Source: Eubacteriales bacterium (GTDB taxonomy: Bacteria > Bacillota > Clostridia > Oscillospirales > CAG-272). From it: a stretch of DNA of 64,000 nt. Below are positions 1-64,000 of the stretch, piece after piece. The notes under the pieces were generated by a model. The model did not search any database. It saw only the letters and a program-made list of their open reading frames with translations, and was not told where the DNA came from. Where the stretch lies: the NCBI GenBank assembly GCA_045597145.1, contig JAZODU010000069.1, positions 8,599 to 72,598 of the forward strand. Direction: 5' to 3'. Position 1 is the stretch's first letter. Each line of letters starts with the position of its first letter. The position numbers were made by a program, and so were the translations under genes.

Positions 1-35
1 GCGATGATAAGGCAATACAACACGGAGGTTCACAC

Positions 36-698
36 ATGAGCAGAGACAGCATCATCGCGCGCGTGGAGGCTGAAAAGCTGATCGCGATCGTGCGCGGCAT
101 TAAAAAAGAGCATCTGATCGACATGGCAGAGGCGATGTATGCGGGCGGCGTGCGGCTTCTCGAGATCACCTACAGCGCAAACGGCGCGGTTTCCGACGAG
201 GAGACCGCCGACGGCATCCGTATGCTCAAATCGCATTTGGGCGACCGCATGGGCATCGGCGCGGGCACGGTGCTGACCGAGCGTCAGGTCGAATTGACGG
301 CGGCGGCAGGCGGCGAGTTCATCATCTCCCCCGACGCAAACCCCGACGTGATCCGCAAAACAGTGTCGCTTGGCTTGGTTTCCATTCCCGGCGCGCTGAC
401 CCCCACCGAAGCGCAAGCGGCGCATCGTGCGGGCGCGGATTTCGTCAAGCTCTTCCCCGTCATCTCGTTGGGCGTGCCTTACGTCAAGGCGATCCGCGCA
501 CCTCTCTCGCACATCAAGTTCCTCGCGGTCGGCGGTGTGGATGAGCATAACATGAAGGACTACCTTGCGGCAGGCGTTTGCGGCTTTGGCATCGGCTCGA
601 ACATCGTCAACAAGGCAATGATCGAATCGGGCGATTATGCGGGCGTCACGGCACTTACCAAGGCGTTCACAGACGCCCTTGGAAAGGAGTCGGCATGA
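36..698 (+). CDS. eda: KDPG/KDPGal aldolase (Eda/DgoA family)
   Basis: 220-aa ORF with a class-I aldolase pattern (LIAIVRG, LLEITY, GAGTVL, FVKLFP). Its stop overlaps the next start in ATGA at 695-698. Confidence 0.85.
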   Translation: MSRDSIIARVEAEKLIAIVRGIKKEHLIDMAEAMYAGGVRLLEITYSANGAVSDEETADGIRMLKSHLGDRMGIGAGTVLTERQVELTAAAGGEFIISPDANPDVIRKTVSLGLVSIPGALTPTEAQAAHRAGADFVKLFPVISLGVPYVKAIRAPLSHIKFLAVGGVDEHNMKDYLAAGVCGFGIGSNIVNKAMIESGDYAGVTALTKAFTDALGKESA

Positions 699-1636
699 CG
701 CGCTACATCACGCTTGACGGCGGCACGACCAACACGCGCCTCTCGCTGGTAGCCGACGGCGAGCTCCTGCAAACCGTCAAGATCCCTCTCGGGGCACGCT
801 CCTGCATCGACGATGCCCCCACGCTTCGCCGCGCCATCAAGGACGCGATTGATACGCTTTTATCCGCACACGCCCTGCAGGAGCGCGACATCGAGCGCAT
901 TTTGGCTTCGGGCATGATCACCTGCGAGTTCGGGCTTTGCCATCTGCCGCACGTCACTGCTCCTGCGGGTCTGCGAGCGCTGCACGAGAGCATGCACGAG
1001 GTGGTAATCTCCGATATTTCCGCGATCCCCTTCGTATTTATCCGCGGCGTGAAATCGGTGGGAGGCTCGCTTTGCGACACCGACATGATGCGAGGTGAGG
1101 AGGCGGAGCTGATGGGCTTGCCTCTCTACAGCGGAGAAAAAACGCTCTACGTCCTGCCGGGTTCGCACTCCAAGCTGATCGAGGTAGACGCCGACGGGCG
1201 CATTTCCCACTTTTCCACCATGCTCACGGGCGAGATGATCGCCGCGCTCTCGCAGAACACGATCCTGTGCGACGCGGTGGATCTTTCGATCCCCACCTAT
1301 GACGAGGCATATCTGCTTGAGGGCAGTCGCTACACGATGAACCGTGGGCTGAACGAGGCACTTTTCAAGGTGCGGATCCTCAAGAATCTGTTTGACACCA
1401 CCCCCGAAAAGGTCTACAGCTTCTTTCTCGGGGCGGTTCTCTGCACCGAGATCGAGCGCATCTGTGCGTCGGACGCGACGCGCGTGGTCATCGGCGGCAA
1501 ATCGCAGATCAAGCGCGCCACCGCCGCCCTGTTGCAGAGCTACAGCGATTCCAAGCAGATCGTCACGGTTTCCGACGCCGACGTGGACGCATCAAGCGCG
1601 CGCGGCGTGATCCGGGTGTATGAACTTGCGGTATAA
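695..1636 (+). CDS. dgoK: 2-dehydro-3-deoxygalactonokinase
   Basis: Start set at MTRYITLDGGTTNTRL (ATG 695, coupled to the eda stop). DgoK-like blocks are MRGEEAEL, LPGSHSK and TMLTGEM. The track start at 578 is an extension inside eda. Confidence 0.75.
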   Translation: MTRYITLDGGTTNTRLSLVADGELLQTVKIPLGARSCIDDAPTLRRAIKDAIDTLLSAHALQERDIERILASGMITCEFGLCHLPHVTAPAGLRALHESMHEVVISDISAIPFVFIRGVKSVGGSLCDTDMMRGEEAELMGLPLYSGEKTLYVLPGSHSKLIEVDADGRISHFSTMLTGEMIAALSQNTILCDAVDLSIPTYDEAYLLEGSRYTMNRGLNEALFKVRILKNLFDTTPEKVYSFFLGAVLCTEIERICASDATRVVIGGKSQIKRATAALLQSYSDSKQIVTVSDADVDASSARGVIRVYELAV

Positions 1637-1681
1637 AAAGATCCGAAAAAGGAGTGGTATTTGCCGCTCCTTTTTTGTTGC

Positions 1682-2161
1682 TTATTCGCTTTTCAGCTTT
1701 TGCTCCATGACGACCTTGAGGGGCATCATGCCGCATTTTTCATAGAATTTCATGGCTCCCGCATTCAGGCACCAGACGTTCAGCGTCACAGCGTCACAGC
1801 CGTTTTTTTGCGCCACGTCCAGTACGTAGCGGTAAAGACTTTGACCAATGTGCTGTCCGCGCAGGGATTCGTCCACGCACAGGTCGTCGATATACATCGT
1901 TTTGCGATCCATCAGCGCGATCTCGCCCTTGACCTCTTGGTACACGCAAAAGGCGTAGCCCATCACAAGGTCGGCGTCGTCCACCGCCACAAACACGGGC
2001 GTGCGCTCGTCGGCAAGGATCGCGCGCAGCTCCGCGTCGGTATACTTTTTGTTCCCCGTGCGAAAAATATCGGGTCTGCCTGTTGCGTGCACGAGATGCA
2101 CCTGATACAACAGATCATTTAGGCGCGGAATGTCCCGCTCCGTCGCTCTTCGAATGTTCAT
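1682..2161 (-). CDS. GNAT family N-acetyltransferase
   Basis: 159-aa ORF. The LRGQHIGQSLYRYV and NAGAMKFYEKCGM blocks are typical of the GNAT acetyl-CoA binding fold. Confidence 0.8.
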   Translation of the reverse strand: MNIRRATERDIPRLNDLLYQVHLVHATGRPDIFRTGNKKYTDAELRAILADERTPVFVAVDDADLVMGYAFCVYQEVKGEIALMDRKTMYIDDLCVDESLRGQHIGQSLYRYVLDVAQKNGCDAVTLNVWCLNAGAMKFYEKCGMMPLKVVMEQKLKSE

Positions 2162-2193
2162 AGTCCTTTCCTTTCTGCTTTATGGCCGGCTGA

Positions 2194-2487
2194 TCACCCA
2201 TGGCGCGGGGCCGTGCCGTTTATCACGTCGTTTTCGTCAAACACGGTCAAAAGGATCTCCTTCGCGCCCGTTCGCTCGTGGTCGTAGATCAAGTAAATTT
2301 TATCCCCGAAAAAGTCGGCGTCGGAATAGGAAACGCTGTTGCGCGTATCCACACAGCACTTATGTGCCCATGTAGCACCGTCGTTGTCAGCGAGATACAC
2401 CGTCATGCTTTTCCGCGCCTTGGGTTCGTCGTTGTTAATGATACCACTCCCCGCCAATATAAGCCATAAACGTGTCGCGTGCTTCAA
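2194..2487 (-). pseudogene. C-terminal fragment of a BNR/sialidase-like glycoside hydrolase
   Basis: The 97-aa ORF (SMTVYLADNDGATW...IYLIYDHE...LLTVFDENDV) resembles only the last blade of sialidase-type propellers. A 25-codon ORF with an AAGGAGA RBS (ATG at 2512) lies upstream in another frame. Confidence 0.35.
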
Positions 2488-2535
2488 AGCCGCCGTTCGG
2501 TTTCAGTAGCATATCGGTTCTCCTTGTAAGTACAT

Positions 2536-3732
2536 TCAATCCCCGTACAAGCAACGGATCAGGCGAAATGCCTGCTCGGCGGTGTTTTTTAAGTTGCGAT
2601 AGGCGTTTTTTGCATCCATGGCATCCTCAAGCGTGCACACGGTGCGCAAAACCGGGAAAAAGGCATCGATGCCGTGCGCGTTGCAAGCCCCCGCGTCCTC
2701 GGCGACACAGCCTGCAAACGCGATCACGGGCTTGCCATAGTGCTTGGCAAGCGAGGCAACGCCGATAGGTGCTTTTCCCATGCAGGTCTGCCCGTCAAGG
2801 CGTCCCTCACCCGTTACCACGACGTCTGCGTCCTTGATAATCTCCTCAAGATGCGTGACGCGCATCACAAGAGAGATGCCCGACTCAAGACGCGCGTTCA
2901 GATAGGTCAGAAAGGCAAAGCCCATGCCGCCGGCCGCACCCGCGCCGGGGGATTCCGCGAACGCTCGCCCCGTGGTGTCCGCGCTGAGCTTGGCGTAACG
3001 ATCAAGACACGCGTCCATGTCCGCGATCATCTCGGGAGTGGCACCCTTTTGCGACCCGAACACCGCGCTGCAGCCGCGCTCACCGCATAAAGGATTGGTC
3101 ACGTCGCACGCGACGAAAAATTCACATTCCGCAAGGGCTTCAATCGCACCGCCGCAATCGATCTGCGAGAGGTGCGCAAGCCCGCGGGCACCATGCGGGA
3201 TCTCGTTTCCCGCGGCATCCCGAAAAGAAAATCCCAGTGCCTGCAGCATGCCGACGCCGCCGTCGTTGGTGGCACTGCCGCCAATACCGACGATGAACGT
3301 CCGACAGTTGTTTTTCTCTATGGCGTGCGCGATCAATTCGCCCACGCCATAGGTCGTGGTGACGCGCGGGTCGCGCCGTGCGGCAGGAATGAGCGTGATC
3401 CCTGCCGCCGCAGACATTTCAATAATCGCCGTGCGCGTATCGGGAAGCACGCCGTACACGGCTTCCACACGCTCCCCCAAGGGGCCCGACACCCACGCGC
3501 GGCAAAGCTGACCGCCCATAGCAGCTGCCAATGCCTCGACGGTACCCTCGCCGCCGTCTGCCAAGGGGCAGACGACCGTTTCTGCGTCGGGGACGGCTGC
3601 CCCGATCCCCTCGGCAACCGCGCGCCCCGCCTCCAAGGAGGACACGCTGCCCTTAAACGAATCTATCGCGATCGCTACCTTCATAGATTGTTCTTTTTTC
3701 TTCTCGAGCAAATCAAAAAATTCCACAAACAT
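2536..3732 (-). CDS. glxK: glycerate kinase
   Basis: Glycerate kinase family pattern throughout (MKVAIAIDSFKGS, GGSATNDGG, VVTGEGRLDGQT). Start set at ATG 3732, preceded by AAGGAGA. Alternative starts are 3684 (MKVAIAID) and 3765. Confidence 0.85.
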   Translation of the reverse strand: MFVEFFDLLEKKKEQSMKVAIAIDSFKGSVSSLEAGRAVAEGIGAAVPDAETVVCPLADGGEGTVEALAAAMGGQLCRAWVSGPLGERVEAVYGVLPDTRTAIIEMSAAAGITLIPAARRDPRVTTTYGVGELIAHAIEKNNCRTFIVGIGGSATNDGGVGMLQALGFSFRDAAGNEIPHGARGLAHLSQIDCGGAIEALAECEFFVACDVTNPLCGERGCSAVFGSQKGATPEMIADMDACLDRYAKLSADTTGRAFAESPGAGAAGGMGFAFLTYLNARLESGISLVMRVTHLEEIIKDADVVVTGEGRLDGQTCMGKAPIGVASLAKHYGKPVIAFAGCVAEDAGACNAHGIDAFFPVLRTVCTLEDAMDAKNAYRNLKNTAEQAFRLIRCLYGD

Positions 3733-3766
3733 AATTCTCCTTTGTTTTTTTGATACGTTCATCATT

Positions 3767-3816
3767 ACTGCTGTAAAATGAAATTTTGAGTTTCGCTCAA
3801 AAGTAACATTTGTCCT
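3767..3816. repeat. island repeat unit, copy A
   Basis: ACTGCTGTAAAATGAAATTTTGAGTTTCGCTCAAAAGTAACATTTGTCCT, with internal hairpin TTTTGAG-TTTCG-CTCAAAA. Confidence 0.8.
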
Positions 3817-4166
3817 TAACTGTTCCCCTTTGCGGTGGTGATGGAGGCGATGAGTCTACGTCTGATCGAACCGCATTTGTTTCGCAAATCTTTATACGTG
3901 ACCTCGTCCATTTTCCCTTTTCTGAATATCAATTCGAGCCAATATTCCGTTTCAGAACACTCTTTCAAAGAGATTTCCAATTTATTTATAAAATCCGCTT
4001 TGCTTTGGGCGTATTTTGCTTCGTGAATGTTTGCTCCGATTGACGACGAGGAGCGAACAATCTGGTTGACATAAACCGAACAGCCCTTTATTTCATCACA
4101 AAGATCAGAAATTTGAATTGCAAATTCGATTGCATCTTCACGGAGTTGGTTCTCGTTATCGTTCAT
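3816..4166 (-). CDS. four-helix bundle protein (23S rRNA intervening-sequence protein family)
   Basis: 116 aa from MNDNENQL (ATG 4166, RBS AAAGGAG). Family pattern IVRSSSSIGANIHEAKYAQSKADFINKLEISLKECSETEYWLEL. The longer track ORF reaching 4418 is rejected. Confidence 0.75.
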   Translation of the reverse strand: MNDNENQLREDAIEFAIQISDLCDEIKGCSVYVNQIVRSSSSIGANIHEAKYAQSKADFINKLEISLKECSETEYWLELIFRKGKMDEVTYKDLRNKCGSIRRRLIASITTAKGNS

Positions 4167-4189
4167 TTGATAAAACTCCTTTCTTTTTG

Positions 4190-4415
4190 TCGATATGTTC
4201 GCCATTGGCGAACTCGATATATGGTCGCTTTGCGACCATTCGATATATTTCTCGCTTCGCTCGAAATTCGATATGTTGCCTGCGGCAACGAGGGTCGATT
4301 GCACCGCACTAAAGTAACGTCTCTCGCTTTGCCCACAGGGCAAAGCATATCGAGCGCGAAGTGTCATATCGAACGCAAATCGTATATCGAACGACGCGTC
4401 AGCGGCGCATATCGA
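4190..4415. repeat. dyad array of eight YATATCGAR motifs with interspersed short hairpins
   Basis: TCGATAT occurs at 4190, 4214, 4240 and 4268. ATATCGA occurs at 4347, 4366, 4384 and 4409. Hairpins lie at 4198-4212, 4222-4238, 4276-4288 and 4327-4345. Confidence 0.7.
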
Positions 4416-4433
4416 CATCGAATCCGCGGGTCA

Positions 4434-4555
4434 AAGACACGACGGATTCGACGTGGGGTCAAGAGTACAAAAGGTATATTTTTGTGTCAAAAACGGGGGT
4501 TGTAAGTCCAAAAAGTCTCAAAAGCATAGGGGGAAAGTAACATTTGTCCCTAATT
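4434..4555. repeat. degenerate rlmCD 3'-end copy plus a ~100-bp arm (junction repeat R1)
   Basis: Minus strand 4455->4435 reads HVESVVS. The arm 4456-4555 aligns with 4771-4872. Confidence 0.65.
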
Positions 4556-4630
4556 TTTAAGTGATGCTTGTGAACATAAACTGCTGTAAAACGAACTTTT
4601 GAGTTTTGATCGAAAGTCACTTTTGTCCCT
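4535..4630. repeat. island repeat unit, copy B (permuted full unit)
   Basis: AAAGTAACATTTGTCCCTAATTTTTAAGTGATGCTTGTGAACATA is followed by AACTGCTGTAAAACGAACTTTTGAGTTTTGATCGAAAGTCACTTTTGTCCCT. Confidence 0.8.
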
Positions 4631-4734
4631 GTGCAAAATCAGGGCATTTTATGATTTTGAACACAGATTTTTGAAATTTTACCTCAAAACCACTCAAAAA
4701 GGCTTGATTTTGTCTATTTTAAGGCGATTTTGAC

Positions 4735-4770
4735 TTATTTTCTCGTCAGACAAACGACACTTTCGACGTG
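4735..4770 (-). pseudogene. orphan duplicate of the last 11 codons and stop of rlmCD
   Basis: Minus strand reads HVESVVCLTRK*, against HVESVVCLSRK* at the real gene end. 4747-4770 is identical to 11356-11379 (24/24 nt). Confidence 0.85.
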
Positions 4771-4872
4771 GGTCAAGAGAGCAAAAGGTCTCAAAATCGG
4801 TCAAAAACGGGGATTGTAAAACCAAAAAGTCCTCAAACCATAGGTGGAAAGTAACATTTGTCCCTGATTTTT
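4771..4872. repeat. ~100-bp arm homologous to 4456-4555 (junction repeat R2), ending in a partial repeat unit
   Basis: Shared blocks are GGTCAAGAG, CAAAAGGT, TCAAAAACGGGG, CCAAAAAGT and GAAAGTAACATTTGTCCCT. Confidence 0.7.
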
Positions 4873-4903
4873 CAAAAAAATCTAAAAAGTTACCTTTAAC
4901 CCC

Positions 4904-4932
4904 TGGACATTTATAAAATTTTATGTTATAAT
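4904..4932 (+). promoter_or_regulatory. sigma-A-type promoter of the m5C MTase gene
   Basis: TGGACA, 17-nt spacer, TGtTATAAT (extended -10 at 4924-4932). This favours the ATG at 4963 over 4933. Confidence 0.55.
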
Positions 4933-4962
4933 ATGAGCATAAAAAATGCAGGGGGAAATGTT

Positions 4963-6279
4963 ATGCCTTATGCAATAGATTTATTTTGCGGAGCGGGTGG
5001 ATGTTCCGAAGGATTAATCCAAGCAGGTTTTCACATATTATTCAGCTCCGATATAAGCGATATGGTGGAAAAAACCTATCGCCATAGACACGAACAACTC
5101 GGTCTCATTCAAGGAAAAAATACTTGGTTTCAACGTGAAGATATTCGCAATCTAAAAGGCAAAGATATAGAAAGATATATTTCGCAGTTGGAGATATTCC
5201 AAGGCGAACCGATTCCTGAAATTGATTTGTTGATCGGTGGTCCCAGTTGTCAGGGCTTTTCTCGTGCAGGCCGTCGGGATAAATCCGATCCACGAAATAT
5301 GCTTTTCGGGGAATATGTAAGAGTGGTGAGCGAAATAAAGCCCAAATACATTGTTCTTGAAAATGTCGAAGGATTCGTAGATATGCGATTTGTCGGGTAC
5401 AAAGGTATCACGGGAATCCAGTATCCCGATGGTAGTGTCACACCTAAAATTTTAAGAAGTGAATTAAGTGAAATTGGCTATGAAACACTTGAACCTAAAA
5501 TACTGAATGCTGCGGACTATGGTGTACCCCAAAGAAGAAATCGCGTCATTTTTATTGGCTTTAGAAAAGGATTGACACCGCCTAAATATCCAGAACCTAT
5601 TATTAATTCTGCCGATTATTTAACATTGACAGAAGCCATAGGTGATTTGATTGTCAGCGACGAAATACGAGCGAGAGTAAACAAGCAAGCCTCTCAGTAT
5701 CAACTTGATAGCCAAAGAGGTCGAACTCCGAGTGCTAACGGTATGCCTATAAAGTCAACTACTCCTAAAAATACAGAGTTATCCAAACAAACCCCTATCG
5801 TCATTGAAAGATTTTCTTTGTTTGAAGAGGGTGAAACAGGAACTATGTTGAAGCGAAGAATTTTGGAAAAAGGGATTGATTTAACAGGCAAAAATGCTTT
5901 AATCACACTCTGTGCTAAAAGTTTTGCGATGTCTAACGAAGCTGTTATTACGCTCTTCAGAGAGGCTCGTGCTACGATCACTCAAATAGAAGTTTTGCTC
6001 ACAAAAAAGAACATTCGCCAAAGATGGGCTTCAAATCAGCCTTCTGCAACGATAGTCACAATAGCCGACGATTATATCAGCCCGTGGGAAGATAGGACTT
6101 TCAGTGTGCGCGAAATGGCTCGTTGTCAATCTTTTGATGATTCGTTTGAATTTTTGGGAAAACGAACAACAGGCGGTTTGCAACGCCGAGTAGAAGTTCC
6201 GCAATACACTCAAGTTGGAAATGCGGTGCCACCGTTGCTTGCAAAAGCAGTTGCATTGGAAATTAAAAAAGTTTTATAA
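4963..6279 (+). CDS. DNA (cytosine-5)-methyltransferase (R-M module 1)
   Basis: Motif I DLFCGAGG. Motif IV GGPSCQGFS. Motif VI ENVEG. Motif VIII QRRNRVIFIG. Motif X TQVGNAVPPLLA. RBS GGGGGA lies before ATG 4963. Confidence 0.9.
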   Translation: MPYAIDLFCGAGGCSEGLIQAGFHILFSSDISDMVEKTYRHRHEQLGLIQGKNTWFQREDIRNLKGKDIERYISQLEIFQGEPIPEIDLLIGGPSCQGFSRAGRRDKSDPRNMLFGEYVRVVSEIKPKYIVLENVEGFVDMRFVGYKGITGIQYPDGSVTPKILRSELSEIGYETLEPKILNAADYGVPQRRNRVIFIGFRKGLTPPKYPEPIINSADYLTLTEAIGDLIVSDEIRARVNKQASQYQLDSQRGRTPSANGMPIKSTTPKNTELSKQTPIVIERFSLFEEGETGTMLKRRILEKGIDLTGKNALITLCAKSFAMSNEAVITLFREARATITQIEVLLTKKNIRQRWASNQPSATIVTIADDYISPWEDRTFSVREMARCQSFDDSFEFLGKRTTGGLQRRVEVPQYTQVGNAVPPLLAKAVALEIKKVL

Positions 6280-6313
6280 CTCTTGACGGGGTACTTATAT
6301 AGTACCCCTTTTT

Positions 6314-7522
6314 CTATGATTTCGTCAAGTCATATTCAATAGGAGTTCCTAAAAGCAACGGCAAATCTTGCGGTTTCATTTTAAAAAGCATACCGTGGTC
6401 TCGCCATTTACCTTCGGGGGTGTAGTGTGCAGCAATGTCGACTGTAATCTTATCCGTTTCCAACAGAGGTGCTATTAAAGAAGTGTTCGGATGTTTGGTG
6501 TGTAGTACTTTATCATATCGAAAATATTCAATGCTATTATGAATTTCCGAGACTGCTTTTACCCAAAATGTTTCGTGGTGTTTAACAAGCAAAGTTTGTG
6601 CAAGACCACTGATATACCAAGCGGAAACATACCGTCTTATTTCTTCTTGTTGATACATTATTTTTAGTTTGTCATCGTTCGCCGTAACCTCTAAAACAAG
6701 GTCATATGCGTTTATATGAGTCACCTTTAATGTATCGTATAACTGTAGTCGTGCGACCGTTGTTCCTTTTGGGATTTGTATTTTTCCGTATGCATCCACG
6801 ATTTGTCTATAGGTCATTCCATCATCGGGAACTTTGGTAAACAATGTAGACTTGGTTGAATGCCTAATTACACCGTCACGCGACAAGCGAGAGGTCTTTA
6901 ACTCTATGCCCTTGTAATCAGGCGTTTTTGCATTATTCCTTGAAATACCTAATGCGTGTTCAAGCGTATCTCCTACACCGGGATCTCCGCGAGTAATCGA
7001 AGGAATAAAACCGCGATTATGTATATTCTGTATCTTGTTGAGCAATTCGCGAGCAACCACATTGTCTTGATGGACCGACTCCAGTAGAATATCATATACG
7101 AATGCTTTTTTGAATAAAGATTCTACAATTTTGGCATCAGAAAGGTTTATTACATATATTTTTTTGTTGGCTATAATGAGTGCTAAAAGGTTACAAGGAG
7201 AACAATAGTGGGTAAGTTTACTAAACCAAATTCTCGGGTCGCCCTTTTTTGTTAAAGGACGATAAAGGGAGGCAACGGTTTCTTGTACTTTATCGGGATA
7301 TACAAAATAACTTTGAACTAAAGTCTTGGCGTTAGGACCTTGATTTTGTGCCTCGTAATCGTGTATATCTTTATTCTTTAAAAGTTCGCGCACAGGAGCT
7401 GTTGCATCCATTATAGATTTACCATAACCAGTAGGCGTAGGTACGAGAAAAGCAACTGAAACACCCGTATCTGCAAAAATGGGAAGGAATTGTTCTATAT
7501 CGGTATCGGACATTAGTAACAT
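6314..7522 (-). CDS. type II restriction endonuclease, MvaI/BcnI (MutH/Sau3AI-like) catalytic domain with a ~165-aa N-terminal extension
   Basis: GDPGVGDTLEHALGISRNNAKTPDYKGIELKT matches the (G)xGxxxExxLG...PDxxxIE-x-K core. The C-terminal VDIAAHY...WRDHGMLFKM resembles the MvaI VDIRIGAY...HDHGTAFRI block, as I recall it. The gene is convergent with the MTase. Confidence 0.65.
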   Translation of the reverse strand: MLLMSDTDIEQFLPIFADTGVSVAFLVPTPTGYGKSIMDATAPVRELLKNKDIHDYEAQNQGPNAKTLVQSYFVYPDKVQETVASLYRPLTKKGDPRIWFSKLTHYCSPCNLLALIIANKKIYVINLSDAKIVESLFKKAFVYDILLESVHQDNVVARELLNKIQNIHNRGFIPSITRGDPGVGDTLEHALGISRNNAKTPDYKGIELKTSRLSRDGVIRHSTKSTLFTKVPDDGMTYRQIVDAYGKIQIPKGTTVARLQLYDTLKVTHINAYDLVLEVTANDDKLKIMYQQEEIRRYVSAWYISGLAQTLLVKHHETFWVKAVSEIHNSIEYFRYDKVLHTKHPNTSLIAPLLETDKITVDIAAHYTPEGKWRDHGMLFKMKPQDLPLLLGTPIEYDLTKS

Positions 7523-7561
7523 AGTTTAAAACTCCTTTGTTTTTCTCGATATGTTACCCCT

Positions 7562-7640
7562 AACTGCTGCAAAATGTACTTTCGAGTTTCGCTCAAAAGC
7601 AACATTTTTCCCTAATTTTTAAGTGGTGCTTGTGAACATA
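7562..7640. repeat. island repeat unit, copy C (full)
   Basis: AACTGCTGCAAAATGTACTTTCGAGTTTCGCTCAAAAGCAACATTTTTCCCTAATTTTTAAGTGGTGCTTGTGAACATA. Confidence 0.8.
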
Positions 7641-7647
7641 TCAGAGA

Positions 7648-8916
7648 TTACATTCCGTTATAGTTCTCCCATCTCCACCGCAAGAACTCTTTATTTGTGA
7701 AATCGGGAATCACAATACGAGGAGGAATCAATGCACCGTAATCCATTCTCGCCCTCGAAGATAGTTCAACAATTCCTGTTTCTGAAATACGTAAATGTCC
7801 TGTGTCGAATAAAGTATGTATGTCGGTTCTCATTGCAAATCCGTTCGCAACAGTATCTTCACCATTATACTTGAAGGGTTTTATGTGTGCAGCTTCTAAA
7901 ACCTCGGGCATCGTAACATTTGTAATTACACAACGTTGACAAGCCTTAAGTACTTCTCTTCTAAAGTTTGCTTGATTCGGTCTTGCCGTTCTCATTGTTT
8001 GAACACGTTTTCTTTCAACTTCAGATGTAACTTCTGTTGCTCGAATTTGAGCTAACGCAGATATAAGCGATTCGTCTTTGGGCTTTTGAGCAATGATTGC
8101 AGAAATTTCATCTAGTATAACGGCACTAATAGCATATTTTTCAGCCATCCTTGTGTTGCCGCCTATAAGATTGATATATCCGTAATTTGAAAGGAACAAC
8201 AAGTATTCTCGTGCTATACGCATGTCATTGGCTTCGGGGCAACAATTGGGCCATCCAATTAGAGATATTTCACCTGCCCTATACCAAAGTATGAAATTAA
8301 CATAGTCTTCTATTTCCGCATGGCATCCCGACAATGGAATAATCACTTTTATCAGTTCTTCGGTGGTGATATAACCCTGCCCTAATTCTTGAAGCTTCAT
8401 TTGAATTTCAAGGATTAGCCTTAGCGGATATAAGACCAAATTGTGTTCAAGCCAACGAGCACATTCCTGCTGACTTTGAATTTGGGCGTTAGGCAATTTA
8501 AAGGTTTGAACTGTTATTGCTGCAAACTCGGTTTGCGAAATATCATGGTCGGCGATCCTTCTACCAAATTCGGTTAATTGGATTTGCCCCGAGCGTCCGC
8601 CCGGAGGAATTAATCCCAAGGCTCTCCAATATTGTCCTGAATTTCTAATTAAATTCCGTTCGCCGGCCCTTCTTTCTAAATCCACGCCGACGGAATCTTT
8701 TATGTCATTAGATAAATCTATCAGTTCTTTTGCAAATTCATCTGAACTGTATTTCACGCCCAAAGGCTCTAACTTTCGCATTCTGAACAAAACGCCAAGC
8801 AATACAACGGGGTCATTCAATCCCTCTGTACATTGTAGGCATGCCCATTTCCATTTAAATTCGGGAAAGGGCTTTACTGGTACATAATTTTTAGGTAACA
8901 TATTATTTTTCCTCAA
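7648..8916 (-). CDS. HNH nuclease, putative restriction endonuclease of R-M module 2
   Basis: C-terminal HNH block: FRREVLKACQRCVITNV...LEAAHIKPF...NGFAMRTDIHTLFDTGHL. It is the last gene of the C-M-M-R operon and overlaps the MTase stop by 14 nt. I cannot assign the N-terminal ~300 aa. Confidence 0.7.
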   Translation of the reverse strand: MRKNNMLPKNYVPVKPFPEFKWKWACLQCTEGLNDPVVLLGVLFRMRKLEPLGVKYSSDEFAKELIDLSNDIKDSVGVDLERRAGERNLIRNSGQYWRALGLIPPGGRSGQIQLTEFGRRIADHDISQTEFAAITVQTFKLPNAQIQSQQECARWLEHNLVLYPLRLILEIQMKLQELGQGYITTEELIKVIIPLSGCHAEIEDYVNFILWYRAGEISLIGWPNCCPEANDMRIAREYLLFLSNYGYINLIGGNTRMAEKYAISAVILDEISAIIAQKPKDESLISALAQIRATEVTSEVERKRVQTMRTARPNQANFRREVLKACQRCVITNVTMPEVLEAAHIKPFKYNGEDTVANGFAMRTDIHTLFDTGHLRISETGIVELSSRARMDYGALIPPRIVIPDFTNKEFLRWRWENYNGM

Positions 8917-9829
8917 AATCGTTAAACATACGAGCTACAGCGTATCCCAATAGCGGGGGAACAGCATTACCAATTTGTCTATATACGGACGAACGATTGC
9001 CCGTAAACTCAAATCGCAAAGGAAAACTTTGCACTGTAGCAAGCTCCCTACAAGACATTCTTCGTGCTGCGTTGGGATGCGGCAAAATAACAACTCCACC
9101 TTTGCTGTCTCCTCTTGCAGTAACAGTAGGTGCGGGTTTTTCAGGATCAAGTGGACGGTGACCCAAATAACCGTTAAACTCTAATTTGTATTTTGAATAC
9201 TCATGATTCGGTAAATCGTTAGGCTGGTCGGGGTCAGGAATATTGGACAATGCCGATAAAACGCTTACCCACTTTGGTAAACCGTTACTACCGTTTTTGT
9301 CGTGTGTAGGCGACGGAAATACATATTCAAAATCCAAATCCGAACGAACACCCACAATAATCACTCTCTGTCGAGTCTGCGGAACCCCAAAATCAGCGGC
9401 GTTTAACACTTTCGCACAGACGTTATAGCCCAAATCGCGAAAATCAGAGAGAATCATCTCAAACACTTTTCCGCCTAACAAATTCGTTAATCCCTTGACA
9501 TTTTCAGCCAAGAAAAATTTTGGCTTTTTAGCATCAATGACACGAATCAGCTGTTTATACAATGCGTTTCTTGTGTCGTCCGCATGACGTTTGGTGTTTG
9601 CAACCGAAAAACCCTGACAAGGAAATCCCCCAATTACAATATCACAATTCGGAATATCTGCCTCATTGATTTTAGATATATCTTCGCAAACAATATGGTC
9701 TCCAATATTCTTTCTATATGTGTTTACCGCATCTTCGTATAAATCATTTGCCCAAATTATAGTGTGACCGGCCATTATAAAACCCAAGTCTAGACCGCCA
9801 GCACCGCTAAACAAAGATACTGCTTTCAT
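8903..9829 (-). CDS. DNA (cytosine-5)-methyltransferase (module 2, second copy)
   Basis: Motifs SLFSGAGGLDLG, GGFPCQGFS, ENVKG, QTRQRVIIVG, RRMSCRELATVQSFP and YRQIGNAVPP. Confidence 0.9.
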   Translation of the reverse strand: MKAVSLFSGAGGLDLGFIMAGHTIIWANDLYEDAVNTYRKNIGDHIVCEDISKINEADIPNCDIVIGGFPCQGFSVANTKRHADDTRNALYKQLIRVIDAKKPKFFLAENVKGLTNLLGGKVFEMILSDFRDLGYNVCAKVLNAADFGVPQTRQRVIIVGVRSDLDFEYVFPSPTHDKNGSNGLPKWVSVLSALSNIPDPDQPNDLPNHEYSKYKLEFNGYLGHRPLDPEKPAPTVTARGDSKGGVVILPHPNAARRMSCRELATVQSFPLRFEFTGNRSSVYRQIGNAVPPLLGYAVARMFNDFEEK

Positions 9830-10761
9830 CTGATTACTTCCTTTTCCAATCTTATCAATTCTTCACCTAGTAATTTTGCAAATTTGACGGGAACAGCATT
9901 GCCAATTTGCCTATAACAAGCCCCCATCGCTCCAACAAATTCAAAATTTTCCGGAAAGGTTTGAACGCTCGCACTTTCTCGAATTGTTAATCTGCGTGTT
10001 CCATTATAATGTGGTATAGCACAAACTCCGCCTTTCCCATTTCCCCGCGCCAAAATAGTAGGTGATGGCTTGTCAGGCTCTGTCTGTCTATGTCCCGTGA
10101 AATTGCGATACTCAACTTTGTAAGAAGAACAAATATGATTCAATACAGTATGCGTGCTTGCAGGGTCAGGAAAATGATCGATAGCTTCTTTTATCGAAAC
10201 CCATGCAAGAGGACTTCCACTTTTTGAGTGAGTAGGTGTGGGGAAACGAAACAACAATTCTTTCCCTATGTCTGTTCTTTGTCCGATGATAATAACTCTC
10301 TGTCTTGTTTGAGGCACACCATAATCTGCCATATTAACTAAAGTTACAGATGTGATATACCCCGCTTGTTCGAAATCATTGATGATTTGTCGAATTGCCG
10401 TCCCATTACCCAAGCTCAAAATCCCTTTTACATTCTCTGCAATGAAAAACTTAGGTTGCTTAATAAGTATTGTGTTGTAAAAAAATTTATATAGTTGATT
10501 TCTGTCATCGTCAACAGTTCTAAGAAGATTAGCCTGTGAGAATCCCTGACAAGGAAATCCACCAACTACTACATCGGCATCGGGAAGCGTATGAATATCA
10601 ATGTTTTTTATGTCATCACACACTATGTGTTCACCAATATTTTTTTTGTATGTTGCTACGGCATCTTTATCAAAGTCATTAGCCCAAATTACACTATTTC
10701 CTGCTTGAATCAACCCTAAATCCAAACCACCCGCACCACTAAATAAAGATATTATCTTCAT
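9826..10761 (-). CDS. DNA (cytosine-5)-methyltransferase (module 2, first copy)
   Basis: Motifs SLFSGAGGLDLG, GGFPCQGFS, ENVKG, QTRQRVIIIG, RRLTIRESASVQTFP and YRQIGNAVPV. It has a 4-nt overlap with both neighbours. Confidence 0.9.
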   Translation of the reverse strand: MKIISLFSGAGGLDLGLIQAGNSVIWANDFDKDAVATYKKNIGEHIVCDDIKNIDIHTLPDADVVVGGFPCQGFSQANLLRTVDDDRNQLYKFFYNTILIKQPKFFIAENVKGILSLGNGTAIRQIINDFEQAGYITSVTLVNMADYGVPQTRQRVIIIGQRTDIGKELLFRFPTPTHSKSGSPLAWVSIKEAIDHFPDPASTHTVLNHICSSYKVEYRNFTGHRQTEPDKPSPTILARGNGKGGVCAIPHYNGTRRLTIRESASVQTFPENFEFVGAMGACYRQIGNAVPVKFAKLLGEELIRLEKEVIR

Positions 10762-10976
10762 TGCGCTTCTCCTGTTTCTTTAGTTACATCCATAATATCA
10801 TCAAAACTGCATTCTAACGCATTGCAGATGCGGAGCATAATATCCATAGACACAGTTTCATTCTTGCCGAGCTTGGCAAGAGTGGTTGTTGACATATCCG
10901 TTGCAAGTCGCAGATCGGTTTTTGTCATACCCTTATCTATGAGCAATTTCCATAGTTTATTGTAGCTTACTGCCAT
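10758..10976 (-). CDS. XRE-family HTH protein, putative R-M controller (C) protein
   Basis: 72 aa with HTH MTKTDLRLATDMSTTTLAKLGKNE. It is the first gene of the operon, and its stop overlaps the MTase start. Confidence 0.7.
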   Translation of the reverse strand: MAVSYNKLWKLLIDKGMTKTDLRLATDMSTTTLAKLGKNETVSMDIMLRICNALECSFDDIMDVTKETGEAQ

Positions 10977-11008
10977 ATGTAAAACCTCGTGTTTTCAAAG
11001 TTATCTCT

Positions 11009-11037
11009 ATTATAACATATCTGTCCGCGAATTTCAA
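11009..11037 (-). promoter_or_regulatory. sigma-A-type promoter of the C-M-M-R operon
   Basis: Minus strand reads TTGAAA, 17-nt spacer, TGtTATAAT. A GAGG RBS lies before ATG 10976. An AACATATC motif (11014-11021) overlaps the -10 box. Confidence 0.6.
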
Positions 11038-11196
11038 CAAAATATCAGAGAAAACAAATATTTTATGCGTAGATTTTGATACTCAATCGGTGTGTGGAAA
11101 CATATCAAAAGCCATTTTTATCGTTGCATTACTATTTTCAAGGAAAAACGTGCAATTTCAGGTCAAAATAGCCGTTTTTGTTCGATATGTTATACT

Positions 11197-11248
11197 AAAC
11201 TGCTGTATTTTGATTTTTGACCACGGGGTGAAAATCACTTTTGTCCCT
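11197..11248. repeat. island repeat unit, copy D (diverged)
   Basis: AAACTGCTGTATTTTGATTTTTGACCACGGGGTGAAAATCACTTTTGTCCCT, preceded by TTCGATATGTTA at 11181-11192. Confidence 0.7.
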
Positions 11249-11270
11249 ACTTGAAAATTTGACAAAACAC

Positions 11271-11312
11271 AAAAAAGAACAGCCTTTTGACCGAAAAACA
11301 CGCTCAAAAGGC
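11271..11312 (-). terminator. intrinsic terminator of rlmCD
   Basis: Hairpin AGCCTTTTGA...TCAAAAGGCT (11281-11312), followed on the minus strand by a T-run (plus-strand AAAAAAGAAC at 11271-11280). Confidence 0.6.
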
Positions 11313-11343
11313 TGAAAAACGCCCGTTTTAGGGTCAAAATCGC

Positions 11344-12711
11344 TTATTTTCGGGACAGACAAACGACACTTTCGACGTGCCCTGTCCTCGGAAACATATC
11401 CACGGGCGTCACAACCCCAATCTCATACCCCAATTTTCTAAACAGCGCACAATCGCGGGCGAGCGTATCGGGACCGCAGGAAACGTAGACGATGCGCTCA
11501 AAATTCCGCGCCGCAAGGTACTCGATCAGCTCGGGCGTGCTTCCCTTGCGCGGCGGGTCCATGATGACCGTAGCACCCGAAACGTCACCGTGTGCGCTCT
11601 CTGCGCGCTCCAACAGATGCCGTGCATCGGACGCGTCACCGCAATAAAAATAAGCATTCTCAACGCCGTTACGTGCGGCGTTTTCTCTTGCGCGCGCGAC
11701 CGCCACCTCAACGATCTCGATGCCGATCACCCGATCGGCGTTCTTCGCCATGGAAAGCCCGATCGTGCCGATGCCGCAATAAAGATCCAGCACGGTTTCG
11801 CCACCCGTCAGCGCGGCTTTCTCGCGCGCCGTGGCGTAAAGCAGCTCGCACGCGTCGTGATTGACCTGATAAAACGCGCCCGCAGAAATGCAAAAGCGCA
11901 GACCGCACAGGATATCCTCGATCCATTCTCGCCCCGCCAGAAGTCGGTAGTCCTTCCCAAGCACCACGTTGGTGTTTTGCGTGTTGACGTTGAGCATCAC
12001 GCTCTTAACGCCCGAAAATTTTCCGCACAAGCCATCGGCAAGCCGCTCTTCGTTCGGCAAGCTCTTGCCGTTGACCACGAGGCAGACCATGGTCTCACCC
12101 GTCCCCTCGCCCATGCGCAGATAGATGTGGCGCAAAAGCCCCTTACGCGTTTCCTCATCGTACGCTTTGATGCCGTTTTGGTCGCAAAACGCGCATATGT
12201 ACGACAAAATCTCCCCGAACACGGGGGGCTGGAGGCGGCAATCCGTGCACGGCACGACGCGGTGCGTGCCCGTAGCGTAAAAGCCCGCCACCATGCCGCT
12301 CTTGCCGTTTGCCACGGGGTACTGCGCCTTGTTGCGGTAGCCCGTGAGCCGCCCCGTGGAAAGCACGGGATCGACGTGCACGTCAAAAAGCCCCGCCTTG
12401 CGGAAGGCGTTTTCCACGTAGTTGCGCTTAAGCTCCAGCTCGTGCTCGTATTTGACGTTTTTATACACGCAGCCGCCGCATCCGCGCGCCGCGCAAACGT
12501 ACCCGTCCTCGCGCAGGCGCGAGGGGGTACGCATTTTTTCGATCCGTGCGACAAGGTAATTCTTCGTCACCTTGATGATGCGCGCGTCCAATAGGTCGTC
12601 GGTCACGCCGTCGCTCACGAACACGACCTGTCCCTCGGGAGTGTGCGCCACGCCGAAGCCGAGGTTGTTGATCTCCTCGATAGACAGCGTGATAACGTCA
12701 TTCTTTTGCAT
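11344..12711 (-). CDS. rlmCD: 23S rRNA (uracil-5-)-methyltransferase, RumA/RlmCD family
   Basis: 455 aa with an N-terminal TRAM-like domain, a Cys cluster (CAARGCGGCVY) and a C-terminal SAM MTase (LDLYCGIGTIG, DPPRKG). Confidence 0.85.
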   Translation of the reverse strand: MQKNDVITLSIEEINNLGFGVAHTPEGQVVFVSDGVTDDLLDARIIKVTKNYLVARIEKMRTPSRLREDGYVCAARGCGGCVYKNVKYEHELELKRNYVENAFRKAGLFDVHVDPVLSTGRLTGYRNKAQYPVANGKSGMVAGFYATGTHRVVPCTDCRLQPPVFGEILSYICAFCDQNGIKAYDEETRKGLLRHIYLRMGEGTGETMVCLVVNGKSLPNEERLADGLCGKFSGVKSVMLNVNTQNTNVVLGKDYRLLAGREWIEDILCGLRFCISAGAFYQVNHDACELLYATAREKAALTGGETVLDLYCGIGTIGLSMAKNADRVIGIEIVEVAVARARENAARNGVENAYFYCGDASDARHLLERAESAHGDVSGATVIMDPPRKGSTPELIEYLAARNFERIVYVSCGPDTLARDCALFRKLGYEIGVVTPVDMFPRTGHVESVVCLSRK

Positions 12712-13382
12712 CAGGCGTAAAACTCCTCGCCCGTTTCAAGGCACAGGCAGGCAAGCTTACCGCCCTCGCACGCGCCGCAATCCATAAGGATACTGCCCGC
12801 GCCGCGCTCGATCCTGCCGCTTTTCGTGGGCACGTGACCAACCACGACCGTCTTGCCCTTGACCAGTGCCACCTCGGGATCAATGGGAGAGGAGAAAAAG
12901 TCCTCGGGCTGATAGTCCTCAAGGTCGGTGTCGGGCTCGTAATCGGCAATGCCTGCGTGCACCAGCAGATACTCCTTGCCGCCTGCCTCGACCTCCTCAA
13001 ACAGCGTCATATCGGACAGATAATCCAGAACGCCCTCTCTTTGCTCCTCGTCAAGCGCGCGGAAGCCGTCAAGCGTTGCCTGACCGCCGTTCTGCACCCA
13101 GGCGGTCATCTCGGAGATATAGACCGCGTCGGGCGTTGCGCCGCTTTTGAGCATTTTATCAAAACCGTAGAGCATACGCGCGGCGAGATAGTCGTGCTCA
13201 CCCGCGATCGCGTAAACGTTGAGGCGCACGCTGACGTCCGCGATCAGCTCCATTGCCTCCTCGCCAAAATCAACGAGGTCGCCGAGCAGATACAGCACGT
13301 CGTTCTCCTTGAAGGCGATCTCGGAGAGCAGCGCGCGGAATTTTTGATAGTTGCCGTGAATATCGGAAATAACATACGTCAT
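12711..13382 (-). CDS. metallophosphoesterase (Ser/Thr phosphatase-like)
   Basis: MTYVISDIHGN, LLGDLVDFG and GHVP motifs. The stop overlaps the rlmCD start by 1 nt (TGATG). Confidence 0.8.
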   Translation of the reverse strand: MTYVISDIHGNYQKFRALLSEIAFKENDVLYLLGDLVDFGEEAMELIADVSVRLNVYAIAGEHDYLAARMLYGFDKMLKSGATPDAVYISEMTAWVQNGGQATLDGFRALDEEQREGVLDYLSDMTLFEEVEAGGKEYLLVHAGIADYEPDTDLEDYQPEDFFSSPIDPEVALVKGKTVVVGHVPTKSGRIERGAGSILMDCGACEGGKLACLCLETGEEFYA

Positions 13383-13417
13383 GGTAATGGTTCCTTTCTG
13401 TGGTAAATATGCTTGCT

Positions 13418-14185
13418 TCAAACGAAGCGTGCGGGATTGCTGTTGACGGTGTCGACCGTGAGATTGGCATCCGCCGCTGCGAGCAGCTCAACAATGCGCT
13501 CGCAAACGGGATTTTCGGTGTAAAAATGCCCGCCCATAATCAGATTCATGCCCCGCTCGGGCGCGTCGGTCAGTTGATTGTGCTTGAGCTCCCCCGTCAG
13601 ATACGTGTCCGCTCCCGCCGCAGCCGCCGCAGGCAGATCGTCCGCACCGCCGCCCCCCAAAAGGGCTACACGGCGCACGGGAAGCCCCGCGTCGCCGATC
13701 TGCACGTAGGGAGCGCCCGTCACGTCCTTGACAAGGCGCGCAAAGGCATCAAGCGTCATCTCATTTTTCAGCGTGCCGATCCGCCCGATCGCCTCGCCGT
13801 CAAGCCCGAAGGTCTGCACCTCCTCAAGCCCCAGGCGCTCCGCCAGAACGTCGTTTACGCCGCCCGTCACCGCGTCAAGGCGCGTGTGAAAGCTCATCAC
13901 GCTCACCCCCGCGAGCAAAAGGCGGATCACCTTATCCGCCACGCACTCCCCGGGAGCCAGTGCCTTGATGGGTCGGAAAATGAGCGGATGGTGCGACACG
14001 ATCAGGTCGTATTTCCCCGCGATCGCGCGCCCGACCACCTCTCGGGTCACGTCCAGTGCCACCAGCACGCGGCACACCTCGCGTTCATCGTTCGGGCAAC
14101 ACATCAGCCCGTCATTGTCCCAGTCGCAGGATAATGCGTGCGGGATTTGGTTTTCAAGATATGCGTAAAGCTCGCGTACCGTCAT
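13418..14185 (-). CDS. Nif3-like dinuclear metal centre protein
   Basis: 255 aa. The SHHPLIF block and NIF3 layout follow trmK, as in the yqfN-yqfO pair. Confidence 0.8.
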   Translation of the reverse strand: MTVRELYAYLENQIPHALSCDWDNDGLMCCPNDEREVCRVLVALDVTREVVGRAIAGKYDLIVSHHPLIFRPIKALAPGECVADKVIRLLLAGVSVMSFHTRLDAVTGGVNDVLAERLGLEEVQTFGLDGEAIGRIGTLKNEMTLDAFARLVKDVTGAPYVQIGDAGLPVRRVALLGGGGADDLPAAAAAGADTYLTGELKHNQLTDAPERGMNLIMGGHFYTENPVCERIVELLAAADANLTVDTVNSNPARFV

Positions 14186-14874
14186 GTGATCTTCTCCAAT
14201 CGTGTCTTCAGAATGTTCAATATTTCCTCCTCTGCGCGGACGGACGCCGTAGCAGAGCGTGATTTTCCCTTCAAAATAGCCTCGTAAACGCCGATCTCGT
14301 GGCGCAAAAGCCCCTCAAAATGCGGCGGATTCGTTTGGATATTGATGCGCCCGAGCAACAGCTCCTCGGTGCTGTATGAATCCCTTTGACCGCTGTATCG
14401 CGCGGCGACCGTCTGATAGTATTTCCCCTCACACGATACGGTCTCCCCCGTGATCGCGAAGCCGTTTTCGATCAGCCACGCACGCAAAAGATGCGCCCGC
14501 GACATGGGCTGCAGGATAAGACCGATCCGCTCGTTTTTGATCCATGGTGCCTCGGAAAGGATACGAATCATCAATTCGCCGCCCATACCGAAGATCATAA
14601 TATGGTCGGGCTGAAAGTCCTCCACGCCGTACAAGCCGTCGGTCAGCATCGTATCGATCCGATCGGACAGACCCGCCGCCGCCACGTTGGCGCGCGCGCT
14701 GTCAATGGGACCTTGATTGATGTCGCACGCGAGCACCCGCTCGACGATCCCCTTTTTGACAAGATAGATCGGAAGATAGGCGTGGTCGGTGCCCACATCG
14801 ACCGCGCGTCCTCCGCCCGTCAGATAAGGGATCGCGCTTTGCAATCGGCTGTCAGGTATGATTTCTGTTTGCAT
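14182..14874 (-). CDS. trmK: tRNA (adenine(22)-N(1))-methyltransferase
   Basis: DVGTDHAYLPIYLV and ACDINQGP blocks. It has a 4-nt overlap with the Nif3 gene. Confidence 0.8.
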   Translation of the reverse strand: MQTEIIPDSRLQSAIPYLTGGGRAVDVGTDHAYLPIYLVKKGIVERVLACDINQGPIDSARANVAAAGLSDRIDTMLTDGLYGVEDFQPDHIMIFGMGGELMIRILSEAPWIKNERIGLILQPMSRAHLLRAWLIENGFAITGETVSCEGKYYQTVAARYSGQRDSYSTEELLLGRINIQTNPPHFEGLLRHEIGVYEAILKGKSRSATASVRAEEEILNILKTRLEKIT

Positions 14875-14946
14875 GTGTCTCCTCTGAATGTGGAAAATGC
14901 GTTGGGGGTCGCCATCATAACTTTCCCCAACGCATCCTCTCTTTTT

Positions 14947-15150
14947 TTACTTCTTCTCTGCGAAGAACTTGTTGATCTGCTCTACCAGAGCATCGGCATC
15001 GGTGCCGTGTGCCGCGCAAGCGTCCTCGATGGATTCTCCTCTGGAGGCAGGGCAGCCAAGGCAATGCATACCGATGGCAAAAAAGAACTGTGCGGTTTCG
15101 GGATCGAAATCCAGAACGTCGCCGACGATCGTCTTTTTGGTTACAACCAT
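14947..15150 (-). CDS. DUF1858-type small redox-disulfide protein
   Basis: 67 aa with MHCLGCP and a C-terminal GTDADALVEQIN pattern. Confidence 0.6.
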   Translation of the reverse strand: MVVTKKTIVGDVLDFDPETAQFFFAIGMHCLGCPASRGESIEDACAAHGTDADALVEQINKFFAEKK

Positions 15151-15293
15151 GGTTTCATTCTCCTTTCCTTGTTGTGTACCGAAGACTTCGGTATTCGTCT
15201 TTTATTATACCCTATTTTCTCTTTTCTGTCAATCGTTCCGCGCTTTTTTTCAAGAAAATCCCTCAAAAAAATATAAATGCCACGCGCTTTTAC

Positions 15294-15322
15294 TTGACAA
15301 CGCGCCAAAAAACTGCTATACT
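15294..15322 (+). promoter_or_regulatory. sigma-A-type promoter upstream of holB
   Basis: TTGACA, 17-nt spacer, TGcTATACT. Confidence 0.55.
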
Positions 15323-15375
15323 ATAAGATGGAGTAAGATGTCACATTGACCCCGATGCGACGGAAAGGAGGGCGC

Positions 15376-16416
15376 GTGAGAAAAGCATTTACCGACGTGG
15401 TCGGAAACGAACGGCTTCGACAGAGCCTGTGCGAGGATATCTCCGCACGCCGCCTCTCGCACGCCTACATCCTTGAGGGAGATCGCGGCTCGGGCAAGCA
15501 CATGCTGGCTCTGCGCATCGCCGCGGCCCTTGCCTGCGAGCATCGGAGCGACGCAGACACGCCGCTTCCCTGCATGACCTGCCCCGTCTGCCGCAAGATC
15601 CTCTCGGGTAACTCGCCGGACGTCATCTATATCAACCGCGAGGACAAGGCCACCCTTGGCGTGGACGCCGTACGCACGCTCAAGAGCGACGTGTACGTCC
15701 CCCCCAACGACATCGATGCCAAGATCTACGTGATCGAGGACGCACATTTGATGACCACGCAAGCGCAAAACGCGCTCCTGCTCACGCTTGAGGAGCCGCC
15801 ATCGTACGTGCTGTTTCTCCTTCTGTGCGAAAGTGTTGCGCCGCTGCTCGAAACCATTCGCAGCCGTGCACAGCATCTCCGCACCGAGCCGATCCCCACG
15901 GAGGAGATCCGTGCACACCTGCTCTCACGCGTTCCCGAGGCGAAAAAGCTGGCTGCCTCCGCGCCGAATGATTTTGCGGAGATCCTGACGGCGGCGAACG
16001 GAAGCATCGGTCGTGCGATCGCGCTTCTTGACCCGAAGCTCTACAAGCCGATCGTCACGCGCAGACTTGCCGCAAAGGAATTCGTGCAGCTGTGTGCGCA
16101 AACCCGCAACAGCGCCGCCGTTCTGCGATACCTCAACGCCCTGCCGCAAAAGCGCGACGAATTGATCGAGCAATGCAACGAAATCCTCTCCTGCCTGCGC
16201 GACCTTCTGCTCTGCAAGCAAACGGAGGGTGCCCCGCTCTGCTTTTTTTCCGACAGAGAGGAGGCTTGCTCCACCGCGTACAGCTTCACGACGCCTGCAC
16301 TTCTGGGGCTGTGCGATTGCGTGTTGGAAACCATTTCAAAGCTGCGAATGAACGCAAACGTACGCCTGACGCTGATCGATATGGCAGTTGCGTGCGAGCT
16401 TTTGCGCCCGTTATAA
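15376..16416 (+). CDS. holB: DNA polymerase III subunit delta'
   Basis: The GTG at 15376 follows AAGGAGG. Blocks LSHAYILEGDRGSGK and a zinc module C..CPVCRKI. The track start is 15346. Confidence 0.8.
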   Translation: MRKAFTDVVGNERLRQSLCEDISARRLSHAYILEGDRGSGKHMLALRIAAALACEHRSDADTPLPCMTCPVCRKILSGNSPDVIYINREDKATLGVDAVRTLKSDVYVPPNDIDAKIYVIEDAHLMTTQAQNALLLTLEEPPSYVLFLLLCESVAPLLETIRSRAQHLRTEPIPTEEIRAHLLSRVPEAKKLAASAPNDFAEILTAANGSIGRAIALLDPKLYKPIVTRRLAAKEFVQLCAQTRNSAAVLRYLNALPQKRDELIEQCNEILSCLRDLLLCKQTEGAPLCFFSDREEACSTAYSFTTPALLGLCDCVLETISKLRMNANVRLTLIDMAVACELLRPL

Positions 16417-16434
16417 AAGAAAGGATTTATACCC

Positions 16435-17796
16435 ATGGAAGAAAACAAGAACCCCGCTCCCGTACAGGAATCGGGCAATCATACCCCCGGCGCGGGCGGT
16501 GAGCACCGCGCACGCCGTCGCGGACACCGCGGCGGTAAAAAGCACAACAAGCACCGCTCCGAAAACGCCACCCCCGCCGCACAGAACGGCGCACAGGCGG
16601 GCGGCGAGCAGAAGCCGCGTGAGCCTCGGTCGGGTGAGCCAAAAAGCAACGAGCAAAAGCCGAACGAGCAGAAAAAAAACGACAAGAAGAACGATCGCCG
16701 CAACAAAAAGAACCGCGATCGCAAGCCCAACGCACACACGCGCGATCACATCTCCCAAAGGGATGACATTTACGGAGACCCGAAGGAGGAGCGCGAGCTT
16801 GCGGAGTGGCGCGCCAAGATCGTGCTCAACGCCCAGCCCGTAAAGACGGAAGCCCCTGCTCCCGCTGAGGAGGTGGAGATCCCCGAGGGAACCGATCTGT
16901 TTGAATCCCCCGTGATGACAGCTCCCGTCTCCAAGGACGAGAAAAAGGTCGAGGTCGTCGGCATCCGCTTCCGCTCGGTCGGAAAAATGTACTATTTTGA
17001 CCCGAACGGCCTCAAGGTCAAAAAGGGTGACTGCGCCATCGTGGAAACCGCAAGAGGTCCCGAGTTCGGCGACGTCTGCCTCGGAAACACTATGATCAAC
17101 GCAAGCGAGACCGTGTCCCCCCTGCGCCCGCTTTTGCGCGTGGCGACCCGGGAGGACGTGGCACACAACGAGGAAAACCGCAAAAAGGAAAAGGAAGCGC
17201 TGGTCATCTGTCAAAAGAAGATCGAGGAGCATAAGCTGGAAATGAAGCTGATCGAGGTGCAGTACGCATTCGACAACTCCAAGCTTCTCTTCTACTTCTC
17301 CTCCGAGGGACGCGTGGACTTCCGCGATCTGGTCAAGGATCTGGCATCGGTCTTCCGCACGCGCATCGAGCTGCGCCAAATCGGTATCCGCGACGAGGCA
17401 AAGATGCTCGGCGGCATCGGTGCCTGCGGCAGAATGCTCTGCTGCTCCACTTTCCTGCCCGATTTTGCACAGGTATCCATCAAAATGGCAAAGGAGCAGG
17501 GGCTCTCCCTCAACTCCACCAAGATCTCGGGCCTTTGCGGACGCCTGATGTGCTGCCTGCGATTTGAATCCGACGTCTACAGTGCCGAGCACAAGCTGAC
17601 CCCTGCGGTCAATTCGACCGTCAAAACCGAGGACGGCATCGGAACGGTCATCTCCACCAACCCCTTGGCAGGCACGGTGCGCGTACTCCTGAAGGACGCT
17701 CCCGACACGCCGCCCAAGCAATATCACCGCGACACCGTTACGGTTTTGCCCAAGGAAAAGTCCCGTCAGGACGTGCAAGCCTCCGAAAAGGCATAA
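16435..17796 (+). CDS. ricT: PSP1-domain protein RicT/YaaT with a long N-terminal low-complexity extension
   Basis: The core from VVGIRFRSVGKMYYFD to a C-terminal CCSTFL/CGRLMCCL Cys cluster is YaaT-like. The first ~170 aa are K/N/E/R/G-rich. Confidence 0.8.
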   Translation: MEENKNPAPVQESGNHTPGAGGEHRARRRGHRGGKKHNKHRSENATPAAQNGAQAGGEQKPREPRSGEPKSNEQKPNEQKKNDKKNDRRNKKNRDRKPNAHTRDHISQRDDIYGDPKEERELAEWRAKIVLNAQPVKTEAPAPAEEVEIPEGTDLFESPVMTAPVSKDEKKVEVVGIRFRSVGKMYYFDPNGLKVKKGDCAIVETARGPEFGDVCLGNTMINASETVSPLRPLLRVATREDVAHNEENRKKEKEALVICQKKIEEHKLEMKLIEVQYAFDNSKLLFYFSSEGRVDFRDLVKDLASVFRTRIELRQIGIRDEAKMLGGIGACGRMLCCSTFLPDFAQVSIKMAKEQGLSLNSTKISGLCGRLMCCLRFESDVYSAEHKLTPAVNSTVKTEDGIGTVISTNPLAGTVRVLLKDAPDTPPKQYHRDTVTVLPKEKSRQDVQASEKA

Positions 17797-17950
17797 CGAT
17801 CAGCCATGATTTTCCATTCCTGCAAGGTTGTGGAAGTGATTGGCGCGTGAAATGAAATTTTTTTTGGAAAATTGCAAAAAACAGTTGCAAAACCAAAAAA
17901 ATATGTTACAATATAGGTGTCCTACAAATACTATCAGGAGGTATCGAAAC

Positions 17951-18121
17951 ATGGCATACAAAATCAATGATGATTGCGTAGCATGCGGCGCTTGCGTTGA
18001 AGCTTGCCCCATGGATGCAATTGCAGAGGGTGACGGCAAGTACGACATCGATGCAGACAAGTGCATTTCTTGCGGTGCTTGTGCTGAGGCATGCCCGGTT
18101 GGCGCTCCCCAGGAAGCATAA
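17951..18121 (+). CDS. 2x[4Fe-4S] ferredoxin
   Basis: 56 aa with CVACGACVEACP and CISCGACAEACP. RBS AGGAGG. Confidence 0.9.
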   Translation: MAYKINDDCVACGACVEACPMDAIAEGDGKYDIDADKCISCGACAEACPVGAPQEA

Positions 18122-18217
18122 TTACATCATTTGCAACCCCAAAGAGCGAAGCGGGCGGTGTTTTCATCGACCGGCTTCGCTCTTGCCATTTTTACTCCTA
18201 AAAGGATACATTCAAAC

Positions 18218-18994
18218 ATGACCGATTATCAACCGGTGCTCTCACCCGACGAAAAAATCGATACGGTCAACGAGCACATTCGACTGATCCGCCGCAAAAA
18301 CGGCTTGACGTTTGGCACCGATGCGTATCTGCTGGCGGCATTCGTCCGCCCACAGCCGCACGACACCGTCGTGGATCTCGGAAGCGGCACGGGGATCCTC
18401 CCCCTCCTGCTTCTGGCACGGAACAAGGTCAAAAACGCCGTGGCGGCGGAGATTCAGGAATGCTTTGCGGATCTGATCCGTCGCAACGCCGCGCTCAACG
18501 GCATGAGCGAGCGGCTGCTCGTGCTGTGTACCGACGTCAGAAGCCTGTCCCCCGCGGACACCTGCGGCGAGGTCGCGCTGGTAGTCGCCAATCCTCCGTA
18601 CATGAAAGCCACAACGGGCAAGCGAAACGAGCACGACGAAAAATTCATCGCACGGCACGAGGTCTTTGGCGGCATCGGCGACTTTTGCAACGCCGCCGCA
18701 CGGGTGCTCAAGCACGGCGGACGCTTCGTATGCGTCTTTCGCCCCGATCGACTGACCGATCTGCTCCGTGCAATGCACGACGCACGGCTGGAGCCCAAGC
18801 GCATGGTCTTTGTGCATGCGGACGAAGCAAGCGAGCCCTCCTCCGTTCTCATCGAGGCGGTCAAGGGAGGATCCCCTTCCCTGCGTGTCGGCCCGCCGCT
18901 CCTGCTCTACGAGCGCACGGACACAGCAAGCACCCCCAAAAGGCTGACCGCACAGGCACGAAAAATCTATGACACTTGCGCTTTTTTTGATTAA
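18218..18994 (+). CDS. SAM-dependent methyltransferase, tRNA(adenine-N6)/YabB-like
   Basis: DLGSGTGILPL (motif I) and VANPPYM (NPPY). It is syntenic with holB-yaaT, as in Bacillus. Confidence 0.7.
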   Translation: MTDYQPVLSPDEKIDTVNEHIRLIRRKNGLTFGTDAYLLAAFVRPQPHDTVVDLGSGTGILPLLLLARNKVKNAVAAEIQECFADLIRRNAALNGMSERLLVLCTDVRSLSPADTCGEVALVVANPPYMKATTGKRNEHDEKFIARHEVFGGIGDFCNAAARVLKHGGRFVCVFRPDRLTDLLRAMHDARLEPKRMVFVHADEASEPSSVLIEAVKGGSPSLRVGPPLLLYERTDTASTPKRLTAQARKIYDTCAFFD

Positions 18995-19060
18995 AGCTGC
19001 CAATCGTTGCAGAAAATAACGACAGTAATAAAAAATATATTTTATAAAGGAGAAACTATT

Positions 19061-19294
19061 ATGTCTAAAGGTTCTATTGCAAAATGGGTTGCCGCTTCGA
19101 TCGGCTTTACTGCTGTTGCGGCGTTCACCGCAGGCGTGATCTATCAGATCCACGCAATCAAAAAGCTCTCCGTCAACATCGACGAGGAAGAGGAAGCTGC
19201 TGATCAGGCAGTGGAAGAGATCGTTGAGGTCGTCCTTGAAGAGGCTGCCGAGGAGGCTGCTGAAGAGGTCGCAGAAGAAGCAACCGAGGCATAA
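19061..19294 (+). CDS. small single-pass membrane protein with an acidic E/A-rich tail
   Basis: RBS AAAGGAG. TM segment WVAASIGFTAVAAFTAGVIY, then EEEEAADQAVEEIVEVVLEEAAEEAAEEVAEEATEA. Confidence 0.6.
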   Translation: MSKGSIAKWVAASIGFTAVAAFTAGVIYQIHAIKKLSVNIDEEEEAADQAVEEIVEVVLEEAAEEAAEEVAEEATEA

Positions 19295-19347
19295 CATCAG
19301 AGGAATGCGGGAGAGGATCCTTGTGGGTTCTCTCCCCATCAAACACA

Positions 19348-20115
19348 ATGGAACATATCAAACGAATTTTAAGCTATACGCGCCGCGCGCTAGACGATTA
19401 CAAGATGATCGAGCCGGGCGATAAAATCGCCGTGGGGGTGTCCGCAGGAAAGGACTCGCTCACGCTTTTGTGTGCCATGGCGGAGTTGCGACGCTTTTAT
19501 CCCGTACCGTTTGAGCTGGTTGCGATCACGGTGGATATGGGCTTTGAGGGCAGCATGGATTTTGCGCCCATTCAAACGCTGTGCGACGAATTGAACGTCC
19601 CCTATCACATCACGCATACCGAGATCGCCAAGATCATTTTTGACGTAAGAAAAGAAAAATCCCCCTGCTCGCTTTGTGCCAAGATGCGCCGCGGTGCGCT
19701 TCACCGTGCCGCAAAGGAGCTGGGCTGTAACGTGGTCGCCCTCGGGCACCACTTTGACGACGCGGTGGAAACCTTTATGCTCAACCTCTTTTTTGAGGGA
19801 CGGCTGGGGTGCTTCTCTCCCGTGTCGTATCTGTCGCGTATGGAGCTGCGCATGATCCGCCCGATGGTGTATCTGCCCGAAAAGGACTTGCGCTATTTTG
19901 CCTCCAAGGCAGCTCTCCCCGTTATCAAATCCCCCTGCCCCGCCGACGGAAACACACAGCGTGAGGAAATGAAGCTGCTCCTCGCGCGCCTTGACCGTGA
20001 GCATAACGGGCTTCGCTACCGCATCTTCGGCGCGATGCAACGTGGCGAGATCGACGGCTTCAAAGTGGTCAACGGCATGCAGGGAATCAAGGCGTACGAC
20101 AACGAGGAAGAATAA
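19348..20115 (+). CDS. ttcA: PP-loop ATPase, tRNA 2-thiocytidine (TtcA) family
   Basis: PP-loop VGVSAGKDS, CSLCAKMRRG and ALGHHFDD blocks. Confidence 0.75.
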   Translation: MEHIKRILSYTRRALDDYKMIEPGDKIAVGVSAGKDSLTLLCAMAELRRFYPVPFELVAITVDMGFEGSMDFAPIQTLCDELNVPYHITHTEIAKIIFDVRKEKSPCSLCAKMRRGALHRAAKELGCNVVALGHHFDDAVETFMLNLFFEGRLGCFSPVSYLSRMELRMIRPMVYLPEKDLRYFASKAALPVIKSPCPADGNTQREEMKLLLARLDREHNGLRYRIFGAMQRGEIDGFKVVNGMQGIKAYDNEEE

Positions 20116-20297
20116 ACCTCCCCCATCGCCAAACCGGCTGTGCGCAAGCACACCGTAGAGCGAGCGGTGATCGGGGCATACAAAGCTTCGCACTGCATCA
20201 ACAGCTTTCACTGCGCACACGCCGAGGAAGGAATCGAAATGTTCCCTTTTCTGCGAAGGTAGCCCCCCCCTTATTCAGTGAAAGTTCCGAAAGGGGC

Positions 20298-20329
20298 GTG
20301 GGGAAAACTCTTTCAAGAGTTTTCCCCAC
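20298..20329. repeat. perfect 14-bp-stem palindrome (REP-like)
   Basis: GTGGGGAAAACTCT-TTCA-AGAGTTTTCCCCAC, with no flanking T-run on either strand. Confidence 0.6.
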
Positions 20330-20349
20330 AAAAAAGAAAGGACTAAAAG

Positions 20350-22302
20350 ATGAATTTTCTACCGCTTTCGCGTGCCGACATGGAGGCACGTGGCTGGGAC
20401 AGACCCGATTTTGTATACGTCACGGGTGACGCTTACGTCGATCACCCGTCCTTTGGCGTGTCCATTATCTCGCGCGTTCTGGAGAACGCGGGCTACCGCG
20501 TGGCGATCCTTTCCCAGCCCGACTACAAAAGCTGTGACGCCTTCCGCGAGTACGGCAAGCCCCGCCTGGGGTTCCTCGTCACGTCGGGCAACATCGACAG
20601 CATGGTGGCGCACTATACCGCCGCAAAAAAGCGGCGAAGCTTTGACTACTACTCCCCCGGCGGCGAGATGGGCAAGCGCCCCGACCGCGCGCTGATCGTT
20701 TACTGCAACCGAATCCGCGAGGCGTACGGCGACGTGCCGATCGTCATCGGCGGTCTTGAAGCCTCCCTCCGCCGCTTTGCGCACTACGACTACTGGGACA
20801 ACAAGGTGCGCCGCTCGATCCTTGTGGACAGCATGGCGGACATTCTGACCTACGGCATGGGCGAGAAGATCCTGCTCCGCATCGCGGAGCTTTTGAACCG
20901 CGGTGTGCCGATCAAAAAGATCCGCGACGTGCGCGGTTGCGTGTATCTTTGCAAGCCCGAGGACGCCGTGCACTACGAGGTGGCGGCAACCTTTGATTAT
21001 AACGAGCTGAAAACCGACAAACAAAAATACGCCGAGGCGTTCGGCGTGCAGTATAAAAATCAGGATTCGATCAACGGACGCGCCATTTGCGAGATGTACG
21101 ACGGCAAAATGCTGGTACAGAATCCCCCGATGCCGCCGCTTGAGAGAGAGGAGCTTGACCGCGTTTACGCACTCCCCTATATGCGCGACTATCACCCCGT
21201 CTACAAAGCAAAAGGCGGCGTGCCCGGCATCGAGGAGGTCAAGTTCTCCCTGACACACAACCGCGGCTGCTTTGGCGGCTGTAACTTCTGCGCGCTCGCC
21301 TTTCACCAAGGGCGCACGGTGCGCTCGCGCAGTATCAGAAGCGTCGTTGAGGAGGCTCGCAAGATCACCGAACTCCCCGATTTCAAGGGCTACATACACG
21401 ACGTGGGCGGCCCCACGGCAAACTTTCGCTACCCCGCCTGCGACAAGCAGCTCAGCGACGGCGTGTGCGCCACGCGCAAATGCCTTGCACCCAAGCCCTG
21501 CCCCAACGTCAAGGTTGATCACACCGAATATCAGTGCTTAATCGAGAAGATCGAGGTGCTCCCGAAGATCAAAAAGGTCTTTATCCGAAGCGGCATCCGC
21601 TTTGATTATCTCATGGCAGACCCCAACGACGCGTTCTTCCGCAAGCTCGTCCGCGACAACGTCAGCGGTCAGCTCAAGGTCGCGCCCGAGCATTGCTCGT
21701 CGGCGGTGCTCGCCTGTATGGGAAAGCCGAATTTCGAGGTCTATGAGGGATTTCGCAAAAAATTCTTTGAAATTACGAAGGCGGTCGGGAAGGAGCAGTA
21801 TCTCGTGCCCTATCTGATGTCCAGCCACCCGGGATCGACCGTCAAGGACGCGATCGAGCTTGCCGTGTGCCTGAAGAAAAACGGCTACGCGCCCGAGCAG
21901 GTGCAGGACTATTACCCCACCCCCGGAACGGCGTCCACTGTCATGTATTACACGGGCATCAATCCGCTGAATATGAAGCCCGTATACGTGGCAACCGATT
22001 ACCGCGAAAAGCAGCTTCAGCGCGCGCTGCTGCAATATAACCGCCCGCAAAACGCAGATCTCGTGCGCGAGGCACTGACACGCGCGGGACGGAGCGACCT
22101 GATCGGCTACGGCGCGGAGTGTCTGGTGCGCCCCGCGAACGCCGCCGCGCCCAAGAAATCGGGGACAAGCCGCCGCACCGAAAGCGGTCACGCGTCGTCG
22201 CATTACGGCAAGCGGAGCGAGCCGCAAAAGAAAAGCGCGTCGCGCCAAAAGCCTGCGTCAAAAAGCACACCCGCCAAGAAAAAAACGGCGAAAAAGCGAT
22301 AA
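20350..22302 (+). CDS. ygiQ: YgiQ family radical SAM protein
   Basis: 650 aa. N-terminal MNFLPLSRADMEARGWD..DFVYVTGDAYVDHPSFG, radical SAM CFGGCNFC, and a basic C-terminal tail. Confidence 0.85.
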   Translation: MNFLPLSRADMEARGWDRPDFVYVTGDAYVDHPSFGVSIISRVLENAGYRVAILSQPDYKSCDAFREYGKPRLGFLVTSGNIDSMVAHYTAAKKRRSFDYYSPGGEMGKRPDRALIVYCNRIREAYGDVPIVIGGLEASLRRFAHYDYWDNKVRRSILVDSMADILTYGMGEKILLRIAELLNRGVPIKKIRDVRGCVYLCKPEDAVHYEVAATFDYNELKTDKQKYAEAFGVQYKNQDSINGRAICEMYDGKMLVQNPPMPPLEREELDRVYALPYMRDYHPVYKAKGGVPGIEEVKFSLTHNRGCFGGCNFCALAFHQGRTVRSRSIRSVVEEARKITELPDFKGYIHDVGGPTANFRYPACDKQLSDGVCATRKCLAPKPCPNVKVDHTEYQCLIEKIEVLPKIKKVFIRSGIRFDYLMADPNDAFFRKLVRDNVSGQLKVAPEHCSSAVLACMGKPNFEVYEGFRKKFFEITKAVGKEQYLVPYLMSSHPGSTVKDAIELAVCLKKNGYAPEQVQDYYPTPGTASTVMYYTGINPLNMKPVYVATDYREKQLQRALLQYNRPQNADLVREALTRAGRSDLIGYGAECLVRPANAAAPKKSGTSRRTESGHASSHYGKRSEPQKKSASRQKPASKSTPAKKKTAKKR

Positions 22303-22321
22303 CGTATGAAAAAGAGGAGAA

Positions 22322-23404
22322 TCACGGTTCTCCTCTTTTTTCCTTTTGCGAGAGCGTTTCAAGCAGATATTTGATCGGCAGAGCCACCACGGGTCCCAGG
22401 ATCATGCCGACCAACCCGAACAGGTAAAAGCCCGCGTAGGTGGCAAACAGCATGACCAGCGGGTGAAGTCCCAGGCTTTTTCCGACCAGGCGCGGCTCTA
22501 ACACCTGCCGCACGAGCGTGATGATCAAATAGAGCAAAATCAAGCCAAACCCCACGTAAAAGTGCCGCCCGATCAGCATCACGACGCTCCATGGGAGCAG
22601 TACCGTCCCCACGCCGAGCACGGGCAACAGATCTAAGACGGCGATCAGGAGTGCCAGCAAAAAGGCGTAATCCACCCCAAGGATCAAAAGTCCCGCGAGC
22701 AAAAGCGCGAACGTGATCGCCAAAAGCCACAGATACGCCTTGATATAACGCGCAAACATCTCGCGCCCGCGCACTCTTGCCGCGTGCAGATGCCGCCGCC
22801 AACGCGCGGGAACGAAGGAAAGCAGAACCGCGCTCACGCGATCCCAATCCACGCAAAAATAATACCCTGCGATCACGGTCAGAACCGTCACGAACAGAAC
22901 GGTCGGCAAGGACGAAAGAATGCGCCCGACAAGCTCGGGCAAGCCCGATGCCACCGCAGACAAAAGGCTCCCGATCATGCCCGTTGCCATTTCGTGTATT
23001 TTTTGCCGCAGGTCGCCGCCTCCGCCGTCCAAGCCAAAGTGCTCCGCCAAGGATTCCAGCCATGTGCCTGCCGCGCCCAAGGCGTCAAGCAAGCCGCCGT
23101 CTGAAAGCAGGCGGTTGACAAGCCCTCCAAGCTCCGACAGCAGCCGACCGACGGCGGCAGCAAGCCCCCACGCGCCCAACCCCACCGTGATCAACAGCAA
23201 TAAAATCGCGCACACGGGCTGCGGCAGACGGGATTTTTTCGACAGCTTTTGTGAAAGTGGCCGAAGCGGAAACGCAATGACCCACGCCAGCAAAAACGGA
23301 AGCAGGATCGGAAAGGCAAAGCGGAGCACGCAGTAAAAAAGCAACCCACCAAGGCACACCGTCAAAAGGATCGCACTCAAGCGCTCCCACACGCTTTTTT
23401 CCAT
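22322..23404 (-). CDS. ytvI: AI-2E family transporter / sporulation membrane protein YtvI-like
   Basis: 360-aa polytopic membrane protein with the AI-2E/PerM layout. Confidence 0.65.
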   Translation of the reverse strand: MEKSVWERLSAILLTVCLGGLLFYCVLRFAFPILLPFLLAWVIAFPLRPLSQKLSKKSRLPQPVCAILLLLITVGLGAWGLAAAVGRLLSELGGLVNRLLSDGGLLDALGAAGTWLESLAEHFGLDGGGGDLRQKIHEMATGMIGSLLSAVASGLPELVGRILSSLPTVLFVTVLTVIAGYYFCVDWDRVSAVLLSFVPARWRRHLHAARVRGREMFARYIKAYLWLLAITFALLLAGLLILGVDYAFLLALLIAVLDLLPVLGVGTVLLPWSVVMLIGRHFYVGFGLILLYLIITLVRQVLEPRLVGKSLGLHPLVMLFATYAGFYLFGLVGMILGPVVALPIKYLLETLSQKEKRGEP

Positions 23405-23543
23405 ACACGCCCCCCTTTTTCCCCTTTTTTATTATCTTATCCGCATTGATTGTAAATTATTTCTCAAAAGGCGCAAACCTCTTGACAAACGTGCGTTTTT
23501 TTGATACAATTTTGATAGTATGCAAAAAAGAAAGGAACCTGAC

Positions 23544-24290
23544 ATGGCAAAAAACACAAGCATGAGCAAGGAGCGCAAGGCGCGCGCCGAGCAGCTCGCA
23601 CGCGCACAGAAAAAGAAGGAGCGCATTTTTCTCATTTCCGCCATTGCGGTCATAGTTGCGATCATCGCGGCAGTCACTCTGATCATTATCCTGAACCTTC
23701 CCGAGAAGCAGTCCCCCGTCCCCCCCACGAAGCATCTGGCTGACGAAAAATACACCGAAACCGACGAGGTAACCAATCTCGTTAAAATGAACATCTCCTA
23801 CACCGACGCAAACGGTGTCAAGCGCATTGACGACATCGTGGTCGAGCTTGATCCCGAAAATGCACCAATTACGGTGGCGAATTTCCAAAAGCTCGTTAGG
23901 GAAGATTTCTATAGCGGGCTGATCTTCCACCGTTCGGTAAATGGCTTTATGATTCAGGGCGGCGGCTTCGACGCTGACATGAACGAAAAAGATGCAGACA
24001 CTATTAAGGGCGAATTTTCCCAAAACAGCGTGGATAACCCCATCAAGCACGTGCGCGGCACGATTTCCATGGCACGTACCGACGTCTACGATTCTGCGTC
24101 CTCGCAGTTCTTCATCGTTCACAAAACAAGCTCAAATAATTCCCAATCCCTCGACGGCCAGTACGCCGCATTCGGTCATGTCGTGTTCGGCATGGAAACA
24201 GTTGACCGCATCGCCGAGCTGGAAACCTCAAACGAAATCCTTGTTTCCAAGGTCGTCATCAACTCCGCAACCTTTGTAAAGGGGAAATAA
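23544..24290 (+). CDS. membrane-anchored cyclophilin-type peptidylprolyl isomerase
   Basis: FHRSVNGFMIQGGGF and SQFFIV blocks with an N-terminal TM. An alternative start is 23520. Confidence 0.85.
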   Translation: MAKNTSMSKERKARAEQLARAQKKKERIFLISAIAVIVAIIAAVTLIIILNLPEKQSPVPPTKHLADEKYTETDEVTNLVKMNISYTDANGVKRIDDIVVELDPENAPITVANFQKLVREDFYSGLIFHRSVNGFMIQGGGFDADMNEKDADTIKGEFSQNSVDNPIKHVRGTISMARTDVYDSASSQFFIVHKTSSNNSQSLDGQYAAFGHVVFGMETVDRIAELETSNEILVSKVVINSATFVKGK

Positions 24291-24298
24291 GCAAAAAG

Positions 24299-24330
24299 AG
24301 CACCGCCGATGGCGGTGCTTCTTTGTTATT
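24299..24330. terminator. bidirectional intrinsic terminator
   Basis: AGCACCGCC-GAT-GGCGGTGCT, flanked by an A-run and a T-rich tract, between convergent genes. Confidence 0.7.
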
Positions 24331-24404
24331 ATGTAATGCACGCGTGATATAATGGTTTTGTGGAGGAAGGAGCTTTTTTGAAAAAAACTTTCTCCCCGAA
24401 ACGC

Positions 24405-25607
24405 TCACCCCACCAAATACAACAATACCTCAACCATCTTTTCCAAGGACTCCACGGGGATAAACTCGTGGACACCATGGAAATTCGCGCCGCCCGTGGA
24501 GAGGTTCGGGCAAGGAAGCCCCATAAAGGACAGCCGCGCGCCGTCGGTGCCGCCACGGATCGGGGAGACGATCGGCTCAACTCCCACCGAACGCATCGCA
24601 TCCTTGGCGTTTTCGATCAGATCCATGTGGGAAAGCAGCTTTTCGCGCATGTTGTAGTAGCTGTCGCGGATCGAGAACTCAAAGCAGCCCTCGCCCCATT
24701 GGGCATTCAAATAATCGCACACGCGTGAGAGGAACGCCTTCCGCGCTTCAAATTTGTCGCGGTCGTGGTCGCGGATCAGCAAGGCAACCGTCGCCGTCGT
24801 TTCGTCACCCCGCATATCGGTCACGTGGTAAAATCCCTCGTAGCCCTCGGTGTGCGCGGGTGTTTCGGCAGGCGGAAGCATCGAAATGAATTGATTCGCC
24901 ATCAAGATCGCATTCTTCATACGCCCCTTGGCAGAGCCCGGGTGGATATTGACGCCGTGCACGGTCAAGCTCGCCGCCGCGGCGTTGAAATTTTCGTATT
25001 CGATCTCACCGATCTCGCCGCCGTCTACCGTGTACGCCACGGATGCGCCGAAGCGCGCAACGTCAAAGTGATCCGCGCCCCGTCCGATCTCCTCGTCGGG
25101 CGTGAACGCCACCGTGATCGCGCGGTGCGAAATTTCGGGGTGCGCAGCAAGATGCGCGCACAGGCTGACGATCTCGGCAATGCCCGCCTTGTCGTCTGCC
25201 CCTAAAAGGGTCGTGCCGTCGGTCACGATCAGTTCCTTGCCAACGCACTTGTCCAGCATCGGGTAAAGGGCGGGGTCAAGGATCGCACCGTTGCCAAGCG
25301 GCAAAACGCCGCCCGTGTAGCGCACGGTGCGCGGCTTGATGTCCTTGCCGCCGACTGCGGGAGAAGTGTCCATATGCGCGATCAGACCGAGCGCAGGCTC
25401 GTTCTCGCGCCCTGCCGACGCCGCCAAAAAGCCGTACACGTAGCCGTATTCGTCCATGCGGACGTCAAAAAGCCCCAAAGCGGTCAGCTCTCCGACCAAG
25501 CACTCCGCCAGTGCCAGCTGACAGCGCGAGCTTGGAACGGTTTCGCTGTCCTCGCAGGAGGTCGTATCAAAGCTGACGTATTTCAAAAAACGTTCAACAA
25601 CGCTCAT
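24405..25607 (-). CDS. pepT: peptidase T (tripeptide aminopeptidase)
   Basis: MSVVERFLKYVSFDTTS N-terminus and M20 family blocks. AGAGG RBS. The track start is GTG 25613. Confidence 0.85.
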   Translation of the reverse strand: MSVVERFLKYVSFDTTSCEDSETVPSSRCQLALAECLVGELTALGLFDVRMDEYGYVYGFLAASAGRENEPALGLIAHMDTSPAVGGKDIKPRTVRYTGGVLPLGNGAILDPALYPMLDKCVGKELIVTDGTTLLGADDKAGIAEIVSLCAHLAAHPEISHRAITVAFTPDEEIGRGADHFDVARFGASVAYTVDGGEIGEIEYENFNAAAASLTVHGVNIHPGSAKGRMKNAILMANQFISMLPPAETPAHTEGYEGFYHVTDMRGDETTATVALLIRDHDRDKFEARKAFLSRVCDYLNAQWGEGCFEFSIRDSYYNMREKLLSHMDLIENAKDAMRSVGVEPIVSPIRGGTDGARLSFMGLPCPNLSTGGANFHGVHEFIPVESLEKMVEVLLYLVG

Positions 25608-25616
25608 ACGCACCTC

Positions 25617-26843
25617 TTAAAACGCCCAGTTGCCGTTTTCAAAGATCGGCACACGGCGTCCGTCGCGCGTTTGCGCAACGATCGAAAGATCGGACGTGCC
25701 GATCATAAAATCCACGTGGATCATAGAGTCGTTGATCCCCTTGTCGTAGCACTCCTGCATGGTGTACTTGTCGTAATCCTTGATAACGTTGGTAAAGCCG
25801 TGACCGACCGCCAGGTGGCACGCGGCGTTCTCGTCAAAGAGCGTGTTGTAAAACAAAAGGTCCGAGTTGCAGATGGGGCTATCGTAAGGCACGAGCGCGA
25901 CCTCGCCAAGGTACGCCGCACCCTCGTCCATGGAGATCATCTCCCGGAGCAATGCTTCGCCCTTCTCTGCCCCCACCTCGACGGCGCGACCGCCCTCAAA
26001 GCGCATCCAGAAGTTTTCGATCAGCTGTCCCTGATAAGAGAGCGGCTTAGAGGCATACACGATTCCCTCTGCCTTTCCCTTCATCGGCGACACGAACACC
26101 TCCTCGGACGGAATGTTGGGGTTGAAGACGATGCCCGAGCCCTGCGTGGTTTCATCGCCGCCCATAAAGAGCGCGTCCTCGATCAGTCCAACGGTAAAAT
26201 CCGTGCCGTTTGAGGATTTGTATTCCAGCGACTCGATGCCAAGGGCGTTGAGATAATCGCATCTCGCCGCCAGATCCTTGTTGTGCGCCTCCCACGCGGC
26301 AATGGGGTCCTCCAGCGCGCGCGAGGTATAAAGGATCGCCTCCCACAGCTTTTCGATCGCGCGGGATTTGGTTTCCTTCGGGAAGACCTTTTTCGCCCAA
26401 GCAGCACCCGGTACTGCGGCAATGCACCACTGGTATTTGTTTTCCATGGCATCGCGATAGGGCTTGCGGATCTTGTACCGCGCCTGCATCGCCTTCGCCA
26501 TCTTCTCCTGATTCACGCCAGCCAGCCCGTCGGGATCGTCGGAATCCAGCCAGATGGTCACGGGCAGGGTTTCGGACTCGTGCTTGAGCTTGGCAACCTC
26601 CCACACCTCCATATGCGACAGCGTTTTCAAACTCGCCTTCTTCTGCGTTACCTTGGTCACGGGCTGATAGCTCCACTCCACGCGAACCTGACGCGCGCCC
26701 AGCGCGTAGCATTCTTCAACGACCATGCGAACGAATTCGGGCTGGTCGAGGTCGGCGCGAATGATCACATCCTGCCCCTTTTGCACGTTTCCGCCCATCT
26801 TCGCGATGAGCTTTGCGTAATTTCTCAAAACTGTTTTTTTCAT
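25617..26843 (-). CDS. aminopeptidase, M29 (AmpS/PepS) family
   Basis: 408 aa. MKKTVLRNYAKLIAKMGGNVQKGQ N-terminus and a C-terminal HVDFMIG block. Confidence 0.8.
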   Translation of the reverse strand: MKKTVLRNYAKLIAKMGGNVQKGQDVIIRADLDQPEFVRMVVEECYALGARQVRVEWSYQPVTKVTQKKASLKTLSHMEVWEVAKLKHESETLPVTIWLDSDDPDGLAGVNQEKMAKAMQARYKIRKPYRDAMENKYQWCIAAVPGAAWAKKVFPKETKSRAIEKLWEAILYTSRALEDPIAAWEAHNKDLAARCDYLNALGIESLEYKSSNGTDFTVGLIEDALFMGGDETTQGSGIVFNPNIPSEEVFVSPMKGKAEGIVYASKPLSYQGQLIENFWMRFEGGRAVEVGAEKGEALLREMISMDEGAAYLGEVALVPYDSPICNSDLLFYNTLFDENAACHLAVGHGFTNVIKDYDKYTMQECYDKGINDSMIHVDFMIGTSDLSIVAQTRDGRRVPIFENGNWAF

Positions 26844-27147
26844 GATTTATCTCCTGCGTTTTATAAATATTCGAATACTATTATACACAAAACGACCGCT
26901 TTTGTCAATCGTTCGCGGCATTTTTATCGATCTTCACCGCGCCACGGCTTCCCACGAAAAGGCGGTTGCGAATCGAACGCCTTTCACTGAGCAGAAACAA
27001 CGGAGGGGGTGCTGTGAGATGCACCCTCTATCGGGAAACATATAGCCCATGCGGGGAATTTTTTTGGAAAGGGTGTGGGAAAACCTTTTTGAAAAGGGTG
27101 CTCCGCCTTAAAAAACAAAAAAATCAGCGCAAATATTGCGTTTTATA

Positions 27148-27176
27148 TTGACTTTTCGGGAAAGCTGTGCTATAAT
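27148..27176 (+). promoter_or_regulatory. sigma-A-type promoter of the SCIFF locus
   Basis: TTGACT, 17-nt spacer, TGcTATAAT. Confidence 0.65.
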
Positions 27177-27205
27177 ATGGGTAATTCTGATTGGAGGTAT
27201 TCATC

Positions 27206-27346
27206 ATGAAGCATATCGAAACCATCGAAACTCGCAACCTGTGCGAGAGCGCAAAGAACGGCGGCTGCGGCGAATGCCAGACCTCTTGCCAGTCCGCTTG
27301 CAAGACCAGCTGCGGTATCGCTAACCAGCAGTGCGAGAACAAGTAA
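27206..27346 (+). CDS. scfA: SCIFF (six-cysteine ranthipeptide) precursor peptide
   Basis: Not in the ORF track (46 aa): MKHIETIETRNLCESAKNGGCGECQTSCQSACKTSCGIANQQCENK. A GGAGG RBS lies 6 nt upstream. It is followed by the cognate maturase. Confidence 0.9.
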   Translation: MKHIETIETRNLCESAKNGGCGECQTSCQSACKTSCGIANQQCENK

Positions 27347-27360
27347 TTTGGCTTTCATGA

Positions 27361-27391
27361 AAAATGCCGCCGACTACGGCGGCATTTTTCG
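27361..27391 (+). terminator. intrinsic terminator/attenuator between scfA and scfB
   Basis: ATGCCGCCG-ACTA-CGGCGGCAT followed by TTTTC. Confidence 0.7.
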
Positions 27392-27429
27392 TCTGCCTCC
27401 CTATCTTTTACGCAAAGGAAGTACAAAAC

Positions 27430-28818
27430 ATGATCCATCAATACAAGCTTGGCGGCTATAACATCGTTCTCGACACCGCGTCGGGCGGCGTACACGTGGT
27501 TGACGACGTGGCGTATGACATCATCGCCATGTTTGCGGACTGCGACCGCGACGCTGTGATCGCGGCAATGAACGAAAAATACATCGGCGTGGACGGCATC
27601 ACCGCTGAGGATATCACGGAATGCTACGAGCAGGTAGAGGCACTGAAGGAGTGCGGCAAGCTCTTCTCCCCCGACACGTTCGAGGGCATGGCGGGTCACC
27701 TGAAGGAAAAGACCGCAGGCGTTGTCAAGGCTCTGTGCCTGCACATCGCGCACACCTGCAACCTCAACTGCGCCTACTGCTTTGCAAGTCAGGGCAAGTA
27801 CCACGGCGACCGCGCCGTGATGAGCTTTGAGGTCGGCAAGCAGGCACTGGATTTTCTCGTTGCCAATTCGGGCACGCGCCGCAACCTTGAGGTCGACTTC
27901 TTCGGCGGCGAGCCTTTGATGAACTTTGACGTGGTCAAGCAGCTCGTGGCGTACGCGCGCTCGATCGAAAAGGAGCACAACAAGAATTTCCGCTTCACGC
28001 TGACCACGAACGGGCTTCTGATCGACGACGACGTGATCGATTTTGCCAACCGTGAGTGCAGCAACGTCGTGCTCAGCCTCGACGGACGGAAAGAAATCCG
28101 CCACCACTATCGCGTGGACTACGCAGGAAACGGCAGCTGGGAAAAAATCGTTCCCAAGTTCCAGAAGCTCGTGGCAGCGCGCGGCGGCAAAAACTACTAC
28201 ATGCGCGGCACCTTCACCCACGCCAACCCCGATTTTCTCAAGGACATTCAGGTCATGCTCGACCTCGGATTTAACGAGCTGAGCATGGAGCCCGTGGTCT
28301 GCGCACCCGGTGACCCATCGAAATTGACCGAGGCGGATCTGCCGATCGTGCTTGACCAGTACGAAAGGCTGGCTGAATTGATGCTTGAGCGCGACCGCGA
28401 GGACCGCCCCTTTACCTTCTACCACTACATGATCGACCTGACAGGCGGTCCTTGCATCTACAAGCGCATCTCGGGCTGCGGCTCGGGCACGGAGTACATG
28501 GCAGTCACGCCTTGGGGTGACCTCTACCCCTGCCACCAGTTCGTGGGCGAGGAAAAATTCAAGCTGGGCAACATCTGGCAAGGCGTTACAAACAAAGAAA
28601 CGCAATGCGATTTCGCCTCCTGCAACGTCTACGCGCGTCCCGATTGCCGCGACTGCTGGGCAAAGCTCTATTGCTCGGGCGGCTGTGCCGCAAACGCTTA
28701 CCACTCCACGGGAAGCGTGACGGGCGTTTACAAATATGGCTGTGAGCTCTTCCGCAAGAGAATGGAATGTGCCATCATGGTGGAGATCGCGCGCACGCTG
28801 GCAAGAAAAGCAAAATGA
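27430..28818 (+). CDS. scfB: SCIFF radical SAM maturase (thioether cross-link forming, SPASM domain)
   Basis: MIHQYKLGGYNIVLD N-terminus, CNLNCAYC radical SAM motif, and C-terminal Cys-rich SPASM region (CGSG...C..CWAKLYCSGGC). Confidence 0.9.
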   Translation: MIHQYKLGGYNIVLDTASGGVHVVDDVAYDIIAMFADCDRDAVIAAMNEKYIGVDGITAEDITECYEQVEALKECGKLFSPDTFEGMAGHLKEKTAGVVKALCLHIAHTCNLNCAYCFASQGKYHGDRAVMSFEVGKQALDFLVANSGTRRNLEVDFFGGEPLMNFDVVKQLVAYARSIEKEHNKNFRFTLTTNGLLIDDDVIDFANRECSNVVLSLDGRKEIRHHYRVDYAGNGSWEKIVPKFQKLVAARGGKNYYMRGTFTHANPDFLKDIQVMLDLGFNELSMEPVVCAPGDPSKLTEADLPIVLDQYERLAELMLERDREDRPFTFYHYMIDLTGGPCIYKRISGCGSGTEYMAVTPWGDLYPCHQFVGEEKFKLGNIWQGVTNKETQCDFASCNVYARPDCRDCWAKLYCSGGCAANAYHSTGSVTGVYKYGCELFRKRMECAIMVEIARTLARKAK

Positions 28819-30152
28819 ACACACCGATCTGCGACTTTGTAAGCCGTTACGCCGAAAGCGGCACGCTGCGGCTGCATATGCCCGGTCACAAGGGCACGGG
28901 GGCTTTGGGCGTCGAAGCACTTGACATCACGGAGATCCGAGGTGCTGACAGCCTGTTTGAAGCCGACGGCATCATCGCGCAAAGCGAGCACCGGGCAAGC
29001 GAGATCTTCGGCTGTCCGACCTTTTATTCCACCGAGGGCTCCTCGCTCTGCATCCGCGCCATGGTGCAGCTTGCCGCTCTGCATGCCAAGGCAAGCGGCA
29101 AGCGCCCGCTTTTGTGGGCGGCGCGCAACGCGCACAAGACCTTTCTCTCCGCCGTGGCGCTGCTCGACGTTGACGTGGTCTGGCAGGACGCGGGCGACGA
29201 TGCCTCTTACCTCTCATGCACGGTCTATGCCAACCTGCTTGACGCGCTTCTTGCGGTCGCCCCCCAAAAGCCGACCGCGTTCTACCTGACAAGTCCCGAT
29301 TACCTCGGAGGCGTTGCCGATATCCGCGCCATCTCCACGGTCTGCCACCGCCACGGTGTGCTTCTGCTGGTTGACAACGCGCACGGGGCGTATCTCAGAT
29401 TCCTGCCGCAATCCGTGCACCCGATCGACCTTGGTGCCGATCTGGTCTGCGATTCCGCGCACAAAACGCTCCCCGTGCTCACGGGCGGTGCGTATCTGCA
29501 CGTCGGCAATCATGCACCGCGCATCTTTACCGACATGGCAAAAAGCGCGCTCGCGCTGTTTGCTTCAACCAGCCCCTCTTATCTGATCCTCCAATCGCTC
29601 GACGCCGCCAACCCTGTTCTGGGCGAGGCGTTCAGCCGCCAATTGCAAGCCTTTTTGCCGCACGTGCAGACGTTGCGTCAAGCCCTGACCGACATGGGCT
29701 GGGAGCTTTACGGCGAGGAGGAATTGAAGCTCACGCTTGCAACGAAGCCATACGGCTACGAGGGCACGGCTGTTGCCGATGCCTGGCGCGAGAGCGGAAT
29801 CGAATGCGAATTTGCCGACCCCGACCACGTCGTTTTTATGCTCTCCCCCACAATCGGTCACGCGGGCTTGCAGACGCTGCAACACGCGCTCGCAGTGCTT
29901 CCGCGTCGCAACCCGATCACCACGCTCCCCCCCGCACGCACGCGCGCAAAAGCGCGCATGTCGATCCGCGAGGCGATGCTCTCCCCCATGGTGCAAGTCC
30001 CGGTTGAGCGCGCATTGGGGCACATTCTTGCCGCGCCGTCGGTTTCCTGCCCCCCGGCAGTCCCCATCGTCGTGTCGGGCGAGGAGATTGACGAAAGCGC
30101 GATCCGCGCCTTCCGCTACTACGGAATTGACGCGTGCTTCGTAATACGATAA
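28815..30152 (+). CDS. PLP-dependent Orn/Lys/Arg decarboxylase-family protein (YaaO-like)
   Basis: LHMPGHKG and DSAHKTLP (PLP lysine) blocks. The ATG overlaps the scfB stop (ATGA). Confidence 0.75.
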   Translation: MNTPICDFVSRYAESGTLRLHMPGHKGTGALGVEALDITEIRGADSLFEADGIIAQSEHRASEIFGCPTFYSTEGSSLCIRAMVQLAALHAKASGKRPLLWAARNAHKTFLSAVALLDVDVVWQDAGDDASYLSCTVYANLLDALLAVAPQKPTAFYLTSPDYLGGVADIRAISTVCHRHGVLLLVDNAHGAYLRFLPQSVHPIDLGADLVCDSAHKTLPVLTGGAYLHVGNHAPRIFTDMAKSALALFASTSPSYLILQSLDAANPVLGEAFSRQLQAFLPHVQTLRQALTDMGWELYGEEELKLTLATKPYGYEGTAVADAWRESGIECEFADPDHVVFMLSPTIGHAGLQTLQHALAVLPRRNPITTLPPARTRAKARMSIREAMLSPMVQVPVERALGHILAAPSVSCPPAVPIVVSGEEIDESAIRAFRYYGIDACFVIR

Positions 30153-30202
30153 AAAACGTGCACGGCGTCCCAAAAGGGACACCGTGCACGTTTTTGTGTT
30201 GC

Positions 30203-32971
30203 TTAATCGGGAATAACGCGCTCGTTCAGGAGATCCTCAACATAGCCGTGCAGTGTATCCAGAAAATCCGCCTTCACGTAAAATCTTCCATACTCCTGAC
30301 CGACCGCATTGCCGTTCTCATCCAGCATGCGGAGGGTTACGATCGCCTTGTTATCGGTATATCGGTAGAAGTTGATCTCGACATTCCAGATCTCGTTCTC
30401 CGTATGCGCACGGACGTCCTCGCCGATCTCATCGTCGTAATAGACGTAGCCGTTAAAGAATTTTGCCTGATCCTCGGATTGGAGCCTGATCGTGGCGGTG
30501 GGCTGACGCGACGCGATGAACTGATCGACCGTCATGCCGTAACGATCCATGATATCCTTTTCCTTGACGTCGCCCTCAAGTGTGAAGTTGACCAAAGCCA
30601 GATGCAGACGGCTGTAATTGGTTTCCGCGCTGATCATCTCGTACAGCGTTTCCCCCGTCGTGTCGCTCCGATATTCCTCTTTGATGGTGTAATCCAGCAA
30701 ACCGTTGTTCTTGGAATACTGAGGGCTGGATATCTGCGGATTGCTCGTTGCGACCGTTACCACGGTTTCAAGCCCCTCCTTGTGACGGTAAATAGGCTCA
30801 CCGAACTGACGGTTGACCGCAATATCCACGCTCTGACCGTTGAGCGTACCGACAAAGCAGAGCACGTCGTCACGTCTGACAATATCGTTGTTGACGAAAT
30901 CGGGACGAACACGCACGTTCTGCCCTTTTGCATTGACGTAGTAATAGATCTCTTCCATATAGATGATGTTCCCCTTCTTGGGATTCATCATGGCATCTCT
31001 GTAGGACACGTTCTCCACGGTATCAAAGTCGATCCGCGCGGTTACCTCATAGGTCTCCCCCGAGGAGGTTTTGTAGTAGAGCTTCGTGCCGGACTCCTCG
31101 AGATATCCGTTGGAAAGATCCACAGCCTTCAGCATTTTGACACCGTTCTCCTCCGTAACGTAATAGCAGTAGGAGCGGTCGTGACTGAAGGAGAAATCGT
31201 AGGACTGATCTCCGATGGTAAGGCTCAGCCCCTTGAGATAGGAAAGGCTGATCTGCATGAAGTATTCTTCATACCAATCCGCAGTATCCCATTCAATAAA
31301 CGGCAGGTAGTACGGCTCAACCTCCACGATCATATCAAAGGTCGTGGACGCTACGTAGTAGTTGCCGTTTTCGTTTTTCACGGTGGAAATAAAGAGCGAG
31401 TTGGTCAGGAAGGTATTCACACCGTCGGACTCATCCACATCCACGCCGTACTGAAGCATCATCACGTTCTCGTCAAAGCCGAATTCCTTGAGCGTGTCGG
31501 CGTTCACACCAAGCTTGACGCATCGCTCACACTCAAGCGAAAAGAACAGCCCCAGGATCTCCTGTGCACGGGACGCGTTGATGCGGTATCCGTCCATCAG
31601 ATTAACGCCGAAGTTGACGTACGGGAAGGAGGTGTTCATGGTGTACTGACGCAGCTCCAGCGGCTCGTAGGAAAGTGCTACGATCAGCTCCGAATCGCTG
31701 ATGTTGTAGTCCTTTATGTTCATCCAACCGTCATCCAGCACGCGAAGCATGAAGTTATCCGCCATGCTGTGCGTGTTGACAGATACCGCATAAACTGCCT
31801 GTGGCTTGACCATGGATTCAACAGGCACCATCACCGTGCTCTTGAGGTACCCGGCACCCAGGATATAGATGGAGTTCTTCCCCTCGATGCGCACGTAATA
31901 GCCGTCTCTGGAGGGGGTCAGGTTTCCGATATGAACGGTATAGTTTTTATCGGGGTCGGGCTTGAAGCTCTGATAGGTGCTTCCGTCGTCGTTCGTTTCG
32001 GTCTTATAGTCGACCACGGGCTTACCGCCCGAATAAAGGTCGTTCCCGCTGTCGTCCTTCTTAAAGAGCACGCCTCGGATTGTGTAAGATGCCGTGGGGG
32101 TATCCAGACCGTACACGGAATAGTCGATGCTTCCGTCCGCAAGCTTTGCAACGTCCGCCGCCTTCGTCAATTTGCGCGACGCGGTCGTCCAGCCACAGCC
32201 TACGATCAGGCGCGCATACAGATCCGTATCGTAGGAGAAAAGCGCGTCCTCAAAGCCCTCGATGTAGGTTCCTTTGGGCGTATGCACGAATTTATACGTG
32301 CCATGCTCGTTCGTGACCTCTATATCAAAAACGTAAGAGGAGGAGATCTCGGGATACAGCAGCAACGCCGTTCCCGCAGCCGCCTCGTAGTCGTCCAGCG
32401 TATCGGGGTCCACGATCGCGATCAACCTATATTCTCCCGTATCCGGGTTGATGCTGTACTGGTTACCGCTCTTTGCGGCAATATAGACGTTTGGGGCGTT
32501 TTCTCTGGTAGGCATGAGCGTTCCATCGCTGTCAAACATCTTGTACACGCCGTCCTCACGCTTGATCGTATAGCGGTCGCTGTACTCCTTGCCATCCACC
32601 GTATAGGTATCGGTCAGATAGTACACGGAGATCAGCTGTGCCACGATCGCCCACGCGATGAGCAGCACCACAGCCGTTGCCGCCAGTGCGACCACAGCCC
32701 ATTTCTGACGCTTGAGCGAGGACGCCTTTTTCTTGTTCGCCCGCTCACGCACCCAGCGCGCCTGCAAGCGCACGTCATCGGCAGAATCCAGAACGGTTTC
32801 CGCGGTGACGCGCGTGTCGCCAAGATACCAGCCGTCAAAGCGGTATCCCGCGCGCACGGGCGTGGGGAGCGTGCCGTAGGGCTCGCCGCACACGGCCTCG
32901 CGCGCCGATTGCGCCACGCTTCCCTTGCCTGCGTCAAATATCAAATTTACAATCGTTTCTTCGGTTCTCAT
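30203..32971 (-). CDS. large single-pass membrane protein, DUF4340-like by operon position, with an N-terminal InlB-type B-repeat
   Basis: 922 aa. GYRFDGWY repeat motif, then a basic stretch and TM (WAVVALAATAVVLLIAWAIV), then a ~800-aa ectodomain. It is the last gene of the ABC/GldG-like operon. Confidence 0.5.
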   Translation of the reverse strand: MRTEETIVNLIFDAGKGSVAQSAREAVCGEPYGTLPTPVRAGYRFDGWYLGDTRVTAETVLDSADDVRLQARWVRERANKKKASSLKRQKWAVVALAATAVVLLIAWAIVAQLISVYYLTDTYTVDGKEYSDRYTIKREDGVYKMFDSDGTLMPTRENAPNVYIAAKSGNQYSINPDTGEYRLIAIVDPDTLDDYEAAAGTALLLYPEISSSYVFDIEVTNEHGTYKFVHTPKGTYIEGFEDALFSYDTDLYARLIVGCGWTTASRKLTKAADVAKLADGSIDYSVYGLDTPTASYTIRGVLFKKDDSGNDLYSGGKPVVDYKTETNDDGSTYQSFKPDPDKNYTVHIGNLTPSRDGYYVRIEGKNSIYILGAGYLKSTVMVPVESMVKPQAVYAVSVNTHSMADNFMLRVLDDGWMNIKDYNISDSELIVALSYEPLELRQYTMNTSFPYVNFGVNLMDGYRINASRAQEILGLFFSLECERCVKLGVNADTLKEFGFDENVMMLQYGVDVDESDGVNTFLTNSLFISTVKNENGNYYVASTTFDMIVEVEPYYLPFIEWDTADWYEEYFMQISLSYLKGLSLTIGDQSYDFSFSHDRSYCYYVTEENGVKMLKAVDLSNGYLEESGTKLYYKTSSGETYEVTARIDFDTVENVSYRDAMMNPKKGNIIYMEEIYYYVNAKGQNVRVRPDFVNNDIVRRDDVLCFVGTLNGQSVDIAVNRQFGEPIYRHKEGLETVVTVATSNPQISSPQYSKNNGLLDYTIKEEYRSDTTGETLYEMISAETNYSRLHLALVNFTLEGDVKEKDIMDRYGMTVDQFIASRQPTATIRLQSEDQAKFFNGYVYYDDEIGEDVRAHTENEIWNVEINFYRYTDNKAIVTLRMLDENGNAVGQEYGRFYVKADFLDTLHGYVEDLLNERVIPD

Positions 32972-33035
32972 TTGGTTTTCTTGTATTCCCTTCTTTGAAT
33001 CTCGGGCAGAATCTCTCCGCCGTCAAGGTTTCGGC

Positions 33036-34862
33036 TCAGTGGCGAGCCCTTCTTCTGACCAAAACGAAGATGCCGGCACCCGCCATGATCACTGCGGGAA
33101 GAACTGCCAGCACGACCGTGGTGGTAATAATGGTGGGCTTGACCACCGTGGCACCGGTCTGCGCATCCGACGTCTGGAAATACTCCGATCCGATCGCCGC
33201 ATCGTAGAGATAAATGAAGCTGATACCAACGGGGTTGACCTCCTTACCGATGTAGCGCAGCGTAGCCAGAAGCACGTCGGTGTTGCCGTAGGTCGTACCG
33301 TATCCGGAGGAGCCGAGTGCCTGATCCGACACGAACGAGGTCGAGCCGATCGCGCAGACGTAAGCGTTCTGCGTGACCGCCGTAAAGCCCTGACCCTCCT
33401 CAACCGTGCGCGGCTCGCGCGAAACGGTCATTACGCGGAACACGTCGCTTCCGACGAGCTCCTCGCCGTTCGTCTTGGTCAGCACCTCGCCGTTTGCCAC
33501 GACCTTGTAATTCGCCATTGCCGAGGAGGTTCCCGCGTGGAACATATCAAAGATCGAACGCGTCGTGCGGTTACCCTCGCGGTAACCGAAGCTAAATCCC
33601 TCGGTTCCCGCGGTTGCGTTTGCCTGAACGTAGGTCAGCTCAAAGCTTTCGGCGTATTCGATTCCGACCGCGTTATCAAAAAAGATCTTGGGGGACGCAG
33701 CCGAGGAGATCACGTCATACAGGATCGCATTGCCAAGTCCGTTTCCGGGCACGTACTGTCCCCAGAAGCGCTCGCCGCTCCCTGCAAGGCTTGCGTTGGG
33801 ATCGCTGATGAGGTAGTTGCCCAAAACGGTATTTCCTTCGGAATCAACGCCCTCTGCCGTTTTGTATTGAATCCCCCACTCTTCAAGAAACTCCACCATG
33901 TTGACAAGCTTACCGAAGGGGGTGTCTGCATCGGCAAAGAACATATACGAGTAGGATTGGTTGAGGTATTCACGCAGCTTTTTACTTTCCGAAAGCTCCA
34001 CGTCCTCGTCGAGGTCAGACACAAAGTCCGTCTGCGGATCAAAGGTGATGATCAGTCTGCAATTTTCGGGAATCTCGTCATTTTCCAGATCCAGATAGCG
34101 AATCTCGTAGCCCGCGCCCTCGATCACGTTCATAAATTCCTTGTAATCGTACCAATTTGCGCGGTCGTCCAGATCAAGCTCCGCAAAGGGCTCGCCGTGG
34201 TTGGTCGTCAGACAGCAGATCGGACGCTCCGCGCCCGTTACGTCAAGGATCTGCTTGACGAACTGCTTCTGTCCGTTGTAAGCCACGGGAATGCTGGTAG
34301 CGGCATCGCTGTCATAGGCGTAATAGGAGCGGACCGTATTCACGCGGAACTCCGAGCCGCTGGCAACGATGACGTCGGTCTGGAAGATGTTGGAGTACTT
34401 CGTGCTGCGATATTCGTCCACGGAGGACGGATTGTCCCAGACATCTCTGTAAGACACGTGAATGATATCGGGGTATTTCTTCTGCAAGGAGAGTGCCGTG
34501 TAATACACGTATCTCGTCTGCTCGTTTCGCATCAGGAGGTCCGGCTCGGCGCAGAAGATGATGTCGACCTGCACCGGATCGTCCTTATCGCGGTTGGAAT
34601 TTGCATTTTCAAAGATATAATCAAGGGAGCTGACCGTTTCGTCCATCAAGGTATACAGCGTTGCGTATTTTCGCGTCGTATCGCCGACGTAGACGTTATA
34701 CGGTGAATCGGGTGTCAGGTCAATATACCACAGTCTCCCCGAGCAAAGAGCGGTCATGCCGATATTCAAAAGCAGTACCGCGACCAGCACCGCTACGGTG
34801 ATACCGAGCGACACCGAACCGTGGCGAAGCTTCTTTCGCCATCCGTTTTCATGATGATTCAT
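33036..34862 (-). CDS. GldG-like ABC-transport accessory protein (copy 2)
   Basis: N- and C-terminal TM anchors. NHGEPF and EIPENCRLII blocks parallel the upstream paralog. The track ORF extends to GTG 34898. Confidence 0.6.
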   Translation of the reverse strand: MNHHENGWRKKLRHGSVSLGITVAVLVAVLLLNIGMTALCSGRLWYIDLTPDSPYNVYVGDTTRKYATLYTLMDETVSSLDYIFENANSNRDKDDPVQVDIIFCAEPDLLMRNEQTRYVYYTALSLQKKYPDIIHVSYRDVWDNPSSVDEYRSTKYSNIFQTDVIVASGSEFRVNTVRSYYAYDSDAATSIPVAYNGQKQFVKQILDVTGAERPICCLTTNHGEPFAELDLDDRANWYDYKEFMNVIEGAGYEIRYLDLENDEIPENCRLIITFDPQTDFVSDLDEDVELSESKKLREYLNQSYSYMFFADADTPFGKLVNMVEFLEEWGIQYKTAEGVDSEGNTVLGNYLISDPNASLAGSGERFWGQYVPGNGLGNAILYDVISSAASPKIFFDNAVGIEYAESFELTYVQANATAGTEGFSFGYREGNRTTRSIFDMFHAGTSSAMANYKVVANGEVLTKTNGEELVGSDVFRVMTVSREPRTVEEGQGFTAVTQNAYVCAIGSTSFVSDQALGSSGYGTTYGNTDVLLATLRYIGKEVNPVGISFIYLYDAAIGSEYFQTSDAQTGATVVKPTIITTTVVLAVLPAVIMAGAGIFVLVRRRARH

Positions 34863-34890
34863 GTTCCGTTCGTTCCTTTCTTGGGGATTT

Positions 34891-36492
34891 TTACGCACGG
34901 CGGCGTCTGACGAGGATCACCACGCCTGCCGCACTGAAGGCGACTGCGGGCACCAATGCCAGCACCAGCGTCCACGTAAGGATCTGTGCAGTCGTGACCG
35001 TGCTGATATCCTGCACAAGGAAGGGCTTGACTGCAATTCCCTCCGTTGTCAGATAGGGTACGCGCTCACCGTTCTCCTCGGTTGCGGCAAAGTTGCCGAT
35101 CAGTCGAAGCAGAACGTCCGTGTTGTGATAGACTGCTGAGCGCAAATATTGCGTGGTTGCAAACTGAACGGAGGAAAACGCGCCCACGTAGGAGCTGCCG
35201 CCCGTTTCATTGGTCTGCTCGGTCACGCTTGCCAGAATCGCGCCGCCGCCCGCGACTCGTCTGCCGCCGACCCACGCCTCGGCACCCTCGCTCGTGCGAT
35301 ACAGAGGATACATCACGCGCGTGCCGCTCTGGTTGCGGTAGGTACCGTCCTTGTTATCAAGATAGCCCTCGTTTGAAACGCTGAAGGAGGTTGCGCCGCG
35401 GAAGATGACGAACTCATGATCCGCGCCGATCAGGTTGCCGTAGCGCGCGGCAACGCGCTCGTCCGCCACACCGTAAACGGTGGTGTTGTCCGAGGTCAGA
35501 GAATTTCCGGGATCCTGAACCGTGTAGCGGTAGGACACGCCGTTGGAATTCTTTGCGTAATCACTCTTCACACCCCATTCCTTCAGATAGCGCTCAAAGT
35601 TCGGAAGTGCCGGAGTATTGTTGGCAAAGAACACCAAAAAGGCGTTGCCGTCCTCGGAAAGGAAGTCCTCCAGAATATCCACCTCGGATTTCTCGGACAT
35701 TTCCGCCGTGGTCACAAGGTCGGTGCTGGGGTTGAAGCTGATCAGCAGCTCGCAGTTTTCGGGGATCTCGTCCTTATACAGATCGATATATCCCACGCTG
35801 TATCCCGCTTCATCAAGAAGCGTGACGAGATCGTAATCGTAAAATACCTCGCCGTGATTGTTGAGCAAGCAGGCGATGCGCTCCTTTTGTGAGAGTGCCG
35901 ACATGATGGCAGAGGCAAGCTTTTTCTCGCCCGCATAGCCCCACGCCTGCGTCAGCGTTCGGTCGTACACGAAGAAATCGGTCGCGCCGTACACGCGGTG
36001 GTAATCCTCGCTGATCACGATCACGCTGTCGGCGTAGATCGTGACGTCGATCGCCTCACCCGTAAGCGGATTGGTCGTGGTCATATAGTTCTCGATCGGC
36101 TTCGGGTTTGCAAATACGTCGATAAATTCGACCTCCAGAGCATCAAAGCGCGCTTCCAACTGCTTGGCGGTTCGGTAAAGGTAGAAATTGGTGGAGTCGT
36201 TCGCCTTGACGTTCTCCTCCGTGTCACAGAACAGGATCGTTACCTTGGGGGTCTTTCCCGTTTCTTTTTTTGCATTTTCAAATGCGGTATCCAGGAGATC
36301 GTAGCAATTCTCGGTCACGTCAAAGGCGGTTTTGCCCACCATGGACGTATACAGAGAGTACCGCTGCGTCACCGAGGTCGCAAGCACGTTGAGCAGCACC
36401 GCCACCACCACGACGAGCACGGTCAGAGCCACCGACACACCGGCGTATCGCATTTTTTTATTTCGGACAAGCTTTCTCTTCATACGAATCAA
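34891..36492 (-). CDS. GldG-like ABC-transport accessory protein (copy 1)
   Basis: N- and C-terminal TM anchors. NNHGEVF and EIPENCELLI blocks. Confidence 0.6.
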   Translation of the reverse strand: MIRMKRKLVRNKKMRYAGVSVALTVLVVVVAVLLNVLATSVTQRYSLYTSMVGKTAFDVTENCYDLLDTAFENAKKETGKTPKVTILFCDTEENVKANDSTNFYLYRTAKQLEARFDALEVEFIDVFANPKPIENYMTTTNPLTGEAIDVTIYADSVIVISEDYHRVYGATDFFVYDRTLTQAWGYAGEKKLASAIMSALSQKERIACLLNNHGEVFYDYDLVTLLDEAGYSVGYIDLYKDEIPENCELLISFNPSTDLVTTAEMSEKSEVDILEDFLSEDGNAFLVFFANNTPALPNFERYLKEWGVKSDYAKNSNGVSYRYTVQDPGNSLTSDNTTVYGVADERVAARYGNLIGADHEFVIFRGATSFSVSNEGYLDNKDGTYRNQSGTRVMYPLYRTSEGAEAWVGGRRVAGGGAILASVTEQTNETGGSSYVGAFSSVQFATTQYLRSAVYHNTDVLLRLIGNFAATEENGERVPYLTTEGIAVKPFLVQDISTVTTAQILTWTLVLALVPAVAFSAAGVVILVRRRRA

Positions 36493-36507
36493 TCCTCCGC
36501 GAGCCTA

Positions 36508-37278
36508 TCAGCCCCAACGACGCTTTTCATATACGCGGATCGTCAGGAAGATAAACACGAACGCCAGGGACACGTAATACAAAAGTGCGGCATAATCAAA
36601 CAGCCCTTGCGCGAAATTCATGTAGCGGCTGAGCACCGACACCCAACCGATCACAAAACGGATCGCATACGCGTCGATCAGAGGCTGACCGTTCTTGTCC
36701 TGAAGCAGGTTGAGGTAGTTAAGCAGGATCATTGCCGCGATCACGCCGATGGTGATGACCGCCGCAGAGAGCTGGTTCTCGGTCAAGGCGGAGATCAGCG
36801 TGCCGATCGCGATCATTGCCGCGCCCATGAGGATCACGGCGATCAGGCATCCGACGATCTGTCCCGTCACGGGTCCGATGTGGTTGGCTTCAAAGGTCTG
36901 CCCTGCGCGCTCCTTCGACGCGATGACGTAGAGCGGAATAAAGTTGATGCAGGAGAGCAGAATGCCGCCCAGAAACATGGTCAGCGCGGCAAAATATTTG
37001 CCCAGCACCATACCCGTGATACTGATCGGGGCTGTCATCAGCATTTGCTCCGTGCGCATCTTGCGTTCCTCTGCAAACAGGCGCATGGTCAGGAGCGGAA
37101 TGAAAATGATAAAGGAGATGATAAGCAGAATGAAATACTGCGTGGTGCTGTACGTGCCCGCCACGATCGTGGTGTAGCAGCAGATCAGTGCGGAGAAGAC
37201 CAGAAAAACGCCCAGATAGATGTATCCGATCGGATTGATAAAGTAAGAGGTCATCTCTTTGCGATAGATAGCTAACAT
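36508..37278 (-). CDS. ABC-2 type transporter permease (GldF-like)
   Basis: 256-aa six-TM protein directly downstream of the ABC ATPase. Confidence 0.7.
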   Translation of the reverse strand: MLAIYRKEMTSYFINPIGYIYLGVFLVFSALICCYTTIVAGTYSTTQYFILLIISFIIFIPLLTMRLFAEERKMRTEQMLMTAPISITGMVLGKYFAALTMFLGGILLSCINFIPLYVIASKERAGQTFEANHIGPVTGQIVGCLIAVILMGAAMIAIGTLISALTENQLSAAVITIGVIAAMILLNYLNLLQDKNGQPLIDAYAIRFVIGWVSVLSRYMNFAQGLFDYAALLYYVSLAFVFIFLTIRVYEKRRWG

Positions 37279-37309
37279 AAAAATCCGTTTCCTTTCTTGT
37301 TATCGACGA

Positions 37310-38401
37310 TCAGTCGTCATCCTCGTCGGAGATGTTTTTCGCCGCTTCGCTTCTTTGGCGCTGTGCGTCCTCAAACAGCACAGCTCCGATCTCCTGCTCC
37401 GCAACGGCGCCGCGCGCTCTCTTGCGTGCGCTTCTGTCCTTCGAAGGCGCGCGCAGGATCTTCTTCTCTTCGGACTTGTCCACGACCGAGATGAAGATGT
37501 CCTCAAGGCTCATGCCAAGGGCTTCCATGCCGACCAGCGGCCAGTGACGCTCCGCCAGCTGATAGAACAGCTTTTTGCGGATATCCACACCCGCATCGCT
37601 TTCGATCATGTAGGAATACGAGTCACCGTCACGGTCTGCCAAGGGCTCGGCATAGCTGATGCCCGAGGTTGCGCGCAGCATGGAAAGAACGTCCTTCTGC
37701 GGTCCTGCCACCTTGATGTTGAAGCGACGGTTCGCCGTCATGATACGGGAGATATTTTCGGTCTTTTCGTTTGCAACGATCTTACCCTTGTTGATAATCA
37801 CGATACGGTCGCAAACCGCTTGCACCTCCTGCAGAATGTGCGTGGAAAGAATGACCGTGTGACGCTTGCCGAGGCTGCGGATCAGGTTGCGGATCTCGAT
37901 GATCTGCTTGGGGTCAAGACCGACGGTCGGCTCGTCAAAGACGATGACCTTGGGGTTGCCCACCAGCGCCTGCGCGATGCCGACTCTCTGACGGAAGCCC
38001 TTGGAGAGCGTGCGAATCACCTTGTGGTACATTTCCTTGATCTTGACGGTCTCGCAGATCGAGAGCAGGTGCTCCTTTTTGTTCAGCTTGCAGCCCTTGA
38101 GATCATACGCAAAGCCAAGATACTCCTCCACCGTCATATCCAGATACAGAGGGGGCTGCTCGGGCAGATATCCGATCAGCTTTTTCGCGCCGATGGGATC
38201 CTTGAGAATATCAATGCCGTCGATGCAAGCCTTGCCCGAGGTCGAGGACAGGTATCCCGTGAGGATATTCATCGTGGTACTCTTACCCGCGCCGTTGGGG
38301 CCGAGGAAGCCGACGATCTCGCCCTCTTCCACCTCAAAGCTGATGTCGTCTACCGCACAGTTGGTGCCGTAGTTTTTTACAAGATGCTCGATTTTGATCA
38401 T
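37310..38401 (-). CDS. ABC transporter ATP-binding protein (GldA-like) with a charged C-terminal tail
   Basis: Walker A GPNGAGKST, signature LSKGFRQR, Walker B VIVFDEP. Confidence 0.9.
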   Translation of the reverse strand: MIKIEHLVKNYGTNCAVDDISFEVEEGEIVGFLGPNGAGKSTTMNILTGYLSSTSGKACIDGIDILKDPIGAKKLIGYLPEQPPLYLDMTVEEYLGFAYDLKGCKLNKKEHLLSICETVKIKEMYHKVIRTLSKGFRQRVGIAQALVGNPKVIVFDEPTVGLDPKQIIEIRNLIRSLGKRHTVILSTHILQEVQAVCDRIVIINKGKIVANEKTENISRIMTANRRFNIKVAGPQKDVLSMLRATSGISYAEPLADRDGDSYSYMIESDAGVDIRKKLFYQLAERHWPLVGMEALGMSLEDIFISVVDKSEEKKILRAPSKDRSARKRARGAVAEQEIGAVLFEDAQRQRSEAAKNISDEDDD

Positions 38402-38702
38402 AGAAAGTCGTATCCTTTCTGATATTTTTCCTTTTGAGGCGTACGGGAGGGAGATCCCTCGGGCGTTCGCCTCTTATTATATTTATAATCAGACTAAAGT
38501 TTATCATAAAAATATGAACGGGTAATGAATAGGAGTGAAAATATTAGGCTTGCATTTGATACGTGCGTGAAGAATTCGTGTATTTTATCAAAAAAAATGG
38601 TTTTGCTGTATAAAGCGTGTAAAGGAGGCAAAAATAAAAGCAGAAACGGCGGTATTCACAGATCCCCGTCGTGCCAATTTCACAAATCAAAGGAGCAAAA
38701 TC

Positions 38703-39422
38703 ATGTGGAAAAAATGGAAAGAATCTGATTTCGTCAAAAAAATGAAGCAGGTGCGCGTCAACCGTGCGGTGTATATCTCCGCCGTCGTGATCCTGCTGGC
38801 ACTCTCGGTCGTTTTAGCGGTGACGGTTGCCACCAACCGCGCCAAAAAAAACGCTGCTGATCTTTTGACCAAGCCCCCCGTGAGCGACCAGACGCCCACC
38901 CCCGAGCAGCCGACGCCCGAAAACCCCGACAGCGAGCCGACGGTCGGCAAGGTGCCCGAGCTGGCAGCCCCCGTATCCGGGACGCTCTCCCGGAAGCACG
39001 TCACCGAAACGCAGGTCTTTTCCCCGACGCTGGGCGAATACCGCGTGCATCTCGGCATCGACATTGAAACCGAGGCAAACGCACCCGTTTGCGCCGTTGC
39101 CGAGGGCAAGGTATCCCAGATCTGGGAGGACCCTCTGATGGGCTGGTGCGTTGCCGTGTCGCACAGCGGAGAATGCGTAACGGTGTATAAAAACCTTGCC
39201 AAGGACATGGCAGAGGGCATCACCGTCGGCGCGTCCGTCGAGGAGGGTCAGCTTTTGGGCTGCGTTGGCGAGAGCGCGATGATCGAGATCGCAGAGGAGC
39301 CGCATCTGCACATGGAAATGACGGTCAAGGGCTTGCAGGTCGATCCCTTGGATTATTTCAGCACGGCGGTTCTTGAGACCCTGACCGAAAACAGCATTTA
39401 CGAGAACGAAGCTGCAAAATAA
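38703..39422 (+). CDS. M23 family metallopeptidase, membrane anchored (SpoIIQ-like possibility)
   Basis: N-terminal TM. HLGIDI and HLHMEM metal-binding motifs. Confidence 0.75.
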   Translation: MWKKWKESDFVKKMKQVRVNRAVYISAVVILLALSVVLAVTVATNRAKKNAADLLTKPPVSDQTPTPEQPTPENPDSEPTVGKVPELAAPVSGTLSRKHVTETQVFSPTLGEYRVHLGIDIETEANAPVCAVAEGKVSQIWEDPLMGWCVAVSHSGECVTVYKNLAKDMAEGITVGASVEEGQLLGCVGESAMIEIAEEPHLHMEMTVKGLQVDPLDYFSTAVLETLTENSIYENEAAK

Positions 39423-39456
39423 AGGAACGGGCGTTGCGATCGCAACGCCCGTAGTT

Positions 39457-40005
39457 TTATTCAATCTTCATGCGATCCTCTTGCGCAAGATAGTAGCGCA
39501 TTTTTGAGAACCTTACCAGCAGGATCGCGTCGATCAGCGCCAGCACACCCCACAAAAGAGCCACCGGATCAAAGCGCAGCGCCACCGTATTGTTGGAAAT
39601 CTGCTCCCGCGTCTCACCGCACACCGCTGTGACCGAAAGCACGCGATCGTACGCGACCGTGTCCTCCCACTCGTAGCCGTATGCCTGCAGGTCATACGCC
39701 ACGCGCGGCTCCAAGGTGATATTGCGCAGAACGATCTGCTTTTCCTCCTTGCCGTTCCCAACCACAAGCTCAAGCCGATCGATCTTCACCCGTGCGTCCG
39801 TTTTGTTGATGAGCACGCCGCGCAGCTGCGAGCGGTAGCCCTTGGAATCCCCGTCAAGCGAGGAGGACACGCGAATCGTTTCCTTGACCTCCACACCGCT
39901 CGCCGAGCGCGACGGAACCAACGCCACCACCGTCAGGGTAACGAACAGCAACGCAAGAACCGCGCAGATAATGATCGCCACGTTATATCGGAGATGTTGT
40001 TTCAT
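39457..40005 (-). CDS. hypothetical membrane protein
   Basis: 182 aa with N- and C-terminal TM segments flanking a beta-rich region. I recognise no motif. Confidence 0.5.
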   Translation of the reverse strand: MKQHLRYNVAIIICAVLALLFVTLTVVALVPSRSASGVEVKETIRVSSSLDGDSKGYRSQLRGVLINKTDARVKIDRLELVVGNGKEEKQIVLRNITLEPRVAYDLQAYGYEWEDTVAYDRVLSVTAVCGETREQISNNTVALRFDPVALLWGVLALIDAILLVRFSKMRYYLAQEDRMKIE

Positions 40006-40014
40006 AACCCCTCC

Positions 40015-41136
40015 TTATGCCAATTCTCTGCCGTGTGCCATAACGCGGCAGATCTCGTTTTCAGCATTTACAAAGAGCAGATCCGCGCGCTTTCCCGCCG
40101 CGATACTGCCCACCGTGCCGTCGATCCCGACCATACGTGCGGGATTGAGCGTTGCGCAAGTCACCGCATCGGCAAGCCCGATGCCCGCAAAGCGCATCAG
40201 ATTTTTTACACCGTCCCACAGGTTCAGCGTGCTCCCCGCGATCGCACCCTCCGTCGTCAGCGCACGACCGTCCTTGACCACCACGGGCATACCCGCGATC
40301 GAATAGTTCCCGTCTGTGCAACCCGTGCCCGCCATGGAATCGGTGATCAGCACGGTCTTATCCGCCCCGAGGCAGCGGTACGCAAGGCGCACCATATCGG
40401 GGCAAATATGCACACCGTCTGCAATGATCTCGCCGTGTCCGCCGCCGTTCAGGGCGACCGAAACCGCTCCGCCCTCGCGGTGGTGAAGCGGCGGCATCGC
40501 GTTGAACAGATGCGTAAAGGAGGTCGCGCCGCGCGCGATCGCCGCGCGTGCCTCATCTGCCGTGGCACAGGTGTGTCCCAGCCCCAGCGTTGCGCCGTGC
40601 TCCAGCACCTTAGCGGAAAAAGAACCGTCCGTGTCCAGCTCCAATGCGGCGCTGACGTGGCACGGAATATGCACGTGCTTCAAAAAAGACGCCAATTCGT
40701 TCGCGTCAAGTCTCCCTAAGAGAGCGGCGGCGTGCGCACCTCTTTTGGCAGGATTGAGATAGCGCCCCTCAAAATGAATCCCGTCGTAGCCGCACGCCTC
40801 GATCGCTTCAATGGAGCAAAGCCATTCCTCGCGCGTGCCCGATGCCAGCGTTGCCATCACGCTCGTCACACCGTGACGCGCATAATCCTCCTTCATCAGG
40901 CGCATCTGCGCCTCGGTCGCACCGCAAAAATCAAAGCCGATCCGCCCGTGCGTGTGCACGTCTACAAGTCCCGGCAAAACGGTATATCCCGCAGCGTCCA
41001 GCACCGTGTCCGCCTCATGCGCGCGACACCCGTCCCCCACGGCAAGGATTCGGTCATCCTGCAATAGGATCGGACATTCGTTCATAAAAGCGCGATCCGC
41101 GCCCAGAACGCGTCCGCCCGTAATCAGAGTTTTCAT
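40015..41136 (-). CDS. nagA: N-acetylglucosamine-6-phosphate deacetylase
   Basis: MKTLITGGRVLG N-terminus, LPGLVDVHTHG, and the amidohydrolase pattern. GGAG RBS before ATG 41136. Confidence 0.85.
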   Translation of the reverse strand: MKTLITGGRVLGADRAFMNECPILLQDDRILAVGDGCRAHEADTVLDAAGYTVLPGLVDVHTHGRIGFDFCGATEAQMRLMKEDYARHGVTSVMATLASGTREEWLCSIEAIEACGYDGIHFEGRYLNPAKRGAHAAALLGRLDANELASFLKHVHIPCHVSAALELDTDGSFSAKVLEHGATLGLGHTCATADEARAAIARGATSFTHLFNAMPPLHHREGGAVSVALNGGGHGEIIADGVHICPDMVRLAYRCLGADKTVLITDSMAGTGCTDGNYSIAGMPVVVKDGRALTTEGAIAGSTLNLWDGVKNLMRFAGIGLADAVTCATLNPARMVGIDGTVGSIAAGKRADLLFVNAENEICRVMAHGRELA

Positions 41137-41297
41137 AGTATCTCCTCTCTCGCACAAGGCGATCGTCGTATTGTTTTTTCTATTGTATCATATTTTCCCT
41201 GATTGTGCAAGAGTGTGCAAAAAAGTTTTTTAAACATATTGCAAAACGGCGCGCTTTGTGTTATACTTTTTTCAAACAAACTATCCGGAGGCACGCC

Positions 41298-42038
41298 ATG
41301 TTGACCGTATCCCATCTGACCAAAAAATACAGCAAAACACTCGCCTGCGACGACGTAAGCTTTGCCCTTGACCCCGGCAGCATCACGGTTCTGCTCGGAC
41401 CCAACGGTGCCGGAAAAAGCACCCTGATGAAGGCGGCGATCGGCTTTTTGCGCTACGACGGCGAGATCAAGGTTGCCAATATCCCCAACAAAACGACCGA
41501 TGCGAGAAGGCTCCTCGGCTATATCCCCGAGCTCCCCTCTCTTTACGCCAATCTGACCGTTTCCGAGCATCTGGAATTTGTGGCACGCGCTTATCGCCTC
41601 ACCGATTACAAGGCGTACGCCGAGGAGCTGCTGGATCGGTTTGAATTGACCGACAAAAAGAAAAAATTCGGCGACGAGCTCTCCAAGGGAATGCAGCAAA
41701 AGCTCAACCTTTGTCTGGGACTTCTGCCCCGCCCGAGAATGCTGCTCCTTGATGAGCCGATGATCGGTCTGGATCCCCACGCGATCAAGGAGCTCAAGGC
41801 AATGCTTGGCGAGATGCGCGAAGCAGGCTGCACGATGCTGGTCAGCACGCACATCATCGACAGCGTGGATATGCTTTGGGATCGCACGCTCATCATGCAA
41901 AACGGCAAGATCCGCGCAAACGTCACGAAAGGTGAATTGGAGGCGAACGGACAAACGCTTGAGGAGCTGTTCTTCGCAGTCACCGAGGGCATCTCCGACG
42001 CAGACGTGCGACACAGCGGCGAGGTAAGCGACGCATGA
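41298..42038 (+). CDS. ABC transporter ATP-binding protein
   Basis: Walker A GPNGAGKST, signature LSKGMQQK, Walker B LLLDEP. RBS GGAGG before ATG 41298. Confidence 0.9.
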   Translation: MLTVSHLTKKYSKTLACDDVSFALDPGSITVLLGPNGAGKSTLMKAAIGFLRYDGEIKVANIPNKTTDARRLLGYIPELPSLYANLTVSEHLEFVARAYRLTDYKAYAEELLDRFELTDKKKKFGDELSKGMQQKLNLCLGLLPRPRMLLLDEPMIGLDPHAIKELKAMLGEMREAGCTMLVSTHIIDSVDMLWDRTLIMQNGKIRANVTKGELEANGQTLEELFFAVTEGISDADVRHSGEVSDA

Positions 42039-43657
42039 GACTCTTTTTCTACTACGTGACCCGCTCGGTCAAAAACCAGATCCGCAAGCTCTTCAAGACC
42101 TGGGTCGCCATTCTTCTGATCGTTTGCATCGGCTTTGGTGCGCTGGTCGGCTTTGGTGCGGTCATGCTTGATGAAGCGTTCTCCGACGGCGAGAGCGAGG
42201 AGGAAACGGTCGAAGAGGAATGGACTGCCGAGGACACCGTAGCGGCGCGCGGGATCGCGGAGCTGGTGATTGGCGGCGTGATCCTCTTGGTGCTCGTGCT
42301 GAACGCTGCGGGTGCTGACAAAAACGGCTGCGCGATCTTTCAACCCGCCGATGTCAACATCCTCTTTCCCTCCCCCATGAAGCCCCAATCCGTTCTGCTC
42401 TTCCGCCTGATGACCCAGATCGGCACGTCGCTGATCGTCAGCCTCTATTTTATCTTCCAATTGCCCTCCATGGCGCAGGATATCGGGCTGTCCGTCTGGG
42501 CGGTGCTCTCCCTGCTTGCAGCATGGCTGTTACTGCTCGTCTTCGGCAGATTCCTGCAGGTGCTCCTCTACGCGCTGGCGGCAACGCATCCGCGCATCAA
42601 GGCACGCCTGCGCCCCGCATTGTTCGGCACCGTGCTTTTGGTTGCCACAGCATTCCTGCTCTACTGGAAAAGCGGCGACGCACAGCCGCTTGACGCCGCC
42701 GTTGCATTCTTCAACGCACCGCTGACACGCTACATCCCCGTTTGGGGCTGGCTCAAGGGCGCGATCATGTTCGCGCTCGAGGGCAATCTGCTCGGCTCGC
42801 TCCTCTCGCTTGGCGGCACGGTCGCGGCCACAGCACTGCTCGTTTTGGTCATTTATCGCACACGTGTTGACTTTTACGAGGACGCCATGGCGAAATCGCA
42901 GGAAACCGCAGAGCTTCAGGAGCGCGTGCAAAACGAGGGCAAGTCGCTCATCAAACGCAAAAAGGATCGCTCCGACCGCCTCAAGCGTGACGGGCTGAAC
43001 CGCGGGTCGGGCGCGAACGTGTTCTTCTTTAAGGCAATGTATAACCGCTTCCGATTTGCGCACCTGCACGTCTTTACAAAGACCGCCGAAACCTATCTGC
43101 TCATCGCCGTGGGCGGCACGCTGATCCTTCGCTTTTATATCGGAAGCCCCTCGATCGTTCCGATCACGCTGGTGCTGGCGGCAATGGCATTCTTCCGCTC
43201 GCTCGGAAATCCCATCGCGGACGACACGCAAAAGGAGCTGTTCATCATGGTGCCTGAAAACGCATGGGCAAAGATGTTCTGGTCCATGGCGGGCGGCACG
43301 GTCAATTGCCTGCTCGACCTCCTCCCCGCCCTTTTAGCGGCGACCGTGATCCTCGGTGTCAATCCGCTACTGACTATTGCATGGATGCTGTTTATCGTAT
43401 CCATGGACTTCTATTCGGCAAGCGTGGGCATGTTTATCGATCTTTCCATTCCCGTCGCAACCTCACAGCAGATCAAGTCGCTCGTGCAGATCATATTCGT
43501 TTATTTCGGTCTGCTCCCGAACGCCGTTTTGCTGATCATCGGATGGATCTTTTCGATCTTCCCGCTCATGGCGATCCTCGCCACCGTGGCAAACCTCGCC
43601 ATAGGTGCACTTTTCTTTGCAGTCTCGCCGCTCTTTTTGGAATACGGGCGAAAATAA
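42035..43657 (+). CDS. putative ABC exporter permease (multi-TM)
   Basis: 540-aa polytopic protein, translationally coupled (4-nt overlap) to the ATPase. Confidence 0.6.
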   Translation: MRLFFYYVTRSVKNQIRKLFKTWVAILLIVCIGFGALVGFGAVMLDEAFSDGESEEETVEEEWTAEDTVAARGIAELVIGGVILLVLVLNAAGADKNGCAIFQPADVNILFPSPMKPQSVLLFRLMTQIGTSLIVSLYFIFQLPSMAQDIGLSVWAVLSLLAAWLLLLVFGRFLQVLLYALAATHPRIKARLRPALFGTVLLVATAFLLYWKSGDAQPLDAAVAFFNAPLTRYIPVWGWLKGAIMFALEGNLLGSLLSLGGTVAATALLVLVIYRTRVDFYEDAMAKSQETAELQERVQNEGKSLIKRKKDRSDRLKRDGLNRGSGANVFFFKAMYNRFRFAHLHVFTKTAETYLLIAVGGTLILRFYIGSPSIVPITLVLAAMAFFRSLGNPIADDTQKELFIMVPENAWAKMFWSMAGGTVNCLLDLLPALLAATVILGVNPLLTIAWMLFIVSMDFYSASVGMFIDLSIPVATSQQIKSLVQIIFVYFGLLPNAVLLIIGWIFSIFPLMAILATVANLAIGALFFAVSPLFLEYGRK

Positions 43658-43663
43658 AATACG

Positions 43664-43693
43664 GGTCACCTCCACCGCGAGGTGACCTTTTTT
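43664..43693 (+). terminator. intrinsic terminator
   Basis: GGTCACCTC-CACCGC-GAGGTGACC followed by TTTTTT. Confidence 0.8.
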
Positions 43694-43724
43694 GGTACCC
43701 GGGAAAATATTTTTGAAAATGGGA

Positions 43725-43753
43725 TTGACAAAACCAAAAACTCGTGGTATAAT
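43725..43753 (+). promoter_or_regulatory. sigma-A-type promoter of tRNA-Pro
   Basis: TTGACA, 17-nt spacer, TGgTATAAT. Confidence 0.7.
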
Positions 43754-43769
43754 ACCAAGGTACGAATTT

Positions 43770-43846
43770 CGGGGTGTGGCACAGCTTGGTAGTGCGCTTG
43801 GTTCGGGACCAAGAGGTCGCAAGTTCGAATCTTGTCACTCCGACCA
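43770..43846 (+). tRNA. tRNA-Pro (anticodon CGG)
   Basis: Cloverleaf read by hand. Acceptor CGGGGTG/CACTCCG. Anticodon arm CTTGG-TTCGGGA-CCAAG. T arm GCAAG-TTCGAAT-CTTGT. CCA is encoded. Confidence 0.9.
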
Positions 43847-43850
43847 AAAA

Positions 43851-43880
43851 GAGAGGGAGCAACCGCTCCCTCTCTTTTTT
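43851..43880 (+). terminator. intrinsic terminator after tRNA-Pro (core of a longer palindrome, 43839-43887)
   Basis: GAGAGGGAGC-AACC-GCTCCCTCTC followed by TTTTTT. The stem can extend to TCCGACCA/TGGTCGGA, which includes the tRNA 3' end. Confidence 0.8.
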
Positions 43881-44062
43881 GGTCGGAATTATTGGTTTTG
43901 ACTTGTGACCGCTTGCCGTCCCGAACCAATTCGGGACCAAGGGTAGGCAAGCAAAAACGCCACGGTGTGGCATTTTTGTGCAGCCGAAACCGCCAAATTA
44001 AGGAGATGCAGGAGCAATCTGCGATTGCGACGCACAGCGACTATGATTTGGTGGAGGGCAAG

Positions 44063-44083
44063 GCAAGTTCGAATCTTGTCACT
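44063..44083 (+). repeat. 21-nt exact copy of the tRNA-Pro T-arm/acceptor 3' segment
   Basis: GCAAGTTCGAATCTTGTCACT occurs at 44063-44083 and at 43819-43839. Confidence 0.85.
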
Positions 44084-44116
44084 TCAGTTCACCTTTACAC
44101 GCTCCGCACAAACCGC

Positions 44117-44287
44117 CTACACAAGCTTGCTTACATAGCGGTGCATTTCATCTCTCGAGCCGATCGCATGAGTTCCGTCTATGATCTTACGCTGCTCCTC
44201 TTCACCGAGCGTTGCGAATTTTTGCATCGCCTCGGGATTCATCGCCAGTGCCATGGCGAATCCTACGGGCATTTCGTTTGCTTCCAT
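44117..44287 (-). CDS. small hypothetical protein (56 aa)
   Basis: MEANEMPVGFAMALAMNPEAMQKFATLGEEEQRKIIDGTHAIGSRDEMHRYVSKLV. A GGAGG RBS lies 7 nt upstream. The longer track ORF to 44596 is rejected. Confidence 0.55.
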   Translation of the reverse strand: MEANEMPVGFAMALAMNPEAMQKFATLGEEEQRKIIDGTHAIGSRDEMHRYVSKLV

Positions 44288-44443
44288 TCCTTTACCTCCA
44301 AGCGTAGTGTCAATAGTTTTTTCCGCCGCGCGGGTGACGCATACCTGCCAATTCTTCACATGACCGCGCCTCGGCTTCTGCCAAGCACTTGCATGAATTG
44401 ACACAAAAATGCGCACACTGAATCCGAGAAAGGAGGGATCGCC

Positions 44444-44578
44444 ATGTCCGAAAATCAGAACACCAAGAAAGAAAAAGAGCCCAACGAGAAAAAGCCTCTT
44501 ACCAAGCCCGGTGATATTCAGGGAAAGCTCGAAATCCCCGACACCCGTGAGCGCAGAGACGGCCCCGGTGGGAATTAA
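44444..44578 (+). CDS. small hydrophilic hypothetical protein (44 aa)
   Basis: MSENQNTKKEKEPNEKKPLTKPGDIQGKLEIPDTRERRDGPGGN. AAAGGAGGG RBS. A strong terminator follows. Confidence 0.5.
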   Translation: MSENQNTKKEKEPNEKKPLTKPGDIQGKLEIPDTRERRDGPGGN

Positions 44579-44595
44579 ATATCTCACAAAAGCCA

Positions 44596-44645
44596 AAAGC
44601 CGATACCGCAGTCAAGAAACGACGGTATCGGCTTTTCGTTTTTTC
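44596..44645 (+). terminator. intrinsic terminator
   Basis: AAAGCCGATACCG...CGGTATCGGCTTT followed by TCGTTTTTT. Confidence 0.75.
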
Positions 44646-45389
44646 AAGGATGACCTTTTACTTGCCCCTTGCGTACACCCCGGGAGGCACGCCCACGATC
44701 TGCTTGAGCATTCGTGCAGATCCAATCGTAGCGCGAACCCTTCGGCAACAGCACGGGCCGCAGGTTTGATTGAACGTGCACGCCGTTGCAATCGGTATAC
44801 ACGGTTTCCCCTTCCCATTTGAGCACTAACGCGGCGTTTTCGCATTTTTTCGCTGCGCGGTCGCATTTTCCTCGGTAAAGATCGTGTTGACCGACAAAAC
44901 ACGCACAACCGACATTTCCCGCTCCTGCATTCCCTCCCGTTTTGCCGTCATTATACTCTTTTTTCGCACCTTCGTCAATATATTTATATCAAATTTTACC
45001 AAAATAGCAACAAAGTATTTACAGAGAAAGACATATCTGCTATACTAAATACAGAAAAAAAGCTTTTTGCAATTTTCAGCGAACAAAATGTGAAAAAGCT
45101 CGGCATTTATGAACAGAAAATCAATTGTTTTACAGGCATCGGACAAGCAGAGTATATGGAGCAGGCGCCGGCAGCTCGAATACGCGCGACATTTCCACCG
45201 CATTACCGACAACTCAAAGGCTTTGGCACTGACGGGGTCGGAGCAAAAAGACATGATGCCCCTTTACGAGGGACTAAAGTGAGAGATCGCCAACACGCAC
45301 GCCGAAGGATCTCGTCCTGGCCGACACCCCCGTGGAGCTTCGCATGGACGAATATCTGAAAAGCACAATTTATAACCGAGGAAAAGCTT

Positions 45390-45491
45390 ATGGGAAGAAT
45401 CCTGATTCAAAACGGGCGCGTCTGGGGCGGCAACCAATTTTTGCGCGCAGACGTGCTGGTCGAAAACGGTAAGATCGTTTATCGAAGCTAA
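45390..45491 (+). pseudogene. N-terminal 33-codon stub of an amidohydrolase-superfamily gene
   Basis: MGRILIQNGRVWGG..ADVLVENGKIVYRS*, the typical first beta-strands of a cyclic amidohydrolase, ending in a premature stop. Confidence 0.5.
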
Positions 45492-45516
45492 ACTTACAAG
45501 ATACGAGGTTTCTGTT

Positions 45517-45774
45517 ATGAAAGCAATGTTAGTAGATGAAAACAAAAATTTCGTCTGGAGCGAGGTCTCCGATCCCGTACTGAAGCCCGACGAGGTTCTG
45601 GTAAAAATTCACGCGACGGCACTCAACCGCGCCGATCTCCTCCAGCGGCAAGGGAAATACCCCTCCCCTGCGGGCTACCCCGAATGGATGGGGCTTGAGA
45701 TCGCACCCGAAGCGGCGCACGCGATCCTTGAGCGCGGCGAAAACGTGGGAAAGGTCGTTTTAAAGGTCATTTGA
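45517..45774 (+). pseudogene. NADPH:quinone oxidoreductase (MDR family) with a large internal deletion
   Basis: The N-terminal MKAMLVDENKNFVWSEVSDPVLKPDEVLVKIHATALNRADLLQRQGKYP is joined directly to the C-terminal AHAILERGENVGKVVLKV. It is 85 aa against the ~320 aa expected. Confidence 0.65.
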
Positions 45775-45775
45775 G

Positions 45776-46677
45776 ATGAAAAACAGCTACAAGGTCATTC
45801 TCAAAGCAACGCTCGTCATGCTGCTTTGGGGCTCACTCTTTCCCTGCATCAAGCTCGGCTACCGCTATCTTGCCATTGACAGCGGTCACATTCCCAGCCT
45901 ACTTCTTTTTGCGGGCGTGCGATTTTTGCTGTGCGGCATCATTCTCGTGGGATTTTGCGCGGCACGGCGCGAGCGCATGCGCCTCTCCTCAAAAAAAGAT
46001 CTGCTTCCCCTTGCCGTCGTGGCGTTGCTCGCCGTGGTTTTGCACTACGTCTGCACCTACGCGGGGCTTTCGATGGTCAAAAGCGGAAAGACCGCGCTTC
46101 TCAAGTGGCTCGGCGCGCTCCTCTTCATCTGCTTCTCCTTTCTCTTTTCAAGGAGGACAAATTTTCGGTCTTTAAGCTGATCGCAGCAAGTCTTGGGCTC
46201 GCGGGTATCATCGTGCTCAACCTCAACGGCTCTTCCCTTCACGTCGTCCTCGGCATTGGTGAGCTTCTCGTCGTACTCGCTTCCTTCTGCACGGTCATTT
46301 CCAACATCTCGGGCAAGCGTTTGACACGCACGATACCGCCGCTTGTGATGACGGGATATTCCCAGCTTGCGGACGGCGTGATCTTGACGCAGGTCGGTCT
46401 GCTCGCGGGCGGCTCGCTCGGAACGCTTTCATGGCAGGAAGGATTGGTATTTGCTTATATTCTGCTCGCCTCCACGCTCGACTACGTGCTTTGGTACAGT
46501 CTGCTCCGCACGAACGACCTCTCAAAGCTCTTTATCATCAAATTTCTCGAGCCCGTGTTTGCCGCGATGTTCGGTATTCTCCTTTTGGGCGAGCACTTCT
46601 CGCTCAACTATCTGATCGCATTCGCGCTCACCGTTGCGGCAATTCTGATCTCGCGCATCAAAAAGAAGAAAAACTGA
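45776..46677 (+). pseudogene. DMT/EamA family transporter interrupted by a frameshift near 46140-46160
   Basis: Frame 1 (45776-46180) gives the first EamA half. Frame 2 (to 46677) continues with ...KEDKFSVFKLIAASLGLAGIIVL and the second half. A sequencing error cannot be excluded. Confidence 0.6.
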
Positions 46678-46726
46678 TCGGACATAAAAAAGCCGAGCAC
46701 ATCTGCGGATGTGCTCGGCTTTTTCC

Positions 46727-47395
46727 CTATTGAAGTGCTTGAATCGCCGCACGGATCTGCGCGATCGAATAGCCGTATCGCGCAAGAGACGCCGTCATAC
46801 GGCGCAGCTCATCGCGGTCGCTTGGAACAGCTCCGTACTTTTTGCGGATCAGCGTGACGCAATTTTCTTCAAAATCAATTTGCACCAAAAGCTCCGGAAG
46901 CTCCGAAAGGGACTCCGCCGCAAAGCCACGGTTCCAAAGGTGCGCGCTGATGCGCTTCGCGCCCCAGAGCTTGCGCACGCATTTTTCCACCTCGCGCCGC
47001 ACGTCGCTCTCCTCGTCGATCAGCCCCGACGCCTCAAGCCGCTTGGCGGCGGCAAGAGACACCTCGCGGGAATACCCGCGCTGCATCAGCTTGCGCGTCA
47101 GAAGCCCCACCGAATTGGCACCGTAGGACAGCAGATTCTCGCCGCTTCGCAGTGCCTGGCAAAGCTGTGACGCCTCCTCCAGCTGCTCGTAATCCTCCTC
47201 CGAAATGATCCCCTTTTGAGGCTTCAATTCGCAATATTGCTCCATGGTAAGCGGCAGGCTTTTCTGCTCCCGATGTTCCCCATTATCAAGAAGCACCTGC
47301 ACCAACACCTCGGCACCGTCATGTTGTGCGCGCAAAGCGCGCACGGTGATCGTCGGCGGAAGTGCCGCCGTGGGCAGATTCTGATTATTCGTCAT
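46727..47395 (-). CDS. recX: recombination regulator RecX
   Basis: RecX repeat pattern ([26 protein letters not shown]; [10 protein letters not shown]). The start overlaps the recA stop by 11 nt. Confidence 0.8.
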
Positions 47396-48503
47396 CCTCG
47401 CCGCCATCCGACAGACGCAGATCGAAATCGTCCTCGTCGTCCATCTCAAATTCCTGATCCATATTCACACGTGCTTCCTCGCTCAACGCGCGAACCTTTT
47501 CCTCGACCTCTGCCATCATATCGGGGTTGCCCTCCAGCAGCTTGCGCACGTTTTCCTTACCCTGACCGATGCGCTCGCCGTTATAAGAGAACCAAGAGCC
47601 GCTTTTTTTGATCACGTCAAACATGATCGCAAAATCCAGCACCTCGCCCGAACGCGAAATGCCCGAGCCGTAGAGAATATCGAACTCCGCAACGCGGAAA
47701 GGGGGGGCTACCTTGTTCTTGACGATCTTGCACTTGACGTGGTTGCCGTATACGTCGTTGCCGTCCTTGAGCTGCTCGGTCTTACGGATATCAATACGAA
47801 CCGACGCAAAGAACTTGAGCGCGCGGCCGCCGGTCGTGGTTTCGGGGTTTCCGTAGATCACACCGACCTTCTCTCGAATCTGGTTGATGAAGATGACCAC
47901 GCAGTTGCTCTTGGAGATGACACCCGAGAGCTTACGCATTGCCTGCGACATCATTCTCGCCTGCACACCGACCATAGACTGCCCCATGTCGCCCTCCAGC
48001 TCCTGACGCGGAACAAGTGCCGCTACGGAGTCGATAACGATCGCATCTACCGCGCCCGAGCGCGCCAGTGCCTCGCAGATCTCCAGTGCGTCGTCACCGC
48101 TGTCGGGCTGAGAAACCAGCAGCTCGTTGATATTGACCCCCAACGCCTTTGCATAGCCGGGATCCAGCGCGTGCTCGGCATCGATGAACGCCGCCGTGCC
48201 GCCGATCTTCTGCACCTCGGAAAGAATATGAAGCGCAACGGTGGTCTTACCCGAGGACTCGGGACCAAAGATCTCGACGATACGTCCGCGCGGAACGCCG
48301 CCGATACCGAGCGCCAGGTCAAGCGAGAGCGAGCCCGTGTGGATCGCCTGCACCTCCATTTTCGTGTTTTCTCCCAAGCGCATGATCGAGCCTGCGCCGA
48401 AATCGCGCTCGATCTTGGACAGTGCGGTTTTCAGCGCCAGCTTTTTCCCCTCGGCGTCGAGATTCTGCGGAACGGCAGCCTTTGTCTTTTTAGCAGTAGC
48501 CAT
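47385..48503 (-). CDS. recA: recombinase RecA
   Basis: Start at MATAKKTK. Blocks [22 protein letters not shown], Walker [10 protein letters not shown] and FINQIREK. Confidence 0.95.
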
Positions 48504-48561
48504 AATCAAAAAATCCTCTCCCGCGGTGCTTTTTGCGCCGCGATTCCTCTTTTGGTAGTTC

Positions 48562-48841
48562 GTACCCATCAAGGACTCGAACCTATAAGGTTTTGGAAGG
48601 CAAACGCTTGTATAAACTGCGTCAAAAAGTCTCGCAATATCTTATATTGCTTCGCCTTTTTTCTTGTTTCTCCGAACCGTTTGTTCTCCCAAAACTGCAT
48701 CGCACCCTACGGCGATGCAATTTTTGATGGATTGCGGCGGAGCGAACCGCAGGAAAGTGCGGATTTTTCAAGGTGAGCTACGGCGCAAGACGCGGAAATT
48801 GCACGCCGTAGGACTTATAGGTTCGAGTCTTTGATGGGTAC
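48562..48841 (-). repeat. 280-bp element bounded by 28-nt inverted repeats, inside the recA 5' leader
   Basis: The reverse complement of 48562-48589 matches 48814-48841 at 27/28 nt. The interior holds at least four hairpins. It lies between the predicted recA promoter and the RBS. Confidence 0.7.
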
Positions 48842-48845
48842 CCCT

Positions 48846-48874
48846 ATTATACCGCACTTTCCCGCCTTTGTCAA
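48846..48874 (-). promoter_or_regulatory. sigma-A-type promoter, predicted recA promoter
   Basis: Minus strand reads TTGACA, 17-nt spacer, TATAAT. There is no ORF between it and recA. Confidence 0.65.
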
Positions 48875-48960
48875 GTACTTTTTGAAATATATTTTTCCGT
48901 TTTTGGGATTTTATTTTTAATTCCGCCTATTTTGGACAAAAAATCAGCCTTCCAAATTCC

Positions 48961-48992
48961 AAAAAAGGACACCGCGCAAAATTTGCGCGGTG
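48961..48992 (-). terminator. intrinsic terminator of the EIIC-like gene
   Basis: CACCGCGC...GCGCGGTG hairpin, followed on the minus strand by TCCTTTTTT. Confidence 0.7.
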
Positions 48993-49015
48993 CCGCTTTT
49001 CGTTGATATTGGATA

Positions 49016-50176
49016 TTACTCGGGAAGCGTCATGTCGCCGGGCTTGATCCACTTGATCTTATAGAACAGCTCGCTGAACAGGAGCGAGAGGATCGCGGGC
49101 AGAACGATGCAAACGAGCAGGAGCCCCACCCACATCATCGCGGGAGAATCGGTCGTGCCGATCATACTGTCGATCACGCCGATAGGGCCCACCAGACCGC
49201 AGGTACCCATGCCAGCCGCAACGCCGCTGCACTGAAGCTTGAACACCATGGTGGAAATGGGCCCCGTGATCGCCGCTGCCAACGTGGGTGCGATCCAGAT
49301 ACGGGGGTTCTTGCAAATGTTGCCCATTTGGAGCATGGACGTGCCAAGTCCCTGCGACACGACACCGCCCCAGCCGTTTTCCTTGAAGCTTGCAACGGCA
49401 AAGCCGACCATTTGCGCACAGCAGCCTGCAACCGCCGCGCCACCTGCCAGGAGGAAGCCCTCCGCAGTTCCGTCAGCCAATGCGACCATGTATGCCGACT
49501 CGGAGAAGATCATCGCGCAGATCGCGGCACTGGAGATCGGCAGCGTCAGGATCACACCAACGACCACGGACACGACAATGCCCATCAGAAGGGGCTGGAG
49601 CGTGGTGGCTGTGGAGATAAACACGCCGAGATAATACATCAGGTAAGAAACGATGGGACAGAGCAGCCAGCAAGCCGCAAAGCCCGCGACGATCGTAACG
49701 ATCGGGGTGACGAGAATGTCGACCTTGGTCTTTTTGGACACGAGCATACCGATCTCCGCCGCCACGATCACGGCAAAGAATGCACCCGCAGGTCCTGCGC
49801 TGTAGAACACGCCCTCGGGAGCGATCGCGGGGATCAGTGCCCATGCCTTGATCACACCGTCACTGATGATCGCGCCGATGCCGTTGCCCATGGCCCCCAC
49901 AGCGGCGCAGGAGAAAATGACCAGCGGGTCAGCCCCCAGCTTGAGTGCGATCGCAACGCCGATAGCCATACCTGTAGCACCCTTGGCGTATCCGGCAATG
50001 GTGTTGCAGATCACCGCAAAGGTGCTCGGTGCCTCCGCACCGATGATTCTGTCAAAAACGTCGCCAATCGTTCCAAAGATCGTACCAATCAGGAGAGAGG
50101 CAAACAGTCCGAGTGCCATCGCGCCCATCGCATCGATGAAATAGCGCTTGGCATACTTTTTTAAGGTTTCCATCAT
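49016..50176 (-). CDS. polytopic membrane protein, PTS EIIC-like (EIIC_2 type)
   Basis: 386 aa from MMETLKKYAKRYFIDAMGAMALGLF. GGAGG RBS. The family call is from memory of the N-terminal pattern only. Confidence 0.5.
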   Translation of the reverse strand: MMETLKKYAKRYFIDAMGAMALGLFASLLIGTIFGTIGDVFDRIIGAEAPSTFAVICNTIAGYAKGATGMAIGVAIALKLGADPLVIFSCAAVGAMGNGIGAIISDGVIKAWALIPAIAPEGVFYSAGPAGAFFAVIVAAEIGMLVSKKTKVDILVTPIVTIVAGFAACWLLCPIVSYLMYYLGVFISTATTLQPLLMGIVVSVVVGVILTLPISSAAICAMIFSESAYMVALADGTAEGFLLAGGAAVAGCCAQMVGFAVASFKENGWGGVVSQGLGTSMLQMGNICKNPRIWIAPTLAAAITGPISTMVFKLQCSGVAAGMGTCGLVGPIGVIDSMIGTTDSPAMMWVGLLLVCIVLPAILSLLFSELFYKIKWIKPGDMTLPE

Positions 50177-50269
50177 ACTACCTCCATCAATTTTATTGTG
50201 TAATAGTATATCACTTTCTTTTTCGCCTTGCAAGTGTAAAAATGCACAAAAATTTGAGTTTTCGGCACT

Positions 50270-50488
50270 TTATACCATATATTTCGACACAAATTCACGC
50301 CCACGTATCAGATAATCGATCGAAACGTCAAAATAGTCAGACAAGATCAACAGCATCTGTACGTCGGGGCTCCGCTTCCCCGTTTCGTAATAGGACAACG
50401 CCTCACGGCTGATGGCAAGATCCATCGCTACTTTTAATTGTGTATATCCCTTCTTCACACGGATCTCGCGCAAACCGATCATATTCAT
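50270..50488 (-). CDS. XRE-family HTH transcriptional regulator
   Basis: 72 aa with YTQLKVAMDLAISREALSYYETGKRSP and SIDYLI. Confidence 0.85.
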   Translation of the reverse strand: MNMIGLREIRVKKGYTQLKVAMDLAISREALSYYETGKRSPDVQMLLILSDYFDVSIDYLIRGREFVSKYMV

Positions 50489-50525
50489 TTTCTTTCCCCT
50501 TTTTTCGATTTTTTTGAAAAACCTC

Positions 50526-50554
50526 TTGACAAGATTGTAACATTATGTTACTAT
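50526..50554 (+). promoter_or_regulatory. sigma-A-type promoter of the 124-aa membrane protein gene
   Basis: TTGACA, 17-nt spacer, TACTAT. Confidence 0.6.
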
Positions 50555-50576
50555 ATTGTGTGTAACAATGTGTTAC
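50537..50576. promoter_or_regulatory. two perfect operator palindromes, GTAACA-N3-TGTTAC
   Basis: GTAACATTATGTTAC (50537-50551) lies inside the promoter spacer and -10 box. GTAACAATGTGTTAC (50562-50576) lies 25 bp downstream. Both are adjacent to the divergent XRE gene. Confidence 0.65.
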
Positions 50577-50599
50577 ATCTAAAGAAAGGAGAAACAAAA

Positions 50600-50974
50600 A
50601 TGGAAGAAATGAATGAAATGGATGAATTGAAAGCTTTAAAAGAAGCTGAAGAACAAGAAAAGCTGAAAAAAACCGGAAAATCGTATTCGATTGCCGGCAT
50701 GACGCTTGCCATCATTGGTCTTGTTCTTGCGTTCCTCGGCGGTTTCGTGATTACCGCGCTTCTCTCACTCCCCTGCGCGATCGTTGGTCTTGTGCTTTCG
50801 GTTGTAGGAGGCAAAAAACTGAAGAGCGTTGGCGTTTCCCGCGGCATGGCTACCGCCGGATTGGTTGTCGGTATCGTCGCTACCTCTATTTCCGGTATCG
50901 CATTCCTGACCTGCGGTCTGTGCGGTCTTTGTGCGCTCAACAGCGGCATCGGCTTCTTTAACCTGCTGTTCTGA
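50600..50974 (+). CDS. small membrane protein (acidic N-terminus, 3-4 TM)
   Basis: 124 aa from MEEMNEMDEL. AAAGGAG RBS. Confidence 0.6.
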   Translation: MEEMNEMDELKALKEAEEQEKLKKTGKSYSIAGMTLAIIGLVLAFLGGFVITALLSLPCAIVGLVLSVVGGKKLKSVGVSRGMATAGLVVGIVATSISGIAFLTCGLCGLCALNSGIGFFNLLF

Positions 50975-51040
50975 TTAAAATCAACAAAAAACAAGTTGCG
51001 CTCCGACAAGGTCGGAGCGCAACTTGCAAAAAGGAGTTTT

Positions 51041-51805
51041 ATGTCCCCTTTTCTTACAATATTCGGACGCAACTTTCCACTGTACGGCGTTTTGATCTGG
51101 TGCGGTGTACCGATATCCGTCGCGGTGGCACTGTTCATCTGCCCGCGCAAAGACACGGAACGCGATGAGATCATTTATTCGGGTGTATACACCCTGGTCG
51201 GTGCCATGATCGGCGCCAAGCTTCTGTTTATAATCGTTTCACTCCCGCAGATCATTGCGCAAAAAATAGGGCTGCTGGACTTGATCGGCGGCGGATTTGT
51301 TTTTTATGGCGGATTGATCGGCGGCGCACTTGGACTTTTGATTTATTGCAAGCAGTTTCAAATGAATTTTGTCACTCTTGCCGAAACCTATGCAGCAGTC
51401 CTTCCGCTCGGTCACGCGTTCGGGCGCGTGGGGTGCTTTTTCTCGGGGTGCTGCTACGGAATCGCATATGACGGTCCGCTCTGCTATACCTACCGTACCG
51501 CACTCGCCGCAACACCCATCGGCGTTCCGCTGCTTCCCGTTCAGTTGATCGAAGCCGGTTGCCTGCTGATAATTTTTGCGGTTCTGCTGACCGTATATCT
51601 AAAAAAAGGAAAGCACGTAGGAACGGTTTTCCCTCTCTATCTTCTCTCATACTCGCTCCTGCGCTTCGTCTTGGAGTTTTTCCGCGGCGACCGCGAGCGC
51701 GGCATTCTTCTCTTATCCACCTCACAATGGGTATGCGTTGGTATCCTTTGTGCTCTGTCAATCGTTTTTTTCAAAAAGTGCCAAAAAGGTGTTGCCGAAT
51801 CATAA
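51041..51805 (+). CDS. lgt: prolipoprotein diacylglyceryl transferase
   Basis: HAFGRVGCFFSGCCYG signature. AAGGAG RBS before ATG 51041. Confidence 0.85.
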   Translation: MSPFLTIFGRNFPLYGVLIWCGVPISVAVALFICPRKDTERDEIIYSGVYTLVGAMIGAKLLFIIVSLPQIIAQKIGLLDLIGGGFVFYGGLIGGALGLLIYCKQFQMNFVTLAETYAAVLPLGHAFGRVGCFFSGCCYGIAYDGPLCYTYRTALAATPIGVPLLPVQLIEAGCLLIIFAVLLTVYLKKGKHVGTVFPLYLLSYSLLRFVLEFFRGDRERGILLLSTSQWVCVGILCALSIVFFKKCQKGVAES

Positions 51806-52036
51806 AAAACGACAGCAGGTCACGCTTAAACCACGAGTGACCCGCTGTCGTTTTTTTCGTTTTTTTCTGCAAACATTTCCATTCATAAAGCATGAATCTC
51901 GGCTCACAATAATGACAGAGCCGCGAATAACGCGACTCGAGGATATAGATAGACGAACGGACGAAGCCGTACTTATTCATTTGTTTTACAGATGAGCGGT
52001 TCGGAGTCGGACCGTTCATGAGAGGAGAAAAAAGCA

Positions 52037-52234
52037 ATGGCAAGCAACAAGACTCTTGTTCCCGAAGCAAAGGAAGCTATGGAGAGATTCAAGATGGAAG
52101 CTGCAAGCGAGGTTGGTGTAAACCTGAAGCAGGGTTACAACGGCGACATCACCGCTCGTCAGGCGGGTTCCGTTGGCGGACAGATGGTCAAGAAGATGAT
52201 CGAGTCCTACGAGAACTCCATTAAGACGAAATAA
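52037..52234 (+). CDS. alpha/beta-type small acid-soluble spore protein
   Basis: LVPEAKEAMERFKMEAASEVGV and ITARQAGSVGGQMVKKMIE, the canonical SASP blocks. Confidence 0.9.
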   Translation: MASNKTLVPEAKEAMERFKMEAASEVGVNLKQGYNGDITARQAGSVGGQMVKKMIESYENSIKTK

Positions 52235-52380
52235 GAAGCTCTTTTCAGAATGATCGCACCCGTGCGGTCACTTCCGCAGCGAAAAGGTATTCTGTGAAGC
52301 TCCTTTTCGCACTCATCTCAATGCCGTCGGCGTCCTTCGGATGCGAATGAGCATGACGGCAAAAACGCCTCAAAAGCGTT

Positions 52381-52416
52381 CCGCCCCGTTCCTAACTTCA
52401 GGAACGGGGCGGTTTT
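52381..52416. terminator. bidirectional intrinsic terminator
   Basis: CCGCCCCGTTCC-TAACTTCA-GGAACGGGGCGG followed by TTTT. Confidence 0.75.
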
Positions 52417-52425
52417 ACGTTACTT

Positions 52426-53091
52426 TTACTTTTTGCGATACGCGCTGTAGTATCCGTGTCTGACACGTGCGCGCTTGTTGCGCACCACGCCCAAAATGCG
52501 GCATCCACTCTTGCGGATCTGCTCCAGCACATCTTCAACCTGGCGGTATTTCAGCGTGTCGTCGCCAAGCACCACGACGCTTCCGTCACAATTCGGTGCG
52601 ATCACGGCGGCGTCAATAACCATGCCGAGCGGCGGCGTGTCAACGATCACGTAATCGTACATCTGCCGCACCTCGTCGAGCAGAGCCTTGAATGCGGGTG
52701 CGCTCAAAAGCTCCACGGGGTTGGGGGGATACGTGCCCGAGAACACCACGTGCAGAGGCTCGTTTTCGCTCTGCCACAGACACTCTTCAAGGGTTGCAAG
52801 TCCGCTGAGCACCTCGCTCAAGCCCTTCTGCGGCTTGGCGGTCGTATTCCGTCCTGCTATAACAGATTTGCGCATATCGGCATCGATCAGCAGCACGCGC
52901 TTGCCAAGCTCGGCAAAGCTTTTGGCGATCTGAATGGAAAGGGTGGTCTTACCCTCCTTTTCGCCGTATGCCGTGACCTCGATCACCTTGACGTCCCTGC
53001 CGCAGAACTGCAGATTCGTACGCAAGGATTTGATTGCCTCCTGCATCAAGAGGTTGTTATCTCCGGGGAGTTGAATCTTCATCGTATTCAT
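52426..53091 (-). CDS. CpsD/CapB-family tyrosine-protein kinase
   Basis: Walker A-like GEKEGKTT and LLIDADMRKS. Confidence 0.8.
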   Translation of the reverse strand: MNTMKIQLPGDNNLLMQEAIKSLRTNLQFCGRDVKVIEVTAYGEKEGKTTLSIQIAKSFAELGKRVLLIDADMRKSVIAGRNTTAKPQKGLSEVLSGLATLEECLWQSENEPLHVVFSGTYPPNPVELLSAPAFKALLDEVRQMYDYVIVDTPPLGMVIDAAVIAPNCDGSVVVLGDDTLKYRQVEDVLEQIRKSGCRILGVVRNKRARVRHGYYSAYRKK

Positions 53092-53858
53092 TTCATCTCC
53101 TCCTTCGTATTTGCTTTATCGTTGTTATGATAGTAATTTCCGTACTTTTTACCGATCTTATTCGCATCGGGAATATCGCCAAGAACGGCGACCCCCAATC
53201 TCTGCTCAAGCTCGGAAATTTCTCCGATATAATCGTTGCGCACGAACAGGAATACAAATATGATGTACAAAACGATCATAAGTCCCAGGCTGATCACAGC
53301 CATCAGAAGAGGACGCGGCTGATTGCACGGCGTTTTGATGATCTCGCCGGGCTGATAGAACTGTGCGTGATCCTCAAGGAGCACCTCTTTGATCTTTCTC
53401 TCGCCCACCTCGCAGATCTTATCCGCGATGCGTGCCGCCTTTTCGGGCGTATCGGCTCTTACCGTAACGCCAAGGTTCAGGCTCTCCTCCGCAAGCTCGG
53501 TCTTCATGCAGCTTTCCAGCTCGCGCCAGGTCATTTTCAGATCCAGCCCCTCTGCCTTCAGCTCCTCCAGCACGGTCTCCATCACGACTCTCTCGTGCAA
53601 AAGCTCCTCGCAATCCTTTGCGATCAGGTCTGCCACGACGTAGTTGTTGTCGTCGACGGTGCCGCCGTTGAGCGTATTCTGACGCAGAATAAACATTTTT
53701 GCCGTGGATTCATACTTCGGGACAAAGGTTAGGTGCGAAACGGCAAACATCAGGGCAAAGCTTGCAATGCCGACGATGAGCAGCACGTATAGGCGCTTTA
53801 CCATGACCTTCCACAAGGTCGCAGCCGTTATTTCGGTGTTTTTCTTTTCAACTTCCAT
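53088..53858 (-). CDS. Wzz/CpsC-type chain-length determinant (kinase modulator)
   Basis: Two TM segments flank a coiled periplasmic-type domain. It has a 4-nt overlap with the kinase gene. Confidence 0.7.
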   Translation of the reverse strand: MEVEKKNTEITAATLWKVMVKRLYVLLIVGIASFALMFAVSHLTFVPKYESTAKMFILRQNTLNGGTVDDNNYVVADLIAKDCEELLHERVVMETVLEELKAEGLDLKMTWRELESCMKTELAEESLNLGVTVRADTPEKAARIADKICEVGERKIKEVLLEDHAQFYQPGEIIKTPCNQPRPLLMAVISLGLMIVLYIIFVFLFVRNDYIGEISELEQRLGVAVLGDIPDANKIGKKYGNYYHNNDKANTKEEMK

Positions 53859-53989
53859 AAGAACGCTCCTATTCCAAAATATTCTCTATCTATTATATTA
53901 TATTAATCGCCTTTTGTCAATAGATTTTGCTCTTTTTGCAAAATTTATTGTCAAAATACCCAAGAACGCGCCCCTCTTTTTTGCAAAAA

Positions 53990-55306
53990 TCACGAACGTC
54001 TTTCCCTCGCGCGGCACGCGCACAGCGTCTGCTCCTTGATCTCACGGCGGCTCATCAGCAAAACAACCAGATTGAGCGTCGTCATACACGTGATGGCAAA
54101 ATCGGCGATCTCCCATGCAGCCGACGGCATCCGACAGGCACCGACGAGGATACAAACGGAAAACATCGCGATATAGCTCCACCGCCACCGTGCCCGTGCC
54201 GTGAGAAATCGCAGGCTCTCCAAGCCGTACGCACCCCAGCAGATCAGCGTTGCAAATCCAAAGCAAAAAACAGCCGCCGCCATAAAATACGCCGCGCCGC
54301 CGCCAAGCACCGCCGCATAGGCGTTGACGGTCGCCATCACGCCCTCGCCGCCACTCTCTCCCAACAAGACCACAAGTGCCGTCAGCGTGCACAAAAGGAT
54401 CGTGTCCACGAACACCTCGCAGATCCCCCAAACGCCCTGCGCGGGCGCATTTTGTACGTTCGCCTCCGCGTGCGCGGTGGGCGCGGTACCGCACCCCGCC
54501 TCGTTGGAAAGAAGCCCCCGCATGGTTCCCACGCGCAGCGCGCGGCAGGTCAGAAACCCGAGGACACCGCCTGCGGCACTCTCAAACGAAAACGCCTCCT
54601 GCAGGATCGCCGCCATCGCGCTCTCCAATCCGTCGCGGCGCAGGATCAGCACCGCCGCCGACAGGATCACGTATCCCGCCGTCATGATCGGCACGAGGTA
54701 CTCGGTCAAGGCAGACACGCCGCGGCTTCCCTTGATCAGAAGCGGCAGCACGAGCAAGAGCAGCAACGCGCCGCAGACCCACGGCGGGATCCCGAACACC
54801 GCCGTCATGGATTCGCTCACCGCCCCCACCTGGATCACACACCCCATGCTCATCGCGTTGACGATCATCAGCCCGGCAAAGACCACGGGCAAAATTTTCG
54901 CCGCGCGCATATGCCGCCGCTGTGCCAGCACGTCACCGATATAATAGACCGCGCCGCCGAAAAAGCCGTCCTTCCCCACTCTGCGGTGGCAGACAGCCAA
55001 AAGGATCTCGGCGTATTTGAGGATCATGGCAAGGCATGCGGACACCCACATCCAGAACACCGCACCCGCGCCGCCGACAGCGATCGCGTTGGCAACACCG
55101 ACGATGTTCCCCACCCCAAGCGTCCCCGCCAGTGCCTGCATCAACGCGCGAAAGGGCGACACGCCGCCCGTGCGCGGCGCACGCAGGGCACGCCACATCA
55201 TACGCGGTGAACGAAAGGGATATCCTCGCAAGAAGATCAGAAAAAATACGCCGCAAAGCATCAGCGCTGCGGGGATCAAGCCCCCCGTCAAAAGCCATTT
55301 CAGCAT
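53990..55306 (-). CDS. alanine/glycine:cation symporter (AGCS family)
   Basis: FRALMQALAGTLGVGNIVGVANAI block. GGGAGGTG RBS before ATG 55306. The track ORF extends to 55471. Confidence 0.85.
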   Translation of the reverse strand: MLKWLLTGGLIPAALMLCGVFFLIFLRGYPFRSPRMMWRALRAPRTGGVSPFRALMQALAGTLGVGNIVGVANAIAVGGAGAVFWMWVSACLAMILKYAEILLAVCHRRVGKDGFFGGAVYYIGDVLAQRRHMRAAKILPVVFAGLMIVNAMSMGCVIQVGAVSESMTAVFGIPPWVCGALLLLLVLPLLIKGSRGVSALTEYLVPIMTAGYVILSAAVLILRRDGLESAMAAILQEAFSFESAAGGVLGFLTCRALRVGTMRGLLSNEAGCGTAPTAHAEANVQNAPAQGVWGICEVFVDTILLCTLTALVVLLGESGGEGVMATVNAYAAVLGGGAAYFMAAAVFCFGFATLICWGAYGLESLRFLTARARWRWSYIAMFSVCILVGACRMPSAAWEIADFAITCMTTLNLVVLLMSRREIKEQTLCACRARERRS

Positions 55307-55444
55307 CCTACACCTCCCGTCCGTTTGCTTCATTATTATGCCGCACGATGAGCGGATATGTGCCCCCAAAAGCCTTAAAGATACCGCCTTTACCCGCAAA
55401 AGCAATAAAATTGTTAAAAGAGTGTGAATAATAGAGCAAAACAC

Positions 55445-55472
55445 TTGATTTTTCCAAAAATCGGTATACAAT
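55445..55472 (+). promoter_or_regulatory. sigma-A-type promoter of groESL
   Basis: TTGATT, 16-nt spacer, TACAAT. Confidence 0.6.
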
Positions 55473-55483
55473 AAGAGCGTGCG

Positions 55484-55510
55484 TTAGCACTCCAACACTC
55501 TGAGTGCTAA
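55484..55510 (+). promoter_or_regulatory. CIRCE operator (HrcA binding site)
   Basis: TTAGCACTC-N9-GAGTGCTAA, a perfect match to the consensus. Confidence 0.95.
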
Positions 55511-55558
55511 CCGACCGATTCAAACAATTCAGGAACATAATATAGGAGGAATCTGAAC

Positions 55559-55846
55559 ATGAATATCAAACCGCTTTCCGACCGCGTTGTGGTCAAGCTC
55601 GTGGAAGCAGAGGAAAAGACCAAGGCAGGCATTCTGCTTGCGGCATCCGCGCAGGAAAAGCCCCAGGTAGCAGAGGTCGTGGCTGTCGGCCCCGGCGCAC
55701 GCGATGACAACGGCAAGCTGATCCCCATGGAGGTCAAGGTCGGCGACCGCGTGATCACGGGTAAGTACTCCGGCACCGAGGTCAAGATGGACGGCACCGA
55801 ATACACCATCGTCAAGCAGAGCGACATTCTCGCAATCGTAGAATAA
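55559..55846 (+). CDS. groES: co-chaperonin GroES
   Basis: [13 protein letters not shown]...ILAIVE. Confidence 0.95.
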
Positions 55847-55861
55847 TTGAAATCGAGGTAA

Positions 55862-57499
<1,638 letters not shown>

Positions 57500-57514
57500 T
57501 CGAAACCAACATTT

Positions 57515-57545
57515 GGGGAAGCTCTTTGACGAGCTTCCCCATTTT
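57515..57545 (+). terminator. intrinsic terminator of groESL
   Basis: GGGGAAGCTC-TTTGAC-GAGCTTCCCC followed by ATTTTC. Confidence 0.7.
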
Positions 57546-57553
57546 CAATATAC

Positions 57554-57590
57554 AAAAAATAAGCGGAGTGCTATGCGCTCCGCTTATTTG
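57554..57590. terminator. second, bidirectional hairpin terminator
   Basis: ATAAGCGGAG...CTCCGCTTAT, flanked by A-run and T-run, 2 nt from the stop of the convergent 1171-aa gene. Confidence 0.65.
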
Positions 57591-57591
57591 C

Positions 57592-60500
57592 TTATTCTTC
57601 TTGCTTTTCTTGTTGTTCGTCTGTTTCATCTGCATCGGAGCGTTCCGCCGCTTGCGTGCCAAGCAGCTCCTCTACAGGCGTTTCCGTCGGTTCTGCCACG
57701 ATCGTTGCCACGCCCTTTACACGGCGGCGTGCACGGCGACGCAGAACCCGCCACGTGATCAAGCCTCCGACGATCAGAACGACCGCAAGCAGGAAGATCG
57801 GCAGATAGACCTCAAGCAGCATATTGTTGTTGTGTCCCGTGGAGTAATCCACGTTCTGCTTTGCTCGCGCAAAGGACGCGTGGAACACAAGCACGCGCGC
57901 ATCACCCGTGGCAATGGCGGGAACCTCTCCCCAGCCCGTAAAGGTGAAGCTGTAGCCGTCCTTCGCGGGAAGCGTGGGAACGTCGGGCAGAAGGATCTCC
58001 TCGCCGATGAGATATTCGGTGCTGTGCCAGATCTCGCCCTCCACGATAAAGGTCACGCTGTATCGGATCTGAGCGACCTCCAGCGTCACGCTGACGGGCT
58101 CGTTCGGCATCACGAAGGTCAATTCCTCGCTCACCTCAACCGCCGTTCCGTCTGCCAGCAAAACCGTAGCACCCACGACCTCGTAGCCCCACTGACAGCG
58201 GATCCTCAGGGAAACGGTTTCTCCCTTTGCAACGCTTGAAGCCAGTGCGCTCATGTCGCACAGCGAGTTGGGCGTGATGTTCAGCGCATACGTGTGCACC
58301 TCGATGATCTCGGCAGAGCCCGTAAGAGTTGCGCTCTCACCCTCCACTCTGACCGTTCCTTGTGCGGTTTTGAGGTAGTACACGGACTCGTATTCGCCGG
58401 CCTCACGTTGCGGAAGCGTAAGCGTCACACCCGTTCCCACCGTTTCCAGAGAATTCCAAACGGCGTCGCAAAAGCGCAGTCTGTAGCACGCGGTATTGCC
58501 GTCGGTCGTGCACTCCAAAATAATACGCTGACACGTGGAATCCAGGAACGCCTCGAGCTGTTCGGTGTCAAAGCACAGCGAAACGCCGCTCTCCCACGCG
58601 ACCGTCAGGCTCTTTTGTGCATCTTTGGCATACTGTGCCGCATTCAGGATATTCAAGGAATCCTGCGTTGCCAGCACCGAGATCTCATTCTCGCCGTGCA
58701 CAATATCCATAGGGGTATTGGAGCCGCCCGTTACCAAGCGCGTGCTCTCGTAATACGCACGATAGGTCACGTCACCCGTGATCGCACCAACGGGTCCCGT
58801 CCAGCTCTTGAAGGTATACACGTTTGCATCGGGTGCGCGGTCGGTACTGCCCGAAAAGGTCGGCGTGGACAGTGCAGGCCATTGCTCAACGACCACACGG
58901 TCACCGTAAAGGATCCACATCACGGTATAGGTGCGCAGGGTCTTGAGCATCTCGCCGCGGTAGGTCGCGTCCCCCGTCACAGCCACGGGCATCGTATCCC
59001 AACCCGAGAAGGTGTAGGCGTAATGCCCCTGCACGTAGTCCGAAAGCGACCACTTGGAGGGGGGCTTGGGAATACTTCCGTAAGGAAGCGTGATCACCTC
59101 GACCGATTCTCCCAAATACCACGTGATGTCGTAATAGCGAAGGAGCTTTGAGTAGGAGGGAATCATGGAAAGGTCTTCGGTGATGCTTGTCAGATTCACG
59201 ACGCTGCCGTCCACAGCGACCCACCCCTGCGGCACGAAGGTATACTGCGCGGTCGCCTCCATCTCTGGGACGGGATAGTTGACGCTGTCGCCGTAATCAA
59301 CGAGGACGCGGTGAAGCAGATTGCCGTTCAGGTCGTAAAAGGAAACCGTTTTCATGTTGCGGATCGACACCAAGCGCTCGGTGCTCGTATCAAAGCGCAG
59401 CGTGACCGGCAGGATCGCTCCCGTAAATGCCGTCAGCGTTCCCTGCTCGATCTCCTCGATCAACGCCGTCGTCACGTCGTCAAACACGGGAGCCGTGGGA
59501 CGCACACCGGGGTGCGCGGTCTCAGCGGGGATCTGATTGCCAAAGGGGTTCTGCGGCTCGGCGGGCACCTCCCCGGGATCGGGCACCGCGGACGTGGGGG
59601 ACGTGGGCTTTTTCGCGGGCTGGGGGAACGTAGGCGGATCGACGGGCGCGACGTATTCCACGGGCGCGACGTATTCCGCAGGCATGTTGCAGGTCGAGGG
59701 ATCCCAGTTGCCGTCGGGCAACAGATGAATGGACTCAACGACGGTCGACAGCTTTTTGTCCGAGATCGTCCAATCCGGGTTTCTCGCGCCGCCCTGGTCA
59801 AGGCAAGTGGTGATCACGTAAAGCTGACCCACGAATTGCAGGTAGTGGTCGAGCTTTTCCGGGTACGTCTCCATAATATAGAGCTTTACAACGGTGTTCT
59901 GGAACAGGGCGTTGAGCGTTTTGTAAAGATCCTCAAAATGCTTGCCAAGCGCCTTGTAGTTGGTTTTGTAGTAGTTAAACATTGCCGCCGTGCGGTCGTG
60001 CTCGTTCGCGTAGGTCGCGGAACGGATCTGTGCATACTTTGGCAGCAACTTACGCAGTGCCACCGTTGCGTCACCGGCCAGACGTATATCATTGGGATTG
60101 TTTCCCGAAGCGACCAGCGCATCCTCATTCTCCAGCACCAGATCAACCGATCCACCCATGATCGAGCCGTACAGCTGCCAGCCGTGGCTGTCGGACACAA
60201 AGAGAGATTCCAGAAGGCGCAGCATCTCGGTCACAGGCTCAAGCTGTGCCAGATAGGTCTTGTATTTATTGTAATCCTCGAGATGATTGGTTGCAAAATC
60301 GATGTACGCAAAGTAATCCTGCCATTGCTCGTACAAGGCAAGCTCCGCCTCGTACGCATCGCACGCGTCACAGTACGCATCGTACGCCTCCTTGGCGACC
60401 TCGTATGCGGCGTATTCGGTTTCCCATGCACCGTAAACGTCCCGCAGCCACGTGCTGTACGCCACCCAATCCTCGTGATCGGAAAGCTGCTGCTCGTATG

Positions 60501-61107
60501 CCGCCAGTGTCTCCTCAAACGCGCGCTTGATCTGCAGGGCTTCATCGCCCGCCTCAAAGGCGGAAGTGCGCATTTCGCGGATCACCTCTGCGGGGATCTC
60601 GATCTCCCACACGTAATCCACGCACATATCGAAATCCTCGGAATAAAAGAGGTTCTCCAAGCGACAGGTATAAACGCCGTTCTCCTCCACCAGCATCGGC
60701 GCAGCGTCTCCCACCGTTGCGCGCGTGGGAATCCACGTCACGCTGGCACCGTTTGCCGCCACGTAGGTATAGGGCAGGATCTCGATCGTCAGAACGCCCG
60801 CGTCGCCGTCGTAGGCAGTGCTGATGCGATTGTCGGGCACCAGCGAATTATACGTCATGGTAAATCCCGCGCGCTCCAGATACCGCGCCTCGGCGTCGGT
60901 GGGGGCTGTACCGAACAGCCGCTCGTAAAGTGCCGTGGCAGAAAGCGTATTGTTATCCTCGCGGTTTGCGATGCCGTAGTCCAAGGACGGCAAGGTCGCC
61001 TCCCCGTCCGCTTGCGCCGCGGCGGGAAGTGCCGTGCCGAGCAGCATCAGAAGGCTGAGCAAAAGCGTCAGTGCCGCCGTACCGAAATATGTAAAACGAT
61101 GCTTCAT
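57592..61107 (-). CDS. large secreted, C-terminally membrane-anchored surface protein with InlB-type B-repeats
   Basis: Signal peptide MKHRFTYFGTAALTLLLSLLMLLGTALPAAAQA. Repeated Y.F.GW motifs (YTFSGWD, YTFKSWTG, FTFTGWGE). C-terminal TM followed by an RRRARRR stop-transfer and an acidic tail. Confidence 0.7.
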   Translation of the reverse strand: MKHRFTYFGTAALTLLLSLLMLLGTALPAAAQADGEATLPSLDYGIANREDNNTLSATALYERLFGTAPTDAEARYLERAGFTMTYNSLVPDNRISTAYDGDAGVLTIEILPYTYVAANGASVTWIPTRATVGDAAPMLVEENGVYTCRLENLFYSEDFDMCVDYVWEIEIPAEVIREMRTSAFEAGDEALQIKRAFEETLAAYEQQLSDHEDWVAYSTWLRDVYGAWETEYAAYEVAKEAYDAYCDACDAYEAELALYEQWQDYFAYIDFATNHLEDYNKYKTYLAQLEPVTEMLRLLESLFVSDSHGWQLYGSIMGGSVDLVLENEDALVASGNNPNDIRLAGDATVALRKLLPKYAQIRSATYANEHDRTAAMFNYYKTNYKALGKHFEDLYKTLNALFQNTVVKLYIMETYPEKLDHYLQFVGQLYVITTCLDQGGARNPDWTISDKKLSTVVESIHLLPDGNWDPSTCNMPAEYVAPVEYVAPVDPPTFPQPAKKPTSPTSAVPDPGEVPAEPQNPFGNQIPAETAHPGVRPTAPVFDDVTTALIEEIEQGTLTAFTGAILPVTLRFDTSTERLVSIRNMKTVSFYDLNGNLLHRVLVDYGDSVNYPVPEMEATAQYTFVPQGWVAVDGSVVNLTSITEDLSMIPSYSKLLRYYDITWYLGESVEVITLPYGSIPKPPSKWSLSDYVQGHYAYTFSGWDTMPVAVTGDATYRGEMLKTLRTYTVMWILYGDRVVVEQWPALSTPTFSGSTDRAPDANVYTFKSWTGPVGAITGDVTYRAYYESTRLVTGGSNTPMDIVHGENEISVLATQDSLNILNAAQYAKDAQKSLTVAWESGVSLCFDTEQLEAFLDSTCQRIILECTTDGNTACYRLRFCDAVWNSLETVGTGVTLTLPQREAGEYESVYYLKTAQGTVRVEGESATLTGSAEIIEVHTYALNITPNSLCDMSALASSVAKGETVSLRIRCQWGYEVVGATVLLADGTAVEVSEELTFVMPNEPVSVTLEVAQIRYSVTFIVEGEIWHSTEYLIGEEILLPDVPTLPAKDGYSFTFTGWGEVPAIATGDARVLVFHASFARAKQNVDYSTGHNNNMLLEVYLPIFLLAVVLIVGGLITWRVLRRRARRRVKGVATIVAEPTETPVEELLGTQAAERSDADETDEQQEKQEE

Positions 61108-61210
61108 GACCGTACCTCTCGAATGAAAATGTAATCTTTATTATCATACCACAAATTCCCCGAAAAGTCAAGCATTTGCGACAAAAGGAAGATGTTCCCT
61201 GCCATATAAA

Positions 61211-61240
61211 AGGACCGCGCGTGCTTGGCACGCGCGGTCC
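61211..61240 (-). terminator. intrinsic terminator of spoIIR (bidirectional)
   Basis: AGGACCGCGCGTGC-TTGG(CA)-CGCGCGGTCCT, flanked by A/T runs. Confidence 0.7.
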
Positions 61241-61244
61241 TTTT

Positions 61245-61856
61245 TCAAAACAGCCCCTCGATCAGCTCCAAAAGCTTGAATCGCACCTTGTAAACGGGCT
61301 TGTCGCTTTCGGTGATGATCTTGTACTGCGAGGGGGTCAGCCCCACGGAGATACACTCCTTCTCCGCCTCCTTTTGGCTCACGCTCGCCGCCCCCAGACA
61401 CAGGCGCGGAAACAGACAGCACCACCAATTCTGCCCCTCAGCCTCGCCGATGCAGACGCGCAGGGAGACGTACGTGCCTGCGGGGAAGCAAAAGCTGTCG
61501 TAGTCGCGCTGTGGGTATTCCTCCTCGCCAAGCGTGATCGTCACGGGATACGCATACCCCTCCTCGTCAATCACACGCTCTGCCGCCGCTTGCAATACGC
61601 CCAGATTGGCGTTGAGTGCCTTTACAGCGTCGGCTTGCGTTTTGCAGTCCTCCACGAGAGGGGCTGCCGCCTCCAGTACCGCGTCACGCACCTTGAGCTT
61701 GAGTGCCTGATCCTCCTCGCTGTCCGAGTTGGCAAGCACGTGCAAGCGCACCACCGTGTCGTAGATCTCACTCTCGCCGTGTACGGGCAACAGCCCCACG
61801 GTCAAGAGCACCGCGCACAGCACGAAAAACGCGATAAGTAACTTCTTATATGACAT
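61245..61856 (-). CDS. spoIIR: stage II sporulation protein R
   Basis: VVRLHVLANSDSEEDQALKLKVRD signature. GGAGG RBS before ATG 61856. Confidence 0.85.
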   Translation of the reverse strand: MSYKKLLIAFFVLCAVLLTVGLLPVHGESEIYDTVVRLHVLANSDSEEDQALKLKVRDAVLEAAAPLVEDCKTQADAVKALNANLGVLQAAAERVIDEEGYAYPVTITLGEEEYPQRDYDSFCFPAGTYVSLRVCIGEAEGQNWWCCLFPRLCLGAASVSQKEAEKECISVGLTPSQYKIITESDKPVYKVRFKLLELIEGLF

Positions 61857-61936
61857 CACAAAAACCTCCTTTTCGGTCATATGTTAGCATGATTTCCCGA
61901 AAAGGAGGCTCTTTATTCGCATTTTTCAAAAATTTC

Positions 61937-62932
61937 TTACGGAAGCTCGATCGCACCGATGATCGTAGTCATCGCCTGCCCGATATCAGCGGCAAGCACC
62001 GTACAACCCGCCGCCTTTGCGTGTCCTCCGCCGTCAAACTGTCGGCAAAGCTCGGACACGTCGTAGCTGGAGGACGAGCGCGCAGACACGCGGAAGCGTC
62101 CCTCCGCCGCCGGCTGGCGAATACAGATCGCCACCTCAACGCCCTCCAGGGAGCGCGCCACGTCGATCAGGGTTTCCAGATGCTCGTCGGAAAGCCCGAG
62201 TGCCGCCTTGAGCGCATACGGGAAGGTGATGATGGCAAGTCTGCCGTCGGCAAACAACTGAAGATTGGAGATGCCCGCCGCCTCGGCGCGCAGCTGCTCC
62301 ATGCTCTTGCTGTCGTACAAGCGGTGGTTGATCTCTGCGCTGTCAATGCCGCTGACCAGAAGCTCCGCCGCGCGCATATGCGTTTTGGAGGTAGCATTGG
62401 AGAAGCGGAAGCAGCCCGTATCTCCGCTGATCGCGGCGTACAGATCGACGCAAAGCGCATCGGTGATGTGTAAGCGTCCCTCGCTCGCCAGAACCTTGAC
62501 CAGATCAAAAATGATCTCGCCCGTTGCGGCGGCGTTCGGACGAATGTAACAATAGGAAGCGTAAAGATCGCCGCTGGCGTGGTGGTCGATCATCAGGTCG
62601 ATTTGCCCCTCGTACATTTCGTACAAGCGGTCAAGCTGGGACGCCGACGCGCTGTCCACGCTGACGATGCGCGCGACCTGAAAATCTGCGGGGATCGCCT
62701 CGGGAAGCACGCTTTCCTGCTCTCCGTGCATCAAAAAGCGCAGGCGTGCGGGCACCTCACCTGCGCACACGCAAAACGCACGCGAGCCAAGCTCTTCCAG
62801 GACGCGCTTGAGTGCGAACGCCGAGCCAACCGCGTCGGCGTCGGGTCCCCGATGAAAGAGCACCAGCGTGTCCATGGGCTCCTCGATATGCGCAACGATC
62901 TCTTCAAAGGCTATTTCGATATGCTCGCTCAT
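61937..62932 (-). CDS. nrnA: DHH-family phosphoesterase (NrnA-type oligoribonuclease/pAp phosphatase)
   Basis: DADAVGS, DHH (MIDHHASG) and GGGH (FDGGGHAKAAG) motifs. Confidence 0.8.
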   Translation of the reverse strand: MSEHIEIAFEEIVAHIEEPMDTLVLFHRGPDADAVGSAFALKRVLEELGSRAFCVCAGEVPARLRFLMHGEQESVLPEAIPADFQVARIVSVDSASASQLDRLYEMYEGQIDLMIDHHASGDLYASYCYIRPNAAATGEIIFDLVKVLASEGRLHITDALCVDLYAAISGDTGCFRFSNATSKTHMRAAELLVSGIDSAEINHRLYDSKSMEQLRAEAAGISNLQLFADGRLAIITFPYALKAALGLSDEHLETLIDVARSLEGVEVAICIRQPAAEGRFRVSARSSSSYDVSELCRQFDGGGHAKAAGCTVLAADIGQAMTTIIGAIELP

Positions 62933-63300
62933 GCGTCCTCCCCGTCTGCTTCTTCCTCTGGTTGAATGTCCAGCTTGTTGAGGATCGACGCAATGTGCGC
63001 GCCGTACGCCACCGAGCTGTCGGGAATAAAGGTCAATTCGGGCGTCATGCGCAGATTCAGCGAGCCTGCCAGCTCGCGGCGGATAAAGCCTGCCGCCGCC
63101 TTAAGCCCCTTGGCAATTTCCTTTTCGTCCCCGCCCATTGCGGAATAATAGATCTTCGCGTATTTCAGATCCGCCGTGCAATCCGCCGCCGTGATACTGA
63201 TAAACGCATCGCACACGCGGGGATCCTTCACCCGTCGCAGGATCTGCGTCAGCTCCTTTTGCATCTCCTCGTTGATTCTGCCGCGTCTGTATTTTGCCAT
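62929..63300 (-). CDS. rbfA: ribosome-binding factor A
   Basis: RINEEMQKELTQILRR.KDPRV N-terminal pattern. It has a 4-nt overlap with nrnA. Confidence 0.85.
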   Translation of the reverse strand: MAKYRRGRINEEMQKELTQILRRVKDPRVCDAFISITAADCTADLKYAKIYYSAMGGDEKEIAKGLKAAAGFIRRELAGSLNLRMTPELTFIPDSSVAYGAHIASILNKLDIQPEEEADGEDA

Positions 63301-63330
63301 ACTCTCTCCTCTTCTTTCTCTCTGCGGATA

Positions 63331-63360
63331 AGAAAACGGCTCCCACGCTTTGGGAAGCCG
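63331..63360 (-). terminator. intrinsic terminator (imperfect stem)
   Basis: CGGCTCCC...GGGAAGCCG, followed on the minus strand by TTTTCT. Confidence 0.5.
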
Positions 63361-63374
63361 CTTTCAGATGTAAA

Positions 63375-63629
63375 TCAGTTTGCTTCTTCTTCCATGTCAG
63401 CCGCGTTGGCGATCACAGCCTCGGCAGGTGCTTCAAAGGTTTCGGTTTCCTCTGCAGCTTCTTCCTCGGCACCCTCGATCTCAAGGATCTCCTCAGCCTC
63501 AGCCAGTGCTTCCTTCTTTTTCTTGATGAACTTCTGGTAGACCTTTGCGGCAACAAGGCAAAGACCTGCTACTGCCAAAACAATACCGATCACGCGCCAA
63601 ACAATACCGCTCTTCTTTTCGTTTTCCAT
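63375..63629 (-). CDS. small single-pass membrane protein with an acidic E/A-rich tail
   Basis: 84 aa from MENEKKSGIVWRVIGIVLAVAGLCLVAAKVY, then KKKKEALAEAEEILEIEGAEEEAAEETE. GGAGG RBS. Confidence 0.6.
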   Translation of the reverse strand: MENEKKSGIVWRVIGIVLAVAGLCLVAAKVYQKFIKKKKEALAEAEEILEIEGAEEEAAEETETFEAPAEAVIANAADMEEEAN

Positions 63630-63810
63630 GTTTTCCTCCGTTTCTGTGGCACAGTGCCACAATGAAGCATATATTCATTCATAGTATATCATGTTTTTTG
63701 AAAAAATCAAGTGGTTCTCAAAAATTTTTTCGTTTTTTTCAAAAATCTATTCCCTTTTATACGAAAGCATGATAAAATAATAGCAGAAACAACGGAAGGA
63801 GGGAGAGCGC

Positions 63811-64000
63811 ATGACCTATCGGGAGCTTTGCTCACGGCTTGCCGCCGCTCAGATCGATTGCGCCGATTGGGACGCCGCGCGCCTGATCGGGCATTTTTGC
63901 GGCGCGGATCTGCTTTCCCTGCGCGCCGATCCCGATCGCGCGTACAACTCCGATGCGCTCGATGCCGCCGTTCTGAGACGCGAGGCTCGCGAGCCGCTCC
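63811..64000 (+). CDS. prmC: peptide chain release factor N5-glutamine methyltransferase, 5' partial
   Basis: GGAAGGAGGG RBS. MTYRELCSRLAAAQIDCADWDAARLI...LDAAVLRREAREPL matches the PrmC/HemK N-terminal domain. The gene runs off the window. Confidence 0.6.
   Translation, partial: MTYRELCSRLAAAQIDCADWDAARLIGHFCGADLLSLRADPDRAYNSDALDAAVLRREAREPL

Follow-up and report, generated by a model that had tools for sequence, protein, structure and literature searches.

Small cassettes probably stacked by serial entry at one point of the rlmCD gene in an Oscillospirales genome

Results

A low-GC island behind rlmCD

The low-GC island at positions 3745-11379 of the 64-kb stretch of DNA analysed here (the window) probably consists of three stacked, horizontally acquired cassettes (A, B and C) that entered serially at a single point of rlmCD, and we consider this explanation probable as a whole, including the enzyme that would act in trans. 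Along the gene strand the order is rlmCD, tail 1, cassette A, arm, tail 2, cassette B, arm, tail 3, a structured array with a four-helix-bundle (4HB) gene, and glxK. GC content is 0.39 in cassette A, 0.35 in cassette B and 0.45 in cassette C, against 0.59-0.62 in the flanking genes. Cassette A (6.6 kb) carries two restriction-modification (R-M) systems as cargo, cassette B (315 bp) is cargo-free, and cassette C is an older module comprising the structured array and an Avd-like gene. In the cassette layout, a replacement rlmCD tail stands at the start and a conserved arm, in which the 19-mer ACCTTTTGGAGTCTTGACC appears once or twice, at the finish. No Rfam family was found within 3600-11500, the structured array included.

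The gene, its successive ends and the neighbouring host gene are:

11344-12711, minus strand: rlmCD, 23S rRNA uracil-C5 methyltransferase, 455 aa (Pfam TRAM and tRNA_U5-meth_tr)
11344-11379, minus strand: tail 1 (attL side), cassette-supplied rlmCD end HVESVVCLSRK plus stop, with the crossover CA at 11378-11379
4735-4770, minus strand: tail 2, orphan rlmCD end HVESVVCLTRK plus stop, leading end of cassette B
4399-4455, minus strand: tail 3, displaced older rlmCD end HVESVVSLTRGFDVDMRR plus stop, 85% identical in nucleotides to L001
2536-3765: glxK, host gene (GC 0.62)

rlmCD is a host gene (GC 0.59) that provides the attachment site, and the synteny TrmK-NIF3-metallophos-rlmCD is common to the window and to three other loci (L002, L083 and L202). 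Every sequence quoted in a preliminary description of this region was found where that description placed it. The 24-nt identity that it reported between 4747-4770 and 11356-11379 is exact, with both copies on the minus strand. This 24-mer (CACGTCGAAAGTGTCGTTTGTCTG) has only these two sites in the 64 kb, and 100 dinucleotide shuffles, with up to three mismatches allowed, yielded 0 matches (chance expectation, 0). The 24-mer and the motifs of the arm, the third copy and the leader occur nowhere else in the window; the 24-mer is no generic repeat, and cargo polymorphism exists.

The third copy of the rlmCD end, at 4435-4455, had been taken for decayed. It is present but reads in frame to a stop at 4399, and its peptide is identical to the true C-terminus of the RlmCD homologue P0015, from a related genome with an uninterrupted rlmCD-array-4HB locus. 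Tails 1 and 2 use the low-GC codons GAA AGT GTC GTT TGT CTG, whereas tail 3 reads TCC GTC GTG TCT TTG; on the rlmCD side of the site, wobble positions vary freely across loci. Tail 1 also occurs, together with the leader of cassette A, in L026 and L121, whose hosts are distant relatives only. Tail 3 contains a hairpin (4415-4454) whose 5′ half is the HVESVV coding sequence and in which compensatory changes are seen at three pairs. This hairpin is confined to array-type tails.

Arms, leaders and the cargo-free cassette B

Immediately before tails 2 and 3 along the gene strand lie the two arms of the island:

4771-4872, minus strand: cassette A arm, element side of attR, with proximal unit 4771-4792 (GAGACCTTTTGCTCTCTTGACC), distal unit 4809-4832 and box-G motif 4843-4869
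4456-4734, minus strand: remainder of cassette B, cargo-free, GC 0.35, with spacer 4638-4734, D2 box copy 2 at 4558-4637 and arm 4456-4558
4456-4558, minus strand: cassette B arm, with proximal unit 4456-4478 (one extra C), distal unit 4495-4518 and box G 4529-4555

Alignment of the arms (4456-4558 with 4770-4872) gives 82% identity over 103 nt, in agreement with the earlier estimate of roughly four matching positions in five, and all five shared blocks named at that time are present. The cassette A arm matches more than 50 arms of other loci at 75-93%. The extra C at its junction may render the cassette B arm inactive.

The common layout proposed for the two gene ends, that is, a repeat unit, a spacer containing CTCAAAA(A)GGCT and the stop codon, was confirmed at 4558-4734 and 11176-11343, with a spacer of about 95 nt. 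The repeat unit is real; instead of the two copies originally counted, this 80-nt unit, the D2 box, has four (3745-3824, 4558-4637, 7541-7620 and 11176-11252). Consensus scans of the D2 box for a sigma-70 promoter or an intrinsic terminator gave no match. The proposal that a collapsed earlier insert lies here fits segment 4456-4770, which has a complete leader and a complete arm and is free of cargo. The contiguous block of arm and tail, spacer and D2 box seen in cassette B recurs in L170, L099, L196, L115 and L007.

Two R-M systems in cassette A

Cassette A contains the following features between its tail and its arm:

11176-11343, minus strand: leader, made of a 91-nt spacer (11253-11343) and D2 box copy 4 (11176-11252)
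7648-11037, minus strand: R-M system 2 (Pfam, promoter scan)
11009-11037, minus strand: promoter-like site of R-M system 2 (scan score 11/12, with TG)
10758-10976, minus strand: HTH controller gene of R-M system 2 (Pfam)
9826-10761 and 8903-9829, minus strand: two C5 DNA methyltransferase genes of R-M system 2 (Pfam)
7648-8916, minus strand: HNH/AlwI-like endonuclease gene of R-M system 2 (Pfam)
7541-7640, minus strand: D2 box copy 3 (7541-7620) and a 45-nt stretch 93% identical to 4534-4578
4904-7522, both strands: R-M system 1 (Pfam, scans)
6314-7522, minus strand: MvaI/BcnI-family endonuclease gene of R-M system 1 (Pfam)
6288-6308: bidirectional terminator of R-M system 1 (scan)
4933-6279, plus strand: C5 methyltransferase gene of R-M system 1 (Pfam)
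4904-4932, plus strand: promoter-like site of this methyltransferase gene (scan)

The leader matches L121 with 85% identity over 616 nt and L026 with 81% identity over 324 nt. The controller protein of R-M system 2 shares 95.5% amino acid identity with its counterpart in L121, where a different methylase comes next. D2 box copy 3 sits between both R-M systems, upstream of the MvaI/BcnI-family gene.

The structured array and Avd-like gene of cassette C

4190-4434, minus strand: structured array of cassette C (RNA fold z)
3816-4166, minus strand: 4HB protein gene, PF05635, Avd-like, 116 aa from the ATG at 4166 (Pfam 1.4e-22)
3745-3824, minus strand: D2 box copy 1, end of the low-GC island, just upstream of the host gene glxK

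Read along the gene strand, the array begins with four TCGATAT units, each with a small hairpin after it; beyond a centre come four inverted ATATCGA units, each with a small hairpin before it, and the array runs up to the ribosome-binding site of the 4HB gene. The RNA fold z value is -5.4 in the window and -8.3 in L001. A 4HB gene downstream of the array is also found in L001, L028 and 15 other loci, and in L001 a D2-like box again follows it. The presence of an Avd-like gene and a hairpin by the 3′ end of a gene also suggested a diversity-generating retroelement (DGR). This reading was discarded: the region has neither a reverse transcriptase nor a template repeat, and the tails do not differ specifically at adenines.

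The cassette family in other genomes

Cassettes of this family occur in many gut and rumen Clostridia. In the related genome L001, rlmCD (ending in GFDVDMRR), the TCGATAT array and the 4HB gene are contiguous and uninterrupted, the conserved arms are missing, and the sequence is 85% identical to window positions 4455-3769; the same comparison of rlmCD end, array and 4HB gene gives 77% identity for L028. Orphan tails stand behind the same arm with unrelated cargo in at least 12 other MAG species. We collected 61 distinct arm-tail junctions from Oscillospirales genomes and metagenomes, with three or fewer per contig in the other loci. The arms are conserved block-wise, the proximal 19-mer being nearly invariant and its flanks variable. 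The 33 cassettes bounded on both sides measure 297-6609 bp (median, 713 bp), and in 30 of the 32 that have an ORF the longest one is co-oriented with rlmCD. Their cargo ranges from R-M systems, nucleases and membrane proteins to Avd-like genes behind elaborate structured leaders, and is sometimes nothing at all; dozens of loci have the same ends around non-R-M cargo. The ribosome-binding site is often located within the tail. Two ORFs of about 620 aa convergent with rlmCD in L024 and L054 were rejected as spurious: they have no Pfam match, are mutually unrelated and lie antisense to GC-rich genes.

Several signs of mobility were observed. The same cargo and arm stand beside different tails in three groups of loci (L047/L090/L133, L162/L164 and L115/L163), and strains in which both RlmCD and the first cassette are identical begin to differ precisely at the boundary between arm and tail. 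In L121, the leader and controller of cassette A go with a different R-M system. One variant, L084, is devoid of arm and tail. These comparative data support the earlier proposal of serial entry, in which each event adds a new gene end and displaces the old one in an attL/attR-like pattern. No same-species strain with an empty site was found, and exact-protein look-ups with RlmCD and the 4HB protein recorded neither in other strains. Searches of viral contigs, GenBank phages and plasmids with the arm or with arm plus tail gave no match, and a terminal-overlap check of short metagenome contigs revealed no excised circles.

The crossover point and the recombinases found there

Entry takes place in the 3′ end of rlmCD, as had been noted, but not at the stop codon itself: the point is a His codon 11 codons before it. 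The junctions that fix this point come from the P0139 prophage, which carries two adjacent large serine recombinases (LSRs) at its right end and whose right arm, the same in each case, abuts four different rlmCD tails. These four tails differ from base 3 on, so the crossover is confined to the CA of the His codon. A 2-bp crossover is a signature of serine recombinases.

The LSR pair of this prophage is homologous (68% identity) to a pair found in two samples (L209 and L220), and the prophage arm differs in sequence from the cassette arm. In L209 and L220 an LSR of 490 aa and an LSR of 536 aa are followed by two cargo genes, the canonical two-unit arm joined to a tail, the array and the 4HB gene; this is the right side of the element, the left end being cut in the available contigs. 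LSR-pair elements are observed at the same point as the cassettes and with the same arm. The pairs comprise proteins of 490 and 536 or of 492 and 555 aa, the members of a pair being 31% identical to each other. Their best NCBIfam matches are CcrB, CcrC and XisF, with 146 and 115 bits against the CcrB model (cut-off, 900), and on sequence grounds they are classed as LSRs but not as Ccr orthologues. A CcrB-like LSR also overlaps the 3′ end of rlmCD in L043. With this exception, motif scans and phmmer detected no recombinase in the 64-kb window or in L001-L201, and Pfam, motif scans and phmmer detected none within cassettes A, B and C.

We also considered whether the arm is a remnant of the 3′ end of an integrase gene. 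All frames of arm plus tail compared with 5.8 billion proteins gave only 15 small spurious ORFs and no recombinase, and no protein in this collection ends in an arm-encoded peptide; the idea was rejected. Dyad symmetry was likewise discarded as evidence that serine recombinases recognise the site: it is strongest around a point 1 nt into the tail (10/23 matches), a level reached by 90% of shuffles.

These junctions also bear on the other ways in which the island could have arisen. Homologous recombination alone would dispense with a dedicated recombinase, linear DNA delivered by transformation or transduction being inserted, swapped or deleted in RecA-type events through rlmCD and the portable homology of arm plus tail. 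We regard this as unlikely. The junctions do offer about 60-130 nt that are 75-93% identical between cassettes, and tails 1 and 2 of the window have 24 identical bases in common; however, a near-invariant 19-mer amid variable flanks looks more like a protein-binding site than like drifting homology, and the left boundary falls at the same base in every junction. Nearly all arrays lack a nearby recombinase and the arm- and tail-less L084 resembles an ordinary deletion, but one phage arm on tails that differ already at base 3 is not an expected product of homologous exchange, and the LSR-encoding elements share both the point and the arm with the cassettes.

A host-encoded or remote tyrosine recombinase of the integron, Xer or lambda type is a somewhat weaker candidate still, and we find it improbable. 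In that case the tandem 19-mers would be arm-type binding sites, and the LSR phages would simply happen to use the same hotspot. Against it stand the 2-bp crossover, where an overlap of 6-8 bp is required, and the physical linkage of the canonical arm to the LSR pair in two samples, even though direct repeats about 41 nt apart beside the core recall lambda-family arm-type sites and no recombinase is adjacent to the arrays. The arrays are integron-like, with small co-oriented cassettes and a ribosome-binding site often in the tail, but arm plus simple tail, unlike attC, is unfolded as a single strand on either strand in comparison with shuffles (z +0.04 to +1.4). In a search of limited sensitivity, neither the window nor any locus beside an array yielded a tyrosine-recombinase motif, and the window contained no homologue either.

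Finally, insertion of R-M units with long target duplication (an option left by the preliminary description), or a local tandem duplication of the rlmCD end in place, is very improbable: cassette A does hold two R-M systems directly flanked by repeats and segment B can be read as a 314-315-bp tandem duplication, but both 24-mers are element-borne tails with low-GC codons unlike those of the displaced tail 3 and do not duplicate the host target, uninterrupted L001 has no arms, the same ends surround non-R-M cargo elsewhere, the only shared junction bases needed are CA, and each part of B is closer to other genomes than to the window copies.

A model for cassette entry

In the model that we favour, serial site-specific entry with an enzyme supplied in trans, cassettes would enter rlmCD at the CA of the His codon that opens its conserved C-terminal motif HVESVV. 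The leading end of a cassette would be a copy of the last ~11 rlmCD codons (the tail) and its trailing end the non-coding arm, with ACCTTTTGGAGTCTTGACC present once or twice. The arm-CA-tail of a circular cassette would recombine with the chromosomal rlmCD-CA-tail, and integration would give rlmCD the tail of the cassette, keeping the gene intact and leaving the former tail farther downstream, beyond the arm. As the incoming end is similar to the one that it replaces, the site would be reusable and the newest cassette would adjoin the gene. The enzyme is most likely the adjacent LSR pair borne by prophages and related elements that integrate at the same CA. We infer that this pair moves the small cassettes and that circular intermediates exist. 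The cassettes seem to depend on prophage-carried recombinases.

Discussion

The closest analogues of the rlmCD cassettes are the staphylococcal cassette chromosome (SCC) elements, pseudo-SCC elements and SCC composite islands at orfX/rlmH. Both insert in the 3′ end of a 23S rRNA methyltransferase gene with the frame kept, both have direct repeats containing the last codons and the stop of the gene, and both accrete in tandem, as the three tails of the window illustrate. The LSRs of SCC are encoded as an adjacent pair, ccrA/ccrB. Elements carrying an adjacent LSR pair and recombinase-less elements are likewise found together at rlmCD, and the window is without ccrAB or ccrC LSR genes, as in pseudo-SCC. 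Among SCC islands, recombinase-less elements occur beside recombinase-carrying ones (PMC7029136). The differences are also clear: the target is rlmCD instead of rlmH, the position within the gene is analogous only, and the sequences and the hosts (Oscillospirales) differ; SCC are islands of 20-60 kb, whereas most rlmCD cassettes are very small (median 713 bp) and hold a single gene, and the elements that bring recombinases to rlmCD look like prophages.

The target itself is a familiar one. The gene rumA/rlmD is known as a serine-integrase target and tandem accretion site at which the C-terminus of RumA is replaced (PMC4701971, PMC13651849, PMC8386393). The serine-integrase ICEs and prophages of Firmicutes at this gene (streptococcal ICEs, C. 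difficile CTn5, and prophages at the rum locus and the rlmCD-fosX site) use the same 3′ part and share with the window a 3′ junction with a very short core (the CA of the His codon). Elements of this type were among the loci that we examined (L043, Ruminococcus phage NatCom_38182 and the P0139 prophage). They are autonomous, 20-60 kb long and equipped with a single integrase or a triplet, whereas the window holds non-autonomous cassettes with a dedicated non-coding arm. An LSR of its own at the end of the element is missing in cassettes A, B and C, and in the streptococcal rumA elements the att site lies inside the integrase gene, unlike the arm of the window.

Another parallel is offered by ICESt1, ICESt3 and the cis-mobilisable elements (CIMEs) of Streptococcus thermophilus, which accrete at the fda 3′ end (Pavlovic 2004 and Bellanger 2011, both cited by PMC13651849). 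Like the cassettes, CIMEs lack an integrase, have att sites at their borders and line up in tandem beside related elements at a gene's 3′ end. Elements of the ICESt1/ICESt3-CIME group can carry R-M systems. At rlmCD the canonical arm occurs both in the cassettes and in the LSR-pair element of L209/L220, a candidate mobilising element whose left end lies outside the contigs. The ICESt/CIME system differs in its tyrosine integrase, in its target and in the large size of its elements, with no small-cassette arrays known.

Integrons resemble the rlmCD arrays in their ordered, small, co-oriented and often promoterless cassettes, with the newest by the fixed entry point and transcription coming from upstream. 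They differ in that intI is absent here, with metallophosphatase, NIF3 and TrmK genes upstream of rlmCD instead, in that attC hairpins are absent and the crossover is of 2 bp, and in that entry occurs inside a housekeeping gene whose end is replaced. R-M gene units are reportedly inserted with long target duplication, as Furuta, Abe and Kobayashi are said to have described in 2010. Such units also place R-M genes between direct repeats, as in cassette A, but the repeats of the window are element-borne and common to non-R-M cassettes, and are not the single-copy sequence of an empty site. A transposon or MITE was rejected: no inverted repeat joins the cassette ends, site symmetry is at chance level, and CA again suffices as shared junction sequence.

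Our literature searches found no published description of this cassette class or of the arm motif, only autonomous rumA/rlmD elements and SCC. The principle of 3′-end integration, tail replacement and tandem pile-up is already known from SCC at rlmH, from ICE/CIME accretion and from rumA-targeting elements. What appears to be undescribed is its scale and form in Clostridia, where dozens of species hold arrays of very small, mostly single-gene, co-oriented cassettes, as well as the shared 19-mer arm, the 2-bp crossover in rlmCD and the location of the recombinases on prophages rather than in cassettes. A broader reading, which we put forward tentatively and rate at nearly an even chance, is that gut and rumen Oscillospirales possess an integron-like cassette platform run by serine recombinases: a prophage LSR pair would act at one CA of rlmCD, and tiny non-autonomous cassettes would have adopted the phage arm and an rlmCD tail and would be accumulated and reshuffled in an expressed array downstream of a housekeeping gene.

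For annotation, cassette-supplied ends would explain the high polymorphism of the RlmCD C-terminus in this clade. The short, well-defined attB/attP pair and the LSR pair are candidate genome-engineering tools that could be tested in these organisms. If confirmed, the rlmCD cassettes would show that genes can be stockpiled as in integrons by a second route with a different mechanism, and they would mark a defined hotspot in which to look for accessory genes, those for defence included, in gut anaerobes that are hard to culture.

A stack of three cassettes behind rlmCD

The 23S rRNA uracil-C5 methyltransferase gene rlmCD (11344-12711, minus strand, GC 0.59) is separated from glxK (2536-3765, GC 0.62) by an interval that is low in GC throughout (0.35-0.45). 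Pfam and repeat analysis gave the following order, read on the gene (minus) strand:

rlmCD, ending in tail 1 (HVESVVCLSRK, stop)
91-nt spacer, then an 80-nt box that we named D2 (11176-11252)
promoter-like site, HTH controller gene, two C5 methyltransferase genes (9826-10761 and 8903-9829, minus), HNH/AlwI-like endonuclease gene
second D2 box (7541-7620)
MvaI/BcnI-family endonuclease gene and, pointing towards it, a third C5 methyltransferase gene
arm of 102 nt, followed by tail 2 (HVESVVCLTRK, stop)
spacer, D2 (4558-4637), another arm, followed by tail 3
array of 245 nt (4190-4434, minus), made up of TCGATAT units and small hairpins
four-helix-bundle (4HB) gene (PF05635)
fourth D2 box (3745-3824), then glxK

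Three cassettes are thus stacked behind rlmCD and share a common junction: A, with two restriction-modification (R-M) systems, B, with no cargo, and C, with the array and the 4HB gene. All features of the preliminary description were recovered when the sequence was checked. Within the window, the 24-mer CACGTCGAAAGTGTCGTTTGTCTG occurs solely at 11356-11379 and 4747-4770, on the minus strand in both cases, and gave no match in 100 dinucleotide-preserving shuffles with three mismatches permitted. The arms, which are the conserved non-coding cassette ends, are 82% identical over 103 nt (4456-4558 versus 4770-4872), and self-comparison of the island against the whole 64 kb revealed no copies of the repeat motifs outside 3745-11379. 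The third copy of the rlmCD end had been considered decayed, a reading that did not hold: it runs in-frame from 4455 to a stop at 4399, encoding HVESVVSLTRGFDVDMRR, the exact C-terminus of a genuine RlmCD homologue, P0015. Cassette B has a complete leader and a complete arm with cargo absent; since its arm carries one additional C at the junction, this cassette may be inactive. Neither motif scans nor phmmer with serine- and tyrosine-recombinase seeds found recombinase genes in the island or the rest of the window.

The tandem methyltransferase genes of cassette A are paralogues that overlap by 4 nt and have repeat stretches in common (71-93% identity, 932-nt spacing). They are followed by the HNH/AlwI-like endonuclease gene, an arrangement that suggests an asymmetric recognition site in which each strand has its own methylase. 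Elsewhere in the window, a strongly A-rich coding stretch (16430-16760, plus, AT skew 0.455) encodes a low-complexity N-terminal region, rich in Lys, Asn and Glu; synteny with locus L002 identifies the protein as PSP1-domain, and the stretch looks ordinary.

A widespread cassette family with strain-level polymorphism

RlmCD homologues from Clostridia MAGs are conserved as far as HVESVV, after which each has one of a small set of recurring tails that exclude one another (TRK, SRK, TRRLDVDMRR, TRSDKAT, KRQIQQ, TRRLDNELPMA, TRTFDN and others). In L001, the locus of the genome encoding P0015, rlmCD (ending in GFDVDMRR), the TCGATAT array and the 4HB gene are all contiguous, and the stretch is 85% identical to window 4455-3769 (77% in L028). 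This uninterrupted arrangement indicates that the third copy and everything to its left represent an older arrangement displaced from rlmCD. The closest relative with a long contig, L002, carries a 1.5-kb insert bearing one GIY-YIG gene, which starts with a cassette-type tail and D2 and ends in the same arm type, followed by the orphan tail HVESVVCLTRHNELPLA and a stop.

With each species represented by a single genome, 80 rlmCD loci were obtained, and in at least 12 further species the arm is followed by one orphan tail or two. Scanning metagenomes for the arm motif added many further junctions, giving 61 distinct arm-tail junctions in the combined scans, with the consensus ACcTTTTGGagTTtCaACCCCCaTTTTTgaCCgATTTTtAtACCTTTTGGAGTCTTGACC/CACGTcGAgAGTGTCGTTTGTCTgAC (the slash marks the junction). 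The proximal 19-mer of the arm is nearly invariant; a second copy of its left part often lies ∼41 nt upstream, and some cassettes have the proximal unit alone. The 33 cassettes bounded on both sides measure 297-6609 bp (median 713 bp), cassette A of the window being the largest, and the longest ORF is co-directional with rlmCD in 30 of 32. The leading end takes three forms: a bare tail with a ribosome-binding site within its last codons and ATG directly after; a tail with spacer and D2; or a hairpin-embedded tail with an 8-mer/hairpin array after it. The cassettes carry diverse cargo: R-M systems (in the window, L026 and L121), nucleases, membrane proteins and Avd-like genes; some carry none.

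Several observations concern cargo and related repeats. In at least three contexts unrelated to one another (L042 12842-13123, L083 12540-12821, L112), the arm comes directly after a 93-aa GIY-YIG (URI-type) gene, and in L083 a GC-rich repeat-like stretch (..GTCATCCTGAGTGGAGCGAAGCGGAATCGAA..) lies ahead of this gene. In L211 (13463-15164), downstream of the junction of the prophage with a pair of large serine recombinases described below, an EcoRV-family endonuclease and a Dam-like methylase form another R-M system in the rlmCD-distal stack. Two orphan tails of L081 (12460-12513; 13330-13380) follow an arm of a different family (..ATTCACNNNATTGYCCCAAGG/CAY), which looks like the FPR codons of the host itself minus ThrGly; the rlmCD site therefore has junctions of more than one type. 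The arm pattern also matched an unrelated 124-nt tandem repeat in Ga0315911 contigs (L092, L094, L142, L149, L150, L159), of which a single contig has at most three copies (..CACCTTTTGTCATCCTGACC/CATGGAGTCAGGTGACATGCGGGG..), with an internal palindrome CCTGAC..GTCAGG and without linkage to rlmCD.

Several comparisons point to cassette movement. Identical cargo and arm precede differing tails in L047/L090/L133, L162/L164 and L115/L163. An identical RlmCD (P0118) is encoded on six contigs; in three of them (L083, L084, L085) the first cassette is identical too and divergence begins exactly at the arm or tail, the continuations being one cassette-type tail, one array-type tail and, in the third, a loss of both arm and tail. 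The main proposal of the preliminary description, serial entry of cargo at the 3′-end of rlmCD, was right and is supported by this boundary divergence and the uninterrupted L001 locus; long target duplication, offered there as an alternative, is rejected for the R-M units. The leader and controller gene of cassette A recur in L121 (85% nt and 95.5% aa identity; L121 3677-4304 versus window 10788-11400), where the methylase that follows is only 36-38% identical. In L026, where RlmCD and its window counterpart share only 52% identity, a further R-M cassette begins with a related leader. From the comparison of L121 with the window, R-M modules appear to have been swapped behind a conserved control region. 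No cassette circles were seen among short metagenome contigs, and exact-protein look-ups found no empty site in the same species.

The crossover is confined to two bases

Comparison of the left and right junctions (attL and attR) in the window placed the exchange inside CACGTCGAA. A spurious arm-spanning ORF led to L209, whose left end is missing. In rlmCD orientation, L209 has the same order as L220 from a separate sample: small ORFs, two large serine recombinases (LSRs) of 490 and 536 aa, two cargo genes, the canonical arm with both units, a tail of the array type, the array and the 4HB gene. Identity between the two LSRs is 31%, and the NCBIfam models they match best, CcrB, CcrC and XisF, score far under the family cut-offs. 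A homologue with 68% identity (P0139) is the second gene of an LSR pair on 19 contigs; this pair lies at a prophage's right end, downstream of tail-fibre genes. The identical right arm of this prophage (...CAGCCAACTGTCCCCCGGTGC) is joined to four different rlmCD tails (CACGTTAAAACC..., CACATCGAAAGT..., CATGTTGAAACG... and CACGTTGAAACT...). Because these diverge from the third base onward, the exchange must fall within the opening CA dinucleotide. Crossover over 2 bp is the hallmark of serine recombinases and does not agree with tyrosine recombinases, whose overlap is 6-8 bp. LSR-pair elements use the same CA point as the cassettes, and one of them bears the cassette arm; the arm of the P0139 prophage, at its four documented junctions, differs from it. 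The site has an apparent dyad symmetry no better than chance, and on its rlmCD side wobble positions are free to vary. LSR elements also lie at the rlmCD end in Clostridium minihomine (L043), and Ruminococcus phage NatCom_38182, which carries LSRs, adjoins a rumA 3′-end.

Structured elements at the leading ends

The structured array between rlmCD tails and Avd-like 4HB genes was found in the window, L001 (2826-3060), L028, L031 and 16 other loci. Across at least 20 loci, five units (TCGATAT, ATGAATT, AGTGAAG, CGTGATA, GCGATAT) share one architecture: direct 7-8-mers, about four in number and each with a small GC-rich hairpin behind it, then a centre, then two to four inverted copies, each after a hairpin. 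RNA fold z-scores were -5.4 and -8.3, hairpins are kept in the window and L001 despite entirely different hairpin sequences, and Rfam gave no match. Array-type tails contain a hairpin of 17-19 bp (window 4415-4454, minus; L001 2788-2827; L014 12681-12716). Its 5′ half is made by the last rlmCD codons (HVESVV..), and its 3′ half, read in-frame, gives the odd tail peptides TFDN, RLDN, GFDV and QIQQ. Among four sequences, compensatory changes were seen at three pairs. The base of the stem is where the crossover CA is located.

The D2 box (AGGGACAAATGTTACTTTTGAGCGAAACTCAAAA..TTTTACAGCAGT..TAACATATCGA, then a ribosome-binding site) occurs in more than 20 other loci, ahead of cargo genes in many cassettes and also after 4HB genes. 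It contains a small AT-rich hairpin preserved through sequence changes; simple scans called it neither a promoter nor a terminator.

Proposed mechanism and comparison with known systems

The small cassettes would be non-autonomous and moved in trans by LSR pairs like those of L209 and P0139, probably through circular arm-CA-tail intermediates, and integration would regenerate a usable site at rlmCD. As the incoming tail mimics the resident one and so restores the site, cassette A would be the newest, followed by B and then by the array module. Counting against this model are the recombinase-free window, the failure to see circles or same-species empty sites, the differing arm of the P0139 prophage, the truncated L209 contig, and the chance-level symmetry and variable wobble positions of the site.

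The closest analogue is the SCC/pseudo-SCC composite island at rlmH (PMC7029136). Both systems target the 3′-end of a 23S rRNA methyltransferase gene, have direct repeats holding its last codons, accrete in tandem and include recombinase-less members. Both also have an LSR gene pair, which here lies on related elements such as L209 and not in the window. The rlmCD cassettes are not SCC-family members because gene, sequences, hosts and size range all differ. Likeness to integrons lies in the outcome only, and an integron was rejected, motif scans and phmmer having shown no adjacent IntI, and the sites no folded attC. The target itself has precedents: rumA is used by single serine integrases of streptococcal ICEs and CTn5 (PMC4701971), rlmD/rum is a phage-ICE accretion site (PMC13651849), and Listeria prophages lie between rlmCD and fosX (PMC8386393). 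We found no prior description of the cassette family in the literature. The window locus is a local example of this widespread family, which is best classed as a variant form of site-specific accretion at a gene's 3′-end.

Follow-up and report, generated by a model that had tools for sequence, protein, structure and literature searches.

The window, a 64,000-nt stretch of DNA, carries four consecutive minus-strand genes that encode a 72-aa helix-turn-helix (HTH) protein, two paralogous C5-cytosine (m5C) DNA methyltransferases (M1 and M2), and an HNH nuclease (R), and the restriction–modification (R-M) operon that they form is intact (Table 1). The four-gene operon proposed in the preliminary description is borne out by the list of open reading frames (ORFs). 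The HTH and M1 genes, and likewise the M1 and M2 genes, overlap by 4 nt (ATGA), as had been proposed. In contrast, the proposed 14-nt overlap between M2 and R does not stand, since it requires TTG 8916 as the start codon of the nuclease (ORF 7648–8916, 422 aa). We place the start at ATG 8901 (7648–8901, 417 aa), because the best ~120 homologues are all 416–420 aa in length with alignments beginning at Met6 of the TTG-initiated ORF, because 0–6 nt separate the M2 stop codon from the nuclease gene in the related loci, and because a Shine-Dalgarno sequence, GAGGAA, is found between the two candidate codons. In this arrangement, the M2 stop codon TAA (8905–8903) is followed by a 1-nt gap and the nuclease ATG. 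The 14-nt overlap is therefore, as judged from the sequence, an artefact of the start-codon call, and the coupling of M2 and R is still tight.

The operon lies behind the single sigma-70-type promoter that had been proposed, which includes an upstream TG and matches 11 of 12 hexamer positions. It is the top promoter match within 7400–11350 and the sole strong promoter found there, and promoter-like sequences are similarly placed upstream of the equivalent HTH gene in related loci. Two inverted repeats accompany it. The repeat directly upstream of the −35 hexamer is a candidate operator; a similar repeat, AATATTT-N12-AAATATT, is present in one related locus (L072), and TTTCTC repeats occur at the equivalent position in three others (L002, L003, and L005). 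The second candidate, which overlaps the −10 hexamer, shows no conservation in the related loci.

Table 1. Features of the operon and its flanks, in window coordinates.
Feature	Position	Strand	Basis or remark
Island repeat unit (~80 nt), downstream cassette boundary	7540..7620	+	Repeat families D2, D4, D6
Nuclease residues 322–417 + stop, HNH_2 beta-beta-alpha-metal domain	7648..7938	−	PF13391, E = 4.9e-11
Nuclease residues 276–321, helical linker	7939..8076	−	AlphaFold2 helices 279–289, 291–305, 310–320
Nuclease residues 1–275, predicted winged-helix-type sequence-recognition domain (BpuJI/AlwI/FokI-like)	8077..8901	−	AlphaFold2 + Foldseek
M2, 308-aa C5-cytosine DNA methyltransferase	8903..9829	−	PF00145, E = 2e-77; M2 clade; paralogue of M1
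M1, 311-aa C5-cytosine DNA methyltransferase	9826..10761	−	PF00145, E = 3.7e-73; M1 clade
72-aa HTH protein (Cro/C1-type), putative controller	10758..10976	−	Stop overlaps M1 start by 4 nt
Inverted repeat GTTAT-N7-ATAAC, second candidate operator	11000..11016	−	Overlaps −10 hexamer
Sigma-70-type promoter, TTGAAA-17 nt-TATAAT + extended −10 TG	11009..11037	−	11/12 positions match
Inverted repeat AAAATAT-N12-ATATTTT, contains TTTCTC, candidate operator	11039..11064	−	Directly upstream of −35 hexamer
Island repeat unit, upstream cassette boundary	11176..11252	+	Copy of ~80-nt repeat

The region is an island of 38–41% GC within a genome of 54–60% GC. Copies of an ~80-nt repeat, confined to the island within the genome, bracket the operon, and a further copy lies at 3744–3824. 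The operon belongs to a small defence island made of repeat-bracketed cassettes and is horizontally acquired. The host genome harbors at least nine m5C methyltransferase genes, including those of the operon. Observed/expected k-mer counts over the 1.9-Mb genome revealed strong avoidance of GGCC, CCGG, CTAG, GGWCC, CCWGG, CTCAG, GAGAC, and GCWGC. None of these motifs can be assigned to the operon, since the genome contains so many m5C methyltransferase genes and the island was acquired recently, and k-mer avoidance was accordingly rejected as a guide to the recognition sequence.

The HTH protein belongs to Pfam HTH_26 (E = 1e-17) and scores 87.5 bits against the NCBIfam VanU-like model, under its cut-off of 150. 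Its gene heads the operon behind the promoter shared with M1, M2, and R, and homologues hold the same position in nine related loci. This placement makes the controller role suggested for it plausible. However, classical C proteins belong to a different HTH family, the slot upstream of M1 is occupied by unrelated HTH families or empty in other genomes (half of the related loci lack an HTH gene there), and no consistent C-box motif was found across the nine loci with an HTH_26-type gene.

Both methyltransferases give full-length matches to PF00145/TIGR00675 and retain motifs I, IV (PCQ), VI (ENV), VIII (QxRxR), and X (GNAVP), which in M1 include FPCQGFS, ENVKG, QTRQRV, and GNAVP. By these motifs, each of the two genes encodes an intact C5-cytosine methyltransferase. 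The best solved relative of M2 is M.HaeIII (E = 4e-48). The identity between M1 and M2 is 53% over 307 aa (E = 1e-118), which agrees with the full-length paralogy described previously, and all of the shared blocks named then are present. Their target-recognition regions are very short and homologous end to end. Tandem duplication had been proposed as the origin of the pair; the paralogy stands, but a recent local event is ruled out by the tree, in which M1 and M2 fall into separate clades with 96% support. The median identity is 70% within either clade and 52% between them, and 108 alignment columns show the same residue in both clades at a conservation of 90% or more. Eighteen differences between the clades are fixed, seven of which are located at positions 219–252, in the target-recognition region; the clade signatures are also present in distant metagenome loci. 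The separate clades and the clustering of fixed differences in the target-recognition region indicate that the duplication is ancient and that both copies have been maintained. Such a pair is consistent with strand-specific methylation of an asymmetric site. Type IIA enzymes often have two methyltransferases, one for each strand (PMC4081073).

The nuclease was modeled with AlphaFold2 from a deeper alignment (pLDDT 93.5, pTM 0.91), which replaced an earlier model from a shallow alignment with a poor HNH domain (pLDDT < 50 at residues 304–360). The C-terminal HNH block recognized previously is confirmed as Pfam HNH_2, with a score of 42.8 bits (cut-off, 21). The domain matches VcaM4I (PDB 6yex) in both sequence (E = 3.9e-4) and fold (E = 4.6e-5), and its fold also matches those of TagI (rmsd 3.5 Å) and McrA. 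In the model, strands at residues 335–339 and 354–358 are followed by a helix at 359–367. His339, Asn353, His362, Asp360, and Asp366 are invariant in relatives down to 29% identity, and each chain has one HNH active site.

The N-terminal region of ~300 aa, which had been left unassigned, is predicted to be a recognition domain of the BpuJI/AlwI/FokI type. Residues 1–275 are modeled with pLDDT > 85 and match the recognition domain of BpuJI (2vla, 5hlt, and 5hnf) over ~280 residues with a Foldseek TM of 0.60 and a probability of 1.0. The strongest full-chain fold match is the AlwI-family nickase N.BspD6I (E = 8e-6), and FokI is matched weakly (E = 0.02). Identity to these structures is only 12–14%, so that the likeness to BpuJI holds at the fold level only. 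The RE_AlwI profile (PF09491) aligns with residues 100–216 at 20.7 bits, under its cut-off of 23.1, and covers profile positions 3–113 of 441; some homologues pass this profile in precomputed annotation. Pfam PF11564 (BpuJI_N) does not match the window nuclease. Trp17, Arg82, Arg86, Arg208, and Arg228 are invariant in this domain among relatives. In the model, the nuclease has a Type IIS architecture, in which the recognition domain is connected by a helical linker to a domain with an intact H-N-H site.

The gene order M1-M2-R recurs in 59 genome loci from seven bacterial phyla (Bacillota, Bacteroidota, Spirochaetota, Kiritimatiellota, Synergistota, Deferribacterota, and one genome recorded as Saccharibacteria) and one archaeon. 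It is also found in eight metagenome loci, whose nucleases are 37–57%, mostly 37–41%, identical; the scan for distant relatives used a single distant protein as the query. The preliminary description named a lack of nuclease activity, together with an absence of linkage between the HNH gene and the methyltransferases elsewhere, as grounds against its proposal. The linkage is present across phyla: the nuclease is syntenic with both methyltransferases in all loci with enough flank, except L046 and a few decayed copies. The Type IIS recognition fold, the HNH_2 domain, and this linkage thus support the proposed asymmetric-site, Type IIS R-M system of an HNH nuclease and two strand-specific paralogous m5C methyltransferases. 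The nuclease family comprises 1506 clusters at 90% identity and 132 at 50% (E ≤ 1e-30) and is very common among gut and rumen anaerobes, and plasmid and phage collections yielded HNH-domain matches only, with no full-length homologue. Homologues bear generic names such as 'HNH endonuclease', and NCBI labels some of them 'AlwI family type II restriction endonuclease', which is misleading for this family. A characterised prototype was found neither in the literature nor among database names, and the text of the Proxi-RIMS-seq2 microbiome m5C survey (PMC11954522) makes no mention of the operon architecture.

In three loci (L075–L077), McrB-type AAA_5 proteins carry a homologue of the recognition domain (34% identity over 320 aa, E = 1e-55) as a fusion; the adjoining genes encode an HTH_3 protein and a double m5C methyltransferase fused into one chain. 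Together with the HNH operons, this layout indicates that the reader family is accompanied by two m5C activities in both of these nuclease contexts. The halves of the fused methyltransferase have longer recognition regions and are only 30–36% identical to M1 and M2; their orthology to M1 and M2, and with it co-transfer of the methyltransferases with the reader, was therefore rejected.

Considering these findings, the locus is likely a functional R-M operon of Type II, more precisely of the Type IIS/IIA kind, with the order HTH-M1-M2-R, a two-domain reader-HNH_2 nuclease, an asymmetric site, and strand-specific methyltransferases. The system is of an ordinary kind and belongs with a widespread but uncharacterised nuclease family. 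The cassette would have come by horizontal transfer into the low-GC island adjoining an rlmD-like gene. One promoter would drive the four translationally coupled genes, and the HTH protein may delay or tune their expression level after transfer into a new host. The N-terminal domain of R would bind a short, asymmetric, unmethylated site, and the non-specific HNH domain would cut at or near it. R may cut as a transient dimer, given that VcaM4I and TagI, which are the HNH_2 enzymes nearest to it, are dimeric, or it may instead nick both strands in turn. M1 and M2 would each methylate a cytosine, M1 on one strand of the site and M2 on the opposite strand. The sequences of the two strands are probably alike, since the homology of the two target-recognition regions is accompanied by fixed differences. 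We infer the asymmetry of the site from architecture and gene content alone; the strand specificity of M1 and M2 and the cutting of one or both strands are likewise inferences. The sub-cut-off RE_AlwI score, the low identity of the N-terminal domain to its fold matches, and the departures of the HTH gene from a classical controller described above count against this reading. So does the setting in which HNH_2 domains are most familiar, that of modification-dependent Type IV enzymes.

In one alternative, the nuclease is itself a modification-dependent Type IV HNH enzyme, resembling VcaM4I, TagI, or McrA, that lies by chance beside two unrelated methyltransferases. The best sequence and fold matches of its HNH domain are indeed Type IV enzymes, and there is a weak NCBIfam match to a phosphorothioate-dependent restriction endonuclease. 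However, these matches are restricted to the HNH domain; no EVE, SRA, SBD, or similar modified-base reader was found in the N-terminal domain, where the fold matches are sequence-recognition domains. Since the nuclease is also translationally coupled to the methyltransferases and syntenic with them, and a 5mC-dependent nuclease beside two co-expressed m5C methyltransferases would be self-toxic, we regard this reading as highly improbable. A better, albeit still unlikely, candidate is the same R-M operon with a site-specific nicking enzyme, in which the single HNH site of a monomer cuts one strand. The natural nickase N.BspD6I as the strongest full-chain match and the single active site per chain favor it, and small HNH nickases are known (PMC3592412, PMC3017599). 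Nevertheless, protection of both strands by two methyltransferases exceeds what a one-strand nick would require. Eco31I and MnlI, which are single-site HNH Type IIS enzymes, cut both strands, and VcaM4I and TagI, whose HNH_2 structures are the closest, act as dimers that make double-strand cuts. Moreover, the nicking by N.BspD6I is due to its catalytic part, which is of the PD-(D/E)XK type, and to the lack of a partner subunit, rather than to the shared recognition domain.

The site could instead be symmetric or degenerate-symmetric, with methyltransferases that are redundant or divided by substrate form or by different cytosines rather than by strand. The fully homologous and very short recognition regions resemble those of palindromic-site methyltransferases such as M.HaeIII, and one m5C methyltransferase can suffice for a Type IIS site that is quasi-symmetric, an example being M.BbvI with GCWGC (PMC4081073). 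Against this, both methyltransferases and their clade-specific recognition-region residues have been kept in a fixed order despite wide divergence. Redundancy is not expected to maintain both copies and their signatures. The fold of the reader domain is that of enzymes whose monomers bind asymmetric sites, and its relatives in the McrB-type loci are likewise paired with two m5C domains. We consider a symmetric site improbable, and a Type IIS/IIA operon with an asymmetric site remains the preferred reading. Since the nuclease diverges to about 30% identity while the recognition-region signatures of M1 and M2 stay constant, we tentatively suggest, as a proposal that may well prove wrong, that the whole superfamily carries one ancient asymmetric specificity, with the reader as a portable module in HNH and McrBC-type contexts.

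The family crosses phylum and domain boundaries, yet the analysis found no characterised prototype. Its characterization could supply molecular biology with a new specificity, either Type IIS or nicking, and methylome surveys would then be able to assign two m5C motifs to many metagenome-assembled genomes. The sharing of the reader with McrB-type systems illustrates that the reader, methylase, and nuclease parts from which R-M systems are built are interchangeable. If the reader is indeed portable, it would represent a natural swap of effectors across restriction machinery of Type II and of a Type IV-like kind, being plugged into HNH here and, in Aliarcobacter and Flavobacterium, into a GTP-driven motor of the McrBC type.

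Among named systems, BpuJI (CCCGT; PDB 2vla) shares its recognition-domain fold with the window nuclease, and it likewise has an asymmetric site and two accompanying m5C methyltransferases. Its C-terminal nuclease, however, is of the PD-(D/E)XK type, like archaeal Holliday-junction resolvases, whereas the window nuclease has HNH_2, and identity is 12–14%. The AlwI family (AlwI, PleI, MlyI, Nt.BstNBI, and N.BspD6I; PF09491) resembles it in the recognition fold, as seen for N.BspD6I, but has its own catalytic domain in place of HNH. AlwI is protected by adenine methyltransferases. These form a fused pair (PMC4081073), while M1 and M2 are m5C enzymes. The HNH Type IIS enzymes HphI, MnlI, Eco31I, and HpyAV, together with His-Me finger group 6, combine a reader with HNH and are accompanied by two methyltransferases, as here; no sequence relationship with the window nuclease was found beyond the HNH core. 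Their systems pair an m5C with an m6A methyltransferase, in contrast to the two paralogous m5C enzymes of the window operon. In the methyltransferase arrangement, the operon is comparable to the Type IIS systems HgaI and FauI, each of which has a pair of separate, paralogous m5C methyltransferases, one for either strand of an asymmetric 5-bp site. The reader of LlaJI has a different, B3-like fold. LlaJI also has an asymmetric site (GACGC/GCGTC), two m5C methyltransferase activities, and a dedicated reader of DNA (PMC1459862), and its layout is that of the three McrB-type loci. The effector in both is a GTP-dependent McrB-like motor with a second subunit, not HNH; Pfam detects no AAA_5 domain in the window operon, only in these distant relatives. 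HphI is a member of the HNH_2 group (PMC5714182). The same survey describes CBL24780, annotated 'AlwI', as combining HNH_2 with a BpuJI-like N-terminal domain (PMC5714182), which is, by that description, the same architecture as that of the window nuclease.

The operon comprises four minus-strand genes encoding an HTH protein, two C5-cytosine methyltransferases (M1 and M2) and a nuclease. A preliminary description placed them behind a single TTGAAA-17-TGtTATAAT promoter, and this element, at 11037-11009, proved to be the sole 11/12 match in the region. The HTH gene/M1 and M1/M2 junctions are ATGA overlaps of 4 nt each, as originally described. The 14-nt overlap between M2 and the nuclease gene exists only with a TTG start and was not upheld. 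The best ~120 nuclease homologues are all 416–420 aa in length, with the alignment beginning at Met6; the nuclease starts 0–6 nt past the M2 stop codon in the related loci, and a ribosome-binding site, GAGGAA, lies between the TTG and the ATG at 8901. On these grounds, the nuclease is a 417-aa protein whose gene begins at 8901, 1 base beyond the M2 stop codon.

Coordinates of the operon genes (operon span 7648-11037) and of the related McrB-family modules
Feature	Location	Strand	Remark
HTH protein, 72 aa	10758-10976	-	ORF
M1, 311 aa	9826-10761	-	ORF
M2, 308 aa	8903-9829	-	ORF
Nuclease	7648-8916	-	ORF; 422 aa if TTG start
McrB-family module, Aliarcobacter butzleri	L075/L076, 4737-10710		AAA_5 and recognition-domain homologue
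McrB-family module, Flavobacterium	L077, 233-6597		AAA_5 and recognition-domain homologue

Both methyltransferases are full-length (PF00145, E = 1e-73 and 1e-77; TIGR00675) with complete catalytic motifs, and M.HaeIII is the closest solved relative of each. They share 53% identity over the entire length, including the short target-recognition region, and every sequence block originally cited for their collinearity was found. The pair had been attributed to tandem duplication. Paralogy is borne out, but a recent local event is ruled out by a tree of 130 methyltransferases, which separates the M1 orthologues from the M2 orthologues as two clades (96% support). Members of one clade share a median identity of 70%, compared with 52% across the two; the duplication is thus older than the spread of the family. 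Conservation reaches ≥90% in both clades at 126 columns; M1 and M2 carry different residues at 18 of them, seven of which sit in the recognition region at positions 219–252, as exemplified by YKVEYRNFTGHR..KPSPTILARGNGKGGVCAIPH in M1 versus YKLxFNGYLGHR..KPAPTVTARGDxKGGVVILPH in M2. These signatures are kept in distant metagenome loci whose nuclease is just 38–41% identical. Two maintained, apparently sub-functionalised methyltransferases are what an asymmetric site would require, and the homology of their recognition regions suggests that the two strand sequences of the site resemble each other.

The C-terminal HNH block of the nuclease corresponds to Pfam HNH_2, and a RE_AlwI match at residues 100–216 fell below threshold. 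Matches in a PDB sequence search were confined to the HNH domain (VcaM4I, 6yex, and TagI). A first AlphaFold2 model, built with close homologues as input, was good for the N-terminal domain only; a second, with relatives down to 29% identity as input, reached a pLDDT of 93.5 and a pTM of 0.91. In Foldseek searches, residues 1 to ~280 matched the DNA-bound recognition domain of BpuJI (2vla and related entries; TM 0.60, probability 1.0), as well as N.BspD6I, a nickase of the AlwI family, and, less strongly, FokI, while the C-terminal part matched VcaM4I, TagI and EcoKMcrA. The model contains a ββα-metal core (strands 335–339 and 354–358; helix 359–367), and His339, Asn353, Asp360, His362 and Asp366 are invariant throughout the superfamily, among relatives down to 29% identity. 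Based on these fold matches, the ~300 N-terminal residues, previously left unassigned, are now assigned as a predicted recognition domain. In the model, the nuclease follows the Type IIS plan of a recognition domain, a linker and a non-specific cleavage domain (PMC4081073).

A lack of genetic linkage between the nuclease and the methyltransferases in other genomes had been named among the grounds for rejecting the initial interpretation. Scanning one genome per species yielded 74 loci, 59 of which retain the M1-M2-nuclease order, with an almost universal ATGA overlap between M1 and M2. Eight have one gene outside the extraction filter, owing to a contig end or partial match, or to a frameshift as in L070 and L021. 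The other seven have no methyltransferase match; most of these have a gene that is decayed or interrupted by a contig end, and in one locus, L046, the 6 kb of flank upstream contains no methyltransferases. A metagenome scan, queried with a relative that shares 39% identity with the window nuclease, added eight loci with usable flanks, all with the M1-M2-nuclease order. This synteny in genomes and metagenomes clearly shows that the linkage exists. The hosts include Bacillota (43), Bacteroidota (6), Spirochaetota (3) and Kiritimatiellota (3), together with Synergistota, Deferribacterota, a Saccharibacteria genome and a Methanomethylophilaceae archaeon. The archaeal locus (L052, Candidatus Methanomethylophilaceae, a relative of gut methanogens) carries a complete M1-M2-nuclease set at 3315-6415, its nuclease and M2 being 61% and 76% identical to those of the window, which indicates movement of the cassette between domains of life. 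Cassette GC is typically lower than flank GC (median 0.435 versus 0.487). No full-length nuclease homologue was found in plasmid and phage collections. Several relatives, L070 (6001-6771), L086 (1768-2682), L087 (1852-2766) and L073 (6001-6239), have a nuclease gene that is truncated or has lost internal sequence; M1 and M2 are still intact in the first three, as is usual when R-M systems decay, and the nuclease fragment alone remains in L073, with no methyltransferase match.

The 72-aa protein belongs to the Cro/C1-type HTH proteins (HTH_26), and a putative controller role, as first proposed, is plausible. Upstream sequence was sufficient in ~55 related loci, of which roughly 26 have a small HTH gene at this position, from two HTH_26 subgroups, HTH_3 or an HTH_17-like family; the rest have none. 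Two inverted repeats are present at the window promoter, one immediately upstream of the -35 hexamer, similar to a repeat in the related locus L072, and one overlapping the -10 hexamer. A consistent operator motif was not found at the window and related-locus promoters.

The operon lies inside a 38–41% GC island, in a genome of 54% GC overall, with a glycerate kinase gene on one side and an rlmD-type rRNA methyltransferase gene on the other. Direct repeats of ~80 nt (3744-3824, 7540-7620 and 11176-11252) flank both R-M cassettes of the island. Further repeats occur at 4430-4558 and 4745-4872, and copies of the 3′-terminal 28 nt of the rlmD-like gene (11354-11381) appear at 4430 and 4745. The repeats and the rlmD-end copies suggest that integrase-less cassettes were inserted stepwise at the rlmD 3′ end. 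No copies of the island repeats were found elsewhere in the genome; one repeat type is also present after the nuclease gene in a related locus (L001). The second, convergent R-M module encodes a 448-aa m5C methyltransferase (4933-6279, +) and a 402-aa MvaI/BcnI-family nuclease (6314-7522, -), with PF15515 at residues 161–390 and an additional ~160 aa N-terminal to it. An ORF in the first cassette (3816-4418, -) encodes a four-helix-bundle 23S rRNA-intervening-sequence-protein domain (PF05635). The 1.9 Mb genome (G000; window at C69:8599-72598) has at least nine m5C methyltransferase genes. Word avoidance in it is very strong (observed/expected: CTAG 0.07, GGCC 0.12, GGWCC 0.28, CCGG 0.30, CCWGG 0.40, CTCAG 0.45, GAGAC 0.45), and none of the many sites avoided genome-wide could be assigned to the M1-M2-nuclease system.

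Taken as a whole, the preliminary observation was confirmed, with support for its interpretation. The recognition-domain fold, the HNH_2 domain and the conserved synteny support a Type IIS-like R-M system with an HNH nuclease, ordinary in kind and belonging to a widespread family. The domain combination, unlike the operon and its conservation, has been seen bioinformatically before: a classification of the His-Me finger nucleases published in 2017 lists the 'AlwI'-annotated CBL24780 as combining HNH_2 with an N-domain like that of BpuJI (PMC5714182).

The recognition domain also occurs in McrB-type proteins. An exhaustive profile-free search returned 132 clusters (50% identity) at E ≤ 1e-30, most sharing the 400–430-aa architecture; several are 620–1070-aa fusions of the domain with a McrB-type (AAA_5) module. 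In Aliarcobacter butzleri and a Flavobacterium, a fused double m5C methyltransferase (735–746 aa, two PF00145 domains) precedes the McrB-family protein, which is followed by a 550–591-aa protein without a Pfam match. An HTH_3 gene lies upstream of the fused methyltransferase in Flavobacterium. The A. butzleri module is part of an integrative element that also encodes an integrase, FtsK and TraT. Over 320 aa, the McrB-linked recognition domain and the window nuclease share 34% identity (E = 1e-55). The methyltransferase halves are just 30–36% identical to M1 and M2, so that the specificity of these systems probably differs from that of the window system. A homologous recognition domain accordingly accompanies two predicted m5C activities in two nuclease contexts, which independently supports the reading of asymmetric sites as the job of this domain. 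The McrB-family loci share the gene layout of LlaJI, which has the asymmetric site GACGC/GCGTC and two m5C methyltransferases (PMC1459862).

Follow-up and report, generated by a model that had tools for sequence, protein, structure and literature searches.

A lineage-specific 280-nt insertion, probably a small MITE-like mobile element, at the recA transcription start of a Clostridia metagenome-assembled genome

We analyzed a 64-kb stretch of DNA (64,000 nt, hereafter the window) from a metagenome-assembled genome (MAG) of the Clostridia. In this window, recA lies on the minus strand (47385 to 48503) as an intact gene of 372 aa, counted from the conserved ATG at 48503, and is followed by recX. 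Read in the recA sense, the locus consists of a PTS EIIC gene, a terminator, an A/T-rich spacer, a promoter, the four nucleotides AGGG, an inverted repeat arm, an interior segment, a second arm, the leader, and recA. The PTS EIIC gene, the upstream neighbor of recA, ends at 49016, with the terminator at 48994-48968. The promoter is TTGACA-17-TATAAT on the minus strand (48846 to 48874), which matches the consensus at 12 of 12 positions and is located outside the inverted repeats. A previous reading of this DNA from its letters alone (the sequence-only reading) had named it, read 48874->48846, as the only good promoter of recA, and our consensus scan agreed, since it found no other strong promoter-like site within 48300-49200. 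The native 3' part of the recA leader (48504 to 48561, minus strand) comprises CGAACTACCAAAAG, a GC-rich hairpin at 48522-48543, and the ribosome binding site (RBS) GGGAGAGG at 48515-48522. The hairpin just before the RBS had also been pointed out before, and it is indeed present, with a C-A mismatch on the RNA strand.

Between the promoter and this part of the leader lies an element of 280 nt (48562 to 48841, including a GTAC at both termini), which is non-coding and has a GC content of 47.5%. It starts 4 nt past the -10 box and stops 58 nt short of the recA ATG. Its promoter-proximal terminal inverted repeat (48814 to 48841) reads GTACCCATCAAAGACTCGAACCTATAAG in the recA sense, and its promoter-distal terminal inverted repeat (48562 to 48589) reads CTTATAGGTTCGAGTCCTTGATGGGTAC and carries an 18-nt tRNA-like core and an ATG at 48569 in frame with recA. 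The arms are 28 nt each, are complementary at 27 of 28 positions (96%), and enclose 224 nt. This is the inverted repeat that had been described from the sequence, and two arm matches were found in 0 of 100 shuffles of the window. At a tolerance of up to 3 mismatches, the window contains no arm-like site beyond these two arms. Within the element itself, the consensus scan found no outward promoter.

We compared the locus with recA loci from two sources. A protein search gave the closest RecA sequences, namely the window's own protein (P0001), two proteins at 97% identity (P0002 and P0003), and many at 84-89%, and their contigs were compared. In addition, we examined 80 recA loci of GTDB species representatives; the window's species is not included in this set, and its best RecA is 75% identical. 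The matches among these representatives come from uncultured rumen and cecum Clostridia. In the relatives with 97% RecA identity (L081-L084 and L085; 88-90% DNA identity), the blastn homology breaks at 48842 and restarts at 48561, or at 48563 in L085, and only about 5 nt separate the two break points. The indel boundaries coincide exactly with the arms. In the relatives with approximately 87% RecA identity (L086/L088, L090, and L091), the conserved CCAAAAACGGAAAAATATATT box and TTGACA-17-TATAAT precede a short leader (61-70 nt), which has a hairpin and an RBS, and the element is missing. Leaders of 34 nt at 75% RecA identity (L001) and of 64 nt at 70% (L002) were likewise found without it. The TTGACA-17-TATAAT promoter is kept in L081, L085, L086, L090, L091, L001, and L002. 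In every examined relative with the same promoter and leader, at 97%, about 87%, 75%, and 70% RecA identity, exactly 280 nt (48562-48841) are missing. None of the 80 representative loci showed similarity to the element, and the nearest of them have no comparable inverted repeat 5' of recA.

The window segment 48504-48561 is homologous to the entire short leader of the relatives. A hairpin before the RBS is kept there with differing sequences, such as CGCGGTGC/TGCCGCG, CGCGGCA/TGCCGCG, and CGCGGG/CCCGCG, and further RBS-proximal hairpins were TCGCG/CGCGA, GACGC/GCGTC, and CCGGCG/CGCCGG. Because the relatives keep a hairpin at this position, it is, as judged from these alignments, a conserved feature of the recA leaders of the clade and not part of the insertion. 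By the same comparison, three parts are native, namely the promoter, the conserved box upstream of it, and the final 58 nt of the leader. Considering that the relatives all have no element, one insertion is more parsimonious than several precise deletions, and on this comparative evidence the 280 nt are a single lineage-specific insertion at the transcription start of recA, which occurred after the split from the genomes with 88-90% DNA identity. Of the two explanations proposed in the sequence-only reading, the relatives with the same promoter and 3' leader and without the 280 nt support the first, a miniature inverted-repeat element that landed in the recA leader. The alignment of upstream regions, which had been suggested as a check, showed on the other hand that the element is absent from the relatives and is not a conserved leader.

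The junctions in the window read GTATAATAGGG-GTAC-CCATC...GATGG-GTAC-GAACTACCAAAAGAGGAATCGCGG, and the corresponding site in L085 reads GTATAATAAGG-GCAA-CGAATTACCAAAACAGGAATCGCGG. Both ends of the element carry GTAC, or TA, which is palindromic and can also be counted into the repeat. Taking GTAC or TA as target duplication reduces the element to 272-276 nt. When one GTAC is kept, the reconstructed empty site is within 1 nt of the length found in the relatives, so a target duplication of 2-4 bp (TA or GTAC) would fit the restored leader length. The assignment is ambiguous, and the duplication is not provable, because GTAC is palindromic and the relatives read CAAC at the insertion site, versus GTAC in the window. 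A TA target is known for Correia and RUP elements, and the possible TA here matches it. An excised or polymorphic empty site would show the junction ...TATAATAGGGGTA joined directly to CGAACTACC.

We also considered whether the insertion could be an assembly artefact of the MAG. P0001 was found on a single MAG contig of 74.7 kb, and there is no independent assembly of the species. However, a unique 224-nt interior between near-perfect inverted repeats of 28 nt, placed in mid-contig, is not what assemblers normally generate, and the junctions coincide exactly with the repeat ends, as in a real insertion. We consider an artefact very improbable.

The element has no credible coding capacity. Six-frame translation of it gave no homologue at E <= 10 among 5.8 billion proteins. 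The claim that no ORF lies before the recA ATG holds in the sense that there is no credible one, whereas mechanical ORFs of 43-64 aa do exist in the region, all without homologues. The arm nevertheless has a consequence for annotation. The public RecA annotation P0001 (394 aa) starts at the in-frame ATG 48569 inside the 3' arm, whereas the conserved start gives 372 aa, and the 22 residues at the start of P0001 are spurious.

The arms resemble part of a tRNA gene. The string GGTTCGAGTC, earlier described as tRNA T-loop-like, was found in both arms, and an 18-nt stretch of the arm, GGTTCGAGTCCTTGATGG, occurs unchanged in many tRNA genes, where it makes up the T-arm and the first four acceptor bases. 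The length of the arm is also like that of the 3' part of a tRNA (stem 5 + loop 7 + stem 5 + acceptor 7 + 1). A search of IMG/VR with the 18-nt core gave 26 matches, and 9 of the 11 loci that were run through ARAGORN have a tRNA gene at the match (Lys-CTT, Gln-CTG, Met, Arg-TCT, Tyr, and Trp), while ARAGORN found no tRNA there in the other two (L107 and L109). None of the loci checked was like the element outside the 18-mer. In the element, ARAGORN found neither a tRNA nor a tmRNA, and its only find in the window was the tRNA-Pro at 43770. In the predicted fold, the T-arm-like string is buried in the 28-bp terminal duplex and forms no T-arm. Since the chance of an 18-nt identity to a tRNA is on the order of 1% by a rough estimate, the sequence makes it plausible that the arms came from a tRNA or that they mimic a recombination target of the tRNA type. 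We consider it probable that they originated from, or imitate, the T-arm/acceptor portion of such a gene.

The predicted fold of the element is a Y-shaped three-way structure, in which two hairpin domains, each of approximately 105 nt, extend from the 28-bp terminal duplex. The first domain (48705 to 48813, minus strand) is closed by an 18-bp helix, UCCUACGGCGUGCAAUUU / AAAUUGCAUCGCCGUAGGG, and includes CCGCA-CUUUCC-UGCGG. The second domain (48590 to 48695, minus strand) is closed by GUUUUGGGAG.../...CCUUCCAAAAC and has the tip GCAAUAU-AAG-AUAUUGC (repeats I2 and I23). All four internal hairpins listed in the sequence-only reading are present, and the minimum-energy fold includes the CCGCA/TGCGG and GCAATAT/ATATTGC hairpins among them. 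For CTACGGCG, two partners are available, CGCCGTAG close by and a second copy at a distal position, and the minimum-energy fold takes the distal copy; the pairing TGCATCGC/GCGATGCA competes with the long helix formed by CTACGGCG and this distal copy. Alternative local pairings in the first domain are CUACGGCG/CGCCGUAG, and GCAUCGC/GCGAUGC followed by UUUU (repeats D12, I10, and I24). The recA-sense strand folds at -120.7 kcal/mol (z = -10.4 versus shuffles) and the antisense strand at -135.2 kcal/mol (z = -12.3). Folded as DNA, the element has z = -11.5, and the interior alone has z = -3.7.

These structures bear on the second explanation that had been proposed, in which the 280 nt would be a dedicated structured leader RNA that regulates recA in cis, riboswitch or attenuator-like. 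The transcript would begin at the base of a very stable predicted structure, and the mutually exclusive pairings (CUACGGCG with either CGCCGUAG copy, and GCAUCGC/GCGAUGC plus UUUU versus the 18-bp helix) resemble terminator/antiterminator logic. However, the element is absent from every related recA locus examined, including those at 97% RecA identity. The whole window gave only the tRNA-Pro at 43770 against Rfam 15 at gathering score, and a permissive scan of 48350-49100 at E <= 10 gave only sub-threshold noise. Furthermore, the antisense strand folds slightly better than the sense strand (z -12.3 versus -10.4), which is not what is expected of an RNA selected on the recA strand; in these models, the equal or better antisense folding would fit a symmetry at the DNA level. 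With the element missing from relatives and no Rfam family matching it, the proposal of a dedicated cis-regulatory RNA was not supported, and we regard it as highly unlikely.

Folding of the full 5' untranslated region (5' UTR) predicted that the element forms a separate domain, and that the native hairpin and the RBS are the same with the element, with the element flipped, and without it. The probability that the RBS is unpaired was 0.74 in all three cases. Within the element, the recA-sense strand has no terminator by a consensus scan. A looser scan of this strand gave one hairpin (-13.6 kcal/mol) followed by UUUU, and this hairpin competes with the 18-bp helix of the first domain. On the antisense strand, the interior has two terminator-like hairpins followed by TTTTT, at 48696-48719 and 48747-48762.

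Such an arrangement raises the possibility of an invertible switch of the cwpV/flgB type, in which a site-specific recombinase encoded in trans would flip the 224-bp segment between the 28-bp repeats, and the flipped hairpins and U-runs would terminate the recA transcript, resulting in phase variation. The inverted repeats flank a segment within the range of 150-400 bp between promoter and start codon, as in invertons, and the order of parts (promoter, 28-bp inverted repeat, 224 bp, inverted repeat, 58 nt to the ATG) is nearly that of cwpV. Inversion would put the antisense hairpins with TTTTT (48696-48719 and 48747-48762) in the sense orientation. The arm core is also of the tRNA T-arm-like type, and such strings are a frequent type of target for tyrosine recombinases. 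On the other hand, all examined relatives lack the two repeats and the interior together, as a single block with exact boundaries, so the inverted-repeat structure arrived by insertion and was not formed in place. The larger ORFs of the window have no recombinase domain, although such enzymes can act in trans. The asymmetry between orientations is modest, with two hairpins plus UUUUU in the flipped form against one hairpin of -13.6 kcal/mol plus UUUU in the present form, and it would be explained equally well if selection had acted on how a tolerated insertion was oriented. Accordingly, we consider a switch of this type improbable. The related idea that the cassette is a working inverton that arrived as a mobile unit, with its tRNA-T-arm-like repeats, and makes the capacity for recombination and SOS response phase-variable in a gut or rumen lineage of the Clostridia, seems to us hardly probable. 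If the element does invert, recA would be phase-variable, and we know of no report of a phase-variable recA. The flipped orientation of the interior would read the arm and then GTTTTGGAAGGCAAACG....

Considering these results together, we propose that the insertion at 48562-48841 is a small, non-autonomous MITE-like mobile element, with 28-bp terminal inverted repeats, a self-pairing non-coding interior of approximately 224 bp, and no transposase of its own, and we give this reading a probability of roughly three in four. MITEs are known to have terminal inverted repeats, a target duplication, no transposase, and long RNA stem-loops, and to affect mRNA stability when co-transcribed (PMC3184786, PMC11602168). 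By the features used to recognize them, the element has terminal inverted repeats longer than 10-15 bp, a size within approximately 50-800 bp, no credible coding capacity, and an empty site in relatives. A parent IS or transposase with matching ends was not found within the 64-kb window, in which the larger ORFs have no Pfam transposase, integrase, invertase, or reverse-transcriptase domain.

Further copies of the element were searched for in several collections. Neither nhmmer nor blastn (word size 7) detected one in the 833 kb of related loci. In the JGI metagenome contigs, the outermost 22 nt of the arm, including the GTAC that is possibly target-derived, gave 0 matches, and the arm pattern without GTAC gave four contigs, all with one unrelated coding locus that has only the 22-mer in common. 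Two interior 22-mers gave 0 matches in IMG/VR, and blastn against PLSDB plasmids and GenBank phages found no match to the element. The six-frame translation also served to pick up other copies through spurious ORF calls in the protein collection, and it revealed none. The check for other arm copies, which the sequence-only reading had proposed as a test for a MITE, was made on the window, the related loci, metagenomes, viruses, plasmids, and phages, and returned no further copy. The absence of further copies is a weak negative, since the species is represented by one MAG contig. As the element is a singleton across all collections searched, its status as a multi-copy MITE is unproven. CCATCAARGACTCGAACCTATAAG is a string by which further copies would be identified. 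Among other candidates, a retron ncRNA was rejected as the larger ORFs of the window have no reverse transcriptase, Xer/dif-like 28-bp sites were rejected as there is neither a dyad nor a dif-like core, and an integron attC was rejected as there is no GTT / R-box.

The singleton status would also suit a one-off remnant that was never a multi-copy family, in which an IS or other element at recA +1 later lost its interior in place, or illegitimate recombination brought in a fragment of foreign or tRNA origin. The tRNA-like arms and the unclear target duplication agree with such an origin. However, until the deletion, an IS of 1-2 kb separating recA from its promoter would probably have been highly detrimental. 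Moreover, the persisting identity of the arms at 27 of 28 positions and the strong self-complementarity of the interior are in keeping with a compact element, and singleton status counts for little when the species is hardly sampled by the searchable collections. We therefore consider a remnant unlikely.

With a MITE-like element as the preferred reading, the consequences for recA can be outlined. The empty sites of the relatives show that the element entered a few bases downstream of the -10 box, at the start of transcription. Since the last base of the -10 box is 48846 and the first base of the arm is 48841, with AGGG as the 4 nt between them, transcripts are predicted to begin in the first bases of the element; the start about 7 nt after the -10 box would be the first bases of the arm, in line with the earlier placement of the start in the right arm. 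The recA gene would still be transcribed from its own promoter, so that the recA mRNA would have the whole element at its 5' end. The RNA of the element may then fold on itself into the Y-shaped domain closed by the 28-bp duplex and leave the native hairpin and RBS undisturbed. As the present orientation has no strong terminator, the insertion is probably tolerated. Correia elements are processed by RNase III. The 28-bp duplex could stabilize the 5' end or serve as an RNase III site, in a manner comparable to co-transcribed bacterial MITEs (PMC3184786). Any operator that overlapped the original +1 region (+1 to +20, conserved CAACGAAC...) would now be approximately 280 nt from the promoter. 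A disruption of an SOS box by the insertion is speculative, because no canonical LexA (Cheo) box was seen by eye in the recA promoter of the clade. On the modelled structures, the element is most simply read as a passenger that is tolerated and extends the 5' UTR from approximately 65 to approximately 340 nt.

The locus can be regarded as a natural experiment, in which the mRNA of a central DNA-repair gene has received a very stable 280-nt RNA domain at its 5' end, and the recA promoter is separated from whatever operator or leader signals lie past +1. Its main practical value lies in annotation, since the ATG of the element misled the public RecA start, and the apparent long, structured leader of recA represents an insertion rather than a class of regulatory RNA.

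Among known systems, the layout is like that of cwpV and flgB of Clostridioides difficile, with a promoter, an inverted repeat, approximately 200 bp, an inverted repeat, and approximately 57 nt to the start codon. In the cwpV switch, the promoter lies outside a segment of 195 bp between 21-bp inverted repeats, with 57 bp to the ATG, and the OFF orientation leads to a terminator (PMC2784873). The shared logic could be orientation-dependent termination. Unlike these switches, however, the recA unit is a recent insertion absent from relatives, its terminator asymmetry is weak, and it is known from one assembled orientation. The element is also like the 288-bp integron mobilization unit (IMU) and the Tn3-derived TIMEs, which have a size of approximately 250-300 bp, terminal inverted repeats, and stable predicted RNA or DNA folds. 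Their terminal repeats are copied from a parent transposon, and they are mobilized in trans (PMC3184786). IMU and TIMEs differ from the recA element in having identifiable parents and 5-bp target duplications, and the ends of the recA element do not begin with the GGGG typical of Tn3. Tn3-type ends were accordingly rejected, as GGGG is not common to both ends of the element.

The other close comparison is with Correia of Neisseria, ERIC/IRU of enterobacteria, and RUP and BOX of Streptococcus pneumoniae. Like the recA element, these are small, non-coding, bounded by terminal inverted repeats, and located in intergenic regions near promoters or in 5'/3' UTRs. They form long RNA stem-loops and can change mRNA stability or processing (PMC3184786). 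They differ in that they occur in tens to hundreds of copies per genome with a defined consensus, whereas the recA element is a singleton in the data searched, and it has no sequence in common with them (no Rfam, plasmid, or phage match). With its 280 bp and two domains of approximately 105 nt, it is larger and more branched than most Correia, ERIC, RUP, and BOX elements, and the core of its arms is tRNA T-arm-like. If the element is mobile, the poorly sampled rumen/gut Clostridia would have a new family of small transposons, defined by these tRNA-like ends.

When the recA loci of relatives with 97% RecA identity were compared with the window, three of them (L081, L082 and L084) showed about 2.7 kb of extra sequence (positions 70-3000) separating the PTS EIIC gene from the recA promoter, with an HTH_26 gene and two further genes of 109 aa and 596 aa. 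Because this segment is present in these three loci and absent from both the window, where 48842-49016 was compared, and the outgroup L090, we consider that the region upstream of recA, judged from sequence comparison, is a site of repeated insertion in this clade. On the 3' side of recA-recX, the relatives with about 87% RecA identity (L086-L090) carry a phage-like block with a P22-type portal, a large terminase and a capsid, whereas in the window recX is followed by an EamA transporter and further chromosomal genes. The window also contains a dense restriction-modification cluster (4933-10761) with three C-5 cytosine methyltransferase ORFs, an MvaI/BcnI-family endonuclease and an HNH_2 protein, adjoined by a 23S rRNA-intervening-sequence protein gene (3816-4418).

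In terms of annotation, the public entry for the RecA of the window (P0001, 394 aa) starts at the ATG at 48569, within the 3' arm of the 280-nt element inserted in the recA leader, and is otherwise 100% identical to the RecA of the window. The RecA of relatives begins with MATAKK, preceded by GGAGAGG. The 22-residue N-terminal extension of P0001 is probably an annotation artefact due to the insertion of the element. A 22-nt string of the arm, TATAGGTTCGAGTCTTTGATGG, was also found within an apparent coding region in four JGI metagenome contigs of one organism (L123-L126; Ga0308169_10009035 and others). These contigs showed neither a second arm nor interior similarity to the element, and we judged the shared string to be a chance match.

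Just upstream of the recA -35, a box, (T)CCAAAAACGGAAAAATATATTTCAAAAAG (48879-48908, minus strand), is near-invariant across the whole clade, even where RecA identity falls to 70%, with the versions TTCCGAAAATGGAAAAATATTTTGAAAAA in L001 and TTCCGAAAATGGAATAAAATATTTCAAAA in L002. A TTCC-N6-GGAA dyad lies within this box. A canonical Cheo/LexA box (GAAC-N4-GTTC) was not visible in the recA promoters of this clade, whereas one is present at other Firmicutes loci examined, such as L021 (GGAACGATTGTTCT) and L043 (AGAACAAGTGTTTG). The conserved box may serve as an UP element, as the recA operator of the clade, or as both.

A GC-rich hairpin (48522-48543) lies 0-3 nt 5' of the recA RBS, with equivalents in L081, L085, L086, L090, L091 and, farther upstream, L002. 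Its position is kept but its sequence differs among these lineages, and the base changes appear compensatory among the few sequences compared, of which L091 aligned poorly.

The element interior (48705-48812, minus strand) contains two copies of CGCCGUAG (48785-48778 and 48714-48707) and a single copy of its complement CUACGGCG (48811-48804), so that two mutually exclusive helices are possible. Formation of the distal helix competes with that of a GCAUCGC/GCGAUGC hairpin, which is followed by UUUU. These pairings resemble terminator/antiterminator logic, although in a singleton sequence they may be due to chance.
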